DNA of 64,000 nt from Oligoflexales bacterium (GCA_045106415.1 JBGCEP010000026.1:32001-96000), one strand, 5' to 3'. Positions 1 to 64,000 are shown, counted from the stretch's first letter. Made by a program: numbers and translations. The notes: generated by a model not told the origin, from the letters alone.

Positions 1-262
1 TTATATTTAGTCCTTCTCCAGATTCTAGAGTCGTCACTTCTGTGACGACTGTTTTTTTATAAGATCCTTCGGAGACTATTATAGATCCACTACTTAGTTT
101 AATAATTGAAGGTTCTTCAGGTACAACAACAGCTCGAGTTGTATTTGAAATTGAAGAACTTATATCAACATTAGATAAAGCGCTACGATCGGAGAGCTTC
201 TCTGACCCTTCGCAAGAAATAATGAAGAAATATAGGATGTGCAGCATGAATAAATGATTCAT
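1..262 (-). CDS. Putative lipoprotein, 5' part only (runs off window start)
   Basis: Manual translation MNHLFMLHILYFFIISCEGSEK... is open to the window edge. It has an AGGAGG RBS upstream and a lipobox-like IISC. Confidence 0.7.
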   Translation of the reverse strand, partial: MNHLFMLHILYFFIISCEGSEKLSDRSALSNVDISSSISNTTRAVVVPEEPSIIKLSSGSIIVSEGSYKKTVVTEVTTLESGEGLNI

Positions 263-289
263 TATTTAAACCTCCTTAACAATGACCAC

Positions 290-316
290 ATATCGACAGT
301 TCTGCACAATAAATTA
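290..316 (-). promoter_or_regulatory. Sigma-28-like promoter motif
   Basis: TAAT-N15-GTCGATAT on the minus strand just upstream of the 262 start; resembles TAAA-N15-GCCGATAA. Confidence 0.4.
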
Positions 317-721
317 AAATAAAAATGAAACAATTTATTTTTGTGTTAATTTTAGTAAATACCTCAATTTTTTAAGTTACTTAATGGTTTGTTCAGTTCT
401 TGTTTTTGACGATTTGAGAAATATCTTCTCTTTATTATTGTCTGATCTGGGTCCATTTTGACCTCTCCTAGTTATTGGAGGTGTCTAGGCCAAATGGGGG
501 TCACGTTCAGGTTTTGTATTGGTGATTTGATGTGAGAATATACAGTATTTAAAAATGATAAAAACATCAGATTTATATCTAGAGATTCGCGTTAAGTACT
601 TGTTTTAAAAAAACAAACGATTTATTAGCGATGTCACAATTATAAAAAAGCTCATTTCTCAAGAGTAATGACCGTACAGTTATATGTCGTTCGTATAAAA
701 ATAAAGAGAATGAGGTGTTTT

Positions 722-1177
722 ATGATTAACGATAACCAAAAATTTATTTGTGATAGCATTATTGAGAAAGAATCTGATGAATCTTCTCGTTTTCTTAAAA
801 TGATTTTATTGGATGATGACCCAATTTTCTGCCACATTTTAGAAAGACATACTAGAAAAAGAGGTATTTGGTTGGATGTTTGTTTAAATGTAGAAGAATT
901 TGCAGAGAAAATTTCATCCGATGATTATGATTTGGCTATACTTGATTATGATTTAGAAAATTATAATGGGTTACAAATAGCAAACGCATTAGGTCAGCTC
1001 CGTTCTATGATTATTAGCCGCAAAAGTCAGTGGCAAAAAAATGATTATGAATGGTCTGCAAGTATTCAAACTTTTGTACATAAAAAATATGGTGCAGACT
1101 ATATTTTAGATGTGGCGATAAATCTTGGGACAAAAAATATAGGGGAGGCATCCGATGGGCCACATACTGATTGCTGA
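722..1177 (+). CDS. Single-domain response regulator receiver
   Basis: LLDDD acidic pocket, LAILDY phosphoacceptor, and conserved S and K positions (IISR, VHKK). Start moved to ATG 722 after GAGGTG RBS. Confidence 0.8.
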   Translation: MINDNQKFICDSIIEKESDESSRFLKMILLDDDPIFCHILERHTRKRGIWLDVCLNVEEFAEKISSDDYDLAILDYDLENYNGLQIANALGQLRSMIISRKSQWQKNDYEWSASIQTFVHKKYGADYILDVAINLGTKNIGEASDGPHTDC

Positions 1178-1862
1178 TGATGTCAAAGAAATGCGAGATC
1201 TATTAGTTCAAATTGTTGAAGCGTTGGGTTATGAGGCGCTTACAGCAGAGAGTGGGCAGTCTGTTTTAATGCAATTGGAAGCTGAAGAGACTGATGTTGA
1301 TCTAGTCCTTTTAGATATTGGGATGCCGGGTTTAAATGGTATTCAAGTTACAAAAAAAATTAAAGAAAACTACCCTGATATTAAAATATGTTTTGTTTCA
1401 GGTAGTAAAGATAAGACAATGGTTGCAAGTGCTATCCAAGCAGGAGGCCATGATTATGTTGTTAAACCTGTCGACATTGTCATTCTTCGCCAGAAGATAG
1501 AAAAATTACTAGGCCGTAGCCAGGAAGATCAATTTTTAAGTGTTGAAGCGTATTTAAAAGCTGCTTTACCAAAATTTCCAATGGATATACCTCTTGTTGT
1601 TATCGAAATATCAGAAGTGGGCTTTAAGCTTCAAAGCCCACTTCCATTTCAGAAAGAAGGTCGTTTAGAAATAGCGATTCCTAAAATACAAAACAAGTTA
1701 GCAGAAGAACAACTTTTACCGTGTCAGGTGGATGAAGTTCATCAAGAAAAAGAAAGTGGGCTTTATATTCATGTTTGTTCTTTCTATGGAATACACGAAG
1801 CTGTGCGAACAGTGATTCGGTCTATGACGTTGCAAGGTAAAAAAATATTAGATGATGATTGA
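1155..1862 (+). CDS. Response regulator with C-terminal PilZ-like domain
   Basis: ILIADD, LLDIGMPGLNG and YVVKP receiver motifs. The C-terminal IEISEVG resembles the PilZ D/NxSxxG motif. Confidence 0.8.
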   Translation: MGHILIADDVKEMRDLLVQIVEALGYEALTAESGQSVLMQLEAEETDVDLVLLDIGMPGLNGIQVTKKIKENYPDIKICFVSGSKDKTMVASAIQAGGHDYVVKPVDIVILRQKIEKLLGRSQEDQFLSVEAYLKAALPKFPMDIPLVVIEISEVGFKLQSPLPFQKEGRLEIAIPKIQNKLAEEQLLPCQVDEVHQEKESGLYIHVCSFYGIHEAVRTVIRSMTLQGKKILDDD

Positions 1863-1906
1863 AATTCATCATTTTTTACTTCATGTAAAAAATTTTTATA
1901 TAAATA

Positions 1907-1939
1907 AAAAAGCAAGACTGTTTTTACAGCCTTGCTTTT
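1907..1939 (+). terminator. Rho-independent terminator
   Basis: AAAAGCAAGACTGT-TTTT-ACAGCCTTGCTTTT imperfect hairpin downstream of the 1862 stop. Confidence 0.65.
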
Positions 1940-2388
1940 AAAATTTAGGTCTGATGGCCATAGAGTGATCTTTATAGAGATTTCTAACTAGTTTGATAAT
2001 CTTAGGTAATTTGATTGTGTTTATCACTGTTTATAGATTTTTTAATACTAGATCGAATTTTTATTTTTCCCTGACGATTAAAGGATCAGGTGAATCAATT
2101 CTACAGAATTTATGACATTTTTCTCTTAAATCTGTATGAATGATTTTAAGGGCATTAAAATTTTTACCATCAAGAGTATGTGACCTAAGAGTCTGTCTAG
2201 AGAATAGTTCTGTGTATGATAGTTCGAGCTCTATGAACATTATTTCTTCTGAGAATAAAGATGTGGTTGAAATTACGTGGGTTTTGGATGCTGTGGAAGA
2301 AGAGTAATTTTCAAAATTATATTTTTGTAATATTTAACATATGTTTTAAACTGTGCTCGTCATATGAAAATGATAAATTGTTAGCATG

Positions 2389-3615
2389 TGAGCACCCTTA
2401 ATTTTTCGGACTCCTTTTCAACATAGTTTCCGGCGCGGGAAATAGCCCTAAGAGGTGAGTCATAATGTAATCAGACCAACGGAAAAAGAGCATAATATTT
2501 CTCTAAAAATTTAAGAAAGATGCGATCCATCTTGTCATTGAGACGGAGGCAGGCAATCAAAAAAATAGATGAAAATATTTGCGTTGGAAATAAGTTTTTT
2601 AGGACATAGTGGGTAAAAGCTGAAAGCAAGCGCAAACAAACATAGCTACGTACAATGTAGCCATGTTTCTCAAAGAGCTTGAAGCAGAGGTCTAGCTGCT
2701 TAAATTAGATCGAGAAATCTTAAAAAAATATGGCGTACATCATTCTCGTCTAAGAATGACGTGTATTTTCATATTTGATTACTGTCAAAATGGATAAATA
2801 CAGTTGTATGTAAAACTCTAAAGGCTTCAAAAAGAGTTTGTTATCATTGATAAATTTTGGTTTTAATCAAGGTGAACTGAACCGAACTAAAATAGAATGA
2901 TTGATAAGGTTTTTGAAAATTTTCGTTTTTATAAATAAATACGAGCTATGAGCATATGCATCATGAAAGAAAAAAATGAAAGGGTTATGAGAGAAAATAA
3001 TCTTCGGACAAAGAAAAGGCGACGATTTGTCAAAACAACTGACCCCCCTCATAAAATACCTCTATGATCCAATCTTGTGCAAAAAAATCGACCAAGGAGC
3101 TCCAAAAAATTTTCTTGTCTGGGATCACAGATATTCCAACGAAGTCTGACTGGATATACTTAGCTTTTATTATGGATGCTCATGCTAGAAAAATCGCTGG
3201 CTGGGACCTCAAAAAGCATATGAAGAAAAGTCTAATGATAGGAGCCTTTAGGCTAGTTCTGTGTGGTTTTTAACATAAACCACATGAGGTTGCTCGTCAT
3301 TCTGGCTGTTGTTATCAATACGCATAAGCTCTGTTTATCGTAGAATTTAAAAAAACATGAGCTGAAATAGAGTATGAATGGAGAAGGTGATTGTTGAAGT
3401 AACGTCTCAGTGGAAAGTTATTAAAATAGCGCATGTCTCATAGAAAATTTGAGAATCTAGCCAGAACACAATTATCAATATTTGAATGGATTGAAATTTT
3501 CTATAGAAGACAGCGTCTTCACTTATTTTTAGGGTATAAAATTCAGCTTTATTGAACTTAATATAGATGGAAAAAATTGCTTAAATGGAGTGTCAGAAAA
3601 AAGAGTGAAAAATCA
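2389..3615 (+). mobile_element. Degenerate IS3-family insertion sequence (transposase pseudogene)
   Basis: orfA remnant ELEAEV*LLKLDREILKK with an A-run at the usual frameshift site (~2720). orfB integrase-core fragment ITDIPTKSDWIYLAFIMDAHARKIAGW (3064-3273). TG...CA ends with imperfect IRs, ~1.2 kb, many stops. Confidence 0.8.
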
Positions 3616-3702
3616 CTACCTTCGTTGAAGCAAAAATTTTATTGTAAATCTACGCAGGTAGAATTAAGTAAATTCACCGCAGCGGTGGCGTCTAAGGTCA
3701 TA

Positions 3703-3740
3703 CAAAAAACCCCTTGTAACTCATAGTTTTACAAGGGGTT
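3703..3740 (-). terminator. Rho-independent terminator of the 7246-3765 operon
   Basis: AACCCCTTGTAA-N9-TTACAAGGGGTT perfect stem followed by a T-tract on the minus strand. Confidence 0.8.
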
Positions 3741-3764
3741 CCTCCTTAGGTGGATGTAGAGCTT

Positions 3765-5213
3765 TTATCCAGCAGCGGGAGCAGCTTCTTCTACACCCTC
3801 ATCAACAAAGACATACTCAGAGTCGTTTGCGTTAAATTCAGCATTTGATATTGGGGAATCAGGGTAAAATTTAGCGATATCGATTTTCCCTTCATGAAAC
3901 TTTTGAAAGTTTGCAACAAGAACTGATGCGCAAGCTTCAGGGCTTGTGCTTACTTTGTTTGCTGCGTTATCGACAGAGCCACCTCCATCAGACTTAAAAG
4001 CTCCAATTTGGTTTCTTGCAAATTTAGGGCGGCCTGCTGGATCTGCGCAAAACGCCATAGCAGCACTACGTTGACCTGAGTCAGCTCGGAAAGCTAGTTT
4101 ATTTACTGTACCGTCAGACTCTGCGTTATTTCCTGCTGCAACACCACCGTCAGTTGTGATTGTCACCATAATTTTTCTGTTTTCGAGAAGAGCCAATCTT
4201 AATGCCCGACCGACTGCTTCACCAACTTCGACGTTTTTTGCGTGGGTTGATGTCACGCCTCGATTGTGATAATCACCACCGCCAATTTCAAACGCTGCAG
4301 CTCCAGCCGTTCCTGAAACAACAGACCAAGCAAGAGCAGCATCTTGACTCGTAGCGTCGGTAAACGCTGTTGCAACATTAGCGCTTGGTTGAACGCTAGA
4401 AGCATCTGCAGAAAAGAGTGCTTGTGAATCAACGTGACCACACCGAATTAATTCTTCAAGTTGTTTATCAGGTGCTAGCATTAAAAACTTTTTCAGCTGT
4501 GTTTCACTGAGATTTTGAATCGCCTTTAAAAGTTTATCGCGCCCAGCAGCTCCAAATCGAGTTGTTAAAGGTCCTGGTGTAACAAGTCCTGTTAAGTCAT
4601 TAGCGGAGCTGACAATAACTGGAGCAGCGCCAAGTTGAAAAGGAGAATTATGGCGTCCACCTGAAGCTTTATTTCTTGCACCAGTAAGAGATGTGTATCG
4701 ACCTTGAGAAACCATTGCCATACCTGGAGCAACACCTAATAAGTTATTGCCGCTGTCATCGTCGGATACAGTGCAAACAATAGCTGAGTTGACCTTAGCC
4801 ATGAGCAGAGGGTCGTTACCCATCCCTGCTTTTAAACCTTGTAAAAGAGGGCTGTTGACGTGCATCTCTAGACCAAAAGTACTGTCAATAAACGCCGCGT
4901 TTGAAGGGTGCAGTTCATCTGGAAGACCTAATGCAGAATAACTTGTGAGGAGCTCTCCTGCAGTTGTGCGAACAACGACATCATTACCTGCTAGGTTAAT
5001 TCCACCAGAGGCATCAATAGCGTATGCTGCTGCACCAGCAAGGTTTGCTCCTCCTTCAGATGCACAAGCTCCGTAGAGTTGTTCTGTTCTTAAAAGAGCA
5101 TATAAACTTGGTAAAGCTGCAGCTCCAACACCTGTTATAAAACCGTGTGATAAAAAATCTCGTCTTGTTTTGAGAATGTGACCATTATATTTTACTTTTT
5201 TAAATCGAGACAT
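3765..5213 (-). CDS. Twin-arginine (Tat) exported protein, divergent DUF1501/DUF1552-like
   Basis: TRRDFL plus hydrophobic stretch. IDASGG and GGGDYH parallel DUF1501 xxGG and GGxDTH. Start 5213 follows an AAGGAG RBS. Confidence 0.7.
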   Translation of the reverse strand: MSRFKKVKYNGHILKTRRDFLSHGFITGVGAAALPSLYALLRTEQLYGACASEGGANLAGAAAYAIDASGGINLAGNDVVVRTTAGELLTSYSALGLPDELHPSNAAFIDSTFGLEMHVNSPLLQGLKAGMGNDPLLMAKVNSAIVCTVSDDDSGNNLLGVAPGMAMVSQGRYTSLTGARNKASGGRHNSPFQLGAAPVIVSSANDLTGLVTPGPLTTRFGAAGRDKLLKAIQNLSETQLKKFLMLAPDKQLEELIRCGHVDSQALFSADASSVQPSANVATAFTDATSQDAALAWSVVSGTAGAAAFEIGGGDYHNRGVTSTHAKNVEVGEAVGRALRLALLENRKIMVTITTDGGVAAGNNAESDGTVNKLAFRADSGQRSAAMAFCADPAGRPKFARNQIGAFKSDGGGSVDNAANKVSTSPEACASVLVANFQKFHEGKIDIAKFYPDSPISNAEFNANDSEYVFVDEGVEEAAPAAG

Positions 5214-5238
5214 AAACTCTCCTTTCTGCTGTTGGTTC

Positions 5239-6000
5239 TTATTGTTCAAACAGTACGTCAGTTGAAGACATCACCTGAACCAGAAGAGCAATACTGATGT
5301 CTGTGGTTGAAATGTTATCCGCAAGTAAACCTGTAACAAGTTCGTTCATTGCTTTTTCTTGTTCTGCTTGGTCGATAACTGTTCCTCGGCCAACTTCACT
5401 AAGGATGCTTTTGAAGATTGTTGATCTTCCGGCTGTACTATAGACAGTAGCTGCTGCCCCGGTGAGATCTGTTGTTCCGAAAAAACGAGCACGGATTGTT
5501 GCGTCAGCAACAATTTGTTCTGCAAGTGAGTGTGCGAGTTTAATGACAGCTTGCTGAACTGTTCCACCAAACTCAGCTGGGCTAAAACCTCTTGGGAGCA
5601 GAGAATTTACACTTGCAAGAACAGCTGCTGTTGGCGCAGGCCATGTTGTAAATCCAGAAACACTTAAAAGAGTGCTTTCAATGCCCCGGAAGTTGCGAAG
5701 CATCATACCTGAGGGTATGTCTTCTACAGCAGCTCCTAAGTCGGCATCTGGGTCAAACGGACCGCTGGGAATGTCAGCTGTATCTTCGCCTCCATCACCG
5801 TTTCCATTTTTTCCGTTTGATTTAGAGCTGTTAGATCCTTTGGTTTTTGAGTCGTATTCTAAATCACTACCTTGGCCAATAGAACCAGATTTTTGTGCGG
5901 CTGTACCTGCTCCACTTCCCGATCTATGGTCAGCGGAGTCACAACCCCAAAAACCAAGAGAGGCAAGTAGAATGATATGGAACCCTTTTTTCATTAACAT
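5239..6000 (-). CDS. Lipoprotein with G/S/N-rich linker and helical C-terminal domain
   Basis: Signal peptide ending GFWGC and a low-complexity linker. The C-terminus resembles that of the 58599 lipoprotein. Confidence 0.75.
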   Translation of the reverse strand: MLMKKGFHIILLASLGFWGCDSADHRSGSGAGTAAQKSGSIGQGSDLEYDSKTKGSNSSKSNGKNGNGDGGEDTADIPSGPFDPDADLGAAVEDIPSGMMLRNFRGIESTLLSVSGFTTWPAPTAAVLASVNSLLPRGFSPAEFGGTVQQAVIKLAHSLAEQIVADATIRARFFGTTDLTGAAATVYSTAGRSTIFKSILSEVGRGTVIDQAEQEKAMNELVTGLLADNISTTDISIALLVQVMSSTDVLFEQ

Positions 6001-6019
6001 AATTATTCCTCTCTTTAAT

Positions 6020-7246
6020 TTATTTAATACATTTCACAGCGGCGTCGATGAATAACTGTTTGAAGTTTTTGTGTTTATCTCGGAAATCTTGCCCCATTTG
6101 ATGGATTGCAAGTTCAATTTGCTTTTTTGCTTTAGGGTTGGCTGCCGTTTGTGGTGTTACATTACAAACATGTTTTACAGCATAGAATGCAAATGCATCT
6201 GAAAAAGCATTTGTTCTAGCGAGCATTTCACCCCATGCGCTAAGGCCTTGTCCAGCTATTTGGCCGTTAACAATATTTCCTCTCCAGCCAATGATTTCAT
6301 TTTTTCCTGTAACCCATTTATTGATCCATTTATCGTCAACAACTCGACGAGCGTCAGGGAATACAGAAACGTTGCGGTTCATCTTAGGCTGAACAACACC
6401 AGGAGTGTATTCAAGGAAACCGTCTTCAGGTGTCTCACTTTGGCCAGGTTTAAAGTCATAATAGGCAGCGAAGTCACCCATAGCATCCATACCTGAGTGG
6501 CAGCCAGAACATTTTGAGATGAAAAGATTAGAGTCACCACCAGGAGCGCGATCAACATCAGCGCGGATACTGCTGTCTTCAACTGTATTGTCATGAAATG
6601 ACTCAAGCTCTTTTTCTAAGAAGTAACGGTATGCAAATTTAATAACAGCTCTGTTTGTACCGTCAAAAAAGAATGTTTGTGCAAAGCCTCGTGTACTCAA
6701 AACCCCAGAGACACCACCCGCTGGCATACCTGTTACAGTAGATTGTTTCCCCTTGATAAGGTCAGTTTTTAAATTGAAACCCGTCCCGCCTCCTAATGGA
6801 TCTAGTTGCTGTGTCATTTCTTCATAGTGAGTATTGTTTGTTGTGGCATATGGAGTTTGTATGTCTGAACCTGTATAAATAATGTCATCTGACAGTATTT
6901 TAAAGAAATCGCAGGTTGAGTCGTTAACACAACCAATGAGAGTAACGATCGTGTCGTTGAGGGGGCCGTCAACACTTGCTTCTTCATTTGTAAATGGACG
7001 GAATAAGTTGACAAGCCTTACGGATAGGAAGGCTGTATGGTCAACAGCGATTTTTGCGGCTTCCTCAGGTTTGTTTGCTTCAATGTGAGCTTCCATTTGA
7101 TCAATGATAGCCGTTGAAGGCGCTGCAACGCCGGTAATCCTCGAAAACATACGTTTTGCCGTATCTCTAGGGGCCGCGTGAGCCTCCAAACACAACAGAC
7201 CTGTGGCGGCAATACTCACAAGTAAGCTCGACTTCCATCGCATCAT
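6020..7246 (-). CDS. Secreted monoheme c protein, DUF1549/DUF1588/DUF1585-like
   Basis: Sec signal ending AHA; AKRMFSRITGVAAPS; GVLSTRGF...GTNRA; CSGCH heme motif. Confidence 0.75.
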   Translation of the reverse strand: MMRWKSSLLVSIAATGLLCLEAHAAPRDTAKRMFSRITGVAAPSTAIIDQMEAHIEANKPEEAAKIAVDHTAFLSVRLVNLFRPFTNEEASVDGPLNDTIVTLIGCVNDSTCDFFKILSDDIIYTGSDIQTPYATTNNTHYEEMTQQLDPLGGGTGFNLKTDLIKGKQSTVTGMPAGGVSGVLSTRGFAQTFFFDGTNRAVIKFAYRYFLEKELESFHDNTVEDSSIRADVDRAPGGDSNLFISKCSGCHSGMDAMGDFAAYYDFKPGQSETPEDGFLEYTPGVVQPKMNRNVSVFPDARRVVDDKWINKWVTGKNEIIGWRGNIVNGQIAGQGLSAWGEMLARTNAFSDAFAFYAVKHVCNVTPQTAANPKAKKQIELAIHQMGQDFRDKHKNFKQLFIDAAVKCIK

Positions 7247-7308
7247 TCATTTCTCCTTGTAGGACGAATCAGACGATCTAACACACACACCGTGCTTAGA
7301 CATAAACT

Positions 7309-7335
7309 CTTTCGGCTTTTGGCTATCTATTTTTA
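7309..7335 (-). promoter_or_regulatory. Sigma-28 (FliA)-like promoter of the 7246-3765 operon
   Basis: TAAA-N15-GCCGAAAG, a near-consensus match. Confidence 0.6.
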
Positions 7336-7518
7336 AGGTTAAATAAAGATTATTTATTAAACGCTATGATATCAGTGTGTTCTCTTGATCTCGCGAGGAG
7401 CTAGAAACCAACTTTTATCTGAGGACACCGATATAGATTTACTATCTAGTCGCGTTAATAAAAATCCATGTCTCAAAAGTCGATGTGTGCTATAAGGAGT
7501 TGTGTTATTGGAGTGTTT

Positions 7519-8340
7519 ATGAAGATTTTTATTTTGCTTTTTATTAATTTTTCAATGTTTTTTTGTTTGCAGGCGGTGGAGGCGACTCCCTCCATAAAAA
7601 GAGAATTGTCAGGTATTAAGAAAAAGCCACATGATATAAAATTGTTAAAGGATAAGACTTCAAATATTTTACTTTATGAAGAGAGACTTTTGTCTCCATA
7701 TTTAAATTCAGAGGATCTTTATGCTTTTCAAACGCTGAGCTTGCAAATCAAAAATATGGTGGTGCCCTCTTTGCATCGCCTGCAATTAAATCAGGGGTTT
7801 AGAGAAGATGTTTTTTTTAAAATGTTGCGATCTGCAACGCGTGTTGTACAAAAAGAAATGTCTGTGAGTTCTAGTGATTTATTTTTAGCAACGTACTTAT
7901 TTTTGAGTCGTTTAAGTATCCACAGCGTAAAGGGCAAGGTGGATCAAATGAAGTTTCCTATGCATTTGAGGAATCCGGTCGATAGAATGAGAATTCCCCC
8001 GCCTCAAGCTGGAGGTGGGATTCAAAGTATTGATGCGTGTCTTTTGTTTCTTCAACAAAAAATTCCAATGGTGGCAAAGACTTATTTATTTCGTATTGCG
8101 AAAAATTACCAGCTAACTTCGAAATCAATGGCAGAGCTTCGCTGCTCTTCTGTAAATGAAATGTTTTCACCTCTTCATTTGAAATATGTATTTTCTCTTT
8201 GGCGAGATGCCCTTTTGTCGGTGAAACAACATTCGTGGGAAAGTTTTGAGATTTTTGAAAACACTCTCATATTAAACGAAAATGATTTGTCGAACTTTCC
8301 TTTTTGTAAAATCTTTTATAATCTTCAATCTCGGCTGTGA
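7519..8340 (+). CDS. Hypothetical secreted protein
   Basis: Long ORF with a signal-like N-terminus MKIFILLFINFSMFFCLQAVEA after GGAG. Confidence 0.65.
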   Translation: MKIFILLFINFSMFFCLQAVEATPSIKRELSGIKKKPHDIKLLKDKTSNILLYEERLLSPYLNSEDLYAFQTLSLQIKNMVVPSLHRLQLNQGFREDVFFKMLRSATRVVQKEMSVSSSDLFLATYLFLSRLSIHSVKGKVDQMKFPMHLRNPVDRMRIPPPQAGGGIQSIDACLLFLQQKIPMVAKTYLFRIAKNYQLTSKSMAELRCSSVNEMFSPLHLKYVFSLWRDALLSVKQHSWESFEIFENTLILNENDLSNFPFCKIFYNLQSRL

Positions 8341-8538
8341 ATTTATTTTTTCTACGTTTATAGTTTGAAATATTTTTCAAAGAAATTTTATGAAGAAAGT
8401 GTTGCGCAGATAATGTGTTTGTGTTGAGTTTTATACAGTGAATTTATTATGAATTATTGAAAATTAAGCATTTTTCTTTTTGTCGTGTCTTTGTATTATG
8501 GCTGTTAGCATTTTAAACTATTATTTTTTTGATGATCC

Positions 8539-9003
8539 ATGGAAATTATGATGAATAGCGCAGAGGTTGTGGCATCGATTACAAAGTCATACCAAGATAT
8601 TGTCGTGAAAAAAGCTTATGGTGAAACAACTTTTTTTTATAATAAAAACTTGATTTTGCCTCATGGTGCCTATTTTTTAACGATTAAAGAACAAGACGGG
8701 CCAAATGATAAGCAGTCATGTCTTTATCGTGATTCGGTGTATCGATTGTCTTGGTGTATTGGTCGCAAGAAATATCAGGAAATTTTTGGCGACGTGCCAA
8801 AAAGGAAAAAGAAAAATGACCTGAACCTAGATGCTGATTTCTCAAAAATAAATAAGTTGTTGCCTCATCCTATTTATTCTTGGATGTCATGGGTGATGCT
8901 TTTGTCACCAGATCAAAAAACCTTTCAAAAATACAGCGCCTTGATTGACATAAGCTATCAACAGGCGGTCGAAAAATTTCAACATCGGATGAGATCGAAT
9001 TAA
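8539..9003 (+). CDS. DUF6194-like protein
   Basis: AYGETTFFYN...HGAYFLTIKEQDGPND...LLPHPIYSWMSWV motif pattern. Confidence 0.7.
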   Translation: MEIMMNSAEVVASITKSYQDIVVKKAYGETTFFYNKNLILPHGAYFLTIKEQDGPNDKQSCLYRDSVYRLSWCIGRKKYQEIFGDVPKRKKKNDLNLDADFSKINKLLPHPIYSWMSWVMLLSPDQKTFQKYSALIDISYQQAVEKFQHRMRSN

Positions 9004-9061
9004 ATCTTTTAGAATCCTACGCTCTGTTATAATTGTTTTATAAAATTATGATGGAGATGGT

Positions 9062-9922
9062 ATGTTTTTGCGATTTTTTTCAGTGTGTTTCTTGTTATGG
9101 GTCATAGGGTGTGATGATCCACATAAAGAGGAAATAGGATCTGTTACCGCGGAGTTGAAAAGCACGAAGCTATCAAGTCAAAGTTTAGCTTTGGCCGATG
9201 GTGTTGTTTTAAAAAATATAACAGGCCTCGCCGACTCCTTAGGGTTTAACTTTACAGAAGATCTTGCGTGTGGTTTCAATGTGTGGGGGGCAGATAGCCA
9301 AACAACAAAGTCAGGCTTAGAAGGCAGAAGTTATGAAAAATTTAATCTTGGAGACCCTGTTTCGTGGGAGTCAATTGGTGGGGGGCTCCAAGGAGATTGT
9401 GATTCGGCTGTTGTTGCGCAAGTTGAATCGTACTTTGTTTATATGGACTTACATCTTACTGTCGATGGGGTTGAAAAGACGGTGAGAGCTTATATGGGGC
9501 AGCAGGCACCTTTTGAGGCGGGAGATATTGTTTTAAAAAATGGAGAAATACTTTCTTGGTATGATAAAGATGCTGAGGCTTTGGTGCCGTCTTCTGTAGC
9601 TCGTCCTGCAAATCCAGCTCGCTTTGTTTTGACTAAAGAGGTGCCGTGGTATGACAATAATGGGACTGAGAAAATTGTCATGATGGAATTTCGTATGAAT
9701 ACGGATGTTTCGACATATACAGTCACTAAGCAAACAGGTCATGTCGTCATCGATGTCGATTTCACAAACTCTGGTTTATCCATCCCAGATACGAGTGATG
9801 ATGCGAGTTTATTAAAAACGATTCAATTACCATTTTTAGAGACTGATAATTATAACAGCCTTTTGATTGCTTCGTTGACCTTGTTTGAAGATCGGCCGGA
9901 CGATACGCTTGTGAAGGAATAA
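9062..9922 (+). CDS. Hypothetical lipoprotein
   Basis: Signal peptide with VIGC lipobox; GGAG RBS. Confidence 0.75.
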   Translation: MFLRFFSVCFLLWVIGCDDPHKEEIGSVTAELKSTKLSSQSLALADGVVLKNITGLADSLGFNFTEDLACGFNVWGADSQTTKSGLEGRSYEKFNLGDPVSWESIGGGLQGDCDSAVVAQVESYFVYMDLHLTVDGVEKTVRAYMGQQAPFEAGDIVLKNGEILSWYDKDAEALVPSSVARPANPARFVLTKEVPWYDNNGTEKIVMMEFRMNTDVSTYTVTKQTGHVVIDVDFTNSGLSIPDTSDDASLLKTIQLPFLETDNYNSLLIASLTLFEDRPDDTLVKE

Positions 9923-9946
9923 AGTTCACTATGAATCGTTGTTGTC

Positions 9947-11074
9947 TTATTTGTGTGCCGCGGTATCTTGACCACTGATTTTGTGAAAAATAGCCACGAG
10001 GTAAGGAGTGGGAAGAAAGCCCCCGACTTCTTTACCGTTAATAATGAGAAGCGGTGTGCCTCGAACGTTATAGTGTTGGCTTACGGCGAGGTGGTCTTTA
10101 ATCGCACTGCGAGATTCTTTACTTCGGTAACAGTTCTGGATGTTGTACTGTGACGCAAGGCTGTCTAAGTATGTTGGAGATATTTGATCTTGATGATCGA
10201 ATATTTCGTTGTGTATTTCTTCGAACCGATCTCCAGCACAAGCTGCGATTCGGCTGGCTTGGCATGCCTGAGGGTGAGGGCCGTAGCCAACAGGAATCTG
10301 ATAGTTACAGCTATCATCCATAGGGTAGAAGAAAAATTGCGCATTGACTAAGTGTTTAAATGGTTTGATAGCTGCAGGTAAAAAGTCACGAAGAGCCCTG
10401 CAGGCAGGGCATTGGAAATCTGAAAAAATACTGATCCGAATCGGAGCGTCCTTGAATTTTTCTGTGCTTTGATGGAGCCAGAATCCTGACTCTTGTGAAG
10501 GGTCTCCAACAAGAGGGGCTTTTTCAAAAAGTTTTTCTGCTTTTGGCGTAACTTCTGTCAGGGTATTTTGACCCGCAGGAGTCCATAGAAAAAATAGAGC
10601 GATGACAGCAATGCCGAGACTCCCCTGGCTAAAGACAGGGAGTAGAGGAGGGAGTATCATCGACTGATATCCGACTGCAAAAAGAGCTAGAAAAGAAGCT
10701 AGATAATACAAAGAACAGGCAGGACATAATCCACCTAAAGCAAGAATCGAATAAGCCCCGAGGGCAAGGCACCCGAGAGCATTCACAAGAGCAAGGCTGC
10801 GTGTGGATGCTAAAAAGAAACTAGGAAAAGCTGCTGCGATGAGAAAAAGAAGACCTGTAACAGCGCCAAAAACCCCTAAAGGGATACCAAAGATTGCACC
10901 AATAGGGGAAAGAGCTGTTTGGTCACAGTTCCAAAAACTGGAAAGATTACACAAGCCGTGAGGTTCATCGGCTGTAGGGAAGTGGACTTGGAAATAATGT
11001 TGGGTGAGGTATAACCCGAGGGCCATCATAGATAAACTACTTACAACAAGGATCCAACGTTTCCAAGGGGCCAT
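9947..11074 (-). CDS. VKOR (vitamin K epoxide reductase) - DsbA/thioredoxin fusion
   Basis: VKOR loop cysteines C-NLSSFWN-C and transmembrane CPAC. Thioredoxin FSDFQCPAC and GTP cis-Pro loop. Start placed at M36 of the ORF. Confidence 0.9.
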   Translation of the reverse strand: MAPWKRWILVVSSLSMMALGLYLTQHYFQVHFPTADEPHGLCNLSSFWNCDQTALSPIGAIFGIPLGVFGAVTGLLFLIAAAFPSFFLASTRSLALVNALGCLALGAYSILALGGLCPACSLYYLASFLALFAVGYQSMILPPLLPVFSQGSLGIAVIALFFLWTPAGQNTLTEVTPKAEKLFEKAPLVGDPSQESGFWLHQSTEKFKDAPIRISIFSDFQCPACRALRDFLPAAIKPFKHLVNAQFFFYPMDDSCNYQIPVGYGPHPQACQASRIAACAGDRFEEIHNEIFDHQDQISPTYLDSLASQYNIQNCYRSKESRSAIKDHLAVSQHYNVRGTPLLIINGKEVGGFLPTPYLVAIFHKISGQDTAAHK

Positions 11075-11075
11075 A

Positions 11076-12011
11076 TCACTCTCCGCCAGGGTTAAATTGC
11101 AATTCGGCAATAGCTCGCGCTTCATCCATCCAACCTTGCTGGACTTGGACGTGAAGGTCAAGGAAAACTGGTGTTTCAAAGTAGGATTCTAACGATTCAC
11201 GTGCAGCCTGGCCGATAGACTTAAGCCTTTGGCCTCGTTTTCCAATGACCATACCTTTATGGCTATCTCGGCTGACTATTAAGCTGCCATGTACAACGTG
11301 CATCAGTTTTGGTTCTGTTTTTTCTTCAACCGAATCGACTCTTACACTTGCTCCATATGGAAGCTCTTGGCCTGTTTGCCTAAACAGTTGCTCACGAATA
11401 AGTTCTGAAAGGATGAGCTTTTCAGGAGAAGCGCTCATTTCGTCTTCATCAAATAACATCGGTCCTTCAGGAATCATATCCATCCATAAAGAACGGAGGT
11501 CCTCAAGGCTTGTACGGCGGCGGGCTGAAATTAATTTGATTTTTGGCTTTGGCTTATCTTCAGGAATTTTACAAGCAGACAAACCTGCTTCAACACTGAC
11601 TAGACCTTGCTGAATGATAGTTTTTTTAACAGCATCTTCTTTTGTGACTAAAATCATAATTGGTGATGAAGTCCGCGCTATTAATTTTTCAATGAGAGCC
11701 TGGTCTGCAGGCTGCCAGCCTGCGGTTCCGTCGATCAGATAGCAAACCACATCTGCGTCTTGTACAACACCCCAGGCTTCTTGATTCATCAGCTGATTTA
11801 AACGAGGCTTGCCTTTGGCTTTGTGGAGACCTGGGGTATCAAGGAAGACTAACTGGCGGTCGTCTTCAGTAAAAATACCAGTGATGCGATTGCGTGTTGT
11901 TTGTGCTTTACGGCTGACGCCTGCAATTTTACAACCAATCATAGCGTTTAAAAGTGTGCTTTTTCCTGCGTTAGGTCGGCCAAGAAAAGCGATGTATCCA
12001 CAAAATGACAT
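11076..12011 (-). CDS. era: GTPase Era
   Basis: GRPNAGKST, QTTR, DTPG, TKED (NKxD-like) and KH domain VIGKRG. Confidence 0.95.
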   Translation of the reverse strand: MSFCGYIAFLGRPNAGKSTLLNAMIGCKIAGVSRKAQTTRNRITGIFTEDDRQLVFLDTPGLHKAKGKPRLNQLMNQEAWGVVQDADVVCYLIDGTAGWQPADQALIEKLIARTSSPIMILVTKEDAVKKTIIQQGLVSVEAGLSACKIPEDKPKPKIKLISARRRTSLEDLRSLWMDMIPEGPMLFDEDEMSASPEKLILSELIREQLFRQTGQELPYGASVRVDSVEEKTEPKLMHVVHGSLIVSRDSHKGMVIGKRGQRLKSIGQAARESLESYFETPVFLDLHVQVQQGWMDEARAIAELQFNPGGE

Positions 12012-12103
12012 ATAAAAACCCCGTTCGTTTATACGAAGAAGCGCATTATAGCACAATTATTTCTGATAATAAACACTAATAAGTTTTTAGATTTAAAGGG
12101 GTT

Positions 12104-12137
12104 ACGATCACGACGGTTTGAGCCTCATCGTGATCGT
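12104..12137. other. Inverted repeat between degQ and era
   Basis: ACGATCACGA-N14-TCGTGATCGT; no clear U-tract. Confidence 0.4.
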
Positions 12138-12144
12138 TATGATT

Positions 12145-13596
12145 TTAAGGCTGATTAATGGAGACGAAGTAGTAGACTCGCTCTCTTTCAACTTGTAGGA
12201 CGTGAGATTTTTTTGATTTTAAAACTTGTTCGAAATTTTCAACAGAGTGAACAGCTTTTCCGTTAATTCTTCGCACAACGTCTCCTGGACGCAGATGTGC
12301 TTTTTCAGCAGGACTTTTACTCTCAACGTGAGTAATAACGACACCTTCGTTTGATTCAAATTGATATTTTTGTTTGAGGTCTTTTGTTACTTTTTGGCTT
12401 AAGATGCCAAAAGTGTGCTTTATATTTTGCTGACCCTCATTACGTTGAGGCTCTAAGCTTTGAGCTGTGCCAAGCTTCATAGAGATGACTTTGCTTTTTC
12501 CGTCACGCAGAAGCTTAAGCTTTACTGTTTCTTTAGGTTGTTGCATCCCAATTGTGTATTGCAGATCACTTGTTGATTTCACAGTATGCTCTTCGCCATC
12601 AGTGGTCATGACAGATGTGACTACGTCACCCTCTAGAAGCTTTCCTGCAGAAGGCCCATCTGGCATGACTTGTGCAATCAATGCACCTTGAAGGTCTTTT
12701 GGGAAACCAAAGCCTTCTATGAGTTGTTCTGTGAGAGGTTGCAATTGAACGCCTAAAAATCCTCGTTGGATAGAACCTTCATTAATAAGGCGTGTGGCAA
12801 TGTCTCTTACTATATTTGAAGGGATGGCAAAGCCAATGCCATTTGAAGCACCTGATTTGGAGAAGATAGCAGTATTCATGCCGACAACTTCACCGTGTGT
12901 GTTTAGAAGGGGCCCACCGCTGTTTCCTGGGTTAATAGTAGAGTCGGTTTGAATAAATCTTTCATACTTTACAATACGGAGTTCTCTTCTGTGGACAGCT
13001 GAAACAATCCCCAAAGAAGCACTGCCTTGAAGCCCAAAGGGAGCACCGTCAGCAAGAACAAAGGCTCCTGCTTGGAGGTTGTCTGAGTCTCCAAGCCTGA
13101 GGGCTGCAATGTCATGTTTATCAAATTTTTCAGTGATTTGAACAACTGCAATATCTGTTCCAGGGTCTCGTCCGACTATTTTGCCTTTGTAGGTTTTTTC
13201 ATTGTTGAGCTTTAATGAGATTTCATCAGCGCCATCGACTACATGGTTATTGGTGAGGATGTAGCCTTTATCTAGGTCGACAATAAAGCCAGAACCTTGG
13301 CCGTCTTGTTTTCTTTCTTTTGGTTGTTGAGGTTGATGCTGTCGTCGCGCTTCATCTCCAAAGAGGTATTCGAAAAGGTCGACAGCCTGTGGAGAGGATA
13401 TTGTTTTTGAAACAGAAACAAAAACAAGGCCTTGTCTTGCGCTCTCAACAAGTTTTTCTGTATCCTTTGAAACTTTTTGTAAAAAAGTTTGAGGGACAGG
13501 GGATTTTAAGGAAGGTGTAAATTCATATCGACTTTTTGCGGAAGATATGCCGCTAAAAAGTATAGATAATGACATAAGCAAGCATTGTAGTTTCAC
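12145..13596 (-). CDS. Do/DegQ family serine endoprotease with two PDZ domains
   Basis: Signal peptide; TNNHV, TDIAV and GNSGG catalytic triad; two PDZ domains. Confidence 0.95.
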   Translation of the reverse strand: MKLQCLLMSLSILFSGISSAKSRYEFTPSLKSPVPQTFLQKVSKDTEKLVESARQGLVFVSVSKTISSPQAVDLFEYLFGDEARRQHQPQQPKERKQDGQGSGFIVDLDKGYILTNNHVVDGADEISLKLNNEKTYKGKIVGRDPGTDIAVVQITEKFDKHDIAALRLGDSDNLQAGAFVLADGAPFGLQGSASLGIVSAVHRRELRIVKYERFIQTDSTINPGNSGGPLLNTHGEVVGMNTAIFSKSGASNGIGFAIPSNIVRDIATRLINEGSIQRGFLGVQLQPLTEQLIEGFGFPKDLQGALIAQVMPDGPSAGKLLEGDVVTSVMTTDGEEHTVKSTSDLQYTIGMQQPKETVKLKLLRDGKSKVISMKLGTAQSLEPQRNEGQQNIKHTFGILSQKVTKDLKQKYQFESNEGVVITHVESKSPAEKAHLRPGDVVRRINGKAVHSVENFEQVLKSKKSHVLQVERERVYYFVSINQP

Positions 13597-14041
13597 AAGA
13601 CACTCCTAATCTAAAAATGTGAGACAGGTGGTGTAAACACCGTTTTCTTTATTTTAATATGCCTGACAGGGAGTGAGAATTGCATAAGAGATCGAAATTT
13701 TTGTGAGCTAGGGTATTTAGAGTGTGAGATTGATAGGAGCCGGAGCAAGAAAGAAAGGAGTGATACAAAAGACAAGCGAAGCTATGAAGAATTTGCATCA
13801 TGACTGGATTTGGCATGGTTTTTTATCTTTGCTGGTTGTAGTGCTTTTGAAAAGTTATTTAATAAATCGGCATGGTGTTGTGAGTGAGTGGTTTATTTTT
13901 TTGAGTAAGTTGTTTTTTGTAAAATCTCTGCGAGATTATGCCATAACTTCAAACTCTTTCGAATGAACAGATTTCTTAAGTCTGTGTAAGAGTTTGTATT
14001 CAAGTTTGGTTCATGATGCTTTGTAACTTTGTAAGCAAGGC

Positions 14042-15169
14042 TTACTCTTGTGGAAAATTATTATGAGAGCCGCGGCAATTGATAACGATCTGTTGCTGGA
14101 GCCATAAGTCTATAATGGTGAGATGAGCCATAGCTTCCACGATAGGGACAGCTCGAGGTAACACACAAGGGTCGTGTCGACCTTTATGAGGGGGGCAGAT
14201 TGTAGATTGCCCGTTTCTATCGACGCTTTGTTGAGGTTTTTGAATAGTGGAGGTGGGCTTAAAAGCAATGCGCATATCAAGAGGTAAACCATTACTAATG
14301 CCGCCTTGTACGCCTCCAGCGTTATTACTTTGAGGGGTTATGTTCTGATTTTTATCAAGGCCTAAAGGGTCGTTGTGTTCCGATCCTTTGAGTTGTGTGC
14401 CTGAGAAACCACTGCCTATTTCAAAGCCTTTCGTTGCAGGAATACTCATCATCGCCATAGCCATAACTGCCTGAAGTTTATGAAACACAGGTTCTCCTAT
14501 TCCTTTTGGAACACCTTGAACAAGACAGCGTATGATTCCACCGAGGCTGTCGCCATCGTTTTTTGTTTTTTCAATAGCTTCCATCATGAGTGTCGAGTGT
14601 TTATGACAAGGGCATCTTACAGGTGTGTTTTCAATCTTTTTCGCATCCTTTTGGCACCATTGAGCATCAAAAGGATATTGGCATTCAATTTGTCCGACTG
14701 TTTGTACATAAGCGGTGGCGAGGTATTGGGGGTAGCGTTGTTGAAGTATTTGGCAAGCAATAGAGCCGGCAATGACTCGAGCTAAAGTTTCACGCGCACT
14801 TGCTCTGCCCCCACCGGAGAGTGCAAGAAGTCCGTATTTTTCTAAAGTTGTAGTGTCGGCGTGACCAGGGCGTAAGGCTGTTTGTTTATACTCTTTTGGA
14901 TTTGCATCTTTGTTCTTGACGTAAAAACTTAATGGAGTTCCTAAAGAGACTCCGTTTTCAAGCCCACTCAAACATTCAACTCTGTCTTCTTCTTGACGTG
15001 GAGAAGTTAAAGAGCTTTGTCCTGGTTTGCGTTTATCAAGCTCAAGCTGAATTTTTTGAAGATCAACTTTATATCCTGGAGGACAGCCATCGATGGTACA
15101 ACCAACAGCGATACCATGCGACTCACCAAATGTCATGACTCGAAAATATTGACCCCATAGGTTTGACAT
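14042..15169 (-). CDS. aroC: Chorismate synthase
   Basis: TFGESHG, RPGHAD, GGGRASARET and RHDPCVLPRA signatures. Confidence 0.97.
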   Translation of the reverse strand: MSNLWGQYFRVMTFGESHGIAVGCTIDGCPPGYKVDLQKIQLELDKRKPGQSSLTSPRQEEDRVECLSGLENGVSLGTPLSFYVKNKDANPKEYKQTALRPGHADTTTLEKYGLLALSGGGRASARETLARVIAGSIACQILQQRYPQYLATAYVQTVGQIECQYPFDAQWCQKDAKKIENTPVRCPCHKHSTLMMEAIEKTKNDGDSLGGIIRCLVQGVPKGIGEPVFHKLQAVMAMAMMSIPATKGFEIGSGFSGTQLKGSEHNDPLGLDKNQNITPQSNNAGGVQGGISNGLPLDMRIAFKPTSTIQKPQQSVDRNGQSTICPPHKGRHDPCVLPRAVPIVEAMAHLTIIDLWLQQQIVINCRGSHNNFPQE

Positions 15170-15257
15170 GTTCTCTCCTTGTTACGTCATAGGCCGAGAG
15201 GGCATCTTACTCAGAGCTTGGTCTATCGACAAGGTGAACGTCGCTGTGCCACGGGTT

Positions 15258-18137
15258 TTAAAACAGAGAGTCAAATCCTGTGGTGAGGTAAACCTGAAAA
15301 GAGTTTCCTAAAACTTGACCCGCGCCAAGGCCAACATTAAAGCGGACACCTTTGTTTTCAAGCTGGAAATCTAAGTTGTATCCATGAGCAATGGAAAATG
15401 TTTCTGAAGAAGGAGTTGGTCCGTACCATGCTCCTCCGTAATTGAGAAATGCTGAAAAGTCGAGTCTTTCCGCGAATAAAATCCAAAAAACTTTGTTGAA
15501 ATTTTGAATAACAGGCTGTGTAAAGCGTAACTGTGCTCGAGCTTTTGTATCACCATAGCGCAAAGAAAAAAGGCTGCCTGAACCTAGAACAGGGAAACTG
15601 TTTTTATTATAGCCACCACCTGTCCCAGGTATAAAAGTTTGTAAAGGGCTATAAAGCTCCATAAGATTGCGTCTTTTTGACCCTCTTGTTCTTGACCCTG
15701 AGAAAGCCAAGGATAGATGAGAAGATTTGAACATAGGGTAAGAAGCGCTCAGGGATGAACGAAGTTGATTGTAGTTAAAGTTTTTATTGAGAAAGCCAGG
15801 GGTGATGGTTTGCCCAAGGGAAAAAGAAGTTCGTCCTTTACCGAAGCTAGTGCTTATTGAAACATCTCCTGATGGCTCTATAAGAAGACCCGTGCGATTA
15901 GGATTATACGCTCCCACATAAGCTAAAATTTTTGAAGATTTAACAGCAAAGCTCCATTGTCCTGACATTTTTTTAATGTGATATGAAGAAGCTGTATTCC
16001 ATTGAAGGCCAAACTCTTGAAGATAGGAAGGTCTTGTGTTGATATAGCCGTTAAAAAGTTGTCTGTTAAAACCTTGCAGGACCCAACTGGGATGGTGCCG
16101 GCGGTTGGTATAAGAAATATCCACTGTAGGAAATTGACTCACTGTACCCACGAGTAAAGAGGTGCGTAAAGTGTGGTTCTGGAGTTTGTCAATCCAAGGA
16201 ACGCCAACAAGTCCTATTTGTAAGCCCCCGAGCGGATCATCTCCGCCAACCCAAGGAAAGAAAAAAGGCGAGTGGGCATGGTGAGGAGCAGGCTTTGTGA
16301 GTCGGTGTGGTGGTAGATGGGTTCCTGATGGAGGAGCTTGTTTTGCTTTATTGAGGAGAGTTGGCGGTTGCCATAAGCTTGATTTACTTACAGCATTTTC
16401 TAAAGAAAGAAATTGGTTCGAGTTTGTTGCAATAAGATATGGTGATGTATGTGCTGTATATCTTTGACATGGCCTTTCTGCGGGACGGTATCTATAGATG
16501 CTTTGATACTCTCCATCATAAAGTGTTAAAGCCAAATCTCCTTCTTTCATACCTTCTATGTGATAGACAAGATCTGCGACAGGGGATTGTGCGAGGCAAA
16601 GACCGTGTGTTGAAATTTTTTCAAGATAGCGTCCTGTGCGAAAACTTTTTAACATCCATAGAGTATCTCCTGTGCGAGTAAGTTGAAGTGGAGTGGAACC
16701 ATCAGTGGGTGGGGATAGAAATTCTGATTCAAGGAGGTTTTGATCCCAAACCAGTATCTTATGTTGATCTCCAGCTGGTGTTTCTGTAGTGAGTCTTAGC
16801 CATACTCGATCTTTATTCTCGGTGCCGAGCCATGCGATTTGCCTGGGATAAGATTCTTCGATTGGACAAATTTTCTTTTCTGGTTGATGGAGAGATGAGT
16901 AGCACAGAGAGGTTTTGTTTATGTTTTTTTCAAGCCAGATCATATAAGACCCTGTTGAAGTGACGTGTGTTACAAAACCGGGAACTGTGATTATTTTTTC
17001 TTCTTCTTTGTTTCTTAAAATAATGTTTGTATTTTTTTTCTGATTATTTTGATCTTTTATGACTTCTGTCGAAATAAGAAGATTTGTTGTTGCGATTTGA
17101 GGGTTTTCACCTAAGGGGAAAGAAGTGTGCAAAGGCTGACTTTTCACAACCCAATTTTGTGTTGAGAAATTTAATAAATGAGGTCGAATACTTTCATGAT
17201 CTCGAAAGAAACCATACAGCTGACCATGAATACTGAAAGTGAGAGGAGCTCCTGACCATCGAGATCGAGCACCAGGCTGAGTTGTTAATAATGGACCGTG
17301 ATCGTGGCGAAACCAATAAGATTTCGCTTCTTTTTTATACATTTTGTAGAGTTGAGGAGCATTTTTTCCTAAAGCCCACTTTAAAGAGGCGTCCATAGGG
17401 AGTGCATCCAAACTGGGGATTAGCGTTAAAGGCCAATACCAAGGGAGGGTTCTGCTATAAAATTTTTCCATAAATTTAGGAAAATCTTTTGCTAAACCTT
17501 TTTCTAAAAGCCAAGAAACAAACGCACCTGAGGCAGCATATCCAGCGTAAGATGTTTTTGATCTGTATAAACTATGCAGATCATCTAAATGGAACCAGTC
17601 ATCATGGAGAGCGGAATATCTTTCTATAGCTGCTGTGGCGTCAGAACCAATAGATCGACTCATGGCTTCTGCTAAGCCTTCTAGAAACCAAGCTGGCATC
17701 CATGGTAAATGCCAAAGAGCCCATGCTTGTCCAAGAGGCTCTGAAAAGTGAAGATACATCATGGCATGAGTGTATTCGTGCCACATGAGGTCTCTATCCC
17801 CTTGTCCCAGTGTTTGAAGTTCTATGGTATCTAAAAGAAAATTGGCAAATGAGGCGTGAGATGAAACTCCTGACATTACAACAGGGAGCGGAGAACGCCT
17901 TTTCATACCAAACCATTGTTCTGCGTAGGGACGTAGGTTGTTTGTTGCGTCCATTAAAGCTTTGGCTTCAGGTAAACTTTCTGTGTCATGAAAAAATTGA
18001 AAATGTTTACTAGCTAGAAGTTGATACTCTCTAGCTCCTTGGTTCGTATAAAAGCCAATAGGTAAAGATTTAGCTATCGTTGGTAGAATAAGGGCGGTGA
18101 TGACGAAACCATTCAGTCGCTTGTTCCAACTCTTCAT
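15258..18137 (-). CDS. Large outer-membrane protein: gluzincin-like peptidase domain, propeller-like middle, beta-barrel-like C-terminus
   Basis: Signal peptide; HEYTH...EGLAE; amphipathic beta strands in the C-terminal ~330 aa; terminal Phe. Confidence 0.65.
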   Translation of the reverse strand: MKSWNKRLNGFVITALILPTIAKSLPIGFYTNQGAREYQLLASKHFQFFHDTESLPEAKALMDATNNLRPYAEQWFGMKRRSPLPVVMSGVSSHASFANFLLDTIELQTLGQGDRDLMWHEYTHAMMYLHFSEPLGQAWALWHLPWMPAWFLEGLAEAMSRSIGSDATAAIERYSALHDDWFHLDDLHSLYRSKTSYAGYAASGAFVSWLLEKGLAKDFPKFMEKFYSRTLPWYWPLTLIPSLDALPMDASLKWALGKNAPQLYKMYKKEAKSYWFRHDHGPLLTTQPGARSRWSGAPLTFSIHGQLYGFFRDHESIRPHLLNFSTQNWVVKSQPLHTSFPLGENPQIATTNLLISTEVIKDQNNQKKNTNIILRNKEEEKIITVPGFVTHVTSTGSYMIWLEKNINKTSLCYSSLHQPEKKICPIEESYPRQIAWLGTENKDRVWLRLTTETPAGDQHKILVWDQNLLESEFLSPPTDGSTPLQLTRTGDTLWMLKSFRTGRYLEKISTHGLCLAQSPVADLVYHIEGMKEGDLALTLYDGEYQSIYRYRPAERPCQRYTAHTSPYLIATNSNQFLSLENAVSKSSLWQPPTLLNKAKQAPPSGTHLPPHRLTKPAPHHAHSPFFFPWVGGDDPLGGLQIGLVGVPWIDKLQNHTLRTSLLVGTVSQFPTVDISYTNRRHHPSWVLQGFNRQLFNGYINTRPSYLQEFGLQWNTASSYHIKKMSGQWSFAVKSSKILAYVGAYNPNRTGLLIEPSGDVSISTSFGKGRTSFSLGQTITPGFLNKNFNYNQLRSSLSASYPMFKSSHLSLAFSGSRTRGSKRRNLMELYSPLQTFIPGTGGGYNKNSFPVLGSGSLFSLRYGDTKARAQLRFTQPVIQNFNKVFWILFAERLDFSAFLNYGGAWYGPTPSSETFSIAHGYNLDFQLENKGVRFNVGLGAGQVLGNSFQVYLTTGFDSLF

Positions 18138-18810
18138 AAGTATCAATCCCCATACTGGGTTGTGATGCATTTACTGTTAACAAGCTTATACCATGATCTA
18201 AAGCTCGAAGCTGTTCAAGTCGTTCGATTTTTTCATGTTTGGAAACTGGAAGGTTGTGAAAGCGCATTAATGTTTCTCTTCTGAAAGCGTAAACACCAAT
18301 ATGCTCTAATGCACTTGAAGCATGATGAGGGATGACGGATCTAGAAAAGTACATTGCAAAATCATTTTGATTACGTACGACTTTGACAACATGTGGGCTT
18401 TGAATTTTTTTCTCATCTTGTGTTTCATGAACAAGAGTCCCCATTTCACTCTTAGGGTTTTGCTGCATGGCCTCCATGAGAGATTCCAGATCTTCAGGGT
18501 TGATAAAAGGTTCATCCCCTTGAACGTTGAGCACCCAAGGCTCATTTCTTTGCATGGCTACTTCATGGCAGCGGTCAGTACCACTAGGGTGGTCTGCTCG
18601 AGTCATCATCACCGTGACATGATGAGCTTCACATAACTCTTTAATATCACTTGAGTCTGTTGCAACTACAATATGAGCTTTGGAGAGAAGGGGTTTAAGG
18701 TTTTCGTAGACCCGGATAATGAGAGGCTGTCCATCAACAAGGGCTAAAGGTTTGCTGGGAAGACGTTGAGAGTTAAGTCGAGCAGGTATCACAATAAGCC
18801 AATTAGACAA
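18070..18810 (-). CDS. kdsB: 3-deoxy-manno-octulosonate cytidylyltransferase
   Basis: IPARLNSQRLPSKPL, SGTDR, NVQGDEP and LEQLRAL. Confidence 0.95.
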   Translation of the reverse strand: MSNWLIVIPARLNSQRLPSKPLALVDGQPLIIRVYENLKPLLSKAHIVVATDSSDIKELCEAHHVTVMMTRADHPSGTDRCHEVAMQRNEPWVLNVQGDEPFINPEDLESLMEAMQQNPKSEMGTLVHETQDEKKIQSPHVVKVVRNQNDFAMYFSRSVIPHHASSALEHIGVYAFRRETLMRFHNLPVSKHEKIERLEQLRALDHGISLLTVNASQPSMGIDTYEELEQATEWFRHHRPYSTNDS

Positions 18811-18970
18811 TGGAAACTCCTAAGATAACATTGCGTCATTATAATCATCTTTAGTTTTGTATGCTAGGATATTGAGTTGGACGTATTCTTGTTGTTAGGT
18901 CTGAGATGGTTATCGATTTATGATATACAGAGTGCGTTTGTGGCATGTTGCTTGAAAGAAAGGATTCATC

Positions 18971-20239
18971 GTGACAGAACAAGATCCATATGAGTTTTTT
19001 GAAGGTCCTCTTTGTAATTGTCTTGATGATGCTTACCGTTTTTCCTCTCTTCTTCTTTTGGATACGGCAGCAGGTCAGCAAGTGGTTCAAAAAGCATATC
19101 ATGAGCTCGGGCATGGGAGTGTTCAAGCTGTTCATGAACATAAAGAAATTTTAAAGTCTGTATTGAAAGTGTGCTGGAGCTATGCGAAGAAAGAAAAGTC
19201 GAAGGATTCCCTTTCTTCACACCAATGGATGAAAGGCTTGACCCAGTTGTCTCGAGCTAGCCTTATCTGCACAGACTTGCTCGGACTGTCTGTTGATGAC
19301 TTAAGAGTGCTTACAGGCCACTCTGTCGGCGAAATATCTGAAGAGTTAGGGCAAGCTCGGAAAGCTTTACTCATTCACGAGCAAGAACCTGGGGAAAACC
19401 ACTCTGATGATGCGATTGATGTTTTAGCTGATTTAGAAGGCTTGCTTGATGAAGACGTTGGTCGCACAGAGGCTGAACAAAAATGTGGTTCAGCAGAAGA
19501 GTTAGAGGCGTTACTTGAAGATTATCAAGTGGCTCGAGGACGTTTTCAAATGAGCCTTCATCCTTTTATGCTTGAAGAAAATGAGAGAGTTTCTATTCAA
19601 GAGCTTGTACGAGGGCATGAAAAAAGACTTGAACAAGAATCAGAAGCGATTGATTCTATTTCTTTGAAGGAAAAGATCTTTTTCTGGGGTGGGCGTTTGG
19701 TTGGAGCTTTATTGCTCTGCGGGCTTGCTTATGGTGCATATCAGAAATGGTTTGTTGAAGAGTTTGAGTTTGACGCAGTGCAAGCATTGGCTTACGAAGC
19801 TCTTATGCTCGAAGAGTCTGAAGATATTGATTTTCCTGCAACAAGAACTTCGGAGGTTGGCGATTATTTTGCAGCAAATCATAGTGTTGACTTCCAAGTG
19901 ACTCCTTTTCAATATCCTCCTCGAGGCTGGCGAGTCGAAGGAGCGTCTGTCATTGACTATGAAATCACTCAGATTGCTGTGACCTGGTTCAAACGAGGGT
20001 ATGAGCGTTTGTTTCACTTTGTGTTTCCAAGTCGAATCGCTTCTTTGGAGAACTCAAAGCTTCAAGAAAGTGAAGGGTTCCATTTTTACTCATATGCATC
20101 AGATCAGATTAATTTGATTGTTTGGGAACAAAATGAAGGTGTTTTTGCAATGTTAGCTGGGCGAGAAAGTGTCGAGAATCTTATCGCATATGTGACACAA
20201 GGCAAAAAAGAAGAAGGGCGTGACGAGATTCAAAAATAA
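18971..20239 (+). CDS. Degenerate ECF sigma-like domains fused to anti-sigma-like TM/periplasmic module
   Basis: Sigma2-like AYRFSSLLLLDTAAGQQVVQKAY, sigma4-like GLSVDDLRVLTGHSVGEISEELGQARKAL, one TM helix and a C-terminal soluble domain. Confidence 0.6.
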   Translation: MTEQDPYEFFEGPLCNCLDDAYRFSSLLLLDTAAGQQVVQKAYHELGHGSVQAVHEHKEILKSVLKVCWSYAKKEKSKDSLSSHQWMKGLTQLSRASLICTDLLGLSVDDLRVLTGHSVGEISEELGQARKALLIHEQEPGENHSDDAIDVLADLEGLLDEDVGRTEAEQKCGSAEELEALLEDYQVARGRFQMSLHPFMLEENERVSIQELVRGHEKRLEQESEAIDSISLKEKIFFWGGRLVGALLLCGLAYGAYQKWFVEEFEFDAVQALAYEALMLEESEDIDFPATRTSEVGDYFAANHSVDFQVTPFQYPPRGWRVEGASVIDYEITQIAVTWFKRGYERLFHFVFPSRIASLENSKLQESEGFHFYSYASDQINLIVWEQNEGVFAMLAGRESVENLIAYVTQGKKEEGRDEIQK

Positions 20240-20288
20240 GTATTATTTGATTTTGTTTTTGAATCGAACGATTTCCTTTGTTTTTTTG

Positions 20289-20317
20289 TTGACATCATCA
20301 CCCCAAGGATATAGAAC
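20289..20317 (+). promoter_or_regulatory. Sigma-70 promoter of tRNA-Asp
   Basis: TTGACA-N17-TAGAAC, 12 nt upstream of the tRNA. Confidence 0.65.
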
Positions 20318-20329
20318 TGATCTCAGTGC

Positions 20330-20406
20330 GGGGGAGTAGTTAAGTTGGTTATAACGCCGGCTTGTCACGCCGGAGGCCGCGGGTTCAAGTCCCGTCTCTC
20401 CCGCCA
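20330..20406 (+). tRNA. tRNA-Asp (GTC)
   Basis: Cloverleaf: acceptor GGGGGAG/CTCTCCC, anticodon arm CCGGC-TTGTCAC-GCCGG, T-loop TTCAAGT, encoded CCA. Confidence 0.97.
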
Positions 20407-20850
20407 TTTCTTATCTTTTTATAAAAATCCTGTAAAAAATTTATATTTATGAAGACCGAAATCGTTAGATTTTTTTATTTGAGCGATATTAGATCACAAC
20501 TGTGTGAGAACTATTTTTATGATTTTGTGGTTCATGGCCATATTTAGGATAAAAAATATGTCGCGCCGTGGGCAGTTGCATACCTTTGGATTTGACAGCA
20601 GAACACTAAAAATCTAATTGTTTTTGTGCTGATTATGGATATGAATGAACAGAGTTTCCCAACTTAACGACTGTTGATAGAACAAGCTTTCTTTTAAAAG
20701 AAATTATAGTGATTTTAAATCCTTCAATACAATTGATGTAAAAAGTAAAATTTAAATAATTTATCACTCAAACTATATTGGAGAACGTTGATTTTCACTT
20801 CTTATATATTTATTTTTTTAGATAAATAAAATGATTGAATAGAGTTGATA

Positions 20851-21255
20851 TTACTTTTCATCAAGAATACGATTTAGCATTCGACCAAGAGTGATAAAAT
20901 CATCATTTTTTCTATGAATATTGTAACGGCGAAGTTTATTACCAGCTCGATACTCTTGAATTACGTTTTCAACTTCTTCTAAAGGAAGAATGTAGGTTTG
21001 AAGTGATTTTTTCCAATTTCGCATTTGTAGCAAAATACTTGTTGTAAAGATAAAACCAATGAGCCACTGAAGAGACCATGATCTTTTTTCAAAAATGAGG
21101 ATGTAATTTTGAATATCCTCTGCTGGGATATGAGCCAGTCCATCGATGAGTTCAAGCTGATACTTTAATGAAAACATTGCAATCATAAAAAGTATAAATT
21201 GAGCTGAGAACATTCGAATCATCATATATTTGATATAGAACCTAAGATTCATCAT
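20851..21255 (-). CDS. Small membrane protein with HAMP-like C-terminus
   Basis: Two hydrophobic segments, then ILPLEEVENVIQEYRAGN...DDFITLGRMLNRILD. Confidence 0.65.
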   Translation of the reverse strand: MMNLRFYIKYMMIRMFSAQFILFMIAMFSLKYQLELIDGLAHIPAEDIQNYILIFEKRSWSLQWLIGFIFTTSILLQMRNWKKSLQTYILPLEEVENVIQEYRAGNKLRRYNIHRKNDDFITLGRMLNRILDEK

Positions 21256-21263
21256 AGACTCCT

Positions 21264-21944
21264 TTATGATGGTGATGAGCTTGGATCAATTTCTTGTAAC
21301 ATTTTTTGTACAGCTCCTCTTTGTGCTGCTGCGATAAGGACATCTCCTGGGTGGATCTCATCTTCAGGCCCAGGTTTTTGGATTTTTCCTGTTGCTCCTT
21401 CTCGGACTGCAACGAGTGTGATGCTATGTTTTCTTTGGATATCAAGCTCTTTTAATTTTTTATTATGCATAATTGTGGGAGCTTCAAATTCTGAAATAGC
21501 AATATCAGAGTCGAGTAACATTTCTCCTAATATGTTTTCACTTAAAATGCGTGGAGCATAGCGCTCACCAAAATCCCATTCTGGATTGACAATTTCATCA
21601 GCACCAACAAGGCGAAGAATTCGAGCGTGGAGATCATCATTTGCTCTTGAAATAATTCGTTTAGCACCCATTTGACGGAGGAGGGCAGTACAGATAATAC
21701 CAACCTCTTTGGATTGATCGCCTGTTGCACAAACGCAAACGTCTCGTTTATTGGGTTGAAGTCCAGCCATAGCTTCTTCATCTGTTGCATCTAAGCAAAG
21801 GGCTTCTGAAACCCAGGAAGATGCAAGTTGTACACGCTTGTCATCGGAGTCGACAGCTATCATTTCAACACCCATTTGACTTAATGCTCTGATAAGTCCC
21901 ATACCAAATTGCCCTAAACCAATAATTACAACTTGCATTGCCAT
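21264..21944 (-). CDS. ktrA: KtrA/TrkA potassium uptake regulatory subunit
   Basis: IGLGQFG Rossmann RCK_N, GADEIVNPE and an RCK_C domain. Confidence 0.9.
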   Translation of the reverse strand: MAMQVVIIGLGQFGMGLIRALSQMGVEMIAVDSDDKRVQLASSWVSEALCLDATDEEAMAGLQPNKRDVCVCATGDQSKEVGIICTALLRQMGAKRIISRANDDLHARILRLVGADEIVNPEWDFGERYAPRILSENILGEMLLDSDIAISEFEAPTIMHNKKLKELDIQRKHSITLVAVREGATGKIQKPGPEDEIHPGDVLIAAAQRGAVQKMLQEIDPSSSPS

Positions 21945-21955
21945 GTGTAAATCCT

Positions 21956-23881
21956 TTAAGAAATATCGATCTCTTCACGAGGGTAGCGCCAACGTTCTTC
22001 GCGCCCATGTTGCACTAAAAATAACATGAATGTAAGAGGTCCAACTCTACCTGCTAACATGCATCCACAGATAATAACTCGGCCTATCTCATTAAGATTT
22101 TCTGAAAGACCGAGTGATAACCCCACTGTGCTAAGGGCTGAAACAACTTCAAATAGAGCGAGTTGTGCTGTTGTTTCTTGAGACAGCATGATTAAAATAA
22201 ATGAAAAAACAACCATGAACAATCCAAGAAGAAAAACAGTCATCGCTTTTAAAACGGCCTCTGGAGGAATCAGTCTTCCATGTAAAATAACACGTTTTCG
22301 ACCCTGGAGAGTATTGAGAACGACACAAAAAAGAACGGCGAATGTTGTTGTTTTAATTCCTCCAGCGGTTCCCCCAGGGTTTCCTCCTATGAACATCATA
22401 AAAATTGATAGACCTTGGCTTAAAGAAGACATTTCTTCAAATGGAATACTATAAAATCCAGCTGTACGCAGTGTTACAGATTGAAACCAAGCGTTGAGAA
22501 TTTGCTGTTGAAGTGGAAGATGTGATAATGCGCCAAATTTTTCTATGAAGAAAAAGAATAAGAAAGAAAGAAGTAATAAGCTAAATGTTGTGTATAAGAT
22601 CATGCGATCTGTGAGGTCTAAGCGATTATTTTTTATTTTAGATGGCATTTTTAAAACAATAAGAGGAGAGCACCCTCCAGCAATAATTAAAAAACTAACG
22701 GTATTGAGGACAAGTGGGTTATCTTGAAAATTCATCATACTGGTATTTTGCAAAGTAAAACCCGCATTGCAAAAAGATGATATAGCTAAAAATAATGCTT
22801 TCCAACAAGACTCTATTACTGATAAATTTTGGGAATAATAATGACCTGTAAGAATAAAAAATCCTATCAACTCTACTGTAAAAACATAAAGGGTTATTTT
22901 TTTTAAGATGTCGATCACACTATCGCTCCCTTGCGAAGTGGATATTTGTTTTAATGTTTTTTCATGCTCAATACTCAAACGATGTGATTGAAAAATAAGA
23001 ACTGTCCACGCCGATAAAGAAATAACACCAAGTCCACCCAGTTGAATTAAAATAAGAATAAAAAATTGACCTATAAAAGAGTAAGATTCACTTATATCTA
23101 AAACATTAAGTCCTGTAACACTAACTGCACTGATCGATGTAAATAGATGGTGCGTCCAGTCATGTGTCTGAGTTGAAGTATGAAAAATAGGAATTTGAAG
23201 GACAGCTGCTCCTAGAAACCCTAAAATTGTGAAATATCCAACGATAATGACGGAAGGATTTTTAAATTTAAAATATGAAAAATCATTTTTCCATAACGAA
23301 CGATAGAACCATATTTCATAGATAAAAATGAGAAATAAAATATTTAAATAAATCAAAGTGTTTAAATTATTCTGATAAGAGAATAAAAAAGTTAGAAAAC
23401 TAGTGAAAGATAGTAGAGAGTATTTGATAGCGCTATGATTCGAGTTATGAATATAGCTGGATAAAGTTAAAAGACAAATTATATTTTTAATATAGTTTGA
23501 ATGAATTGTTGAAGACCATAAAATGATAAGTATAACAAAAAGAGAGATAGCTGAAGTTAAATTTAAGATAAAATTACTAGACTGTGATTTTTTTGCTTGC
23601 GGGAAGGTAGAAAAATATGGCGTGCATATAGAAGCAAGGAAAAAAAGAGTTGTTGATAAAGGAAATAGGTGAGTTGTCATCAGGATAAATGACCAAACTA
23701 AAAATAGAGGAAGTGTATTTATGTACCTATTTATTTTTTTAAAAGCAAAGCATAAAATGCTAATAATAGATGCTAATGCAAGGATGTGAGCGTTTTTAGA
23801 AAATTCTTCTGCCTGAGGTTCTAAGAGAAAAGGAGCGATGAGTAACCAAGGCAGGAGATATATTTTGTAGATCATGTTCAA
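21956..23881 (-). CDS. ktrB: KtrB/TrkH potassium uptake membrane subunit with N-terminal extension
   Basis: Pore loops SAVSVTGL, SSFCNAGF, TLRTAGF and SALSTVGL; GGTAGGIK. Confidence 0.9.
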   Translation of the reverse strand: MNMIYKIYLLPWLLIAPFLLEPQAEEFSKNAHILALASIISILCFAFKKINRYINTLPLFLVWSFILMTTHLFPLSTTLFFLASICTPYFSTFPQAKKSQSSNFILNLTSAISLFVILIILWSSTIHSNYIKNIICLLTLSSYIHNSNHSAIKYSLLSFTSFLTFLFSYQNNLNTLIYLNILFLIFIYEIWFYRSLWKNDFSYFKFKNPSVIIVGYFTILGFLGAAVLQIPIFHTSTQTHDWTHHLFTSISAVSVTGLNVLDISESYSFIGQFFILILIQLGGLGVISLSAWTVLIFQSHRLSIEHEKTLKQISTSQGSDSVIDILKKITLYVFTVELIGFFILTGHYYSQNLSVIESCWKALFLAISSFCNAGFTLQNTSMMNFQDNPLVLNTVSFLIIAGGCSPLIVLKMPSKIKNNRLDLTDRMILYTTFSLLLLSFLFFFFIEKFGALSHLPLQQQILNAWFQSVTLRTAGFYSIPFEEMSSLSQGLSIFMMFIGGNPGGTAGGIKTTTFAVLFCVVLNTLQGRKRVILHGRLIPPEAVLKAMTVFLLGLFMVVFSFILIMLSQETTAQLALFEVVSALSTVGLSLGLSENLNEIGRVIICGCMLAGRVGPLTFMLFLVQHGREERWRYPREEIDIS

Positions 23882-24030
23882 CGCAAACTCCTGTAATCCT
23901 GCTCTGTAGGAGAATGTTATCTTTATTATGGAAAAATCGCTACTTTTAGAGTGATTGGCATTTTAGATGGTGTGATGTATATATAATTGTATTTATTCAA
24001 TAAAACATTTTTATTTTAAATAAATGAAAA

Positions 24031-24684
24031 TCATTCATCGTGAATTTTATAGAAAAAAGATTCATCAGAGTATTTTTGTTTTTCGATTTTACCTTGTGAA
24101 GTCACTAACTCAATTTTTCGAACGATATCGCGGATGCGTAATAGAGATTTTTTAAGACGTGCGCACTTAGGAGACTGAAGATCTTCAGGCTTTTCTGGAA
24201 TAGATCCTAGAGCTATTGTCAAAGGATTGTTGATTTCATGGTTATAAGTGACAACCATTGTGTGCACAGCTGAAAGTTCTGCAGACTTTAAGTTTTTTTG
24301 ATTTAAATAAATCATATTTAGTTGTGTCGATATTCGAGCTGCTGCAACAAAAGAATTTACAGGTTTTGTAAGATAATCATTAGCACCAATGTTTAACGCT
24401 TCAATGATATCTTCATTTTTATCTTTTGAAGTGATCATAATAACCGGTAAGTCGATTGGATCAAAATCTTCTCTGATATCTTTTAAAATTGTAAGACCTG
24501 ATGTATTGGGGAAGATGACATCAAGTAAAATGATGCTGTATTCACCTGAGAGAATGTGTTCTCTTGTTTGAGATTCGTCTGTCTCTAAGGTGATATCAAA
24601 ACCCTGGTTCTTAAGTTTTTCACATAAAAGTTGAGAACCAATAGGATCGTCATCAACAAGAAGAATTTTTCGCTTATTTGTCAT
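24031..24684 (-). CDS. Response regulator with HisKA-like H-box, no ATPase domain
   Basis: LLVDDD, LLDV and DYLTKP, then TYNHEINNPL; the ORF ends without N/G boxes. Confidence 0.85.
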   Translation of the reverse strand: MTNKRKILLVDDDPIGSQLLCEKLKNQGFDITLETDESQTREHILSGEYSIILLDVIFPNTSGLTILKDIREDFDPIDLPVIMITSKDKNEDIIEALNIGANDYLTKPVNSFVAAARISTQLNMIYLNQKNLKSAELSAVHTMVVTYNHEINNPLTIALGSIPEKPEDLQSPKCARLKKSLLRIRDIVRKIELVTSQGKIEKQKYSDESFFYKIHDE

Positions 24685-25028
24685 GAGTCTTCCTCAATTT
24701 TATCTTCGCAAAATTTAATGAGTTCTGAAAGCATGCTTGATATTTTTTGAAATGAATTTTCTTGCTGCTCAATACTTAATGTATCACTATGGATTTCAAG
24801 ATTTTGAAGCTCACTAATAAGTTCAGGTGCGAAAAAATTTGATGTACTTCCCTTTAGTGTGTGAGCTAACATTTTTAATTGCTCGATGTCTTGTTCAGAA
24901 ATCGATGTTTTTATTTTTTCCATTAACTCAAGTGAGTTGTCTTTGTATTTTGAAAAAATCATTTTAAAGAGATCTTTACTGTTGTCAAAATGCTCTAAGA
25001 TTTCATTGTAATTACAGATATTAGACAC
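24681..25028 (-). CDS. Hpt phosphotransfer protein
   Basis: LAHTLKGSTSNF motif in a helical 115-aa protein. Confidence 0.9.
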   Translation of the reverse strand: MSNICNYNEILEHFDNSKDLFKMIFSKYKDNSLELMEKIKTSISEQDIEQLKMLAHTLKGSTSNFFAPELISELQNLEIHSDTLSIEQQENSFQKISSMLSELIKFCEDKIEEDS

Positions 25029-25253
25029 GAAAAACCTCTTTTATAATAAGGTGTTTGTTTCTATAAGTGTAAATAAAAAAAAGAAGTGATACAACTTATA
25101 CGAAAAAATTGCAAAGACGTTTTTATGTGAAAAAACATTAAAAATAGATGAACGTTTTTTTAAATAAATGTTATGAGAACATGATCTGTAAATATGATCC
25201 CATAACAAAGCGTTATTCGTTGTTTTATAGTCATTTTTATGAATATTTTATTT

Positions 25254-25871
25254 TTAGTTGTTTTGTTCTTCGCTATCTCCTGGAAAGATAACAAATTCTT
25301 CTCCTGTTGAAATATCTTCATAGAGGTAGGTCTCTGTTTCTTCATAACGAGATCGTATGACATCATTTTCGTTAACTTCTTCATAGTCCTCATTATATTT
25401 ATATTCTTGCTCATCACTGTGGTTGTGGTTGCTTGGTGATGAACGAATAACGTCGGCAGAGACTGCGTCGCTAGGGTAGCAGACCCTGGGGTTATAGTGA
25501 TTGATACCAGTTGCGACATTTGCAATAATATTGGTGAGAGCTCCGCAAAAACGAGTGCTTGCAACGTCTTCGCCATCAATCTGATAAGTGATATGGGCAA
25601 TATAACTGCGACCAGGCTCTGCTAAAATTTGGTATGTTGATGCGTCACGAACTTTTGTTTGTGTTTCTCGATAAATTTCTCTATTTGAATCGAGATTTTC
25701 TCCTTCTCTGATATGAATGGTCATCACAGTTGTGTCGTAGTCAATATTGAGAGAGGGTACTGTTAAGGCAATACTTGTCTGTGTGTTTGTTATTTGATTT
25801 TGATTTGTATCAAGACTGCCGCAACTCACTGTAAGCGATAAAAACATAAGGGATATAACTGAACTTTTCAT
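25254..25871 (-). CDS. Hypothetical lipoprotein with acidic tail
   Basis: LTVSC lipobox, GAGG RBS, E/Y-rich C-terminus. Confidence 0.75.
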   Translation of the reverse strand: MKSSVISLMFLSLTVSCGSLDTNQNQITNTQTSIALTVPSLNIDYDTTVMTIHIREGENLDSNREIYRETQTKVRDASTYQILAEPGRSYIAHITYQIDGEDVASTRFCGALTNIIANVATGINHYNPRVCYPSDAVSADVIRSSPSNHNHSDEQEYKYNEDYEEVNENDVIRSRYEETETYLYEDISTGEEFVIFPGDSEEQNN

Positions 25872-25900
25872 TTAAAACCTCTTCATTGAACCTGAATAAC

Positions 25901-25927
25901 GTATCGGTGAAGAAGAGTGAAAATCGA
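25901..25927 (-). promoter_or_regulatory. Sigma-28-like promoter motif
   Basis: TCGA-N15-ACCGATAC upstream of the 25871 start. Confidence 0.45.
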
Positions 25928-26007
25928 ACGAATAAAGCATGTTTTTGTAACATATTAAAATATAAAAGATTTACTTTGGTGTTAAAGTTTTTTTAAGAAG
26001 GATTTAT

Positions 26008-26367
26008 ATGAAGATGATATGGGTTATTTTAGGGCATTTTTTTTTAATGATAGGATTTGTTGGAGCTTTTGTACCTTTATTACCAACGACCCCTTTTTTA
26101 CTTCTTACTTTTTTTTGTTATTCAAGAGGATCCGAAAAATTTCAAAAAAAACTTCTTGCTCATCCATGGCTAGGTCCTCCTATAAAAGATTGGTTAGATC
26201 ACGGTGTTATTAGGTTTCAAGCAAAAATCATGTCTATTTTAATTTGCTTATGCAGTTTCTTTATGCTTTGGTTTGTTTTTGCTATTCCACAATTAGCGAG
26301 GCTATGTGCGACGTTGATCTTGGTGAGTGTTTGTTTTTTTATTTATTCACGGCCCTCAAAATTTTAG
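26008..26367 (+). CDS. ybaN: YbaN/DUF454 inner membrane protein
   Basis: GAFVPLLPTTPFLLL...RGS...HPWLGP signature. Confidence 0.85.
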   Translation: MKMIWVILGHFFLMIGFVGAFVPLLPTTPFLLLTFFCYSRGSEKFQKKLLAHPWLGPPIKDWLDHGVIRFQAKIMSILICLCSFFMLWFVFAIPQLARLCATLILVSVCFFIYSRPSKF

Positions 26368-27279
26368 GCAAGTAGATAAAAATATAGAAATAGAAATAAG
26401 AGAATATGATCCCCAGATACTATTGTGTAGTGATGTTTTGAAGGTTTTAATTTCTTTAAATTTATGAGTTTGTGTTTTAGATGCGTGTTGATGCAGTTTA
26501 TGTCTACAAAAAATTAGGTAGGATGCACCAAAAAAAGTATGCATTGAGGTGTGTGTATAGGCAATGAAAATCCACATAAAAGAAGTTAAATCTATACATA
26601 GTAAGACTTTATCTCGTACCCAAAGATGACCCTTAGATGTTGTGTATGTTTTTTTACCACCTATGCGGTCGCTTTCTTCGTCAGCTAATCCACTGGCTAA
26701 AGCGCTAGCCATGGCTGATGGGGCACCTGCACAAATAATAAGAAACTCTTCAGGTAGAGTTTTAAGGCCCGTTGCTCGTAGAAAAAGAAGTGGTAAAAGG
26801 AGACCCACACCAATGGTTTCGATCCATTCGCCACCACCGCGATAATTTAGTTTTAAAGGAGAAAAAGAGTACGACTGTATAAATAGAATTGCTAAGAAGG
26901 GGAGATATATAAAATCAGGGTCTTTTTGATGATAAAAACACCCTATAGATAGAAAGCCTAAAATCGATAAAAAAGATGCTAATTTTATAGAGCGGATAGA
27001 AAGAATTCGATCAGGTATCGTTTTAGGAGAGCATGTATGAGGGAATTGTTTCCTTTTAATGGTATCAACTTTGATATCTGCCCAATCATTGCATAGCACA
27101 ATAGATATAACTAAAAAAACAGCAAGAAAAATGGAAAAGATAAGAGACTCCCATTGTAGCTCTTGATATTTCCACCCTATAGAAAGCCCTAGCCATGCAG
27201 GGACGATAATTTTAGGCCAACTTGCGAGTTTTATTGCGTAGACCCAAGATCTTAGAGTGTGCTGCTTTGTTTTCATCAA
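26356..27279 (-). CDS. UbiA-family prenyltransferase (MenA-like)
   Basis: NDWAD, YSFSPLKLNYRGGGE and DEESDRIGGKKT; multiple TM helices. Confidence 0.85.
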   Translation of the reverse strand: MMKTKQHTLRSWVYAIKLASWPKIIVPAWLGLSIGWKYQELQWESLIFSIFLAVFLVISIVLCNDWADIKVDTIKRKQFPHTCSPKTIPDRILSIRSIKLASFLSILGFLSIGCFYHQKDPDFIYLPFLAILFIQSYSFSPLKLNYRGGGEWIETIGVGLLLPLLFLRATGLKTLPEEFLIICAGAPSAMASALASGLADEESDRIGGKKTYTTSKGHLWVRDKVLLCIDLTSFMWIFIAYTHTSMHTFFGASYLIFCRHKLHQHASKTQTHKFKEIKTFKTSLHNSIWGSYSLISISIFLSTCLKF

Positions 27280-27378
27280 TAACCTTGTTTGAGAATGTTT
27301 GCTATATGGGGGTACATGATTTCTATGTTGTGAGTCAATTTAAATCAAGTATCGTGATCTCATTGTGTAGGTTGCTTT

Positions 27379-28923
27379 ATGAAGGGTATATTTGATTTCA
27401 TTCATGATACTTTTAAGGAACCTGAGTTGTGTTATGATTTCGATAAATTTGATAAGGACCATAAGATGCCGGACTATGATGCTTTTTTGTGGTTTTCTCT
27501 AATTATTTCTATTGTCATGTTGGTTTGGTCCTGTGTTGAAGTCGGGAGTAATGATGCTGCGAATTTAGTGAATGCAGTTTCTGGAGCTTCTATATTGAAA
27601 AGAACGTCAGCTGTTTTTTATGCAAGCGTTTTTGTTGTTTTAGGAGCTCTTTGCTCGGGCCAAGTCATGGATACGGTGAGAAAAAGTATTTTTGATGTCG
27701 GTTTGTTGAGTTCCTATCAAATGATTTCTATTTTTATTTCATCTTACTTTATCAATACAGTGATTCTGTTTGTGTGTTCATGCTATGGACTGCCTGTGAG
27801 TACAACAGCAACATTAGTGTTTTCACTCGCAGGGGGAAGCTTAGGAGTTATGTGGTCGTCTCACATTGTTCACTGGGATGTTTTAATCCAAGTGGGTATG
27901 GCGATGGTTTTTTCTATTTTCTTAAGCGGAGTGTTAGGTTTTATTGCGCAGAAATTTTTAAGAAAATTTATTGGGCCAAACTGTAGAGACCCTCAAGTGA
28001 TTAGGAAGCATGGTGGTTGGATCGGTGCTTTTTCTTTGAGTTTTTTAATATGGTTTCTGTTGTTTAAGGGGTTTAATAATCTTGCTCAACCGTTATTAAA
28101 TATAGCGGATGGTTATGTTTTTTTTATCGGTATTTTCATCATGTTTTTTATGATTATTTCTCTTTGTATTTGTTTTTTCCAAGAATATGTGTCGAGGTAT
28201 TTATTTGATTTCTTAGCAATTTTTGGGATGTTTAGTATGGCGTTTGCTTTTGGTCAGAATGACTTAGCAAATTGTGCTTCTCCTGGTTTGGCTATTATCA
28301 TGATTTTTTTTGAGGACGTTGGAGGTCAAGTTTCTGTACCATGGTGGGCTTTGCTAGGGTGTGGTCTTTTGATTAGTTTGGGTATGAATACCAAAAGAGC
28401 TAAAAGGGTCACAGAAGCAGAAATGATGACAGCATCACAGAAAAAATCCCCTGATCTTTATGTCCCAGGATGGTGCTTACAAATTGTGAAAAAATTTAAA
28501 AAGCCTTCTTTAGATGGGGTGCTTTTATCACAATATGAAGTTGAACTACATCATCAGACATACTATGACCCTTTGAGAGCGTGTGTCATTTTGACCGTTA
28601 GTGCGAGCGTTATTGTACTGGCTTCGAGTTTTGGACTTCCTGTTTCAACAACCTATGTCAATTTTGCTGCTGTCGTCGCCTCGGGTTGGGGCGACCAAGT
28701 TTTTATCCAAGAATCAGCAGAGCAAAAGCTGGGGCGGGCGATTTGGGTTGTGGCGTGCTGGTGCTTGTCAATATTAGCAGCTGTTGTAGGAACAGCTTGT
28801 ATGGCCTATTGGGTGGATATGGCTGGAATATGTGGGTTGATGAGTGGTTTTTTGAGTGTTGTTGTTGCTCAGTTTTATTTCAAGAAAATATCTGATGAGC
28901 ATGATAAATCTCATTTTTCTTAA
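27379..28923 (+). CDS. Inorganic phosphate transporter (PiT family)
   Basis: GSNDAAN and GQNDLAN; two GLPVSTT repeats. Confidence 0.9.
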   Translation: MKGIFDFIHDTFKEPELCYDFDKFDKDHKMPDYDAFLWFSLIISIVMLVWSCVEVGSNDAANLVNAVSGASILKRTSAVFYASVFVVLGALCSGQVMDTVRKSIFDVGLLSSYQMISIFISSYFINTVILFVCSCYGLPVSTTATLVFSLAGGSLGVMWSSHIVHWDVLIQVGMAMVFSIFLSGVLGFIAQKFLRKFIGPNCRDPQVIRKHGGWIGAFSLSFLIWFLLFKGFNNLAQPLLNIADGYVFFIGIFIMFFMIISLCICFFQEYVSRYLFDFLAIFGMFSMAFAFGQNDLANCASPGLAIIMIFFEDVGGQVSVPWWALLGCGLLISLGMNTKRAKRVTEAEMMTASQKKSPDLYVPGWCLQIVKKFKKPSLDGVLLSQYEVELHHQTYYDPLRACVILTVSASVIVLASSFGLPVSTTYVNFAAVVASGWGDQVFIQESAEQKLGRAIWVVACWCLSILAAVVGTACMAYWVDMAGICGLMSGFLSVVVAQFYFKKISDEHDKSHFS

Positions 28924-29030
28924 AAAAAGCATGGTAGGAATTTGTTTTTTGAATAAGAGTTGGATTTTTTATTGTGTTATGGAAAAGTTAAGTTATATCT
29001 TTTAAGCGACAAAAGAATGGAGATTTATAC

Positions 29031-29645
29031 ATGCAACGTGTTGAGGGTGCTCAGAAAATAGGTACTCAAGTCGTCATTGATGAAGAGAATTTGAAAAGTA
29101 TTATTCTCGTTTTGAGTGAAGAAGCCCCTGAACTTACAGAAGAGCAACTCCGAGAAGTGGCTCTGAAAGCTGTTGATGAAGGGCAACTTCATAATCGTGA
29201 TTGGTTGACAGAGGAGATCGCGAAACAAAGAAGGTCTTTGATACCTGAACCCCCAAGTTCAATTCCTGTAAATGAAGTTTGTGAAATAAAAACTATTGAA
29301 GAACTCCAAGCTGTCATTGCACGTCATAAAGCTTGGATGGAAGCTGTTTTGTCAGGTAAAGGGCCTTCTGAGGGGCGCGCTGTTTTTCGACATACCAATT
29401 TAGATGGATATGACTTTAAAGGAAGTAACTTAAGCTGTGCTGATTTTCGATATGCATCTGTCATTGGAGCAAACTTTGAAGGCTGTAACCTTTCTCGAGC
29501 TAAGTTTGATGGGGCATGCTTGAGGAGTGCAAATTTTTCACATACACAACTCAAAGGAGCCTCGTTCCAAGGAACTGACCTTAGAGGGGTGTCGTTTGTT
29601 GATGTTGATCACCTGGGGTGTGATTTGTCTGCTGCTATCACATAA
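29031..29645 (+). CDS. Pentapeptide repeat protein
   Basis: C-terminal A(N/D)F/L pentapeptide repeats preceded by IARHKAW. Confidence 0.85.
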   Translation: MQRVEGAQKIGTQVVIDEENLKSIILVLSEEAPELTEEQLREVALKAVDEGQLHNRDWLTEEIAKQRRSLIPEPPSSIPVNEVCEIKTIEELQAVIARHKAWMEAVLSGKGPSEGRAVFRHTNLDGYDFKGSNLSCADFRYASVIGANFEGCNLSRAKFDGACLRSANFSHTQLKGASFQGTDLRGVSFVDVDHLGCDLSAAIT

Positions 29646-29651
29646 AAGTCA

Positions 29652-29837
29652 TTAGAAGCAACGAATGGTCCCAGCAATTTTAACAACTCGCGACCCACCT
29701 GTCTTATGACAACGAATTAATGACTTTTGATATTCAACCGCTTCTTGCTCGTTAATTGCTTCAGAGCTACTCACGCGACTCATACTGCCACCTGCGCAGT
29801 GTGTAAGCATGAAAAGAAAGAAGATCCATCTCCACAT
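29652..29837 (-). CDS. Small lipoprotein
   Basis: MWRWIFFLFMLTHC after an AAGGAG RBS; C-terminal CHKTGG...CF pair. Confidence 0.65.
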   Translation of the reverse strand: MWRWIFFLFMLTHCAGGSMSRVSSSEAINEQEAVEYQKSLIRCHKTGGSRVVKIAGTIRCF

Positions 29838-30009
29838 AAAAGACTCCTTCATTGTGAATATATGATTATAGCAACTCTTTTGATTTTTGCGGTTAGGGCT
29901 ATTTTGCCGACCGGAGAACGATCTATTGTTTTTTCCTCTCTTGCATGAAAAGCATTCGCTGCATAATATGCCGAAGAGTCTGCGTTGGATTCTACTAAGG
30001 AGAGAACTG

Positions 30010-31050
30010 GTGAGAAAAATAGTTGAACTTTCAGATTTTGAACAAGCTAAAATATTTAGAAATTATTTAAATTCTCAGGGCATAACTGTTCACCAACCAG
30101 ATGATGAAGATGGTGTGATTTGGGTTTTATCTGATGATCAGATTCATGCTGCGAGACTTGAGCTTCAAAGATATGAAAAAAACCCGCAAGATGAAAAATA
30201 TACAAATGTAAAACCAACCCTTGAAGCTGCTGAGGTAAGGCGGCGATATCGAGAAGTTGATGTCAGAACACGCCGTTATCAAGACTCTCAAGCGATGACA
30301 ACTCCTTTAGTAACTTTGTCATGTCTTTTGCTCTCGGTAGGTGTTTATTTTTTGCCGCGAGGACATGGTTTATTGAATAGTTTTCGTATTAGCTTGTACT
30401 CTATGAGTCTTGGGTTTTCAGAACATTTTTTAATGGAAGTGATGCAAGGTCAAATATGGCGCCTCGTGACTCCTATTTTTTTACATAGCGGTTTTTTACA
30501 TTTGTTGATGAATATGCTGTGGCTATGGCAGTTGGGTGGACCGCTAGAACAGAAAGAAGGAAGTCGTTGGACAGGTTTTTTGATTTTATTGATTGCGATA
30601 CCCTCTAATGTTGCTTTCTATGTTGTGTCAGGACCCTGGTTTGGAGGGATGAGTGGTGTCATTTATGGCCTTTTAGGGTATATGGCGGGCCGTGATTACT
30701 TAGAGCAGGAAGACCGTTACGGTGTTGATCAGGGGACGGTCACATTTCTTGGTGTATGGTATGTGGTCTGTATTACAGGGCTTGTTGGAGCTGTTGCAAA
30801 CACGGTTCACGGTGTTGGAGCTTTGATGGGTCTGATTGCGGCTGCTGTTAGAGCTGATGACAAGAAATGGCTGATCTTACGACGAAATCATAAAGTAGGG
30901 CAAAAGGCGCTTATTGGCCTTGCTTTATTGGGTGCTGCGGTGCTGTCTGATCGGTATGTTGCTGTAAAGCAAAACCATAGAGCCACGGAAAGTTATGAGT
31001 TGAAAGTTCGTGAGTTTCTGAGAGACCGCGCTGTTCAAGAAGAAAAATAA
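30010..31050 (+). CDS. Rhomboid intramembrane protease (GlpG-like)
   Basis: WRLVTPIFLH, HLLMN, GMSG and NTVHGVG. GTG start chosen after GGAG. Confidence 0.9.
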   Translation: MRKIVELSDFEQAKIFRNYLNSQGITVHQPDDEDGVIWVLSDDQIHAARLELQRYEKNPQDEKYTNVKPTLEAAEVRRRYREVDVRTRRYQDSQAMTTPLVTLSCLLLSVGVYFLPRGHGLLNSFRISLYSMSLGFSEHFLMEVMQGQIWRLVTPIFLHSGFLHLLMNMLWLWQLGGPLEQKEGSRWTGFLILLIAIPSNVAFYVVSGPWFGGMSGVIYGLLGYMAGRDYLEQEDRYGVDQGTVTFLGVWYVVCITGLVGAVANTVHGVGALMGLIAAAVRADDKKWLILRRNHKVGQKALIGLALLGAAVLSDRYVAVKQNHRATESYELKVREFLRDRAVQEEK

Positions 31051-31290
31051 GGAGAGATTTACGATAAAGGTATTGTGAATCAAAATTGCACAGTAATAAA
31101 GGAGGGAATATTTTTTTTGATCTCTCCTTTTTTTGTGCCCTTTTCCTATAAGGTTTTATAAATAAAGTTATATTTCCAAAGATTTTTTTTTTTTTATGTT
31201 ATTGATTTTCCGATACGATGCACTGTGAGCCCAGGAGTTTGCTAGACTTGCGTCATGGGTTTTTTGCTTGTGGTGTGTAAGGGAGACAGC

Positions 31291-32430
31291 ATGATTTTAT
31301 CGAGAGGGTTGATCGCTATAGGGATATGGTCTCTGATCAGCGCAGGATGTATCACTCGAAAAGATAAAGCGAACAATGAAGCAGCAGGGCCAAGTACGAT
31401 TGCTGCGAATTATAATTCATCAGCAGGTGAGATTATTATTCCTGTTCCAAAGGATTTGCCTGATGGGAAAACATTTTCTGCTTTCCCCAGCAATAGTAAC
31501 AGAAAGCCAAATATTCTTAATGGTTTGAATCTTGCTGATGAAACATGGGGTAGAAATACTTCTGGAAATGTTGAGTCCATGGATATTAAATGTTTTGCAC
31601 CTGCGAGTTTTGGAAAAAAAGAAGATTGGTATTTCTTTGCGCAAGTCTTATCAGGCGATTCCGTCCGTACAGAACAGGATTTTCAGCTCGATAATTGTGG
31701 AGACATTCAGATTAACGCTCGAGATCTTGATATTTCACAAACATATGTTGTTAGAGCTCAGTTTTACTATAGTACAGATGATAAAACGATCGTTTACTAT
31801 GAAGGAACTTCGAAGCCTTTCAAGCCGCAGGATCGAAGCCTAGATCTGATTTTAGAGAAGAAAAGAATTGATCAAGACGTTGAAGTTGATGTCCAAAAAA
31901 CAGAGTCTGAAATCTGTATGGAGAATGGTCATAAATGGACAGGTCGCGCTTGTGTGGGGGGAGATGCTTATGCAACGCTTCGGTTTGCGCATTCTGATTT
32001 GTGCTTAACTGAAAGTTCCGATGGCCGCCTGTTTCAAGCAACCTGTGATGGAACAACGCGTCAACAATTGAAATTAATTTTAAGGTTTAAGGCGTCGACG
32101 TATGACCCTCGGGCAACGAAAGGTGGTGGGTTGTATTCTCTGCAGTTTCAAAAAAGTAAACTATGCTTAACTGCAATCTCAGGGAAACCTCAATTAAGAG
32201 ATTGTTTATCTGGCGCAGCTTCAGCTGAACTACGATCAGCTCAAGCCTTCCGACTGGACTGGTCAGGTAAGACGGAACGGTTTCAAATGGTTGCTCTTCC
32301 AGTGGAATCAAGCACATGCCTTACGGTCGAATCAAATCTTTTAGAAACATCTCCTGTAGATTTTGGTTCGTGTAATCGTTCTGGTTCGAATGAAACAAAC
32401 CGTTTTTTCTACATGACACCGGCTCAGTAG
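31291..32430 (+). CDS. Lipoprotein with C-terminal ricin-B (beta-trefoil)-like domain
   Basis: ISAGC lipobox; three repeats of CLT...C...(Q/R)x(L/F). Confidence 0.7.
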   Translation: MILSRGLIAIGIWSLISAGCITRKDKANNEAAGPSTIAANYNSSAGEIIIPVPKDLPDGKTFSAFPSNSNRKPNILNGLNLADETWGRNTSGNVESMDIKCFAPASFGKKEDWYFFAQVLSGDSVRTEQDFQLDNCGDIQINARDLDISQTYVVRAQFYYSTDDKTIVYYEGTSKPFKPQDRSLDLILEKKRIDQDVEVDVQKTESEICMENGHKWTGRACVGGDAYATLRFAHSDLCLTESSDGRLFQATCDGTTRQQLKLILRFKASTYDPRATKGGGLYSLQFQKSKLCLTAISGKPQLRDCLSGAASAELRSAQAFRLDWSGKTERFQMVALPVESSTCLTVESNLLETSPVDFGSCNRSGSNETNRFFYMTPAQ

Positions 32431-32446
32431 GATGTGCTAGTGAAAT

Positions 32447-32486
32447 AAAAAAGAACTGCTTTCATGAGCGAAAGCAGTTCTTTTTT
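32447..32486. terminator. Bidirectional rho-independent terminator
   Basis: AAAAAAGAACTGCTTTC-ATGAGC-GAAAGCAGTTCTTTTTT between convergent genes. Confidence 0.85.
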
Positions 32487-32500
32487 ATGTTTTGAAATTT

Positions 32501-33649
32501 TTAGGATTGTTGTGACAAAGGAAGAGTTAAAGTAAAGGTTGTTCCTTCTCCCACAGTGCTTTCTACATCTAGAGATCCTTGCTCTTCTTCTATAATGCCT
32601 CTACAAATCGAAAGACCTAATCCGGTGCCTTGTTCTTTGTCTTTGGTGGTAAAAAATGCCTGGAAAATTTGCTCTAAATGTTCTTGCTTAATTCCTGGAC
32701 CATTATCTATGACCTGAATGAGAACTTTATCGTCTGCAGTTTTAGCGTCGAGTGTGATTTTTTTCTCATGGATTTCACTGTCTTTTAAAGCATCTGCTGC
32801 ATTGGAGATTAGGTTTATAATGACTTGCTCTATTTTGTCTGACCGAGCCCAAAAACAAATTGATTTTTCAAGTGTGTTGTTTGTTAAGAAGGCCCCGCTT
32901 GCTTTAATGCGGTTTTCAACAATGAGGAGGCAATTATCTAACATTTCAGAGAGTTCAACCTCTTCAATGGGCCGCACTTCTTGTCTCATGAACTGTTGTA
33001 AATGAGTTGTTAGTCGGGCGATGTGCTTTGCTGCTTTGTCTATTTTTTCAGGGATTTTTTCTAAAAGGTTTGCATCATTGTTTTCTATCGCTTTTTTTAA
33101 GAAGTGGTTGTACGAGGTGATGATCGAAAGGGGGTTACGAATATCGTGTATAATACCAGCAGAAAGTTCTCCAATTGAAGCGAGTTTGCTCTGCTCGTGA
33201 AGTTGGGACTTAAGTGAGGCAACCTCCCTTAAGTCTCTTATAATACTGAATGTTTTTATGAATTCGTCGCCTCTGTAAATTGAAATCGAACGAATTTCAA
33301 TAGAAATTTTCTCACCAGATTTTGTGAGCATTTGAGTTTGGACCCCTTGAATAAGTCCAACTTTTTTTAACTCCTTGAAACCTAATTTGACTTTGTCTTG
33401 AATTTCCTCGGGATAAAGCTCATAAATGCTTTTACCAATGAGTTCGTCTAAACTATAGCCTAATAATTCAGTGGCTTTTTTGTTGGTAGAAAGAATATGG
33501 CCATTACGGTCTACAGAGTGAATAATATCTGGGAAACTCCAAACGATTTCCTCAAAAATATTTTTAGATATCGAGTTATCATCCTTTACTGAATCAGCAA
33601 GGCTTAAAACTTCATCATGTGTCTTATCATGGCTCATATCGACTTTCAT
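32501..33649 (-). CDS. Cytoplasmic PAS sensor histidine kinase
   Basis: PAS domain, HDIRNPL H-box, NLISNA, DNGPGI and GTGLGL. Confidence 0.93.
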   Translation of the reverse strand: MKVDMSHDKTHDEVLSLADSVKDDNSISKNIFEEIVWSFPDIIHSVDRNGHILSTNKKATELLGYSLDELIGKSIYELYPEEIQDKVKLGFKELKKVGLIQGVQTQMLTKSGEKISIEIRSISIYRGDEFIKTFSIIRDLREVASLKSQLHEQSKLASIGELSAGIIHDIRNPLSIITSYNHFLKKAIENNDANLLEKIPEKIDKAAKHIARLTTHLQQFMRQEVRPIEEVELSEMLDNCLLIVENRIKASGAFLTNNTLEKSICFWARSDKIEQVIINLISNAADALKDSEIHEKKITLDAKTADDKVLIQVIDNGPGIKQEHLEQIFQAFFTTKDKEQGTGLGLSICRGIIEEEQGSLDVESTVGEGTTFTLTLPLSQQS

Positions 33650-33743
33650 AAGCTACCTATGTTATGCAATCGGAGCTATACGGCGCTTTTATGAGTGCCT
33701 GTGGCTTACTTTTTTAAAAAGTTTTTTTTTTATAAATACTTAG

Positions 33744-34091
33744 GTGAAAAAAATGTCCGGTTTAGATAAAAAATGCCCAGAATGGGCACAGCAAGCGATT
33801 GAACAGTTAAGACAAATTGAGGTTTATTTAGGCCATATTCCAAAAGCATCGGATTGGGGAGCTGACTTTATAGATAAAGTTAACTCTAGAGCTTTTTCAC
33901 CTGAGGACCAGGTTTTTGATGAAGATAAAGCTCAACTTGTATTCCAAAAAATTTGTGTCAGTCTGACTCAAGAGAGTGCAGAGTGGACTCCTGAGCGTAT
34001 CGCTGAAGTGATTAATCTGAGGATCGGTTACAGTGAAGGGCCAAAATATTGTGATGCAAGTGAAGTAAAAGACGCTTTAGAAGCTGTCTGA
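33744..34091 (+). CDS. Hypothetical protein
   Basis: 115-aa ORF with protein-like composition filling the gap. Confidence 0.65.
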   Translation: MKKMSGLDKKCPEWAQQAIEQLRQIEVYLGHIPKASDWGADFIDKVNSRAFSPEDQVFDEDKAQLVFQKICVSLTQESAEWTPERIAEVINLRIGYSEGPKYCDASEVKDALEAV

Positions 34092-34099
34092 TATTTAAG

Positions 34100-34496
34100 T
34101 TATTGGAATATAGTGAAGCGGCCCTCATGTTTCAGATGAGGTAAATATACTGTTCCTAATATATGACTGATGATTCATGGGGAATGGTCATACTAATGAC
34201 GTAAATTAAACATTAAATATAGGTTTGATTTCAAGTCGTTGTTACCATTCTCCTGGCATACATTCGTATCGTAGAGGTATGCGGTATGGAAAAGGTGTTG
34301 TCGGAACTTGAAAATCGAGAAGAAGAGCAATAGGCTTTTTGTATTACAGGCATTTAAGTAGGGTGAAAGGACTTTTGCTTGGCTTAATCGATAAAAAAGC
34401 TTGTAAGGAGTTATGAAAAACTAACACACCACCAAGAATCCATGAGCTTTATTGGTCATATGATAATTGACCTAAAAAAAATATGGGATCATTCAT
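34100..34496 (-). pseudogene. Possible eroded gene remnant
   Basis: One minus-strand frame from an ATG (~34496) reads protein-like through several in-frame stops; no family recognised. Confidence 0.25.
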
Positions 34497-34543
34497 AAAA
34501 GACTTAAAACGCAGCCATACAGCTTCTTAGAAGGTTTTGATAG

Positions 34544-35422
34544 TTAATAATGTTGAAGATTGATGTGCTGGAACAATTGTGGAAGCTCCTCAGAACTCAG
34601 TGGTTTTGGTTTTGGCAGTAATCCACACTGAAAAGCGGCAAGGCCTAAAAGTTCTTCAGGTTTTCTAGAAAACTCTCGAATGTGAGTGCTACGAGTTCTT
34701 TTGGAAAGTTTTTGGTTTTCCTTATCTATAATGAGAGGGTGATGGAAATAAATTGGCCTTTGTTGTTGAGGTAAGAGCTCTTGAGCAAGAAGTATTTGGC
34801 GTGCGCTAGAGTCTCGGAGATCTTCCCCTCTGATAATGAGATTTACGTTCTCATGTATATCATCAACAGTGACAGCAAATTGATAAGTCCAGTTACCTTT
34901 TCTGTCTTTAATTAAAAAATCACCACATTGTTGGTGAGGAGCGTCCGTTTGAGGACCTAAGTTTGAGTCCTTCCATGCAATATTTTCTGGTGTCACGATA
35001 AATCGAATTCCATCGATAGAGTTTGGTGTGATGTGATGATTTCGGCAGTTTCCGTTGTAGTACAATTCTTGTGCATGGCCAGGTTGCTTTTTGAGTATGT
35101 CTTTGCGGGTGCAATGACAAAAATAGGCTTTTCCGGATTTTATAAGTTTGTCAGAAGATTTTGCAAATCTATTGAGGTGTTCGCTTTGAATGCTGATTTC
35201 ATCAGGCTGCATTTTTAACCATTTTAGGTCCTCTAGAATCATTTGAACCCATTCAGATTTCGATCTTTGACGATCATGATCCTCAATACGTAGTATGACT
35301 TTCCCCCCATATTTTTTTGCGATTCCCCAGACATAAATTGCTGAAACAAGATTACCAATATGTAGGGGACCTGTAGGGCTAGGAGCGAAGCGAGTGATCA
35401 ATGAGGATGAAATGTGCATCAT
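34544..35422 (-). CDS. gluQ: Glutamyl-Q tRNA(Asp) synthetase
   Basis: TRFAPSPTGPLHIGN, CHC...Y...C zinc motif, IIRGEDL and KLSKR. Lacks an anticodon-binding domain (292 aa). Confidence 0.85.
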   Translation of the reverse strand: MMHISSSLITRFAPSPTGPLHIGNLVSAIYVWGIAKKYGGKVILRIEDHDRQRSKSEWVQMILEDLKWLKMQPDEISIQSEHLNRFAKSSDKLIKSGKAYFCHCTRKDILKKQPGHAQELYYNGNCRNHHITPNSIDGIRFIVTPENIAWKDSNLGPQTDAPHQQCGDFLIKDRKGNWTYQFAVTVDDIHENVNLIIRGEDLRDSSARQILLAQELLPQQQRPIYFHHPLIIDKENQKLSKRTRSTHIREFSRKPEELLGLAAFQCGLLPKPKPLSSEELPQLFQHINLQHY

Positions 35423-35538
35423 TCAAAAACTCCGTGATAAAAACACTCTTAAGATAACAGTATTGATGAGAAATGTACTTGTGTTTTTATCTACGATAAA
35501 AAATTTCGTTGTATAATATGAGAACCTATGGGGAGAAA

Positions 35539-36654
35539 ATGATGATGTTGCCATGGAAAATTTTTATATACTTTTTCTTTTTAGTTTCATGTCAAAATTT
35601 CGGTGATCAATCTGTGATTACAGAATCTGAAAAGCGGATGACAAAATCTAAGCTATACATGGAGGCTCATGATGATGGAAATTCTTTTGCGTGCGCCTCT
35701 TGTCATGGTTTAACTGACGAAGGTGTGGTGAGAAGAGCTGGGCACCCATTGACTAATGTGACTCTTCGTCCAAATTATAAAAATGGTCATATCTCTACGT
35801 TAAGAGAAGCTGTCAATAATTGTAGAGTTTCTTGGATGAATGCTCCTGAATGGGATGAAAATGATTTAAAATGGCAAGATTTATTGGGTTTTTTGAAAGA
35901 ACAAACGATTGTTATAGAAAAAGAAATAAAACCCGTTGAGTACCATATTATTCAACCTCCTGATGATGTTTCAAGTGGTAATGAAGTAGTAGGCCAAGAG
36001 TTATTTAATAAGAGCTGTCTTATTTGTCATGGGCGAAATGGTGTAGGAACTGTGCAGGGTCCTGGTCTTGAGCGTATTCAATTGTCAGATAGTGTTATTG
36101 CAAAGCGGTTGCGCTTGTCAGGTCCAGAGGAAGATCCTGTTTATAATGAACTTGAGGGCGGGAAAATGCCCTTTTGGTCGCAGGAACGTTTATCTGATGA
36201 TGAGATGAGAAATATTATTTCTTTCTTACAATCGCAATCTGCTCTTAAAAGAAAAACATCTGAGCCTCCAGTTCCTCAAACAGAACGAGTCGATTTATCT
36301 TTGAGTGAAAGCCAAAAAAACTGTGGAAAAACATCTCAATATATCGGAAAGAAAATGACTCTTCGAAAAAGATTTCATGAAGTGAGTGGAACAATCACAA
36401 TTATTGATGATTGCACATTGCACTTTGATCAATTTTTTTACGATGGTCTGGGAGTGGATGTGCGAGTGTATGCAGGTAAAAATAATGATTTTGATAACGG
36501 TTTAACAATAAGTCAGAATATTTTAGGTCGCACTTTTCAAGGAGGAAAGGCGAGTTTAAGATTACCTGAAGGAATGAATTTAACAGACTTCAATAGCCTG
36601 TCGATATGGTGTGTGCCTATTGGCATTAGTTTTGGAGAAGGTGTTTTTATGTAG
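35539..36654 (+). CDS. Diheme cytochrome c lipoprotein with C-terminal DM13 domain
   Basis: LVSC lipobox; CASCH and CLICH; C-terminal HEVSGTITIID...YDG...IWC...SFG (DM13). Confidence 0.8.
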   Translation: MMMLPWKIFIYFFFLVSCQNFGDQSVITESEKRMTKSKLYMEAHDDGNSFACASCHGLTDEGVVRRAGHPLTNVTLRPNYKNGHISTLREAVNNCRVSWMNAPEWDENDLKWQDLLGFLKEQTIVIEKEIKPVEYHIIQPPDDVSSGNEVVGQELFNKSCLICHGRNGVGTVQGPGLERIQLSDSVIAKRLRLSGPEEDPVYNELEGGKMPFWSQERLSDDEMRNIISFLQSQSALKRKTSEPPVPQTERVDLSLSESQKNCGKTSQYIGKKMTLRKRFHEVSGTITIIDDCTLHFDQFFYDGLGVDVRVYAGKNNDFDNGLTISQNILGRTFQGGKASLRLPEGMNLTDFNSLSIWCVPIGISFGEGVFM

Positions 36655-36678
36655 TTTTATTTATATGAAAAATAAATA

Positions 36679-37590
36679 TTATCTCAACCAAATCGTCGAA
36701 CGGAACAATCTTCCTTCCTGAGATTTATCTGGATCATTGTGTTTATTCCAAGCGAAAACTTGTATGTGAGGGCATTCATGAATATTGGCAATGTCTTGTG
36801 AATTAAGGCGAAAACTGTCCATTTGTTGTTGCGTCATAGCTGCAATTTGTGTGCGAGGGCCTGGAAAAGGTCCTTGGCGAGCTCCTAAAAGCCGCCCAAC
36901 AGGATCTGTGACAAAAATCATTTCGATATGATGTTCAGGGAGAGGAGAGTGATCGACTTCAACAACAAAGTACCCATTTGGTTGTACGGATTTGAGATAA
37001 GGTTCCATAAGATTTTGTTGCTGAATTGCCGTTGGCGACAAACGGTATACAGAGGAAAAGAGTCCTCGAAAACGACTGCTAGCTAGATCGTTTCTTAAAA
37101 TACTTGGTAGAAAAAGCATATTAGAATTAATACGTGTCATGTCAGGGGTGTTTATCGTACCTGTTCTATAGACGTGCTGTTTAGTTCCTTCTACAATGCG
37201 ATAATAAATTTTCCAGTTTCCTGTGAGATTTAAATTATGAAAAATAGCATATGGTGGAAACCCAGAAATAGGCATTTTTTCATGCTGTTGATAAACCCTT
37301 AAATTAGAGACTTGATCACCATCTTGTTGTGATTGGGCAAGCACAACTCTGTCTACCCACCTATTTGCTGTTTGAGGCTCACGTATAAGAATTTGAAGGC
37401 TTGCTCTAGATTGTGGTGGTGTATAAAAACCATCTTGTGCAACATTCTTTAAATGAAAACCGTCTATCCAATAAAGAAGCTTGTCTTCATCTGCTTTTCC
37501 AGGTGCTAGTTGCCCTAAGACGTCTTCTTGCGTTGGGCAGTTGTCTTCAGAGAGATTTAGTCGAAGTAAGTTTCGCCGGCTTACATCCAT
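36679..37590 (-). CDS. Hypothetical protein with twin-arginine-like N-terminus
   Basis: MDVSRRNLLR; His cluster DHSPLPEHHI; start overlaps the upstream stop. Confidence 0.7.
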   Translation of the reverse strand: MDVSRRNLLRLNLSEDNCPTQEDVLGQLAPGKADEDKLLYWIDGFHLKNVAQDGFYTPPQSRASLQILIREPQTANRWVDRVVLAQSQQDGDQVSNLRVYQQHEKMPISGFPPYAIFHNLNLTGNWKIYYRIVEGTKQHVYRTGTINTPDMTRINSNMLFLPSILRNDLASSRFRGLFSSVYRLSPTAIQQQNLMEPYLKSVQPNGYFVVEVDHSPLPEHHIEMIFVTDPVGRLLGARQGPFPGPRTQIAAMTQQQMDSFRLNSQDIANIHECPHIQVFAWNKHNDPDKSQEGRLFRSTIWLR

Positions 37591-38555
37591 TAGTTTGTCC
37601 TTACAAGAGTTCGGTAGACAGCACTTCCTACGGTTTTTTCACTAATAAAAAATGGATGTTCTATGATATTTCGAAATGAACCCGGAGTTGCAATTGGGTT
37701 TCCTAAAAGATCGGTGATTATTGTCCCTTGGAGCTCGACGGCTGGTTGATAAGTTGACCCTTGGCGTGCAACGACCATAGGATAGGGAATGCCAGAAACA
37801 TCAATTTGGCTAAAATCTGCTGCTTTAATTAGCTCAGAAAAGCGTCCTTCTGTAATATTATGTAAGGCTGCATCTTGTGGGTAAAATCGTCCTTGTCTGT
37901 GATGAGAGGATTGCTCTGCTGTAAATGTTGTTGACTGCAGAGTTTTGATCGATATTTTACCAAGTGTGACGTTATTGATTTCTACGTTCCCTAAGTCAGA
38001 CTTATAGAACTCTTGCCCCCCAGGGTTATTAAGCTGAATAACTAAACTAAGCGCATTTCCTGCGGTCGCATTTTTTTGAAGATCGACACCTTCAAAGAGG
38101 ATAGGGTGAATGAAATCTTCTTTAGTGATGTCCGCAGGGCTGATTTCTTTACGAAACAAAGTTTGACCACTGCTGCGACATAGAATCACTGTTTTTAATT
38201 TACCGTGTGTATATTTTTGAAAACCAACAGCTACGAGTGCAAATTTTTCTGGGCTGTAGGCTTTGACTGTAGGCGTTAAAGCTTCAGGAACATTTGGAAG
38301 AGTAGAAAGATCAATCGTGCCAGGAGGAGGGCATGTGTCTGAACTGATTGCTGGATCAAAATCAGGGTTTTCAACCTCTTCTTGTATTGTACCCTCATCT
38401 TTATTTTCTTTTTCTGGTGTATTTGTTGTTTCTGAGAGTGGAGGAGAAGATTCCGGTTGGTCATTTGATTTATTCTGCGGCAAACAACTTAAAGGAGAAA
38501 GTCCCCATAAGCTTAGAAAAAATCTTCTATTGACCTTGAACCCTGGAGTCTTCAC
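37590..38555 (-). CDS. Putative Tat lipoprotein
   Basis: NRRFFL plus hydrophobic stretch and PLSC; acidic linker. Confidence 0.7.
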   Translation of the reverse strand: MKTPGFKVNRRFFLSLWGLSPLSCLPQNKSNDQPESSPPLSETTNTPEKENKDEGTIQEEVENPDFDPAISSDTCPPPGTIDLSTLPNVPEALTPTVKAYSPEKFALVAVGFQKYTHGKLKTVILCRSSGQTLFRKEISPADITKEDFIHPILFEGVDLQKNATAGNALSLVIQLNNPGGQEFYKSDLGNVEINNVTLGKISIKTLQSTTFTAEQSSHHRQGRFYPQDAALHNITEGRFSELIKAADFSQIDVSGIPYPMVVARQGSTYQPAVELQGTIITDLLGNPIATPGSFRNIIEHPFFISEKTVGSAVYRTLVRTN

Positions 38556-40000
38556 CCATGTCCTCCACCGGTAGAAGGAGGAGTGCGAGAGTGCTGACGA
38601 TTATTATTTTCTGGCACCGTTAAGGACATACCATGCTCTTGAAGATTTAAAATCCAATGAGGCCAAGATGATGTGTGATCTTTTGCGAAATATCCTTGTT
38701 GATTTTTTCCAAAAAGGGAAGGGGCTCGTATAAGTCTTTGAATGAGAATGGTGCGTAAGGCATCCTTGCGGAACGAGTCATGAGTTAAGTGTCCAATATG
38801 AAAACCAAGCATGCGAAAATCAGCATCAATCACTTCATTTGGATTTAAAAACCACGGATTGGAACTCGATATGTTGATAGGAAGCTTACTGTATTGAGGG
38901 ATGAAATCAGCAAAGAAAGAGTCTTGTAGAAAATGATCCCAGGGGTCAGTTAAGCCTTTTGAGCGCCATTCATGGTGACCAAGAAGTGGGAATTGATCAA
39001 CGCCATGATAGCGAAAAAGTTTGATGAAATGTCGAACGGTTCTGAAGTCATCAGGAATAAAAATAGCTTGAGCTTTAGGCTGTGGCTTTAAAATAACTTT
39101 TTTAGAATCAAAAGGTAATCCTGCTTTGTCTGCAGCAAGAGCGGCTTTCCGAAGAGCGTCACGATACTCTTCGGGACGATCATTTGAATGTGTGTGGAAG
39201 ACTGCTCCTGCAGCATAGTTCATGGAATTGAAGTCTCCTGGGACATAAGGAATGACTTCTGAAACTTCAATGTGCAGCTCTTCTGCTTTCTTTTGAAACC
39301 TTTCAACGATGTTGTCTGCACCACCATGACTAGGTTTAAGGACAGCGATTTTATGAAAATTTCTTGTGAGGCTTTGACGTAATAGTCCATGTGCTAATTG
39401 ACTTGGATCTGGAAAAAATTGGTATGCATAGATTTTGTTTTCGATAAATTTAGCATTCTGATTCAGAATTAATGTGGGACGCTCAAGTCCATCGCTCCAT
39501 TTTGTTAGGATTTCTGCTTCGTTTTGTAAAAGTCCGCCGATAATAATGGCAACATCATCATCAAAGACAAGTTGAGATAAAGGCTCTAAAATTCCTTTAG
39601 ATGTGGTGGTGCTACGAACAACAAAAAGATCAGGAGGTAAATTGTAATCTTGAACAGCTTGTTTAAGCCCTGCGAGTAAACTTTGAGACAGTTCACGGTA
39701 AGGTCCAGATAAAGGTAGTAAAAGCCCTATCTTATTTTGATGTTTGCGTAAAGCGTGTCTTATGATTTTCATGCTTTTATTTCGATATTTTTTTGCGCAG
39801 TGTTTTGTTTGTAGCCTAGAGAAAAGATAAGGTTTTGAAGTTGTTTGTGACATCGGAGGGCGGTACATGGATAATCGATGATAATAAGGTTGTGATCGAC
39901 GTATCGCATCTTTGCATACTTTGCGTGTCCCAGCTTGAATCTCTAAAAGAGAAAAACAACAAAAAGAAACAAATATGAATATTATTTTTGTTGTCATCAA
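38552..40000 (-). CDS. LpoA/LppC C-terminal-like periplasmic binding protein (PBP activator-like)
   Basis: IGLLLPLSG, AIIIGG and AIFIPD; type I periplasmic-binding fold pattern; coupled to PBP1A. Confidence 0.75.
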   Translation of the reverse strand: MMTTKIIFIFVSFCCFSLLEIQAGTRKVCKDAIRRSQPYYHRLSMYRPPMSQTTSKPYLFSRLQTKHCAKKYRNKSMKIIRHALRKHQNKIGLLLPLSGPYRELSQSLLAGLKQAVQDYNLPPDLFVVRSTTTSKGILEPLSQLVFDDDVAIIIGGLLQNEAEILTKWSDGLERPTLILNQNAKFIENKIYAYQFFPDPSQLAHGLLRQSLTRNFHKIAVLKPSHGGADNIVERFQKKAEELHIEVSEVIPYVPGDFNSMNYAAGAVFHTHSNDRPEEYRDALRKAALAADKAGLPFDSKKVILKPQPKAQAIFIPDDFRTVRHFIKLFRYHGVDQFPLLGHHEWRSKGLTDPWDHFLQDSFFADFIPQYSKLPINISSSNPWFLNPNEVIDADFRMLGFHIGHLTHDSFRKDALRTILIQRLIRAPSLFGKNQQGYFAKDHTSSWPHWILNLQEHGMSLTVPENNNRQHSRTPPSTGGGHG

Positions 40001-42141
40001 TGAGCTCCAAATGGGTTGCGGTAATGCCCTTTTTGGCCAATGACCTCGAGGTCGGAAACATGTTTTTGTGGAACATTGTTATAGTCAAACCACATTTTTG
40101 CACCTTGTGGTGTAAGATGACCATAGTTTGGATGAACACGCATAGAGACAACACCTTTTGGTCGGATAAAAGGATCGATGTGATAGAAGCTCACAATCTG
40201 ATCCATATAAAGTTTCCAGATAGGAAGAGCAAGTGTTGCTCCATGCATGTTGCCGCCAATTTTAATGTGTTCATCTGTGCCAACCCACACGAGAGTTTGG
40301 ATATTCGCAGATACAGAAGCAAACCAATTGTCTTTTGAGTCGTTGGATGTCCCAGTTTTTCCACCTGCAATCTGAGCGTATTTAGCTGCTTTGCGAGCAG
40401 TCCCTTTTTTTAAGACATCTCTCATGCCTTGCATGGTTAAAAAAGCAACTTTTTCTGATAAAACGCGCTTGCGTTTTGTTGCAGTGTCTTTGATGTTAAA
40501 TAAAATTTGGCCTTGGCGATTTGTTATTTTACGAATGGCGTGTGGCTCAGAGCGAATACCTCCAGTGGAAAAGACACTGTAGACTCGTGCCAGATCAAAC
40601 ATCGTGACTCCAGAACTTCCAAGGGTAGAACCAAACTCATCTTTCAAGGGGGAGCGAATTCCAAGTTTTTTTGCATGTTCTAAAATAGGTCGAATTCCTA
40701 ATTTATGACCAAGCTCAACAGTGGGTGTGTTCATTGATCGATAAAACGCTCTTAATATTGTTGTTTCGGTCATATAATCTCGTTGTGGGGTTCTTGGCCG
40801 GTAATCACCAATTGTGACTGGCGAGACAAACATCATATCGCTCCATTTGTAGCCTTTTTCAAGAGCGAGAGAATATACAACAGCTTTAAATAAAGACCCA
40901 GGTTGTCGAATGGCTTGTGTTGTGCGATTAAAATTTGATTGGGTGTAGTTTCTTCCCCCAACCATCGCTAATATTTCTCCAGTTTTTGGGTTTGTAGAAA
41001 GTAGAGCTCCTTCTACAGTGGGTTTTTTCGGGGTGGGGTGTTTTTTTGAAGCTGGTATCATATGAGATTTTTCTGAAGCCATTTGAAAGACATCTTCAGA
41101 GCGTCTAATTGCACTTTCTGCAGCGTTCTGGAGTTTGCTATTGAGAGTTGTATAAATTCGTAAACCTTGTGTTTGTAGGGCAGAAGACTGATCACCAAGA
41201 ATGTCTTGGACGCGTTTTTTTATATGGTCTACAAAATAGGGAGAGGTTCTTCCATGGCGAGGGAGGTATTTTTGATAATCGAGAGGTTGTCGAGACCACA
41301 TTTGAGATTCTTTACTGCTTAAAAATCCTGCGTGCTCCATGGCTCGTAGTACTTGAAGTTGTCTTTTTTTAGCTTTCCGAGGGTAACGATCAGGGTTGTA
41401 ACGGCTGGGTGATTGAAAAAGTCCAGCGATGAGCGCAAGTTGATGGACTTTAAGGTCTTTAAGGTCTTTGCCAAAATAGCGCTGAGCAGCAGCTCCAGCT
41501 CCATAGGAATGATTTCCTAAAAAGAGTGCGTTGCTATAAATCTCTAATATTTTTGATTTATTAGCGTGTTGTTCAAGCTGAATAGAGAGGAAAAGCTCTT
41601 TAACCTTTCGAATGAGTGTTTTGTCTTGTGAGAGTAAAAGGTTTCTGACAACCTGTTGAGTAAGGGTACTTGCCCCTTGGCGTATACGTCCACCGCCTTT
41701 CACTTGCACCCATATAGCACGAGCAATTCCCCAAATATCAAATCCTGGGTGGTCAAAAAACCTGCGATCTTCAATAGCCAGAACAGCTTGTTTAAATTTT
41801 TTAGGGATTTTTGAGTATGGTGTATAAATTTGATAGCGCGTAAAAAATTCACCGATAACTTGCCCGTTACGATCGAAAACAAGGCTGTTGTCTTGAGGTG
41901 TCCATGAAAGAATAGGATCAACATCTTTTCTTGTGTAATCAAAAACACCAATGGAATTCAACCAAAGATAAAGAGCACAGCCCGCTATAACAGAGCTTGT
42001 GCCTAGGGTTCCAGCAAAAGCCTTCCAAATCCACAGATTCTTTTGATGTGGAGGTGTTTTTTCCTGGCGTTGTCGGTGCCGAGGCAGAGAGGAATATTCA
42101 AGGTATGGATCTTCGTTAAATGGATCCTTATGACCACGCAT
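39997..42141 (-). CDS. Class A penicillin-binding protein (PBP1A family)
   Basis: Transglycosylase EDRRFFDHPG and GASTLTQQ; transpeptidase SLFK, SMN and KTG. Confidence 0.95.
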   Translation of the reverse strand: MRGHKDPFNEDPYLEYSSLPRHRQRQEKTPPHQKNLWIWKAFAGTLGTSSVIAGCALYLWLNSIGVFDYTRKDVDPILSWTPQDNSLVFDRNGQVIGEFFTRYQIYTPYSKIPKKFKQAVLAIEDRRFFDHPGFDIWGIARAIWVQVKGGGRIRQGASTLTQQVVRNLLLSQDKTLIRKVKELFLSIQLEQHANKSKILEIYSNALFLGNHSYGAGAAAQRYFGKDLKDLKVHQLALIAGLFQSPSRYNPDRYPRKAKKRQLQVLRAMEHAGFLSSKESQMWSRQPLDYQKYLPRHGRTSPYFVDHIKKRVQDILGDQSSALQTQGLRIYTTLNSKLQNAAESAIRRSEDVFQMASEKSHMIPASKKHPTPKKPTVEGALLSTNPKTGEILAMVGGRNYTQSNFNRTTQAIRQPGSLFKAVVYSLALEKGYKWSDMMFVSPVTIGDYRPRTPQRDYMTETTILRAFYRSMNTPTVELGHKLGIRPILEHAKKLGIRSPLKDEFGSTLGSSGVTMFDLARVYSVFSTGGIRSEPHAIRKITNRQGQILFNIKDTATKRKRVLSEKVAFLTMQGMRDVLKKGTARKAAKYAQIAGGKTGTSNDSKDNWFASVSANIQTLVWVGTDEHIKIGGNMHGATLALPIWKLYMDQIVSFYHIDPFIRPKGVVSMRVHPNYGHLTPQGAKMWFDYNNVPQKHVSDLEVIGQKGHYRNPFGAH

Positions 42142-42227
42142 AGAGCGGCTTTCTCCTAAAGATGAGTCTCTAGAATATCATCGGTCTGAGAAAGGCTTCG
42201 CTCAAGTCTGCGCTTGCTGCCTACCGG

Positions 42228-43703
42228 TTATGGGATGGTGTTGATCTTAATCATATTTGTCGGATTCATGCTATTGATAGGGATTCCTGCGGTGATAACA
42301 ATCGTATCTCCAGACTGAACGATACCTAAACTTTTTAAGAGGTGAGGCAAATCTTGTAGGAGAACATCTGTATTGTAGAACAGAGGATTTCGCATTCCGT
42401 AGACCCCCCAGATAAGCTCAAGCCGATGAATAACTTCTTCTCGAGGGCTGATTGCAATAATTGGCGTATGAGGGCGCCATCTTGAAATCTGACGCGCGAT
42501 AGAACCTGTTAAGGTTAAGCAAACAATAGCTCGAGCGTTGAGTTCATCAGCTGCTTCACACGTACTGCGGGCGATGGCTTCATGGGTTTCCCATTTGCTG
42601 TCAATTTCGGTATTGCTGTAACGACGTGTACGAGTATGAGCCCAAGACTCCACCTGTTCAATAACCTCAACCATGCGTTTGACACATTCGACAGGGAAAC
42701 GTCCAGCTGCCACTTCTGCAGAAAGCATAATGGCATCAGCGCCTTCAAGAACACCATTTGCAACATCTGCGAGCTCAGCAAGGCTTGCTCGAGGGTTTTC
42801 CACCATAGACTCAAGCATTTGAGTTGCTATGATGACAGGAATGGCTTCTTGAGCAGCCGCGTTGACAATGAGTCTTTGAAAGCTAGGGACTTTTTCAACT
42901 TGACACTCAACGCCGAGATCGCCTCGAGCAACCATAAGACCGTCTGCAACTTTTGCAATTTTATCAATGTCGTTAACTGCGGATATTTTTTCTATCTTCG
43001 CAATAATAGGGGTATCAGCACCGAGAGCTTGGATAATCTTTCGACACACTGTTAAGTCGTCAGGCGACTGTACAAAAGATAATGCAACAACATCCACTCG
43101 TTGAGCTATGCCAAATAAAAGATCTTTTGTATCTTTTTCAGTCAATGCAGGTAAAGAGAGGTGAGAATCTGGAAAGTTGACACCTTTACGACTTTTTAAA
43201 AGTCCACCTTCAAGCACTTTAACTTGGAGGGTTTTTTGTTTGCTGCCTGTAACTTCCAGGATGAGCAAACCGTCGTCCATCATCACACGGTCGCCCACAG
43301 CGACATCTTGAACAATGTCTCTGTAGTCAATAGGAATGGTGTCATCGGTTTGTTCGTGACCAAATTTTAAAGTATGGATTTCATTTTTTTGCAGCACCAT
43401 TTGATCATTACGAAGTTTTCCACAACGAATTTTGGGACCTTGTAAATCCTGTAAAATGGTCACGTGCCGAGCGTGTTTTTTGGACAACATGCGCACTAAT
43501 TCAATATTCTTAGCGTGAGTGGCATGATCACCGTGTGAAAAATTTAGACGAACAATATTTAAGCCCGCTTCTATGAGCTGACTCAGTGTTTCTTCATTGC
43601 TTGATGCAGGGCCAAGAGTCCCAATGATTTTACAGTGCCTAATATGAGAGTCTCGATCTCGAAACGCTCGCATACCTTTGATAATCGGGGTGCCGTCTAA
43701 CAT
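42228..43703 (-). CDS. pyk: Pyruvate kinase
   Basis: KIIGTLGPAS, RLNFSHG, DLQGPKIR, MVARGDLG and ATQMLESM. Confidence 0.97.
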   Translation of the reverse strand: MLDGTPIIKGMRAFRDRDSHIRHCKIIGTLGPASSNEETLSQLIEAGLNIVRLNFSHGDHATHAKNIELVRMLSKKHARHVTILQDLQGPKIRCGKLRNDQMVLQKNEIHTLKFGHEQTDDTIPIDYRDIVQDVAVGDRVMMDDGLLILEVTGSKQKTLQVKVLEGGLLKSRKGVNFPDSHLSLPALTEKDTKDLLFGIAQRVDVVALSFVQSPDDLTVCRKIIQALGADTPIIAKIEKISAVNDIDKIAKVADGLMVARGDLGVECQVEKVPSFQRLIVNAAAQEAIPVIIATQMLESMVENPRASLAELADVANGVLEGADAIMLSAEVAAGRFPVECVKRMVEVIEQVESWAHTRTRRYSNTEIDSKWETHEAIARSTCEAADELNARAIVCLTLTGSIARQISRWRPHTPIIAISPREEVIHRLELIWGVYGMRNPLFYNTDVLLQDLPHLLKSLGIVQSGDTIVITAGIPINSMNPTNMIKINTIP

Positions 43704-43763
43704 AAAGCCTCCATGAACGCCTTTAGAAATTGTTTTGCACTTTGTACTAAGATGTTCAAGAGA

Positions 43764-44675
43764 TCAAGCTCTTGGTTTAAGAAGAAAGCCATCAGATGCA
43801 AAGTATTCCACGTGATTACCTTTACGCATCAATGTCGTTTTCATGCAAGCGCGATTAAAAAGCATAATAGCCCGAGCAGGGCCTTTAGGCGCAGGGTATG
43901 TGTTGAAAGCTGGATAGCGCTTGATCACATCTATGTCTTCTCTTGCTAGAAGCTCTTCTGCTTGCTGTAAACCATGTTTGAAAAGAGACATGAGATGAAT
44001 AGATAGAAAATAAAAACACTCATGAGGAACATTGGTAAATCTTTTTGCAGCTCCTAAAAAAAGCTCGAGTCCGAAAACACTATAGATGGGATCTATAAAA
44101 ACCATCGCATAGTTCTTAATAAATTGTTCTGGTGGGTTGGTAGAAATATCATGACACAGAACCTTGAGACTAAGGTTCTCGCGCTTTGCTTGCTCTTCAA
44201 TATCTCGGCATAGCTCTGGGTCGATATCGACACATGTGATGTCGGTAAATCCTTTGCGAGCCATGGTGAGCCCAACCATATCGTCATCACCTAGAAGAAG
44301 AACTGGTTTATGGAAACCACAGAGCCGTTCCGCTTCTTCACAGCGAGAAAGAGTCGTCTTTTTTGTGCAAGGTTGTTGGGCATGAGTTCTATTTGTAAAA
44401 GGTCTTACCGGTTGTCTGCCGTCTTCAGGTAGGTTTAAGAAAAGGTGCTGAGCAGCTTGCTCATGTACGACATCTACAACCTCACCCCAAGAGAGGTTAA
44501 TAAATTTTCTGATTGAGGGATCTTGTGCGCTCCAAGATAAAAGCATTCTCGCAAGTTTGATATATCGAGGAGGTGTATTGCGAAGCTTTTCAACTTCATA
44601 GCGCTCTTCAGAGCTGAGTTTTGAGGCTGCTCCGAAATAGCAAAGTTCTTCCCAAGACGGTAGGCGCTGATTCAT
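43764..44675 (-). CDS. Branched-chain polyamine synthase BpsA-like (bis-aminopropyl spermidine synthase family) protein
   Basis: Q..T..TT..R, LLGDDD, VDID and FIDP motifs in a SAM-binding fold. Confidence 0.65.
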   Translation of the reverse strand: MNQRLPSWEELCYFGAASKLSSEERYEVEKLRNTPPRYIKLARMLLSWSAQDPSIRKFINLSWGEVVDVVHEQAAQHLFLNLPEDGRQPVRPFTNRTHAQQPCTKKTTLSRCEEAERLCGFHKPVLLLGDDDMVGLTMARKGFTDITCVDIDPELCRDIEEQAKRENLSLKVLCHDISTNPPEQFIKNYAMVFIDPIYSVFGLELFLGAAKRFTNVPHECFYFLSIHLMSLFKHGLQQAEELLAREDIDVIKRYPAFNTYPAPKGPARAIMLFNRACMKTTLMRKGNHVEYFASDGFLLKPRA

Positions 44676-45328
44676 AAGACTCCAGACGGTTGTGAACTTG
44701 CACTCATCATAACAAGGGAGCCTATGGCAATAAAGCTTATCGCAATACCGAGTCTAATTTTCATAAGAGTTTTCTCTGAAAAAGACCCTTCTCCATGCTG
44801 AGCGAGCCTTGCCATAATAGAGAACCAGACCAAATCTCCAAGCACAATCCCTATGAGAAAAAAAATAAGAAGTGAGCCCTGAACCTGAATGTTAAAGAAG
44901 TGAGAAATCGTATTTATCGCAAATAACCAAAACATAACAAACGATGGATTGGAGCCACATAAAAAAGCCCCAGTCGAGAAATCTTTGAGGGGTGTCCCTA
45001 TATGATGGTCTTGCGTGGTCTTTGGTTGTGCTGCTCCTTTTCTGAGACTGATAAGCGAAAAAACCCCTAGCGCGATAAGAAAAAAACCACAAGTGATCTG
45101 AATTTCATAAAGATACGGTGATTTTTGGAAAATTTCTGCATAACCCCAAGCTGCAGCTGTCGCGTATAATAAATCCGTGACGACGACCCCTAAAAGAAAG
45201 GTCAAAATTCGATTTCTTTTTCTCTTTTGAAAAATCATTTCTGCTAACATTAGGTTGATAGGGCCTAAGGGGGCAGATGAGCAAAACCCTCCGCAAAAAC
45301 CAGAGAGTACAGCAATGACAAGGCTCAT
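44672..45328 (-). CDS. LysE-family transporter
   Basis: SAPLGPIN, GVVVTD and NP..VMFW; six TM segments. Confidence 0.85.
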   Translation of the reverse strand: MSLVIAVLSGFCGGFCSSAPLGPINLMLAEMIFQKRKRNRILTFLLGVVVTDLLYATAAAWGYAEIFQKSPYLYEIQITCGFFLIALGVFSLISLRKGAAQPKTTQDHHIGTPLKDFSTGAFLCGSNPSFVMFWLFAINTISHFFNIQVQGSLLIFFLIGIVLGDLVWFSIMARLAQHGEGSFSEKTLMKIRLGIAISFIAIGSLVMMSASSQPSGVL

Positions 45329-45344
45329 AAAATTTTCTCCATAA

Positions 45345-45371
45345 TCAAATCTTGTCCAACTCTTCCGATCT
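45345..45371 (+). promoter_or_regulatory. Sigma-28-like promoter motif upstream of tatA
   Basis: TCAA-N15-TCCGATCT. Confidence 0.4.
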
Positions 45372-45450
45372 TACAGGAAGACAGTGGAACTGAATGCTGG
45401 AACATGATATTCACCAGGATCCACGGTATCGAAAATAAAGGAGAGACGCC

Positions 45451-45666
45451 ATGGGTTTACCTGGTTTGCCTGAACTACTTGTTATTTTTGGAATTGCAGT
45501 TTTATTGTTTGGATCTAAGAAGCTTCCAAGCCTTGGTGGTGCGATTGGTGAAAGCATTAAAAATTTTAAAAAAGGCCTAAGTGAAGCAGAAAATGAAAAA
45601 ATAGCTTCGAATTCAAAGGATTCAAAAAGCACTGATTCTTCGAATGATTCTTCTCATGATGCTTGA
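45451..45666 (+). CDS. tatA: Twin-arginine translocase TatA/E subunit
   Basis: ELLVIFGIAVLLFGSKKLP...GESIKNFKK; AAGGAG RBS. Confidence 0.93.
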   Translation: MGLPGLPELLVIFGIAVLLFGSKKLPSLGGAIGESIKNFKKGLSEAENEKIASNSKDSKSTDSSNDSSHDA

Positions 45667-46507
45667 TGGCCTTTTTGCTCGTAAGCTCCTTATGGTTACG
45701 GGTAAGGGAGGAACAGGCAAAACTTTATTGTCTGCTTCCTTAGGCCAGATAGCTGCGTCATTAGGCAAGAAAGTTCTAGTTGTAGAGTGTCACAGAGATT
45801 CTCAGTTGCGCCCTTTGCTTGGTGGTGAAAATAAGGTTGATGAAGCTGTGCAAGCTGAAAAGAACCTTCACTGGATCAATCTTGTTCCAAAAAATGGGCT
45901 GCAGCATTATGTCGTGGGGCGTCTGAAAAAAGCTGGTACTTGGAATAAATTTTTTAAGCACAGTAAAATCACAGCTTTTTTTGAAGCTATGCCTGGCTTG
46001 ACTGAAGTGATGATTCTTGGGCGTTTGTTTCATGATGTGATGCTTATTGATCAATGGGATTTGGTGATCTTTGATGGTCCTGCTTCAGGACATTATGCAA
46101 GTATGCTTGAGACTCCTGCTGCTATTTTAGGCGCAGGTATCTTAGGCCCTCTTGCTTCAGAGGTGAAACGGGTGAAAGATTTTCTCGAAGATTCTGAGCT
46201 TTGTGAAGGGTTGTATGTGACTTTACCAGAGCCTTTGGTGATTTCTGAATGTGCTGAATTTGTTCCAAAGCTAGAGTTACCAAAAAAACATCATGTGATT
46301 TTAAACCGAAGCCTTTATTCGGATAAAGACTTTGTGAGCGATTCAATACCTGTTCAAGAATGGCTGAATAAACGAGACGAATTAACATCACAAGCTATGA
46401 AGGACCTTGAAGGTTTTGGTTCTTTTTTCCAAATTTTAGATTTAGGTGCGGTGTCTGGGGCTTTAAGTTTAAAAGAGTCAAAGCAGCTGTGGGGATATTG
46501 TGACTAA
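45659..46507 (+). CDS. ArsA/Get3-family ATPase (BagA-like)
   Basis: TGKGGTGKT, PGLTE, DGPASGH and LPEPLVISE. Confidence 0.85.
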   Translation: MLDGLFARKLLMVTGKGGTGKTLLSASLGQIAASLGKKVLVVECHRDSQLRPLLGGENKVDEAVQAEKNLHWINLVPKNGLQHYVVGRLKKAGTWNKFFKHSKITAFFEAMPGLTEVMILGRLFHDVMLIDQWDLVIFDGPASGHYASMLETPAAILGAGILGPLASEVKRVKDFLEDSELCEGLYVTLPEPLVISECAEFVPKLELPKKHHVILNRSLYSDKDFVSDSIPVQEWLNKRDELTSQAMKDLEGFGSFFQILDLGAVSGALSLKESKQLWGYCD

Positions 46508-47534
46508 AAAATCTCGTGTGTTTGTTGTTGTAGGGCCAGGTGGTGTCGGTAAAACGACGTGTTCGATTGCCCTTGCTATGGCGGGTGTACGGAGAGGTTT
46601 AAAAGTAGGTCTTTTATCTGTAGATCCTGCGAAAAGGCTAGCGAAAGCTTTGAAAATACCTTTAGATGCTTCTATGTCAAAAGTCGAGTGTGAAGGAAGT
46701 GGGGAGCTACATGCTGCAATGGTTGATCAACAAGCGATCTTTGATCAATTGGTGCGATCTTATGCTCCTAAAAAAAATCATGAGAAAATTTTTCACCACC
46801 CTTTTTATGTTTCAGCGAGCCAGCAGATTGCAGGTCCATTTGAAGCTATGGCTCTTGTTCAGCTTGCTAAAATGCAGAAATCGTTTGATTGGATTGTGCT
46901 AGATACACCACCTGATGCTCAAGCATTAGAGTTTTTAGAACGCCCTAAGGTGATGGCGAGATTTATGAGAGCTGGTGTGATGAAGTGGATACTGTCATCA
47001 TTTCGGGTTGGAAGTCGCCTGGGTATTCATAGACTTGCTAAGTTTGGAGAACGTTGGTTTCAAGGTGTAGGTGAGGTCGCAGGTGTTAAAGCTTTACTTC
47101 AAGTGGCAGATTTTTTAACTCTGATGCAAGAAGTCGTTGAAGGAGTCGCCGAAGGGAGCGAAGTGGCTGATACTATGTTGAGCGATCCAACAACTCAATA
47201 CGTGGGAGTGATGAGCCCTAAAGATGGCGCATATCGTGTTATGAAAACACTAAGATCATCACTCAAAGAGATCGACCGAGATTTAACATCTATTTTAGTA
47301 AATAGATGTCTTCCAGATAGTTTTCAAGGGAGTCATTCTTTGCCTTCTGATCTTAAGATACGCCTTATGGTTGAAGAAGATTTATTGAGTCGCCTTCATC
47401 TTCCGCATTTGAAACTAGAAGATCAATGGGGTGGTATTGCGGATGTAGAGGCCTTACAGCGACTCGCAGATATTCTACATGACTCACTCGGCGAGATCTG
47501 CCTTCTTACACATGAATTATCGATGTCGACATAA
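46500..47534 (+). CDS. ArsA/Get3-family ATPase (BagB-like)
   Basis: GPGGVGKTT, VDPAKRLA, LDTPP and LVNR. Confidence 0.85.
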   Translation: MTKKSRVFVVVGPGGVGKTTCSIALAMAGVRRGLKVGLLSVDPAKRLAKALKIPLDASMSKVECEGSGELHAAMVDQQAIFDQLVRSYAPKKNHEKIFHHPFYVSASQQIAGPFEAMALVQLAKMQKSFDWIVLDTPPDAQALEFLERPKVMARFMRAGVMKWILSSFRVGSRLGIHRLAKFGERWFQGVGEVAGVKALLQVADFLTLMQEVVEGVAEGSEVADTMLSDPTTQYVGVMSPKDGAYRVMKTLRSSLKEIDRDLTSILVNRCLPDSFQGSHSLPSDLKIRLMVEEDLLSRLHLPHLKLEDQWGGIADVEALQRLADILHDSLGEICLLTHELSMST

Positions 47535-47573
47535 GGGTACAATGACCTTGGAATATTATTGAAGGTCTCAGCT

Positions 47574-48341
47574 ATGAGCTTTGTGGATTATTCAATTCAA
47601 AAAACTGAAGATATAGGGCGATTTGTGTCCTATATTTCTAATATTGGTAAACAAGTTATAAAGCCCCCCTTTCGCTGGCGAGAAATACTACAACAACTTG
47701 AGTTTGTCGGTCATCAGAGTTTAAATATTATTCTTTTGACAGCATTTTTTACAGGAGCTGTCTTCGCGCTTCAGATCGGTGGAATTTTTTCTATCTTTCG
47801 TGCTGAAGGCATGATGGGTGGTGCAACGGGCAAAGCTTTGGCGACAGAGCTTGCGCCTCTTGTGACAGGCTTTCTTATGACTGGTCGTGTGGGTTCAGCT
47901 ATGACATCTGAGCTGGCTACCATGAAGGTGAACGAACAGATCGATGCTATGGAAGCGATGGGTGTTGATCCTATTCATTATTTAGTAGTGCCACGAGTCC
48001 TTGCTTGTCTCTTGATGATCCCTTTTTTGTGCGGTGTCTTTATGTTCCTTGGTGTTGTAGGGGCTTGGGCAACAGGAACCTTGCTTTTTCATGTGGATCA
48101 AGGTGTTTTTATGGAAAAACTTAAAACTCTCGTGCATGTGAGTGATGTTTGGTTGGGACTGCGGAAAAGTGTGTGTTTTGCTGTATTAATTGGTGCGGTT
48201 GCGTGCCGTTTTGGGTTGAATGCCAGTGGTGGTGCAAAAGGGGTTGGGTTGGCAACCACAACCGGTGTTGTAAACACTTTGTTGATGATTTTATGCACAG
48301 ATTTTTTGATTAGTTATATTCAAGTGAGATGGTTCGGATGA
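47574..48341 (+). CDS. mlaE: MlaE lipid ABC permease
   Basis: ELAPLVTG...GRVGSAMTSELATMKVNEQIDAMEAMGVDP...PR. Confidence 0.93.
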   Translation: MSFVDYSIQKTEDIGRFVSYISNIGKQVIKPPFRWREILQQLEFVGHQSLNIILLTAFFTGAVFALQIGGIFSIFRAEGMMGGATGKALATELAPLVTGFLMTGRVGSAMTSELATMKVNEQIDAMEAMGVDPIHYLVVPRVLACLLMIPFLCGVFMFLGVVGAWATGTLLFHVDQGVFMEKLKTLVHVSDVWLGLRKSVCFAVLIGAVACRFGLNASGGAKGVGLATTTGVVNTLLMILCTDFLISYIQVRWFG

Positions 48342-49090
48342 TTCGATTTTCACATGTCAGCAAATCTTTTGGATCCCATCAAGTTCTTGATGATTTAACG
48401 CTGCATGTGCGTAGAGGGAAGATCACTTTTATCGTGGGTAAATCGGGAGAAGGTAAATCGGTGACTATCAAGCATATTATGGGCTTGATGAAGCCTGATG
48501 CTGGTGACATTGCGGTTGATGGCCACAATATTTTAGATTTAGATGGTGCAGAGCTGCGTGAGTATCGAAAGAGTTTTGGAATGCTTTTTCAGCACGCAGC
48601 GTTATTTGACAGTATGACGGTGGGGCAGAATGTGCTTTTTCCTTTGCAGGAACAAACCTTGAAACAACCTCTATCTAAAATGCTGAAACGTGTTGAGGAT
48701 GTTTTAGAGCAGGTGGGTCTTCCGCATATTCAGCATAAATATCCATCTCAATTGTCGACAGGAGAAAAAAAGAGAGTGGGCTTAGCCAGAGCTTTGGTCA
48801 CAAAGCCTCGAGTGCTCCTTTACGATGAGCCGACAACCGGTATGGACCCTCTTGTATGTGAAATGATTGATGATCTTATTGTCCAGCTGAATGAAGATGA
48901 AAAAGATATGACGTCTATTGTGATTTCTCATGACTTGAAAGCTGCGATGGCAACAGCAGAGTATATTGTCATGCTTTATAAGGGGAAGGCAGCGTTAGAA
49001 GGAACGCCAAAAGATTTTAAGGAAACAAAACAGCCTGTTGTACAACAATTTTTTTCTGGTCGTGTGGATGGGCCGATGGAGTTTTTTTGA
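48338..49090 (+). CDS. mlaF: MlaF ABC ATP-binding protein
   Basis: GKSGEGKS, FQHAALFDS, LSTGE and YDEPTTGMDP. Confidence 0.92.
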   Translation: MIRFSHVSKSFGSHQVLDDLTLHVRRGKITFIVGKSGEGKSVTIKHIMGLMKPDAGDIAVDGHNILDLDGAELREYRKSFGMLFQHAALFDSMTVGQNVLFPLQEQTLKQPLSKMLKRVEDVLEQVGLPHIQHKYPSQLSTGEKKRVGLARALVTKPRVLLYDEPTTGMDPLVCEMIDDLIVQLNEDEKDMTSIVISHDLKAAMATAEYIVMLYKGKAALEGTPKDFKETKQPVVQQFFSGRVDGPMEFF

Positions 49091-49142
49091 CAGTTATAGA
49101 TTTTGAAAATTCTTCCGATCCGATACAAAGAGGCAATGCTAT

Positions 49143-50633
49143 ATGCGTACTATGAAAAATCTCGGAACGGAATTTCGTGTCGGACTCTTTACTCTTTTGG
49201 CAGGAGTGACGATCGGATATATTTTTCTTGTTTTAAGCCCAGAAAGCTTCGAACAAAAAGGTATGACGACATATGCAACTGTTGTCCAGGATGCATCTGG
49301 AGTCGTTAAAAAAACCCATGTGAAAACCAATGGTGTGATTGTTGGACAAGTGGGAGATGTTGTTCTTGAGGTGAATCAAACTCGTTTGATTCTAGAGATT
49401 GAGGATCGAGTTAAAATTCCTAAAGGTTCAAAAATTCGTATTCGAGAAAAAGGTCTTTTAGGTGATGTTTTTATTGATGTTGCTCGTGTAGAAGATAGTG
49501 GAGATTATTACCAGCATGGGGATGTCATACCTCCTGTTGAAGGGCAAACAAACCTGTCTTCACTTATGGCTTCAGCTGGTGATATAGCAAAAGATGTGAA
49601 AAAAGTAACTTCTGCTTTGGCAAACGCAATGGGTTCAGACAAGGGCCGGCAGCAGTTGGAAAATATACTTGATGATATTGCCTCTATTACAGGTGATGCT
49701 CGTCGGACCATGGGTGTTTTGGGGGAAGAGCTCGCAGGAGATGATAAAAAGCTTGTACGAATGATTGGTAATCTTGATGGGACGCTGGCTGATATCCGTG
49801 ATTTCAGTGGACATATTAAAGGGCTCGTTTCAGGCCCTAATAAAGAGCGATTGGAGAATATTTTAGCTTCATTTAATAACACGATGGAAGACGCTGAAGT
49901 CACCGCTCATAACATAAGAACGGTGAGCCATAAGATTGAGCGAGGTGAAGGAACTATTGGTCGTTTATTAAATGACGAAAAAACTGTCGCGGAAATTGAA
50001 GGTGCAGTAAAAGATATTCGGAAAATTCTGAAACCAGCAACACAACTTAAGGTCAATGTTGATTACCACGGAGAGGCTAGGAGCGGTGGTGAAACGCAGC
50101 ATTATTTTGACCTTCATATGAAAACTCGACCAGACAGATATTATGTTTTTGGGGTCACAGACTTAAAAGCGAGAACAGTTGATACAACCACGGAAAGTGG
50201 GGTGACCCCTGAAGGGGAAGATGTTGATACTAAAACACGTGAAATTCAAACAATTTCAATTAAAGAAAAACTTCGATTTAATCTTCAATATGCAAAAAGG
50301 TATGGACCACTACAGTTTCGCTTTGGCTTGTTTGAAAGCACAGGTGGTATCGCTACTGATGTTTATGCTTTGCGTGATCGTGTCAAACTCACGATGGAGG
50401 CGTTTGATTGGGATTCTCCTGAGACAGAACGTCGCACTGCTCATTTTAAAACTTATATGACTTTACTCTTCTATGATCATGTGTATGCCATGATTGGCTT
50501 AGATGACGTGACTCGAGTAGATGCGAGTACAGGGCGTGTTCACAAAACCCCTAAACCATTGGGAGGTATAGGGGTCTCATTTGATGATGATGATTTGAAG
50601 GGGTTGATGGGTACTGCTGCGCTCGCCTTGTAA
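49143..50633 (+). CDS. mlaD: Long MlaD/MCE protein with helical stalk and beta-rich C-terminus
   Basis: N-terminal TM; MCE motifs VKTNGVIVGQV and GLLGDVFI; GEGTIGRLLND; C-terminal alternating beta strands. Confidence 0.88.
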   Translation: MRTMKNLGTEFRVGLFTLLAGVTIGYIFLVLSPESFEQKGMTTYATVVQDASGVVKKTHVKTNGVIVGQVGDVVLEVNQTRLILEIEDRVKIPKGSKIRIREKGLLGDVFIDVARVEDSGDYYQHGDVIPPVEGQTNLSSLMASAGDIAKDVKKVTSALANAMGSDKGRQQLENILDDIASITGDARRTMGVLGEELAGDDKKLVRMIGNLDGTLADIRDFSGHIKGLVSGPNKERLENILASFNNTMEDAEVTAHNIRTVSHKIERGEGTIGRLLNDEKTVAEIEGAVKDIRKILKPATQLKVNVDYHGEARSGGETQHYFDLHMKTRPDRYYVFGVTDLKARTVDTTTESGVTPEGEDVDTKTREIQTISIKEKLRFNLQYAKRYGPLQFRFGLFESTGGIATDVYALRDRVKLTMEAFDWDSPETERRTAHFKTYMTLLFYDHVYAMIGLDDVTRVDASTGRVHKTPKPLGGIGVSFDDDDLKGLMGTAALAL

Positions 50634-50643
50634 TGGTCCGTTT

Positions 50644-52602
50644 TTAACGGATCATTGAAAGGAAGTGCACGTGTTTCTCATACTGGTCTAGAACATCAGA
50701 AATGATTTGATCTTCTGAGTAACCCATAACATCGTAGTTTTGCCCGCCCTCTTTAAGAAAAATTTCAGCACGGTAGTAGTTTCTATTTGGTGATTTATGA
50801 TGCGTATTCACAGCGAAGCTCGGAGGCTCATATTCGCGAATACGAACGTGGTAGATAAAATCAATTTCTTCACCGTGTAGAACTTCAAAAGCAGCACCCA
50901 GTTCATTTTCTCTTATTTTCGTGTGTATGCCTTGTTTTTTAAATTCTTCAGCAACTTTTTTAAAGCTTGAGACAACATTGTTTTGTATGAAATTTAAGAT
51001 TTGTGAAGACTTCGGGGTGTTCATAATATTTTCAATGCGGAGCTTCCAGTTGTCGTTATCAATTTGAGGGGACGTAATATTGTTCATCCCGGTGCTCATG
51101 CGTTTGAGGTAATCAATATTGAGAGCCTTTTTTAAACCAAAAGCTGAGCAGATTAAGATGAATGAAAAAGGCAAAGCACTAAGAATAGTGATTGTTTGCA
51201 GTGCTTGAAGTCCGCCAACTAAGAACATCACTGTGGCTACGAGCCCAATGAGGGCAGACCAATAAACTTTTTCCCAAACAGGATTATCTTCTCGCCCTTT
51301 ATTTGCCAAAAGATTTACAACCAAAGCCCCTGAGTCGGCAGATGTTATGAAAAAGACTAAAACCATAAACAGTGCTAAACATGAGGTGAGGTTTGATAAA
51401 GGAAAATGGCTTAAAAATGAGAAAAGAGAGGATGCTATGTCATTTTGAACATCTTGGGTTAGAGTACTTTCAGGTTCGTTGAGAGCGATGTATAATGCGC
51501 TGTTGCCAAAAACAGTCATCCAAGTAAAATTAAATAAAGATGGGATAATCATGACGCCCAGAACAAACTCTCTGATTGTGCGGCCATAGGAAATTCTTGC
51601 GATAAACATACCTACAAATGGTGACCAGGATAACCACCACGACCAGTAAAGAAGAGTCCACCCGCCGATCCAGTTGTTAGGCTCATAAGCGTATAAATTA
51701 AATGTTTTGTGAATCACACCAGATAAGTAATTGCCGGTGTTTTCTAAAAATGATTTCAACAAAAAATCGGTTGGGCCGAGAATTAAAACCATTCCCATAA
51801 GGCAAACAGCGAGTGCTAAGTTAAATTCAGATAAAATTCGCACGCCTTTTTCAACACCAGAGACTGCGGATAATGTCGATAGAATACTCACGCATAAAAT
51901 AAGAATAGCAAGAGCAACAGGAGTGGGAGACCACCCTGATAACCACTGGATTCCAGATCCTATTTGTGTGACACCGTAACCTAAAGAGGCTGCAACTCCA
52001 AAAATTGTCCCAATGATAGCGAAGATATCAAGAGTATGGCCAATGGGCCCCCAAATGCGTTTTCCGACAAGAGGAAGAAATGCTGAGCGCAGGGTTAGGG
52101 GAAGTTTTTGTCGATAGCAAAAATAGCTAAGAATAAGCCCTACTAATGCGTACACCGACCAAGCATGTAAACCCCAGTGAAAAAAGGCAATGCTCATGGC
52201 CTCTTTTGCGGCGGCAGGGTTTTTACCAACACCGACAGGAGGTGACACGAAGTGCATAATCGGTTCACCTACTCCGAAAAACATAATGCCAATCCCCATC
52301 CCAGCAGAAAAGAGCATCGCAAACCATGAAGGGTATGAATAACGTGGTTGTGAATGATCTGGGCCGAGACGAATATCACCATATCGGCTTAAACCGAAGT
52401 ACAGAACAAGGAGGAAAATACAAGCAACAGCAAAAATATAAAGCCAGCTGGCGTGTGTAATCAAGTTTTTCTGTATGGTATCTAAGTATTGGTTCATGGG
52501 GACAGGAAACGCAGCTGTGAGTCCCACTAAAGCAAATATTAATAGAGAAGATATCGAAAAAACAGGGTTTTTTAATTTATGTGTAGGCTCTTGTGAATTC
52601 AA
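50644..52602 (-). CDS. betT: BCCT family choline/betaine transporter (BetT-like)
   Basis: WFAMLFSAGMGIG, FFHWGLHAW, WWLSWSPFVGMFIARISYGRT; long BetT-type C-terminal domain. Confidence 0.9.
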   Translation of the reverse strand: MNSQEPTHKLKNPVFSISSLLIFALVGLTAAFPVPMNQYLDTIQKNLITHASWLYIFAVACIFLLVLYFGLSRYGDIRLGPDHSQPRYSYPSWFAMLFSAGMGIGIMFFGVGEPIMHFVSPPVGVGKNPAAAKEAMSIAFFHWGLHAWSVYALVGLILSYFCYRQKLPLTLRSAFLPLVGKRIWGPIGHTLDIFAIIGTIFGVAASLGYGVTQIGSGIQWLSGWSPTPVALAILILCVSILSTLSAVSGVEKGVRILSEFNLALAVCLMGMVLILGPTDFLLKSFLENTGNYLSGVIHKTFNLYAYEPNNWIGGWTLLYWSWWLSWSPFVGMFIARISYGRTIREFVLGVMIIPSLFNFTWMTVFGNSALYIALNEPESTLTQDVQNDIASSLFSFLSHFPLSNLTSCLALFMVLVFFITSADSGALVVNLLANKGREDNPVWEKVYWSALIGLVATVMFLVGGLQALQTITILSALPFSFILICSAFGLKKALNIDYLKRMSTGMNNITSPQIDNDNWKLRIENIMNTPKSSQILNFIQNNVVSSFKKVAEEFKKQGIHTKIRENELGAAFEVLHGEEIDFIYHVRIREYEPPSFAVNTHHKSPNRNYYRAEIFLKEGGQNYDVMGYSEDQIISDVLDQYEKHVHFLSMIR

Positions 52603-52975
52603 AAGTGACCTTTTAGTAAGTGGCTGAATACTGTGTTTTATGGCTATATCTTGCGATCCTCTGCAAAATTAGATCTGAATATTATAGCATGGATATTGCC
52701 GTGGCGACACCTAGGATTCATCGCCTTCTCATACGTGTTGACAGCTATGCTGTGAAGGAATATAAATTTCTTGCTTATGCTGTGGTGATAACAGGCTAAA
52801 CAAGTTAATTTTTTTGCAAAAAACAGCTGTGATGGCGTGACGCTTTTTTTAACTAAAAAATACTTTTTTACATAGAAAAGTGTTTTTTTTGGGTGTTTAG
52901 TTGTTTTTTTGTCGTTAATTAGGGTGACGAAAAATTCGAAATTGTAACCAAAGCATTGAAATGCTAGGGGAGAAT

Positions 52976-53419
52976 ATGGAAAAGACAAGTGATTATAAAT
53001 GGTTTTGGGATGGACTGGACCATTACCTTATTAAAAATGGTATGAAACAAAGTTCACAACGAAAAGTAATTGTTTCTTACTTTTTAGAAGTCGGGACTCA
53101 CGTACACGCTGAAGATATTCATGCTGCGATGCGTGCAGATGGACATGTTGTTGGACTTGCAACTATATATAGAGCGCTATCTCTTCTTAAAGATGCAGGC
53201 TTAGTGCAGCAGTATCTTTTTGGTGATGGAAAACGAGTTTTTGAAATTTTTGACCCAGAAGAGCACCATGACCATATGATTTGTCAAGATTGTGGTGGAG
53301 TCTCAGAATTTCATAATGAGCAGATCGAGAAAATTCAAGTTGATGTAGCAAATGAAAGAGGCTTTAAAGTTGTCTCACACCGGCATGAACTTTATGGTGT
53401 TTGTCAGGACTGCCAGTGA
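52976..53419 (+). CDS. fur: Fur family transcriptional regulator
   Basis: GLATIYRAL, HHDHMICQDCG and C-terminal CQDC. Confidence 0.9.
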   Translation: MEKTSDYKWFWDGLDHYLIKNGMKQSSQRKVIVSYFLEVGTHVHAEDIHAAMRADGHVVGLATIYRALSLLKDAGLVQQYLFGDGKRVFEIFDPEEHHDHMICQDCGGVSEFHNEQIEKIQVDVANERGFKVVSHRHELYGVCQDCQ

Positions 53420-54240
53420 TGGTCTGTTGTTCTTAGTAAGCTTCAAGATCCATTTCTTTAAGAAAGTAGCCATAACTTTTAGAAATAAGGTTGACGAAGA
53501 ATGACGTTGGTTCTGTGCGCAGAACCCTTTTCTTAGGTCTTTTCTTCGGTTTTTGTATGATGCCGATGAAGATTATCTCGAGTGTGTCTGTATGTTTTTT
53601 TATCTTTCTCACAGGCTTTCATAAGTTTTTTGTTGGGATGTAAACTTTTTAAAAAAGTGACTTCTTCAAAGCTCTAACGTTGAACAGCCTCAGGATTCCC
53701 GAGAGTGATGTGGTCCACGGATGTCGTTGGTCCTATGTATGGCATCGATGACAATAAATTCCACTTACAAGCCGAACCTTCGATTCTTTTGTTCTCGTGT
53801 AGGATCAAAAAAAAAAAGAGAACTCTAAATAGGTTCTTCTTTGATTAGTATTTCCGGCAATGATTAATTCTTTAAGTTCATTTGCAAGTCTAAAGATAAT
53901 TTTTGCAACATTGAAGCTGTTAAAATCTTTTACTCTTAAACTCTTGTCCTGCTCTGAAAAGGCTTTTTGATTATTCGCAGTCCAATGAAGAACTCTGCAT
54001 CGGATTTTTTTTTAATGACGAGCACTTAATATGTTGTTTTTCTAAATCTGTATGATTATTTTTTAATATAGAAATTTTATTTGAATCTAAAGATGAACCT
54101 TGTTCATCATGGTGAGTGACACCATCTTGTTCTATTGTATGGTGCTTTAAATTCTTTGATGTATGAGTTGGTTCTGATTTTGTGTGTTTTGTTTTAAAAG
54201 AGCGGCATGACATGCAGGAGTAAAGTGATTATAGTTGATC
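53420..54240 (-). pseudogene. Probable eroded gene remnant
   Basis: Protein-like minus-strand segments, including the 80-aa ORF 53971-54213, broken by stops and an A11 run at 53807-53817. Confidence 0.3.
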
Positions 54241-54346
54241 AGATTTTTATTATAAGAATCCTCATCAAGTACAGTCATCTATTCATTGAATAAGAATAAA
54301 AAATTGATAAAAGAATAATCTTTCTTTTTTTGTTGCTTTTAGATGA

Positions 54347-57004
54347 TTATGTTTCATTTTTTTGATTTAACTCTTCAAATATTTGATACAGATTTCTTTT
54401 TTGAATGGGTTTTGATAGAAAAAGATCCATACCGGTATTGAGGCATTTTTCCTTATCTTCAGGCATGGAACTTGCTGTTAGAGCAACGATGAGTGTGTCA
54501 GGTCTCTGCTCTTTTATTCTTTGAGTCGCTTCAAAACCATCCATAATTGGCATGTGACAATCCATGAAAATAATATCATAATTTTTTTCTTGTGACCTTT
54601 GAAATGCAATGAATCCATTTTCTGCAAAGTGGACAACGCAATTAATTTTTTCTAAGTACCCTTGAATAACGGCCTGATTAATGAGATTGTCTTCTGCAAC
54701 AAGTACTTGAAAACATCGAGAATGTATAAGTTCTTGTGACAGAATATTTTGAATATTATCTATTGCTTTAGTAGAGGGAAAAGTTGGGAATTGAAACCCA
54801 AATGTTGACCCTTTACCTTCTGAACTTTGCACCCAAATACTTCCTTTCATGAGCTCAATAAAGCTTTTGCAAATGGAAAGTCCTAGGCCAGATCCTCCAA
54901 AGTTTCTTGTGGTAGAGGCGTCAGCTTGGGAGAATGGCTGAAAAAGGTGTGATTGTATTTGTGGCGAAATACCAAGGCCATTGTCTTGTACTAAAACCTT
55001 AATATATTGTGTATGATCCCAAAAAACATCGATTTTAATTGTCCCGCGTTTGGTGAATTTAATAGCATTGCTTAACAAATTGGTAAATATCTGACGTACT
55101 CTCACAGGGTCTCCACTAATCCAGTGAGGGACATCTTTATGCACGTCAAATTTAATTATATTTCCTTTGACGCTTGCTTTATTTTTTAATAGATCAATAA
55201 CTTGTTGGAATTCTGTTTTGATGCAAAAAGAAATATTTTCCAGTTGAACTTTATTTGATTCTAATTTAGAAAAATCAAGAATATCATCAATGACTTGAGT
55301 CAGTGTTTCCCCACATTTATGAATGGATTTCACTTTATTAAGTGTTTTTTCATCTGTTTCTGAATTTAAGATAAGATCTGTTATGCCTAAGATACCATTT
55401 AAGGGTGTTCTGATTTCATGAGACATATTAGCTAAGAATTGTGATTTTATTTCTGTAGATTTTTCAGCTGTTTTTTTTGCTTCTAAAAGAGCTTTTTCAT
55501 GTTGTTTTTTTTCTGTGATATCAGTGCGGATTGCGATATAACCAGATATAGATCCGTCTTCTCCAACTTGAGGAATAATAGAAGTGTCAACCCAATAGAA
55601 CTCCCCTGACTTTTTTTTGTTTTTAATTTCACCACGCCATATCTTTTTTGAAGAAATCTCTTTCCATAACCTTGGGAAAAAATCACGATCGTGATGATGA
55701 GAATTTAATATACGGTGGTCACTTCCAATGAGTTCTTCATTAGAATAACCTGATATTTCAATAAATTTATCATTAACTTCTGTTATAATCCCTTTTTTGT
55801 CAGTTTGTGCGTAGATGGAAATCTCGTCGATGGCAATTTTTTTCTCGTGAGATTTTTTGAGTGATATTTGAAGTTCATTTTTTGAAATAGTTTGTGAAAT
55901 ATAAAACATTACAATGATGATTGTAATGAAGATAAGGAGGCCGGGTATGGTGTATGTTTCTGACTTCATAAGGTGATTTTTGATGATTTGACGCGTCGGC
56001 CCGAGTTGAAGAGAAAGTTGGATGTTTCTAATGTGAATACCGATTTTTGTATCGAATTTTTTTGGGCTATGATCTCCTTGTTTATATATAGTTTTTGAAT
56101 CAAGAAGTATTGTGGTGTTAAATTCTTTCTCAAATAAATCTTTGAAAAAATACTCTGACTTGTATGTTGCTATAATATAACCGTTGATTTCATTTTTTTT
56201 ATTAAAAGTAGGGTGAGATGATAAAAAGAATGTCTCATCTTTTGGTCCTGAAAAAGGGGGGCTAATGGATCCTTTTTGAGTTTTGTGAGATGCGTGGATA
56301 GCGGTGTTTTTTTCTTTATGAGAAATGCTGTTAATTTGTTCTATTATGGCAATTTTATTTTCTGGATACAGCCAATGAGATATGAAATCTGTGTCTACCC
56401 ATGAAATAGATTGCAAATTATTAAAGTCGTTTAAGTACTTTTTTGTGTCTTTTTTCCATTTAGATAAACTATCTTTATCTTCATTGTTAAATCTTAATGC
56501 TATTCGATCTATGTTTGTTAAATTGTTATTGATTTTCATCCTTACAAGCATTGAAGTTGTTTTAATTTTTTCTTCCATTATCTTTTCAAGGTTTTCTTTT
56601 TCTTTTTTGTGCATAAAAATAAAGGTGTATGAAGAAAGACTTAATCCAAATATAATGATTGCAGAAATATTTATACTTAAGTGTAGTGAGGTAGGAAGAT
56701 TATTATGCATATGAGAAATTTTTTTATTCTTATACATTTCTTTTATAATTTGAGAAGTAGGTTCTTTTTTGACTGATAGTAATGAGTATATCCGTTCTTT
56801 TTTCTTTCCTATAAAAACACCAATTATACAAAAAATAAAAAATAAAATGATCAAAGGTATTATAATATTAATATTTGTCTTAATGATTTCAATGTAATGG
56901 TGATCTTCTGGTGTGGCGAGACTTGTTATGATAATAGAAGAAAAAAAAATGCTCATAGCTGCGCCGAAAAAAGCATAAATCCAAAGTGATCTTTTTTTTC
57001 TCAT
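54347..57004 (-). CDS. Hybrid sensor histidine kinase (TM, CHASE-like, PAS, HisKA, HATPase, REC)
   Basis: FLANMSHEIRTPLNG, NLLSNAIKFT, GGSGLGL, FMDCHMP and PAS/PAC WRGEIKN. Confidence 0.93.
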   Translation of the reverse strand: MRKKRSLWIYAFFGAAMSIFFSSIIITSLATPEDHHYIEIIKTNINIIIPLIILFFIFCIIGVFIGKKKERIYSLLSVKKEPTSQIIKEMYKNKKISHMHNNLPTSLHLSINISAIIIFGLSLSSYTFIFMHKKEKENLEKIMEEKIKTTSMLVRMKINNNLTNIDRIALRFNNEDKDSLSKWKKDTKKYLNDFNNLQSISWVDTDFISHWLYPENKIAIIEQINSISHKEKNTAIHASHKTQKGSISPPFSGPKDETFFLSSHPTFNKKNEINGYIIATYKSEYFFKDLFEKEFNTTILLDSKTIYKQGDHSPKKFDTKIGIHIRNIQLSLQLGPTRQIIKNHLMKSETYTIPGLLIFITIIIVMFYISQTISKNELQISLKKSHEKKIAIDEISIYAQTDKKGIITEVNDKFIEISGYSNEELIGSDHRILNSHHHDRDFFPRLWKEISSKKIWRGEIKNKKKSGEFYWVDTSIIPQVGEDGSISGYIAIRTDITEKKQHEKALLEAKKTAEKSTEIKSQFLANMSHEIRTPLNGILGITDLILNSETDEKTLNKVKSIHKCGETLTQVIDDILDFSKLESNKVQLENISFCIKTEFQQVIDLLKNKASVKGNIIKFDVHKDVPHWISGDPVRVRQIFTNLLSNAIKFTKRGTIKIDVFWDHTQYIKVLVQDNGLGISPQIQSHLFQPFSQADASTTRNFGGSGLGLSICKSFIELMKGSIWVQSSEGKGSTFGFQFPTFPSTKAIDNIQNILSQELIHSRCFQVLVAEDNLINQAVIQGYLEKINCVVHFAENGFIAFQRSQEKNYDIIFMDCHMPIMDGFEATQRIKEQRPDTLIVALTASSMPEDKEKCLNTGMDLFLSKPIQKRNLYQIFEELNQKNET

Positions 57005-57138
57005 ATAAAAGCCTGTTTTAGATCATTTAAGTAAAGGTATAAAGCTGGCCTTATATTGATTCATCGGTTTTTTTTTGAAAATGTGAAGTATTATGAATAT
57101 TAAATTATTTTTAATTATCAGCGGTTATCATATTTTCT

Positions 57139-57165
57139 TTAGAAAAAAATCAAAAATGACGATAA
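57139..57165 (+). promoter_or_regulatory. Sigma-28-like promoter motif
   Basis: TTAG-N15-GACGATAA. A divergent TTCA-N15-ACCGATGA lies at 57061-57087 on the minus strand. Confidence 0.4.
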
Positions 57166-57197
57166 AGGACGCAGTTATGATCCCTAGGAGTAATAGC

Positions 57198-58436
57198 GTG
57201 AAAATATTTGATAGCAACAATAAAATGACGATGGCTTTTAGTTTTTTATTATTTATCTCCATGGGTTGTGGTAAGACCTCGACACGATCGTCATCCTCAG
57301 GGTCGAGTGATGCTACAATATCTGACATTAGTATGACACTTCCAAGGCGAGCATTACTTGCAAATGAAGTTCCTGCTATTAAAAGACTCATGACACATTA
57401 TCGATTGAGGTATGAAACAGTTGTTCCGTGTGCTTCAAGAGGATTTATTGAGGTAGCAGCGTACCGAGATGAAGGGCTTCTCGGTATTAATGTTGATCGT
57501 AGCTGTGAAATTCTTTTAAGTATGGAGTATGGATATAATCTTAAAAGCGATGGAAGTGGAGATGTTTATTATGCTTCGAATAGAATGCGTTTCTCACCAG
57601 AAGATTTAGGTGGAATTCCATTAAATCTTGTTGATAATGATGATTTTCTGCAGTCTGAATCACAAAAAACTTCACAAAATGTTGCTTCACAGGGTTCTGT
57701 AAATTCAAACAGCGTCTCACCCCAAGTTCAAGAGAATAATAGTTCTCAAAATATAAATAACTCAAGTAATCAGAACAATAGCTCCCAAGATGTGAGTCAT
57801 TCGTCAGTGCCGCAGGACTCTTCTCGAACAACTAGCGCACAGCAGTCAAGCTCGGTTGGAGAAGAAACAAAGAAGAAGCGTTATTTCCGAATAGATTTTG
57901 ATATGCGTATTACGACATTAGGAAAACAACTTGGTTTAAAAACTGAGACTTTTCGCAATTCTGAAGAAGTTGCTACGGGCAGTTCTTCAAAGGACAGTCG
58001 TGACTCATCTACAGGTCTTCCTAGTTCTGACATTGATCGAGATTTAAATCCAGCCTCAGGTATTCAATCGCGTGATGATGTGGATGACAGTTTGATTGAT
58101 GATGGAAGAAGTAATGATGATGATCTTATTTCTGAGCCTTTTGAGGGTTTAGATGATGATGAGCTTCCTTCTGAAGAAGGTGGTGATGAAAATCAAGTGC
58201 AAAAAGAAGTGACTTATAACGATGATATTCAACTGCTTTTGAGTGATAACTGCACTTCTTGTCATAGCCCAGGCGGAGTCGCTGCAAGTATTGACTTATC
58301 AACTGAAGATTCTGCTAAAAATTTTGCAAGTCAGTCTAATAGCTCTATTCAAAATGAGAGAATGCCTCCATCAACCCCATTAGCATCTGAGGATAAAGAA
58401 CTTTTTGATGCATGGATAGAAAGTGGTGCTCAATAA
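57198..58436 (+). CDS. Lipoprotein with S/N- and D-rich linkers and C-terminal monoheme cytochrome c
   Basis: ISMGC lipobox; VTYNDDIQLLLSDNCTSCH...MPP...WIESGA. Start uncertain (GTG 57198 after GGAG; ORF open from 57093). Confidence 0.8.
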   Translation: MKIFDSNNKMTMAFSFLLFISMGCGKTSTRSSSSGSSDATISDISMTLPRRALLANEVPAIKRLMTHYRLRYETVVPCASRGFIEVAAYRDEGLLGINVDRSCEILLSMEYGYNLKSDGSGDVYYASNRMRFSPEDLGGIPLNLVDNDDFLQSESQKTSQNVASQGSVNSNSVSPQVQENNSSQNINNSSNQNNSSQDVSHSSVPQDSSRTTSAQQSSSVGEETKKKRYFRIDFDMRITTLGKQLGLKTETFRNSEEVATGSSSKDSRDSSTGLPSSDIDRDLNPASGIQSRDDVDDSLIDDGRSNDDDLISEPFEGLDDDELPSEEGGDENQVQKEVTYNDDIQLLLSDNCTSCHSPGGVAASIDLSTEDSAKNFASQSNSSIQNERMPPSTPLASEDKELFDAWIESGAQ

Positions 58437-58550
58437 TAAAATTGAGTAATTTATTTCCATGAGGTCTTTGGGCTAGTTTTTTTTCTAAGATAAATTTTTA
58501 TTTTATCTTCTTGTTTTTAAATGATAATTGGAGTTGTTTTTGTTGTTTCC

Positions 58551-58577
58551 TGAAGTTTCCTAAAAATGCACCGACAG
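58551..58577 (+). promoter_or_regulatory. Sigma-28-like promoter of the 58599 operon
   Basis: TGAA-N15-ACCGACAG, 21 nt before the start, followed by GGAGG. Confidence 0.5.
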
Positions 58578-58598
58578 TGTATATAAGGTGGAGGAAGC

Positions 58599-59306
58599 AT
58601 GAAAAAACAAAAATTCTCCAATTTTTTATTCTTTCTAGCTATTATCTTTTTAGCTCAAGGTTGTTATTTCATTGAATTTTTCAATGGAGGTAGTGATTCT
58701 TCTTCAGGAGGAGATGAGCCTTCAGTTAGCCGTCAGCCTGTTTTAGGGGGGACGATTGGCCCTGTGGCTGGAAGTGTTGATGAAATCGCTTTGGCTGCCG
58801 TCTATGCTATCTACCCAGGAACTGCTCCTGCATCTATCCGCCCTGATCCAGATTTGTATGTTCGGAGATTTTTAAGGCAGTTTAGAGAAGAAAGCTCTAC
58901 TTTAGCTCGTGCAATTGGAAATGTAGAGGGCTTTCGTTTATTGTTAGGCGGGGCGAGTATTGACTTTCAAAAAATGCCTCAACAAACATACGATGCAACA
59001 TCATTACTTGCCAGCCTTAGTGTTGCCGGAGAGGTTTGTGAAGGGCTGGTTTCACCCAATAATTGGGAACACTCTGGTTGGGAAACTATTTTACCATTCG
59101 GTGCAAATGATACTCAAAACAATATTAAGTTTCTTATTCAAAGAATTACCGGTCAAAAATCTTCTGAAATCTTAGCTGAGGATGTTGATCAACTTCAACA
59201 AATTTTAGATGACCATAGAGAAAATTTAGACGACCCCGTGACATATGAAGATTATCAACCTGTATGTGCTGTACTATCTTTGGATGCGGAGGCGTTATTA
59301 TTATGA
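58599..59306 (+). CDS. Lipoprotein, helical partner of the heme/DUF1501 module
   Basis: LAQGC lipobox; ATSLLASLSVAGEVC...VCAVLSLDAEALLL. Confidence 0.8.
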   Translation: MKKQKFSNFLFFLAIIFLAQGCYFIEFFNGGSDSSSGGDEPSVSRQPVLGGTIGPVAGSVDEIALAAVYAIYPGTAPASIRPDPDLYVRRFLRQFREESSTLARAIGNVEGFRLLLGGASIDFQKMPQQTYDATSLLASLSVAGEVCEGLVSPNNWEHSGWETILPFGANDTQNNIKFLIQRITGQKSSEILAEDVDQLQQILDDHRENLDDPVTYEDYQPVCAVLSLDAEALLL

Positions 59307-60946
59307 AAGCTTTCTATCTATTTTTCATGTTTTTATCTTTTCAGGCTTACGCTGCAGAAGATATTTCTAAAGCTTTGAGGCGAGCGCAGTATCTTTTAAA
59401 TGCAACTGTCCCCACAGATCAAGAATATCAAAATCACGCTCAAGATGTTCAAAGTTATAGGAATGCTATAAGAGGATTTTTAGACCATAATAATTTTTAT
59501 GAAGCTGTTCTTCGCTATCATGAGCTGCAACTTGGCGTGGGTCTTCCTACAGATTATATTGACGAGCTTTTACGAAGTGATATTGATCATAAGACATCAA
59601 AATTTGCGACGATTGAATGTGGTGTCGAAGATAGTCGATTGGAATGCCAATGGGCAGGAAATACTTCAAATGAAACGTCAACATGTCCAGCATCTGCAGA
59701 GCAAGCTTCTTCAGTATTTTGGTATCCTGGGCTTGTTGCATGGGTATGTCCTTCGGTCATACGTGCATGTGGCTCCGACTTAAGTCGTTGCTTTATACGG
59801 TATCGAGATTCTGCTGCTGCACAACATAGTGAAATAGGAACAACAGAAGCTTTTGATTCTAGGTTTTCTGTTATCAAATCTTTAGGAAAGCAGTCTGCAG
59901 GACTTGCAACTGCAGTTGTTGTTGCAAACTACCCTTACACAAAAATTTTAGAGCCAGGATTATATGCTGTTGATGGTGCTATAGCTCATTTTTATAGGCA
60001 GTCTCATCATTTTGATTTAGCGAAATTAAACTTATCACCAAACTTAATTTCGCAAGTTGAGAAAATTTCATTAACAAATACGAGATATCGCTTGATTTAT
60101 GATGGAGGGCAATATGAACAAGCAGGTATTTTATCTTCTTTTGGTTGGCTGAGAAGGTATGAGAAAAATCGTACTCGTGCAAACCAGTTATATGAGCGAT
60201 TGCTATGTCGTCAATTCACAGCTGAACTTCCAAGGGTTTTTCCGCAAGATCCAGGAAATCTAAGAACAACCCCCGGATGTGAAGGGTGCCACTCTGTTTT
60301 GGATCCTTTGGCAGATTTTTTTACAACGTGGGGCGAGGGAGGCGACCTTTATTCTGGTGTTCATGAAGGTGTAGAAACATCTTTTGCTGGTAAAAGTGGG
60401 CGTTATTTGTCTGATCTTTCAAAAATTATTCGAGAAGATCCAGCTTTTGCGAGTTGTACCGTTGAGCATGTTTGGGAGTGGCTTATTGGGCGCAAATTCC
60501 ATGAAACAGAAGAAGATTTAAGAACATCGTTAACGAAGTATTTTATGGGCACGAATTATTCATTTAAAGAATTAGCATATGTTGTTGCAACTCACCCAGT
60601 CTTCCTTGAGGGATCCAGAGAAGACACTGATGTTATTGACCCTCTTGCACCCCAACCTTTAGGAGAACCACCTGGGAGTCGTGAGCTTGCTGTGTGTGAG
60701 GGGAGTGTTGATTTTGCGACACAGATAGCTGCTCCAGCAGCAGAGTATTGCCAAGGTTGTCATAATGGGCAAGGAACAACAATACCTTTAATAAGTGAGA
60801 ATGATTTTAGGACTTATGGAAAAGCGTCAGTGTTACAGGTTTCCGGTGGATTTATGCCTTTAAATTCATCAGGAGCTCCATTTAGTGGTCCTTTATTTGA
60901 TTTTAAAGAAAGCATTCGATGTTGGGTTGAGGAGCAGGGTTTATGA
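59303..60946 (+). CDS. Secreted diheme c protein, DUF1549/DUF1588/DUF1585-like
   Basis: Signal ending AYA; LRRAQYLLNATVPT; GILSSFGW; NRTRAN; CEGCH and CQGCH; FASC...WLIGR; ATGA overlap with the upstream gene. Confidence 0.8.
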   Translation: MKAFYLFFMFLSFQAYAAEDISKALRRAQYLLNATVPTDQEYQNHAQDVQSYRNAIRGFLDHNNFYEAVLRYHELQLGVGLPTDYIDELLRSDIDHKTSKFATIECGVEDSRLECQWAGNTSNETSTCPASAEQASSVFWYPGLVAWVCPSVIRACGSDLSRCFIRYRDSAAAQHSEIGTTEAFDSRFSVIKSLGKQSAGLATAVVVANYPYTKILEPGLYAVDGAIAHFYRQSHHFDLAKLNLSPNLISQVEKISLTNTRYRLIYDGGQYEQAGILSSFGWLRRYEKNRTRANQLYERLLCRQFTAELPRVFPQDPGNLRTTPGCEGCHSVLDPLADFFTTWGEGGDLYSGVHEGVETSFAGKSGRYLSDLSKIIREDPAFASCTVEHVWEWLIGRKFHETEEDLRTSLTKYFMGTNYSFKELAYVVATHPVFLEGSREDTDVIDPLAPQPLGEPPGSRELAVCEGSVDFATQIAAPAAEYCQGCHNGQGTTIPLISENDFRTYGKASVLQVSGGFMPLNSSGAPFSGPLFDFKESIRCWVEEQGL

Positions 60947-62280
60947 AACAAAAAAGAATGATAGCAATTCCTCCAGAAGATGTTGAGATGTTTGGTCGTA
61001 GGCAGCTTTTTCAGCAAGGAGCAGCATTAACCGGTTACTTAAGTTTAGGATCTTTGTTTGGAACATCTGGACAAGCGCAAAGCACAAACTATCAACTTGC
61101 TAGAAATCTTATTTGGATTCGTATGGCGGGAGGCTGGGATACTCTTGAAACTACAGACCCGAAAGCAAATTCAACTGCAGATATACAAACTATTTATGGC
61201 TGGGATCAAGCTCATCAACTCACAGGTGCGGATGCAGCAACAAAGGTAGGTAGATGGTTTCCGAAAATAGCGACTCACGGGGAAGATATTGTTTTGTTAA
61301 GAGGTATGGCTATGGGGACAAACTCTCATAATGCAGGAACGGTATATATGGATACAGGGGTGTTGAGTAATGCGGGTCGAGTTGCTTCTGCTTCTATTCC
61401 TGCAATTGTGGCTTCTGAGGGAGAAGCCACAATCCCTATGATTGTTTTAAATGGGGGGCAAACACCACAGACAGATAGAGGGTTATTAAATCCAGTCTCT
61501 GTTGTAAGAGCTAATAATTTATCTTTGTATAGGTCTATGTATCCAACTGAAAATGATGCTATTGAACGATCTGTCCGTATGCTTGATTATTTAAAAAACT
61601 CTTTGACGCGTGTGCAGGATGAAAGAGGAAGCCATGATCGTTTAAATGAAATTGTTGCATCAGAAGAAAAAGTGAGAAGACAGTTTTTGGATAACGTTGG
61701 CCTTCGACTTCAGGTTGAGGATGAAGATATTCAACCTTTTTTAACAGGAGCTCCGACAGGGTTTCGGCGAAGAGATGCTGAAAATTTTGCTCTAGCACTT
61801 AAGCTGTTACGTGGTGGGGTGTGTAATGTTATGAGTCTTGGTATTGGTGGTTTTGATACACATAGTAACCAAACAGCAAACCTACAGCCAATTCTTACAG
61901 GGACAGATCATGTTCTCGATGTTTTTTTGTCTGCTTTAAAATCTTCAGGTCTTTTGGATACAACTCTTGTTGTTCTTCATTCAGAATTTGCTCGAACTCC
62001 TAAAGTTAATAATTCAAATGGTCGTGATCATTGGTCTGTAGGTGGAGCGATGATGATAGGAGGAGGGATTCAAGGGGGAAGAGCGGTAGGGGCAACTGAT
62101 GATTCTTATCGAGCTATGGACATTGACTTGGAGACTGGGCTTCCTTTGATTGGTGGTGCGCAGTTAAATCCAACACATTTTGCTGGAAGCTTGCTTGAAC
62201 TGACTCTTGGGGCAAGCTATGCGGGTTTGAGAACCTACTTGGAATCTATACCTGCCTTGACTCGTTTGAAGACTGCTTGA
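60943..62280 (+). CDS. DUF1501 family Tat-exported protein
   Basis: GRRQLF signal; MAGGWDTLETTDPK, NSH, GGFDTH, SEFARTP, GRDHW and GGRAVGATD. Confidence 0.9.
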   Translation: MKQKRMIAIPPEDVEMFGRRQLFQQGAALTGYLSLGSLFGTSGQAQSTNYQLARNLIWIRMAGGWDTLETTDPKANSTADIQTIYGWDQAHQLTGADAATKVGRWFPKIATHGEDIVLLRGMAMGTNSHNAGTVYMDTGVLSNAGRVASASIPAIVASEGEATIPMIVLNGGQTPQTDRGLLNPVSVVRANNLSLYRSMYPTENDAIERSVRMLDYLKNSLTRVQDERGSHDRLNEIVASEEKVRRQFLDNVGLRLQVEDEDIQPFLTGAPTGFRRRDAENFALALKLLRGGVCNVMSLGIGGFDTHSNQTANLQPILTGTDHVLDVFLSALKSSGLLDTTLVVLHSEFARTPKVNNSNGRDHWSVGGAMMIGGGIQGGRAVGATDDSYRAMDIDLETGLPLIGGAQLNPTHFAGSLLELTLGASYAGLRTYLESIPALTRLKTA

Positions 62281-62340
62281 GAAAGATTGCGGTCCTTCTA
62301 TAGCTATGACACGATCAAAAGAATCTGTTCGTGTGAGGTT

Positions 62341-63447
62341 ATGATGAAATTTTTGTACTTTTTGATAGTGTCTACTCCTCTTTATAGTCAAGGTCTTCTT
62401 GAAACAAAAATATTTTCTTCGACAGAAAGTTTTCACGGTACTCCTTTTGCTTTAAATCCTGCTGTAGATCGCAGTGATGTATTACAAGGAGATGCTATTC
62501 TTTATCGTGAAACGTCGGAACATATTTGGACAGATAATGACAATGTTGAAAAAGCAGATGTATCAGGTGAAATTCAAGGTGTCGGCGTTGTTACGAATGT
62601 AGGTTCTGGTCTTATGATTGGTTTTTCGTATCAGAGGTTGACTTATACAGACACTCTGTCTCGCGATCAAAGAGGTGAAGTTTTCGAAAACTGGAAAAAA
62701 CAGCAATCTATGGCTCGTATTGCTGTTGAACTCACAGAACATCTTCATGCTGGTTTTTTGTTGAAATTCTTAGATGTTGAATATGATCTGCTTGGCTCTT
62801 TTTTTATAAACTCTTCTGAACGAGCTTTGTTAAAACCGTCTCTGTTTGGAAGCGGCGGAGGGCTTGTGATGACCTTTGATCGTATGGTTTTGTCCGGTGC
62901 TTGGGTTCCTACAATGAAAGGTAAAGCTAAGGTTCTAGGTGAAGAATTTATCGTTACAGAACCTGGTTTGTCAGAAATGACCTTATCTTCAAAACATCAA
63001 CAAATGATGGGAGGTATTGGAGTGCGTCGTTGGATTTACCGTAAAGATGATAGAGTGAATGGGACAACGGCAAATAATGAGAATCAAACTCAACTAAACC
63101 TGATGGGTTTAAATTCAGGTATGTCGAAAGTTTTTCCTATGTATAGTCGTTTTATAGATGTTGAAGCTTGGATGACGCCTGCTTTAAAAGCAGGCGTGCG
63201 GCTCGCATATACAGATTATGAAGTTCACACTGACTTACAGAGAACTTTTCCAGGTGAAGAAGCTGTGAGCCGGAAATTTTCAGCATTTCACCTGCAAGCT
63301 CACGCAACAATTAAAACAAAAGGCGCAGAACTTTCTTTAATGGCTTTGAGGGATTCTAGAAAATGGGAAGGTGAGAATAATAATCGCCCATTAAGCTATA
63401 AACAAAAAGAACAAAGCATAGTATTTCAAGTTCGAAGTCAAATTTAA
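62341..63447 (+). CDS. Putative outer-membrane beta-barrel protein
   Basis: Signal peptide, FadL-like LNPA near the N-terminus, repeated amphipathic beta strands. Confidence 0.6.
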   Translation: MMKFLYFLIVSTPLYSQGLLETKIFSSTESFHGTPFALNPAVDRSDVLQGDAILYRETSEHIWTDNDNVEKADVSGEIQGVGVVTNVGSGLMIGFSYQRLTYTDTLSRDQRGEVFENWKKQQSMARIAVELTEHLHAGFLLKFLDVEYDLLGSFFINSSERALLKPSLFGSGGGLVMTFDRMVLSGAWVPTMKGKAKVLGEEFIVTEPGLSEMTLSSKHQQMMGGIGVRRWIYRKDDRVNGTTANNENQTQLNLMGLNSGMSKVFPMYSRFIDVEAWMTPALKAGVRLAYTDYEVHTDLQRTFPGEEAVSRKFSAFHLQAHATIKTKGAELSLMALRDSRKWEGENNNRPLSYKQKEQSIVFQVRSQI

Positions 63448-63455
63448 AAAGAAAA

Positions 63456-64000
63456 TTACTGAGTCATAAAATGCGGCCAGTACCAGTTTTCAGCAAAGCG
63501 AGAACTAGGTTCAGTACTGTATGTGAGTCGATAACCTTGGAGATCTTTAGCAATCCAGCTAGACCAAGATCTATATTGGAGAGGTAAGATCGGAGGGTCG
63601 TTTAAAAAAATATTTTGGAGATGATGTAATTTTTTGATGTGCATGTGAGCTTTAAATTGATGCCTTATAGAGTTAAGAGTGCGATCAAAATCAGGGCTCA
63701 TATAGCCCCCAATATTCTGTCCCATAAAATTGTTGCTATCAGAAGGGATAAAGTGAGAATGGAAAAGGTGGGCAGAAGGTACTTCTATTGGAACTGTCCA
63801 TGCCGTCCATGCTAGACCTGTAAATAATGACTTTTTTAATCTCTGTACCCAGTCTTTTTTAGGAATTTTTTCAAGATCAAGAATAATACCGTGTGCAAAC
63901 CAAGTTTTTTTGAGAGCTGTAAACATTTTATGTAAACCTACTTTTTCTTCCGGATAAATGAGATTGATGTGTAGGTTTTTTCCTTTTTTCATATAAAGGC
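63456..64000 (-). CDS. Peptide ABC transporter substrate-binding protein (family 5), 3' part
   Basis: GQNIGGYMSPDFD...LQNIFLNDPPILPL...W..W; frame open to the window end. Confidence 0.75.
   Translation of the reverse strand, partial: LYMKKGKNLHINLIYPEEKVGLHKMFTALKKTWFAHGIILDLEKIPKKDWVQRLKKSLFTGLAWTAWTVPIEVPSAHLFHSHFIPSDSNNFMGQNIGGYMSPDFDRTLNSIRHQFKAHMHIKKLHHLQNIFLNDPPILPLQYRSWSSWIAKDLQGYRLTYSTEPSSRFAENWYWPHFMTQ

Follow-up and report, generated by a model that had tools for sequence, protein, structure and literature searches.

A divergent heme protein, lipoprotein and phosphatase-fold protein operon in Oligoflexales as a remote relative of the planctomycete cytochrome/Tat protein gene pairs

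Introduction

Classical PSCyt3-type proteins are encoded in one piece, with a PSD3-PSD5 module preceding a PSD4-PSCyt3-PSD2 body, and they contain one CxxCH motif; the gene lies beside that of a Tat-signal protein of about 400-500 aa. This cytochrome/Tat pairing has been described by He et al. 2017 (PMC5615132), who state that nothing is known on its function. One such pair is present in the genome studied here (Table 1), and the Pfam domains of its one-piece protein (C11) are PSD3 at residues 105-167, PSD5 at 190-249, PSD4 at 262-385, PSCyt3 at 541-638 and PSD2 at 670-724.

The window analysed is a 64,000-nucleotide stretch of the genome of an Oligoflexales bacterium and contains two gene clusters, denoted module A (3765-7246) and module B (58599-62280, with a fourth gene at 62287-63447). 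In a first-pass annotation module A was regarded as a second, highly divergent copy of module B. The proteins of both modules were compared with each other, with their relatives in other genomes and with the classical proteins.

Table 1. Coordinates of the features discussed. Positions are those of the window, except for the classical pair.
Feature	Position	Strand	Description
A_cyt	6020-7246	minus	408 aa, CxxCH, predicted Sec-exported single-heme protein
A_lipo	5239-6000	minus	253 aa, small putative lipoprotein
A_tat	3765-5249	minus	Predicted Tat-exported protein, alkaline-phosphatase-superfamily fold, distant DUF1501 relative
Intrinsic terminator	3701-3740	minus	12-bp stem, 9-nt loop, U-run
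Upstream intergenic region	7247-7467	minus	RBS AAGGAG at 7258-7253
B_lipo	58599-59306	plus	Small lipoprotein; 240 relatives, all hypothetical proteins
B_cyt	59303-60946	plus	PSCyt3/PSD2-like heme protein with extra C-terminal CxxCH domain
B_tat	60943-62280	plus	Bona fide DUF1501 protein, Tat signal; PF07394 E 1.2e-43, 150 bits
Fourth module B gene	62287-63447	plus	386 aa, no family match (Pfam)
Classical pair	C11:3185-5458 + 5463-6941		One-piece protein + DUF1552 (HXXSHH) Tat protein

Results

The three genes of module A form an intact operon and code for an exported heme protein, a small adaptor lipoprotein and a phosphatase-fold protein; none of the three frames contains a stop. A_tat is 494 aa long if translated from the TTG at 5249 and 482 aa from the ATG at 5213, the latter being the form found in the protein database. 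The operon had been credited with its own promoter and terminator, and the terminator part stands: a perfect 12-bp stem at 3740-3708, followed by a U-run, begins 25 nt past the stop codon (dG -21.3 kcal/mol, z -5.0; none of 200 shuffled sequences was equally stable). It was overlooked by the consensus scan because the loop limit of the scan was 8. The promoter part was not borne out, as the consensus scan gave no promoter on the minus strand upstream of 7246, where only the RBS is visible; a promoter is presumed to lie within the upstream intergenic region. The flanks of the operon have a high AT content and contain few long ORFs or none; an integrase-core fragment is located at 3064-3273.

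The similarity between the two modules was weak in BLASTP comparisons, with E values of 0.003 for A_cyt and B_cyt (the CSGCH/CEGCH stretch), 0.043 for A_tat and B_tat (GGGDYH/GGFDTH) and 0.29 for A_lipo and B_lipo. Family profiles set the three cognate pairs apart from all 12 of the 12 non-cognate pairs (all E >= 0.035). Profile-profile alignment of A_cyt and B_cyt gave a probability of 96.1% (E 3.3e-9), and B_cyt was recovered by the A_cyt profile at E 6.7e-6 among all 10,973 ORFs of the genome. For A_lipo and B_lipo the values were 69.7% and E 4.2e-5 over 217 columns, 81.2% and E 1.2e-5 with 120 B_lipo relatives included, and E 1.9e-4 with the C-terminal domain alone; HMMER gave no cross-match between the profiles of these two families. 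The shallow A_tat/B_tat profile alignment (E 1e-4) spans only the Tat signal and the first strand. The motif-for-motif correspondence noted earlier held for every pair listed, since the heme-protein motifs RMFSRITGVAAPS/RRAQYLLNATVPT, GVLSTRGF/GILSSFGW, TNRA/KNRT and the stretches beginning with CSGCH/CEGCH, the lipoprotein motifs VQQAVIKLAHSLAEQIV/SLLASLSVAGEVCEGLV and the Tat-protein motifs GGGDYH/GGFDTH were all aligned column by column. The two lipoprotein families also share the motif KLA.EyC..LV ... C.A.L.SA, and the two Cys positions of B_lipo are near-invariant in the A_lipo family too. At the level of sequence profiles, this confirmed the three proteins of module A as remote homologues of the three encoded at 58599-62280.

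Module A thus has the same three kinds of parts as the module B family of Oligoflexia-type genomes, and in both modules a small lipoprotein gene adjoins a gene of the PSD4-PSCyt3-PSD2 type that lacks PSD3-PSD5. Unlike A_cyt, B_cyt contains an inserted segment of about 150 aa as well as an additional C-terminal cytochrome c domain; its PSD2 match (E 2.8e-4) is below the cut-off and its alignment to the classical family is strong (hhalign 99.5%, E 1.1e-22). The gene order of module B is lipo-cyt-tat (19/20 loci), its Tat protein is a regular DUF1501 protein, and a homologue of its fourth gene, which differs from the fourth component of the module A family, is found directly 3' of B_tat in 18 of the 20 loci.

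The module A family comprises at least 480 loci in Bdellovibrionota, Gammaproteobacteria, Myxococcota and Spirochaetes, 80 of which were used for the counts of gene order and domains. The heme gene was upstream in 70/80 loci, which thus show the order cyt-middle-tat, and nine of the ten remaining loci had too little upstream sequence; the different gene orders of the two modules, already recognized in the first-pass annotation, are therefore each conserved within their own family. Among 131 genomes of the phylum, module A was found in 42, module B (B_tat orthologues) in 60 and both in 28 (own tally). Between the module A proteins and their orthologues in Gammaproteobacteria, Myxococcota and Spirochaetes, identity is 27-41%. 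Since the module A proteins all stay below the cut-offs of the Pfam and NCBIfam models, every family assignment is a remote one. To call the modules tripartite undercounts both, given the fourth gene of module B and a cytochrome c-LamG gene located next after the Tat gene in 24 related module A loci. This cytochrome c-LamG component was not found in the window; a homologue is located elsewhere in the genome (C51:50357-51907, E 7.8e-34). The proposal of a diversified set of modules was supported by the genome-wide count, which gave at least five.

The signal peptide of A_cyt ends in ...EAHA/AP, and C246, C249 and H250 of the CxxCH motif are invariant (70/70 sequences). For the window copy neither Pfam nor NCBIfam gave a match, and the gathering scores of PSCyt3, PSD2 and PSD4 (PF07627, PF07624, PF07631) were not reached. 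All five relatives that were scanned showed PSD2 and/or PSCyt3 matches, with E values of 2.8e-4 to 1.4e-3 and 0.002-0.014, respectively, all under the cut-offs. The A_cyt family was aligned to the classical family with a probability of 97.4% (hhalign, E 9.6e-12), and in this alignment CSGCH of A_cyt falls on CAACH of the genome's own classical protein, i.e. its single CxxCH is at the same position. Judged from these alignments, A_cyt is remotely related to the classical proteins in their PSD4-PSCyt3-PSD2 (DUF1592/DUF1588/DUF1585) part. The AF2 model has a pLDDT of 92.7, and a structure search found no solved structure resembling it.

Bacterial lipoboxes follow the consensus [LVI][ASTVI][GAS]C at the end of the signal peptide. 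In A_lipo, Cys20 follows a hydrophobic leader ending in ...LGFWGC and precedes a low-complexity linker, after which comes a C-terminal domain of about 165 aa; FWGC is a non-canonical lipobox, the consensus of the A_lipo family being F-N-x-C and that of the B_lipo family L-S-G-C. The A_lipo domain was present in the middle gene in 76/80 related loci, and in loci outside Bdellovibrionota it forms the C-terminus of LamG proteins of 720-1011 aa.

Together A_lipo and A_cyt tile the one-piece protein: residues 96-251 of A_lipo align to its residues 100-246 and mature A_cyt (25-404) to residues 263-744, leaving a single breakpoint between PSD5 and PSD4. The two appear to be collinear homologues of a whole PSD3-PSD5-PSD4-PSCyt3-PSD2 protein. 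In module A, unlike in the classical proteins, the putative PSD3-PSD5 part is a gene of its own and is placed after the heme gene. The link of the lipoprotein to PSD3-PSD5 is weak at sequence level: in hhalign comparisons, A_lipo gave E values from 6e-5 to 0.035 depending on the profile (controls 0.04-0.5), with probabilities of 47-65% for the short-lipoprotein profile and 1-14% for a 77-sequence domain profile; the latter gave E 0.035 against the whole classical alignment and E 0.002 against its N-terminal part. B_lipo gave E 0.01-0.04. HMMER matches to PSD3 (PF07626) and PSD5 (PF07637) were seen in 0/70 A_lipo family members even at E <= 10. A structure search of the ESM Atlas with A_lipo 90-253 returned PSD3/PSD4/PSCyt clusters at TM-scores of 0.66-0.67 (138-147 residues), which come without statistics and are flagged as under the bar; the aligned part was PSD3 in two of the clusters, and DUF1800 followed at TM 0.61.

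A complex of A_cyt (25-408) and A_lipo (90-253) was predicted with an ipSAE of 0.87 (0.85-0.89 between runs), compared with 0.00 for the best of three controls. This score, which is a model confidence, is at a mark reached by 116/157 solved complexes and 2/215 mismatched pairs. The runs shared at least 84% of the contacts, and the pLDDT of both partners was at least 89. Since the structure search found nothing similar to A_cyt among solved structures, memorization by the model is an unlikely source of this score, and A_lipo is predicted to bind A_cyt. The suggestion that the lipoprotein is a third core subunit therefore holds as far as a conserved core part is concerned, whereas the tiling with one breakpoint and the predicted binding indicate that it probably does not represent a novel type of subunit but the N-terminal PSD3-PSD5 (DUF1587-DUF1595) module of the classical proteins in detached form.

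A_tat is predicted to be exported in folded form via the Tat pathway by its motif KTRRDFLSHG, in which R17 and R18 are invariant (63/63 sequences). In the AF2 model (pLDDT 80.7), A_tat has the fold of the alkaline-phosphatase superfamily: the best 50 matches in VIA-align all belong to this superfamily (Z 11.0 to 7.7, residues 57-473), with 7mw8_D as the best (Z 11.0, rmsd 4.0, 213 residues aligned), and Foldseek gave no match at E <= 0.001 and weak rows that were nearly all from the same superfamily. The core resembles that of NPPs, PafA, cofactor-independent phosphoglycerate mutase, MCR-1/EptA and sulfatases, from which A_tat differs by a sequence identity of only 5-13% and a helical insertion at about 204-299.

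Unlike in the classical pairs, A_tat is related to DUF1501 and not to DUF1552; a single DUF1552 sequence matched the A_tat profile at E 0.011, in the Tat signal only. No Pfam match, and hence no PF07394 match (gathering score 27 bits), was found in A_tat and 27 relatives, and a PF07394 scan of the whole genome returned B_tat and C27 only. Comparison of the A_tat family (81 sequences) with a broad DUF1501 profile (29 proteins) gave 95.5% and E 1.5e-8 over 344 Viterbi columns (hhalign), and in the ESM Atlas DUF1501-bearing clusters made up 27 of the 30 feature matches listed, with a structural match to a DUF1501 cluster at TM 0.52/0.55 over 338 residues. A_tat shares with DUF1501 the twin-arginine signal, a similar length, an alkaline-phosphatase-like core and the GG.D.H motif. 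With reference to the profile consensus motifs GG.DTH, SEFGRT and G.DHW, it keeps GGGDYH, has TDGG in place of SEFGRT, and has another segment in place of GRDHW, DHW being absent; the N-terminal GGWD is replaced by GGaN, which lies three residues after an invariant Asp. The lack of EFxRTP and DHW had been pointed out for the window protein and turned out to be a trait of the entire A_tat family. D67, D314, H316 and D355 are invariant in 63/63 sequences and may belong to the metal-binding Asp/His set of the superfamily, in which the nucleophile is Ser, Thr or formylglycine. The conserved polar residues of A_tat differ from those of DUF1501, to which it is a distant sister.

Homologues of A_tat in Marinobacter and Peristeroidobacter carry the RefSeq name GspF. 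GspF is a polytopic inner-membrane protein. A_tat shares with it only the database name: no T2SS protein F domain was found in A_tat and 27 relatives, and the modelled soluble alpha/beta, alkaline-phosphatase-like fold contradicts the label.

Discussion

What the results above demonstrate is the homology, the fold, a conserved gene cluster and the way in which the alignments tile the classical protein. With a probability of roughly 0.7, module A specifies a cell-envelope complex of the superfamily formed by planctomycete cytochrome/PSD proteins with DUF1501 or DUF1552 partners, as an old branch in which the one-piece protein is split. Within this large family of bacterial gene pairs without known function, it would be a remote branch that carries no name.

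That module A instead arose within the lineage as a diverged paralogous copy of module B, with the lipoprotein as a new third subunit peculiar to these modules, might be suggested by the homology of the three protein pairs, by their presence in a single 64-kb window and by the conservation of the lipoprotein in both families. This origin is highly improbable given that the module A proteins have identifiable orthologues in other phyla and that their likeness to module B emerges only with profiles (BLASTP E 0.003-0.29), that gene order is fixed differently in the two modules, each of which is broadly distributed in its own right, and that the adaptor domain matches a region already present inside classical one-piece proteins. 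Module A is an orthologue of a widespread unnamed gene cluster and not a recent duplicate, and the view of a second copy made in this genome had to be abandoned. We also regard it as quite unlikely that A_lipo and B_lipo are unrelated lineage-specific helical proteins, whose alignments to each other and to PSD3-PSD5 would reflect composition or secondary structure. The missing HMMER cross-matches, hhalign probabilities of only 33-81%, the absence of Pfam PSD3/PSD5 from the family and a possible inflation of the full-length score by signal peptide and linker are in line with such a coincidence, but within the same runs every non-cognate pair scored at least 80-fold worse than the cognate lipoprotein pair, the alignments reach both C-termini in register with a shared motif and, at family level, both Cys positions, a structure search made independently also leads to the PSD3 region, and in both modules the lipoprotein adjoins a heme gene lacking exactly PSD3-PSD5.

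A different question is whether the window copy still functions, or whether it is a horizontally acquired remnant that decays under relaxed selection. In all three proteins it diverges more than any other family member sampled, with changes at 42/109 highly conserved columns in A_tat (median 2.5 and maximum 21 in the others), 25/105 in A_cyt (median 4, maximum 20) and 6/20 in A_lipo (median 1). Two near-invariant Cys pairs have been lost, in A_cyt (C->E211, C->A351) and in A_lipo (C->A160, C->L240), the cytochrome c-LamG gene of the 24 related loci is missing here, the flanks are poor in long ORFs and contain the integrase-core fragment, and even a weak match was found in only 2/15 genomes of the same taxonomic family. 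Yet the three frames are intact, the CxxCH and twin-arginine motifs and every family-invariant column are retained together with the RBS and the strong terminator, and A_cyt, A_tat and the complex gave confident models. Moreover, both members of each Cys pair have gone together, which looks like a coordinated rather than a random loss, and the genome does contain a cytochrome c-LamG homologue at another locus. Decay of the system is therefore considered unlikely.

In the preferred reading, an old split branch, A_cyt would correspond to the PSD4-PSCyt3-PSD2 body of the classical proteins and the separately encoded A_lipo to the PSD3-PSD5 module preceding that body. The predicted docking site of A_lipo is formed by the N-terminal and C-terminal helices of A_cyt, and A_lipo would probably serve as the membrane tether of the complex. 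If the parts assemble physically, A_tat may act as the catalytic, metal-dependent partner and A_cyt could bind the substrate or pass electrons. Modules A and B would be two old branches of one modular system, whose pieces (PSD3-5 adaptor, heme body, phosphatase-fold enzyme and cytochrome c-LamG protein) appear to have been split, fused and reordered across lineages. The fusion of LamG modules to the adaptor domain in other lineages gives a hint that the substrate of module A may be a glycan or another polymer.

Organization of the operons

Module A was made up of three tightly spaced minus-strand ORFs in the window, encoding a heme protein (A_cyt), a small putative lipoprotein (A_lipo) and a Tat protein (A_tat). 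An AAGGAG ribosome-binding site was located 6 nt before the first ATG, and a hairpin with a 12-bp stem and a U-run (dG -21.3 kcal/mol, z -5.0) was found 3' of the last stop codon, its stability being equalled in none of 200 shuffles. The first-pass annotation had assigned the operon its own promoter and terminator; the terminator was borne out, and the promoter was not, since a consensus scan of the minus strand upstream of 7246, which also missed the real terminator, returned none. Pfam and NCBIfam gave no match to any of the three proteins, and among the module A trio and the trio of the plus-strand comparator operon, module B (B_lipo, B_cyt and B_tat), only B_tat was recognised by Pfam.

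The AT-rich 1862-3765 stretch just downstream of module A held no ORF of at least 70 aa. An integrase-core (rve) transposase fragment lay within it, its truncation placing it below the Pfam cut-off.

Coordinates of operon genes and related features (in the window unless a contig of the same genome, C, or a related locus in another genome, L, is named)
Feature	Coordinates	Strand	Remarks
A_cyt	6020-7246	minus	ORF, 408 aa
A_lipo	5239-6000	minus	ORF, 253 aa
A_tat	3765-5249	minus	482 aa from the ATG at 5213, the form present in the protein collection
Integrase-core (rve) fragment	3064-3273	plus	69 aa; Pfam E 1.8e-5
Putative lipoprotein upstream of module B	57093-58436	plus	447 aa
B_lipo	58599-59306	plus	comparator operon
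B_cyt	59303-60946	plus	comparator operon; PSD2 and PSCyt3 below the Pfam cut-off
B_tat	60943-62280	plus	Pfam DUF1501, E 1.2e-43
Fourth gene of module B	62287-63447	plus	386 aa, no family match
C11 module	C11:3185-6941		classical protein (757 aa; PSD3 105-167, PSD5 190-249, PSD4 262-385, PSCyt3 541-638, PSD2 670-724) and DUF1552
C14 module	C14:88996-92048		classical protein and 408-aa Tat protein without family match
C27 module	C27:123189-126426		PSD4-PSCyt3-like lipoprotein, weak DUF1501 and 141-aa cytochrome c
Cytochrome c-LamG lipoprotein homologue	C51:50357-51907	plus	near contig end; no other module genes beside it
Longer A_cyt homologue	L002:3633-5150
Longer A_cyt homologue	L005:3677-5170
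Longer A_cyt homologue	L007:3702-5180

Homology of the two operons

Pairwise BLASTP between the modules was weak (A_cyt/B_cyt E 0.003, A_lipo/B_lipo E 0.29, A_tat/B_tat E 0.043), and family alignments were therefore built. For module A, a protein-collection search gave 27 relatives, all lacking a Pfam domain, and a scan limited to a single genome for each species returned at least 480 loci, 80 of them retained. For module B, 131 genomes of the window's phylum were searched; orthologues were found in 60 and 20 loci were fetched with flanks. The six family profiles, three per module, were compared all against all using hhalign. The heme proteins matched at 96.1% (E 3.3e-9) and the lipoproteins at 69.7% (E 4.2e-5, 217 columns), the latter rising to 81.2% (E 1.2e-5) with 120 B_lipo relatives and giving E 1.9e-4 to 4.4e-4 for the C-terminal domain alone. 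The Tat proteins matched at E 1e-4, initially over the Tat signal and first strand alone; once the DUF1501 profile was broadened (8 B_tat orthologues and 21 paralogues), A_tat aligned to it over 344 columns (95.5%, E 1.5e-8). All 12 non-cognate profile pairs had E values of 0.035 or higher. When the genome's 10,973 ORFs were all searched with the A_cyt profile, B_cyt was recovered (E 6.7e-6). HMMER profile cross-searches between A_lipo and B_lipo gave no match in either direction, and a deeper B_lipo search returned 240 relatives, with no bridge to other families among the 120 listed (44-55% identical). Every motif pair listed in the first-pass annotation was aligned column for column in the profile alignments. 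The three-pair correspondence was confirmed, the lipoprotein pair being the least secure.

The further claim that module A is a second copy of module B was not supported, in the sense of a copy made within this genome. The order cyt-middle-tat was found in 70/80 module A loci, 9 of the 10 misses having too little upstream DNA, and the order lipo-cyt-tat in 19/20 module B loci. In a tally of the phylum, module A was present in 42/131 genomes, module B in 60/131 and both in 28, and module A orthologues in other phyla were 27-41% identical. These separate orders, distributions and orthologues indicated that the two modules are old branches of one system; a recent intragenomic duplication was rejected, given that each module has its own fixed gene order and its own broad distribution and that their likeness shows only at the profile level. 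One locus, L072 (a MAG titled Bdellovibrionota), was a true exception to the module A order: among the retained loci whose upstream flank reached the full 6 kb, it alone had neither the heme nor the adaptor gene ahead of the A_tat homologue.

The earlier view of a diversified family was supported by at least three further modules in the 2.95-Mb genome of the window, on contigs C11, C14 and C27 (loci L131-L133).

A_lipo and A_cyt as probable counterparts of a one-piece protein

A_cyt carried a Sec signal, its CxxCH was invariant, and its AF2 model was very confident (pLDDT 92.7). No solved structural relative was found with Foldseek against PDB (none at E <= 0.001) or with VIA-align, in which the best match (Z 5.0) covered the C-terminal helical hairpin alone; these searches used the whole protein, and no new fold is proposed on their basis. 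When 28 of the phylum's classical PSD3-PSD5-PSD4-PSCyt3-PSD2 proteins were aligned, A_cyt matched the alignment at 97.4% (E 9.6e-12) and B_cyt at 99.5% (E 1.1e-22). Mature A_cyt (25-404) aligned to residues 263-744 of the classical protein on C11, with CSGCH on CAACH, and A_lipo 96-251 aligned to its residues 100-246. From these alignments, A_lipo and A_cyt would together tile the one-piece protein, the only break falling between PSD5 and PSD4.

The C-terminal domain of A_lipo (about 165 aa) was present in the middle gene of 76/80 related loci. In loci outside Bdellovibrionota it stood at the C-terminal end of larger proteins (720-1011 aa), with Laminin_G_3 in all four of those scanned and weak cytochrome c matches in three. 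The small lipoprotein had been proposed as a third core subunit; it is conserved as such, but it is probably not a new kind of subunit and is best read as a detached PSD3-PSD5 part of the classical protein. The short-lipoprotein profile of A_lipo matched the whole classical alignment at E 2e-4 and its N-terminal part at E 6e-5 (65%), and the 77-sequence domain profile at E 0.035 and 0.002, respectively; for B_lipo the values were E 0.01-0.04 and for controls E 0.04-0.5. HMMER/Pfam found PSD3 or PSD5 in none of 70 members of the A_lipo family. The commonest weak Pfam matches in these members, DnaI_N (8) and PilO (5), looked like chance and were set aside. The sequence support for A_lipo as PSD3-PSD5 is thus modest and depends on the profile used.

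In an ESM Atlas structure search, whose TM-scores are leads without statistics, A_lipo 90-253 matched its own family first and then PSD3/PSD4/PSCyt clusters (TM 0.66-0.67 over 138-147 residues, PSD3 being aligned in two rows) and DUF1800 (TM 0.61). For A_cyt (25-408) paired with A_lipo (90-253), the predicted complex had an ipSAE of 0.87 (three runs, 0.85-0.89; best control 0.00), with at least 84% contact agreement between runs and a partner pLDDT of at least 89. The mark for this score was reached by 116/157 solved complexes and 2/215 mismatched pairs, a calibration that is roughly valid here given the custom alignments. As no solved complex of this kind was found, the score is unlikely to reflect memorisation by the predictor. 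The predicted interface would involve, on the A_cyt side, the N-terminal motif picked out in the first-pass annotation (residues 28-48) together with the C-terminal helices and, on the A_lipo side, the PSD3-like beginning of its domain (92-119). Its surfaces also take in A_cyt residues 72-80 and 357-383 and A_lipo residues 204-208. The structure search and the predicted complex are two independent lines that agree with the split.

The Tat protein and its name

The twin-arginine signal of A_tat (R17 and R18) was invariant in 63/63 sequences. Its AF2 model had a pLDDT of 80.7, and in an exhaustive structural comparison the best 50 matches were all alkaline-phosphatase-superfamily enzymes, spanning residues 57-473 (best match 7mw8_D: Z 11.0, rmsd 4.0, 213 aligned residues). 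Foldseek against PDB gave none at E <= 0.001, the weak rows being almost all from the same superfamily, and in the ESM Atlas 27/30 feature hits were DUF1501-bearing clusters. The ESM Atlas automatic name for A_tat's own family was 'general secretion pathway protein GspF', and RefSeq gives the GspF name to homologues in Marinobacter and Peristeroidobacter. The T2SS F domain was absent by Pfam from A_tat and its 27 relatives; since these proteins instead combine a twin-arginine signal with an alkaline-phosphatase-like fold, the name is a misannotation that has propagated in RefSeq, and the T2SS role it implies was rejected. RefSeq records of A_tat homologues that carry the GspF name include loci L075 and L049 and others (proteins P0033, P0039, P0042 and P0065).

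Components beyond three

In 24 loci with a short middle gene (476-aa in L012), mostly titled Bdellovibrionota or Bacteriovoracaceae, a CxxCH lipoprotein of about 290-690 aa followed the Tat gene. None of five scanned had a Pfam match, and the protein showed homology (E 1e-10 to 1e-33) to the N-terminal region of the long LamG-containing middle protein encoded at the other loci. This cytochrome c-LamG gene was missing at module A in the window, where the terminator directly follows A_tat; an unlinked homologue was found on contig C51 (E 7.8e-34). Module B, which had been described as tripartite, is at least a four-gene unit, its fourth gene holding the same position in 18/20 loci.

The putative lipoprotein encoded upstream of module B had a C-terminal Cytochrome_CBB3-like domain (E 0.016) resembling the additional one at the C-terminus of B_cyt (match to the B_cyt profile, E 2.8e-7). 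Its only matches were to B_cyt genes, in 4/20 module B loci, and those loci yielded no separate homologue. In some Bacteriovoracaceae loci (L002, L005 and L007) the A_cyt homologue exceeded the usual length by about 100 aa (492-505 aa), and the cytochrome c-LamG lipoprotein matched it as well (E 5e-16 to 5.5e-14); these proteins may be another fusion of the same set of parts.

State of the copy in the window

Among the members sampled, module A in the window had diverged furthest in each of its three proteins. Highly conserved columns were changed in 42/109 cases in A_tat (others: median 2.5, maximum 21), 25/105 in A_cyt (others: median 4, maximum 20) and 6/20 in A_lipo (others: median 1), and both Cys members of two nearly invariant Cys pairs were lost. 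Its flanks were AT-rich with few or no long ORFs, and in its own taxonomic family only 2/15 genomes had a weak module A match. For a copy in this state decay is one explanation, but the frames were intact, all family-invariant residues, the ribosome-binding site and the terminator were kept, and the models predicted for its proteins were confident. We consider decay unlikely and favour divergence with retained or altered function (probability about 0.7). The GC content of module A (41-46%) compared with its immediate flanks (31-35%) fits acquisition and is not decisive, as the module A value falls within the window's own range.

Possible function and relation to known systems

Module A is an unnamed, mis-annotated variant of a known function-unknown system, to which the detached-module reading and the predicted interface are useful additions. 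In the full-text literature searched, no functional study of the DUF1501, DUF1552 or PSCyt families was found. The main text of He et al. (2017, PMC5615132) describes PSCyt genes as adjoining two function-unknown gene families, with nothing known about function, and reports fused carbohydrate-binding modules including Laminin_G_3; the names of the neighbour families are probably in its Fig. S7b or Text S1. The DUF1587 annotated in Cellvibrio Cbp2D (PMC8981238) is a weak lead to electron transfer in polysaccharide oxidation rather than evidence for it.

On the best reading, module A would encode an envelope complex tethered to a membrane, pairing a metal-dependent enzyme of phosphatase fold, exported by the Tat route, with a heme c subunit that the adaptor holds in place. 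LamG modules in relatives suggest a glycan or some other polymer as the possible substrate. Only the architecture is supported by the evidence; the chemistry is what we infer.

A broader reading is tentative, and taken as a whole we regard it as possible rather than probable. The system would be a four-piece kit (PSD3-5 adaptor, heme body, phosphatase-fold enzyme and cytochrome c-LamG module), repeatedly cut and re-joined, and the PSCyt/PSD and DUF1501/DUF1552 gene pairs, which in PVC bacteria, Bdellovibrionota and Myxococcota rank among the largest systems without a known function, would really be this kit. The proteins misnamed GspF would form a hitherto unrecognised third major branch of the phosphatase-fold partner, with its own active-site constellation. 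The window's copy would have been re-tooled, not decayed: all three subunits would have changed faster together, two disulfide pairs would have been lost in a coordinated way, and the module would have been freed from its cytochrome c-LamG partner. If so, a new substrate or a new partner would be implied.

Correct annotation is now possible for a widespread branch that lacks a family model and is misnamed in RefSeq. The natural split of the heme protein marks a domain boundary, which together with the predicted interface is useful for the design of expression constructs in a PSCyt/PSD system whose proteins have resisted study so far. Culturable carriers for knockout include Marinobacter, Brumicola pallidula DSM 14239 and Peristeroidobacter soli. 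PSCyt/PSD genes and their DUF1501/DUF1552 neighbours reach dozens of copies in some genomes of the phylum. Copy numbers varied enormously across these genomes (DUF1501 up to 11 matches, PSD4 up to 26), with the window's genome at the low end.
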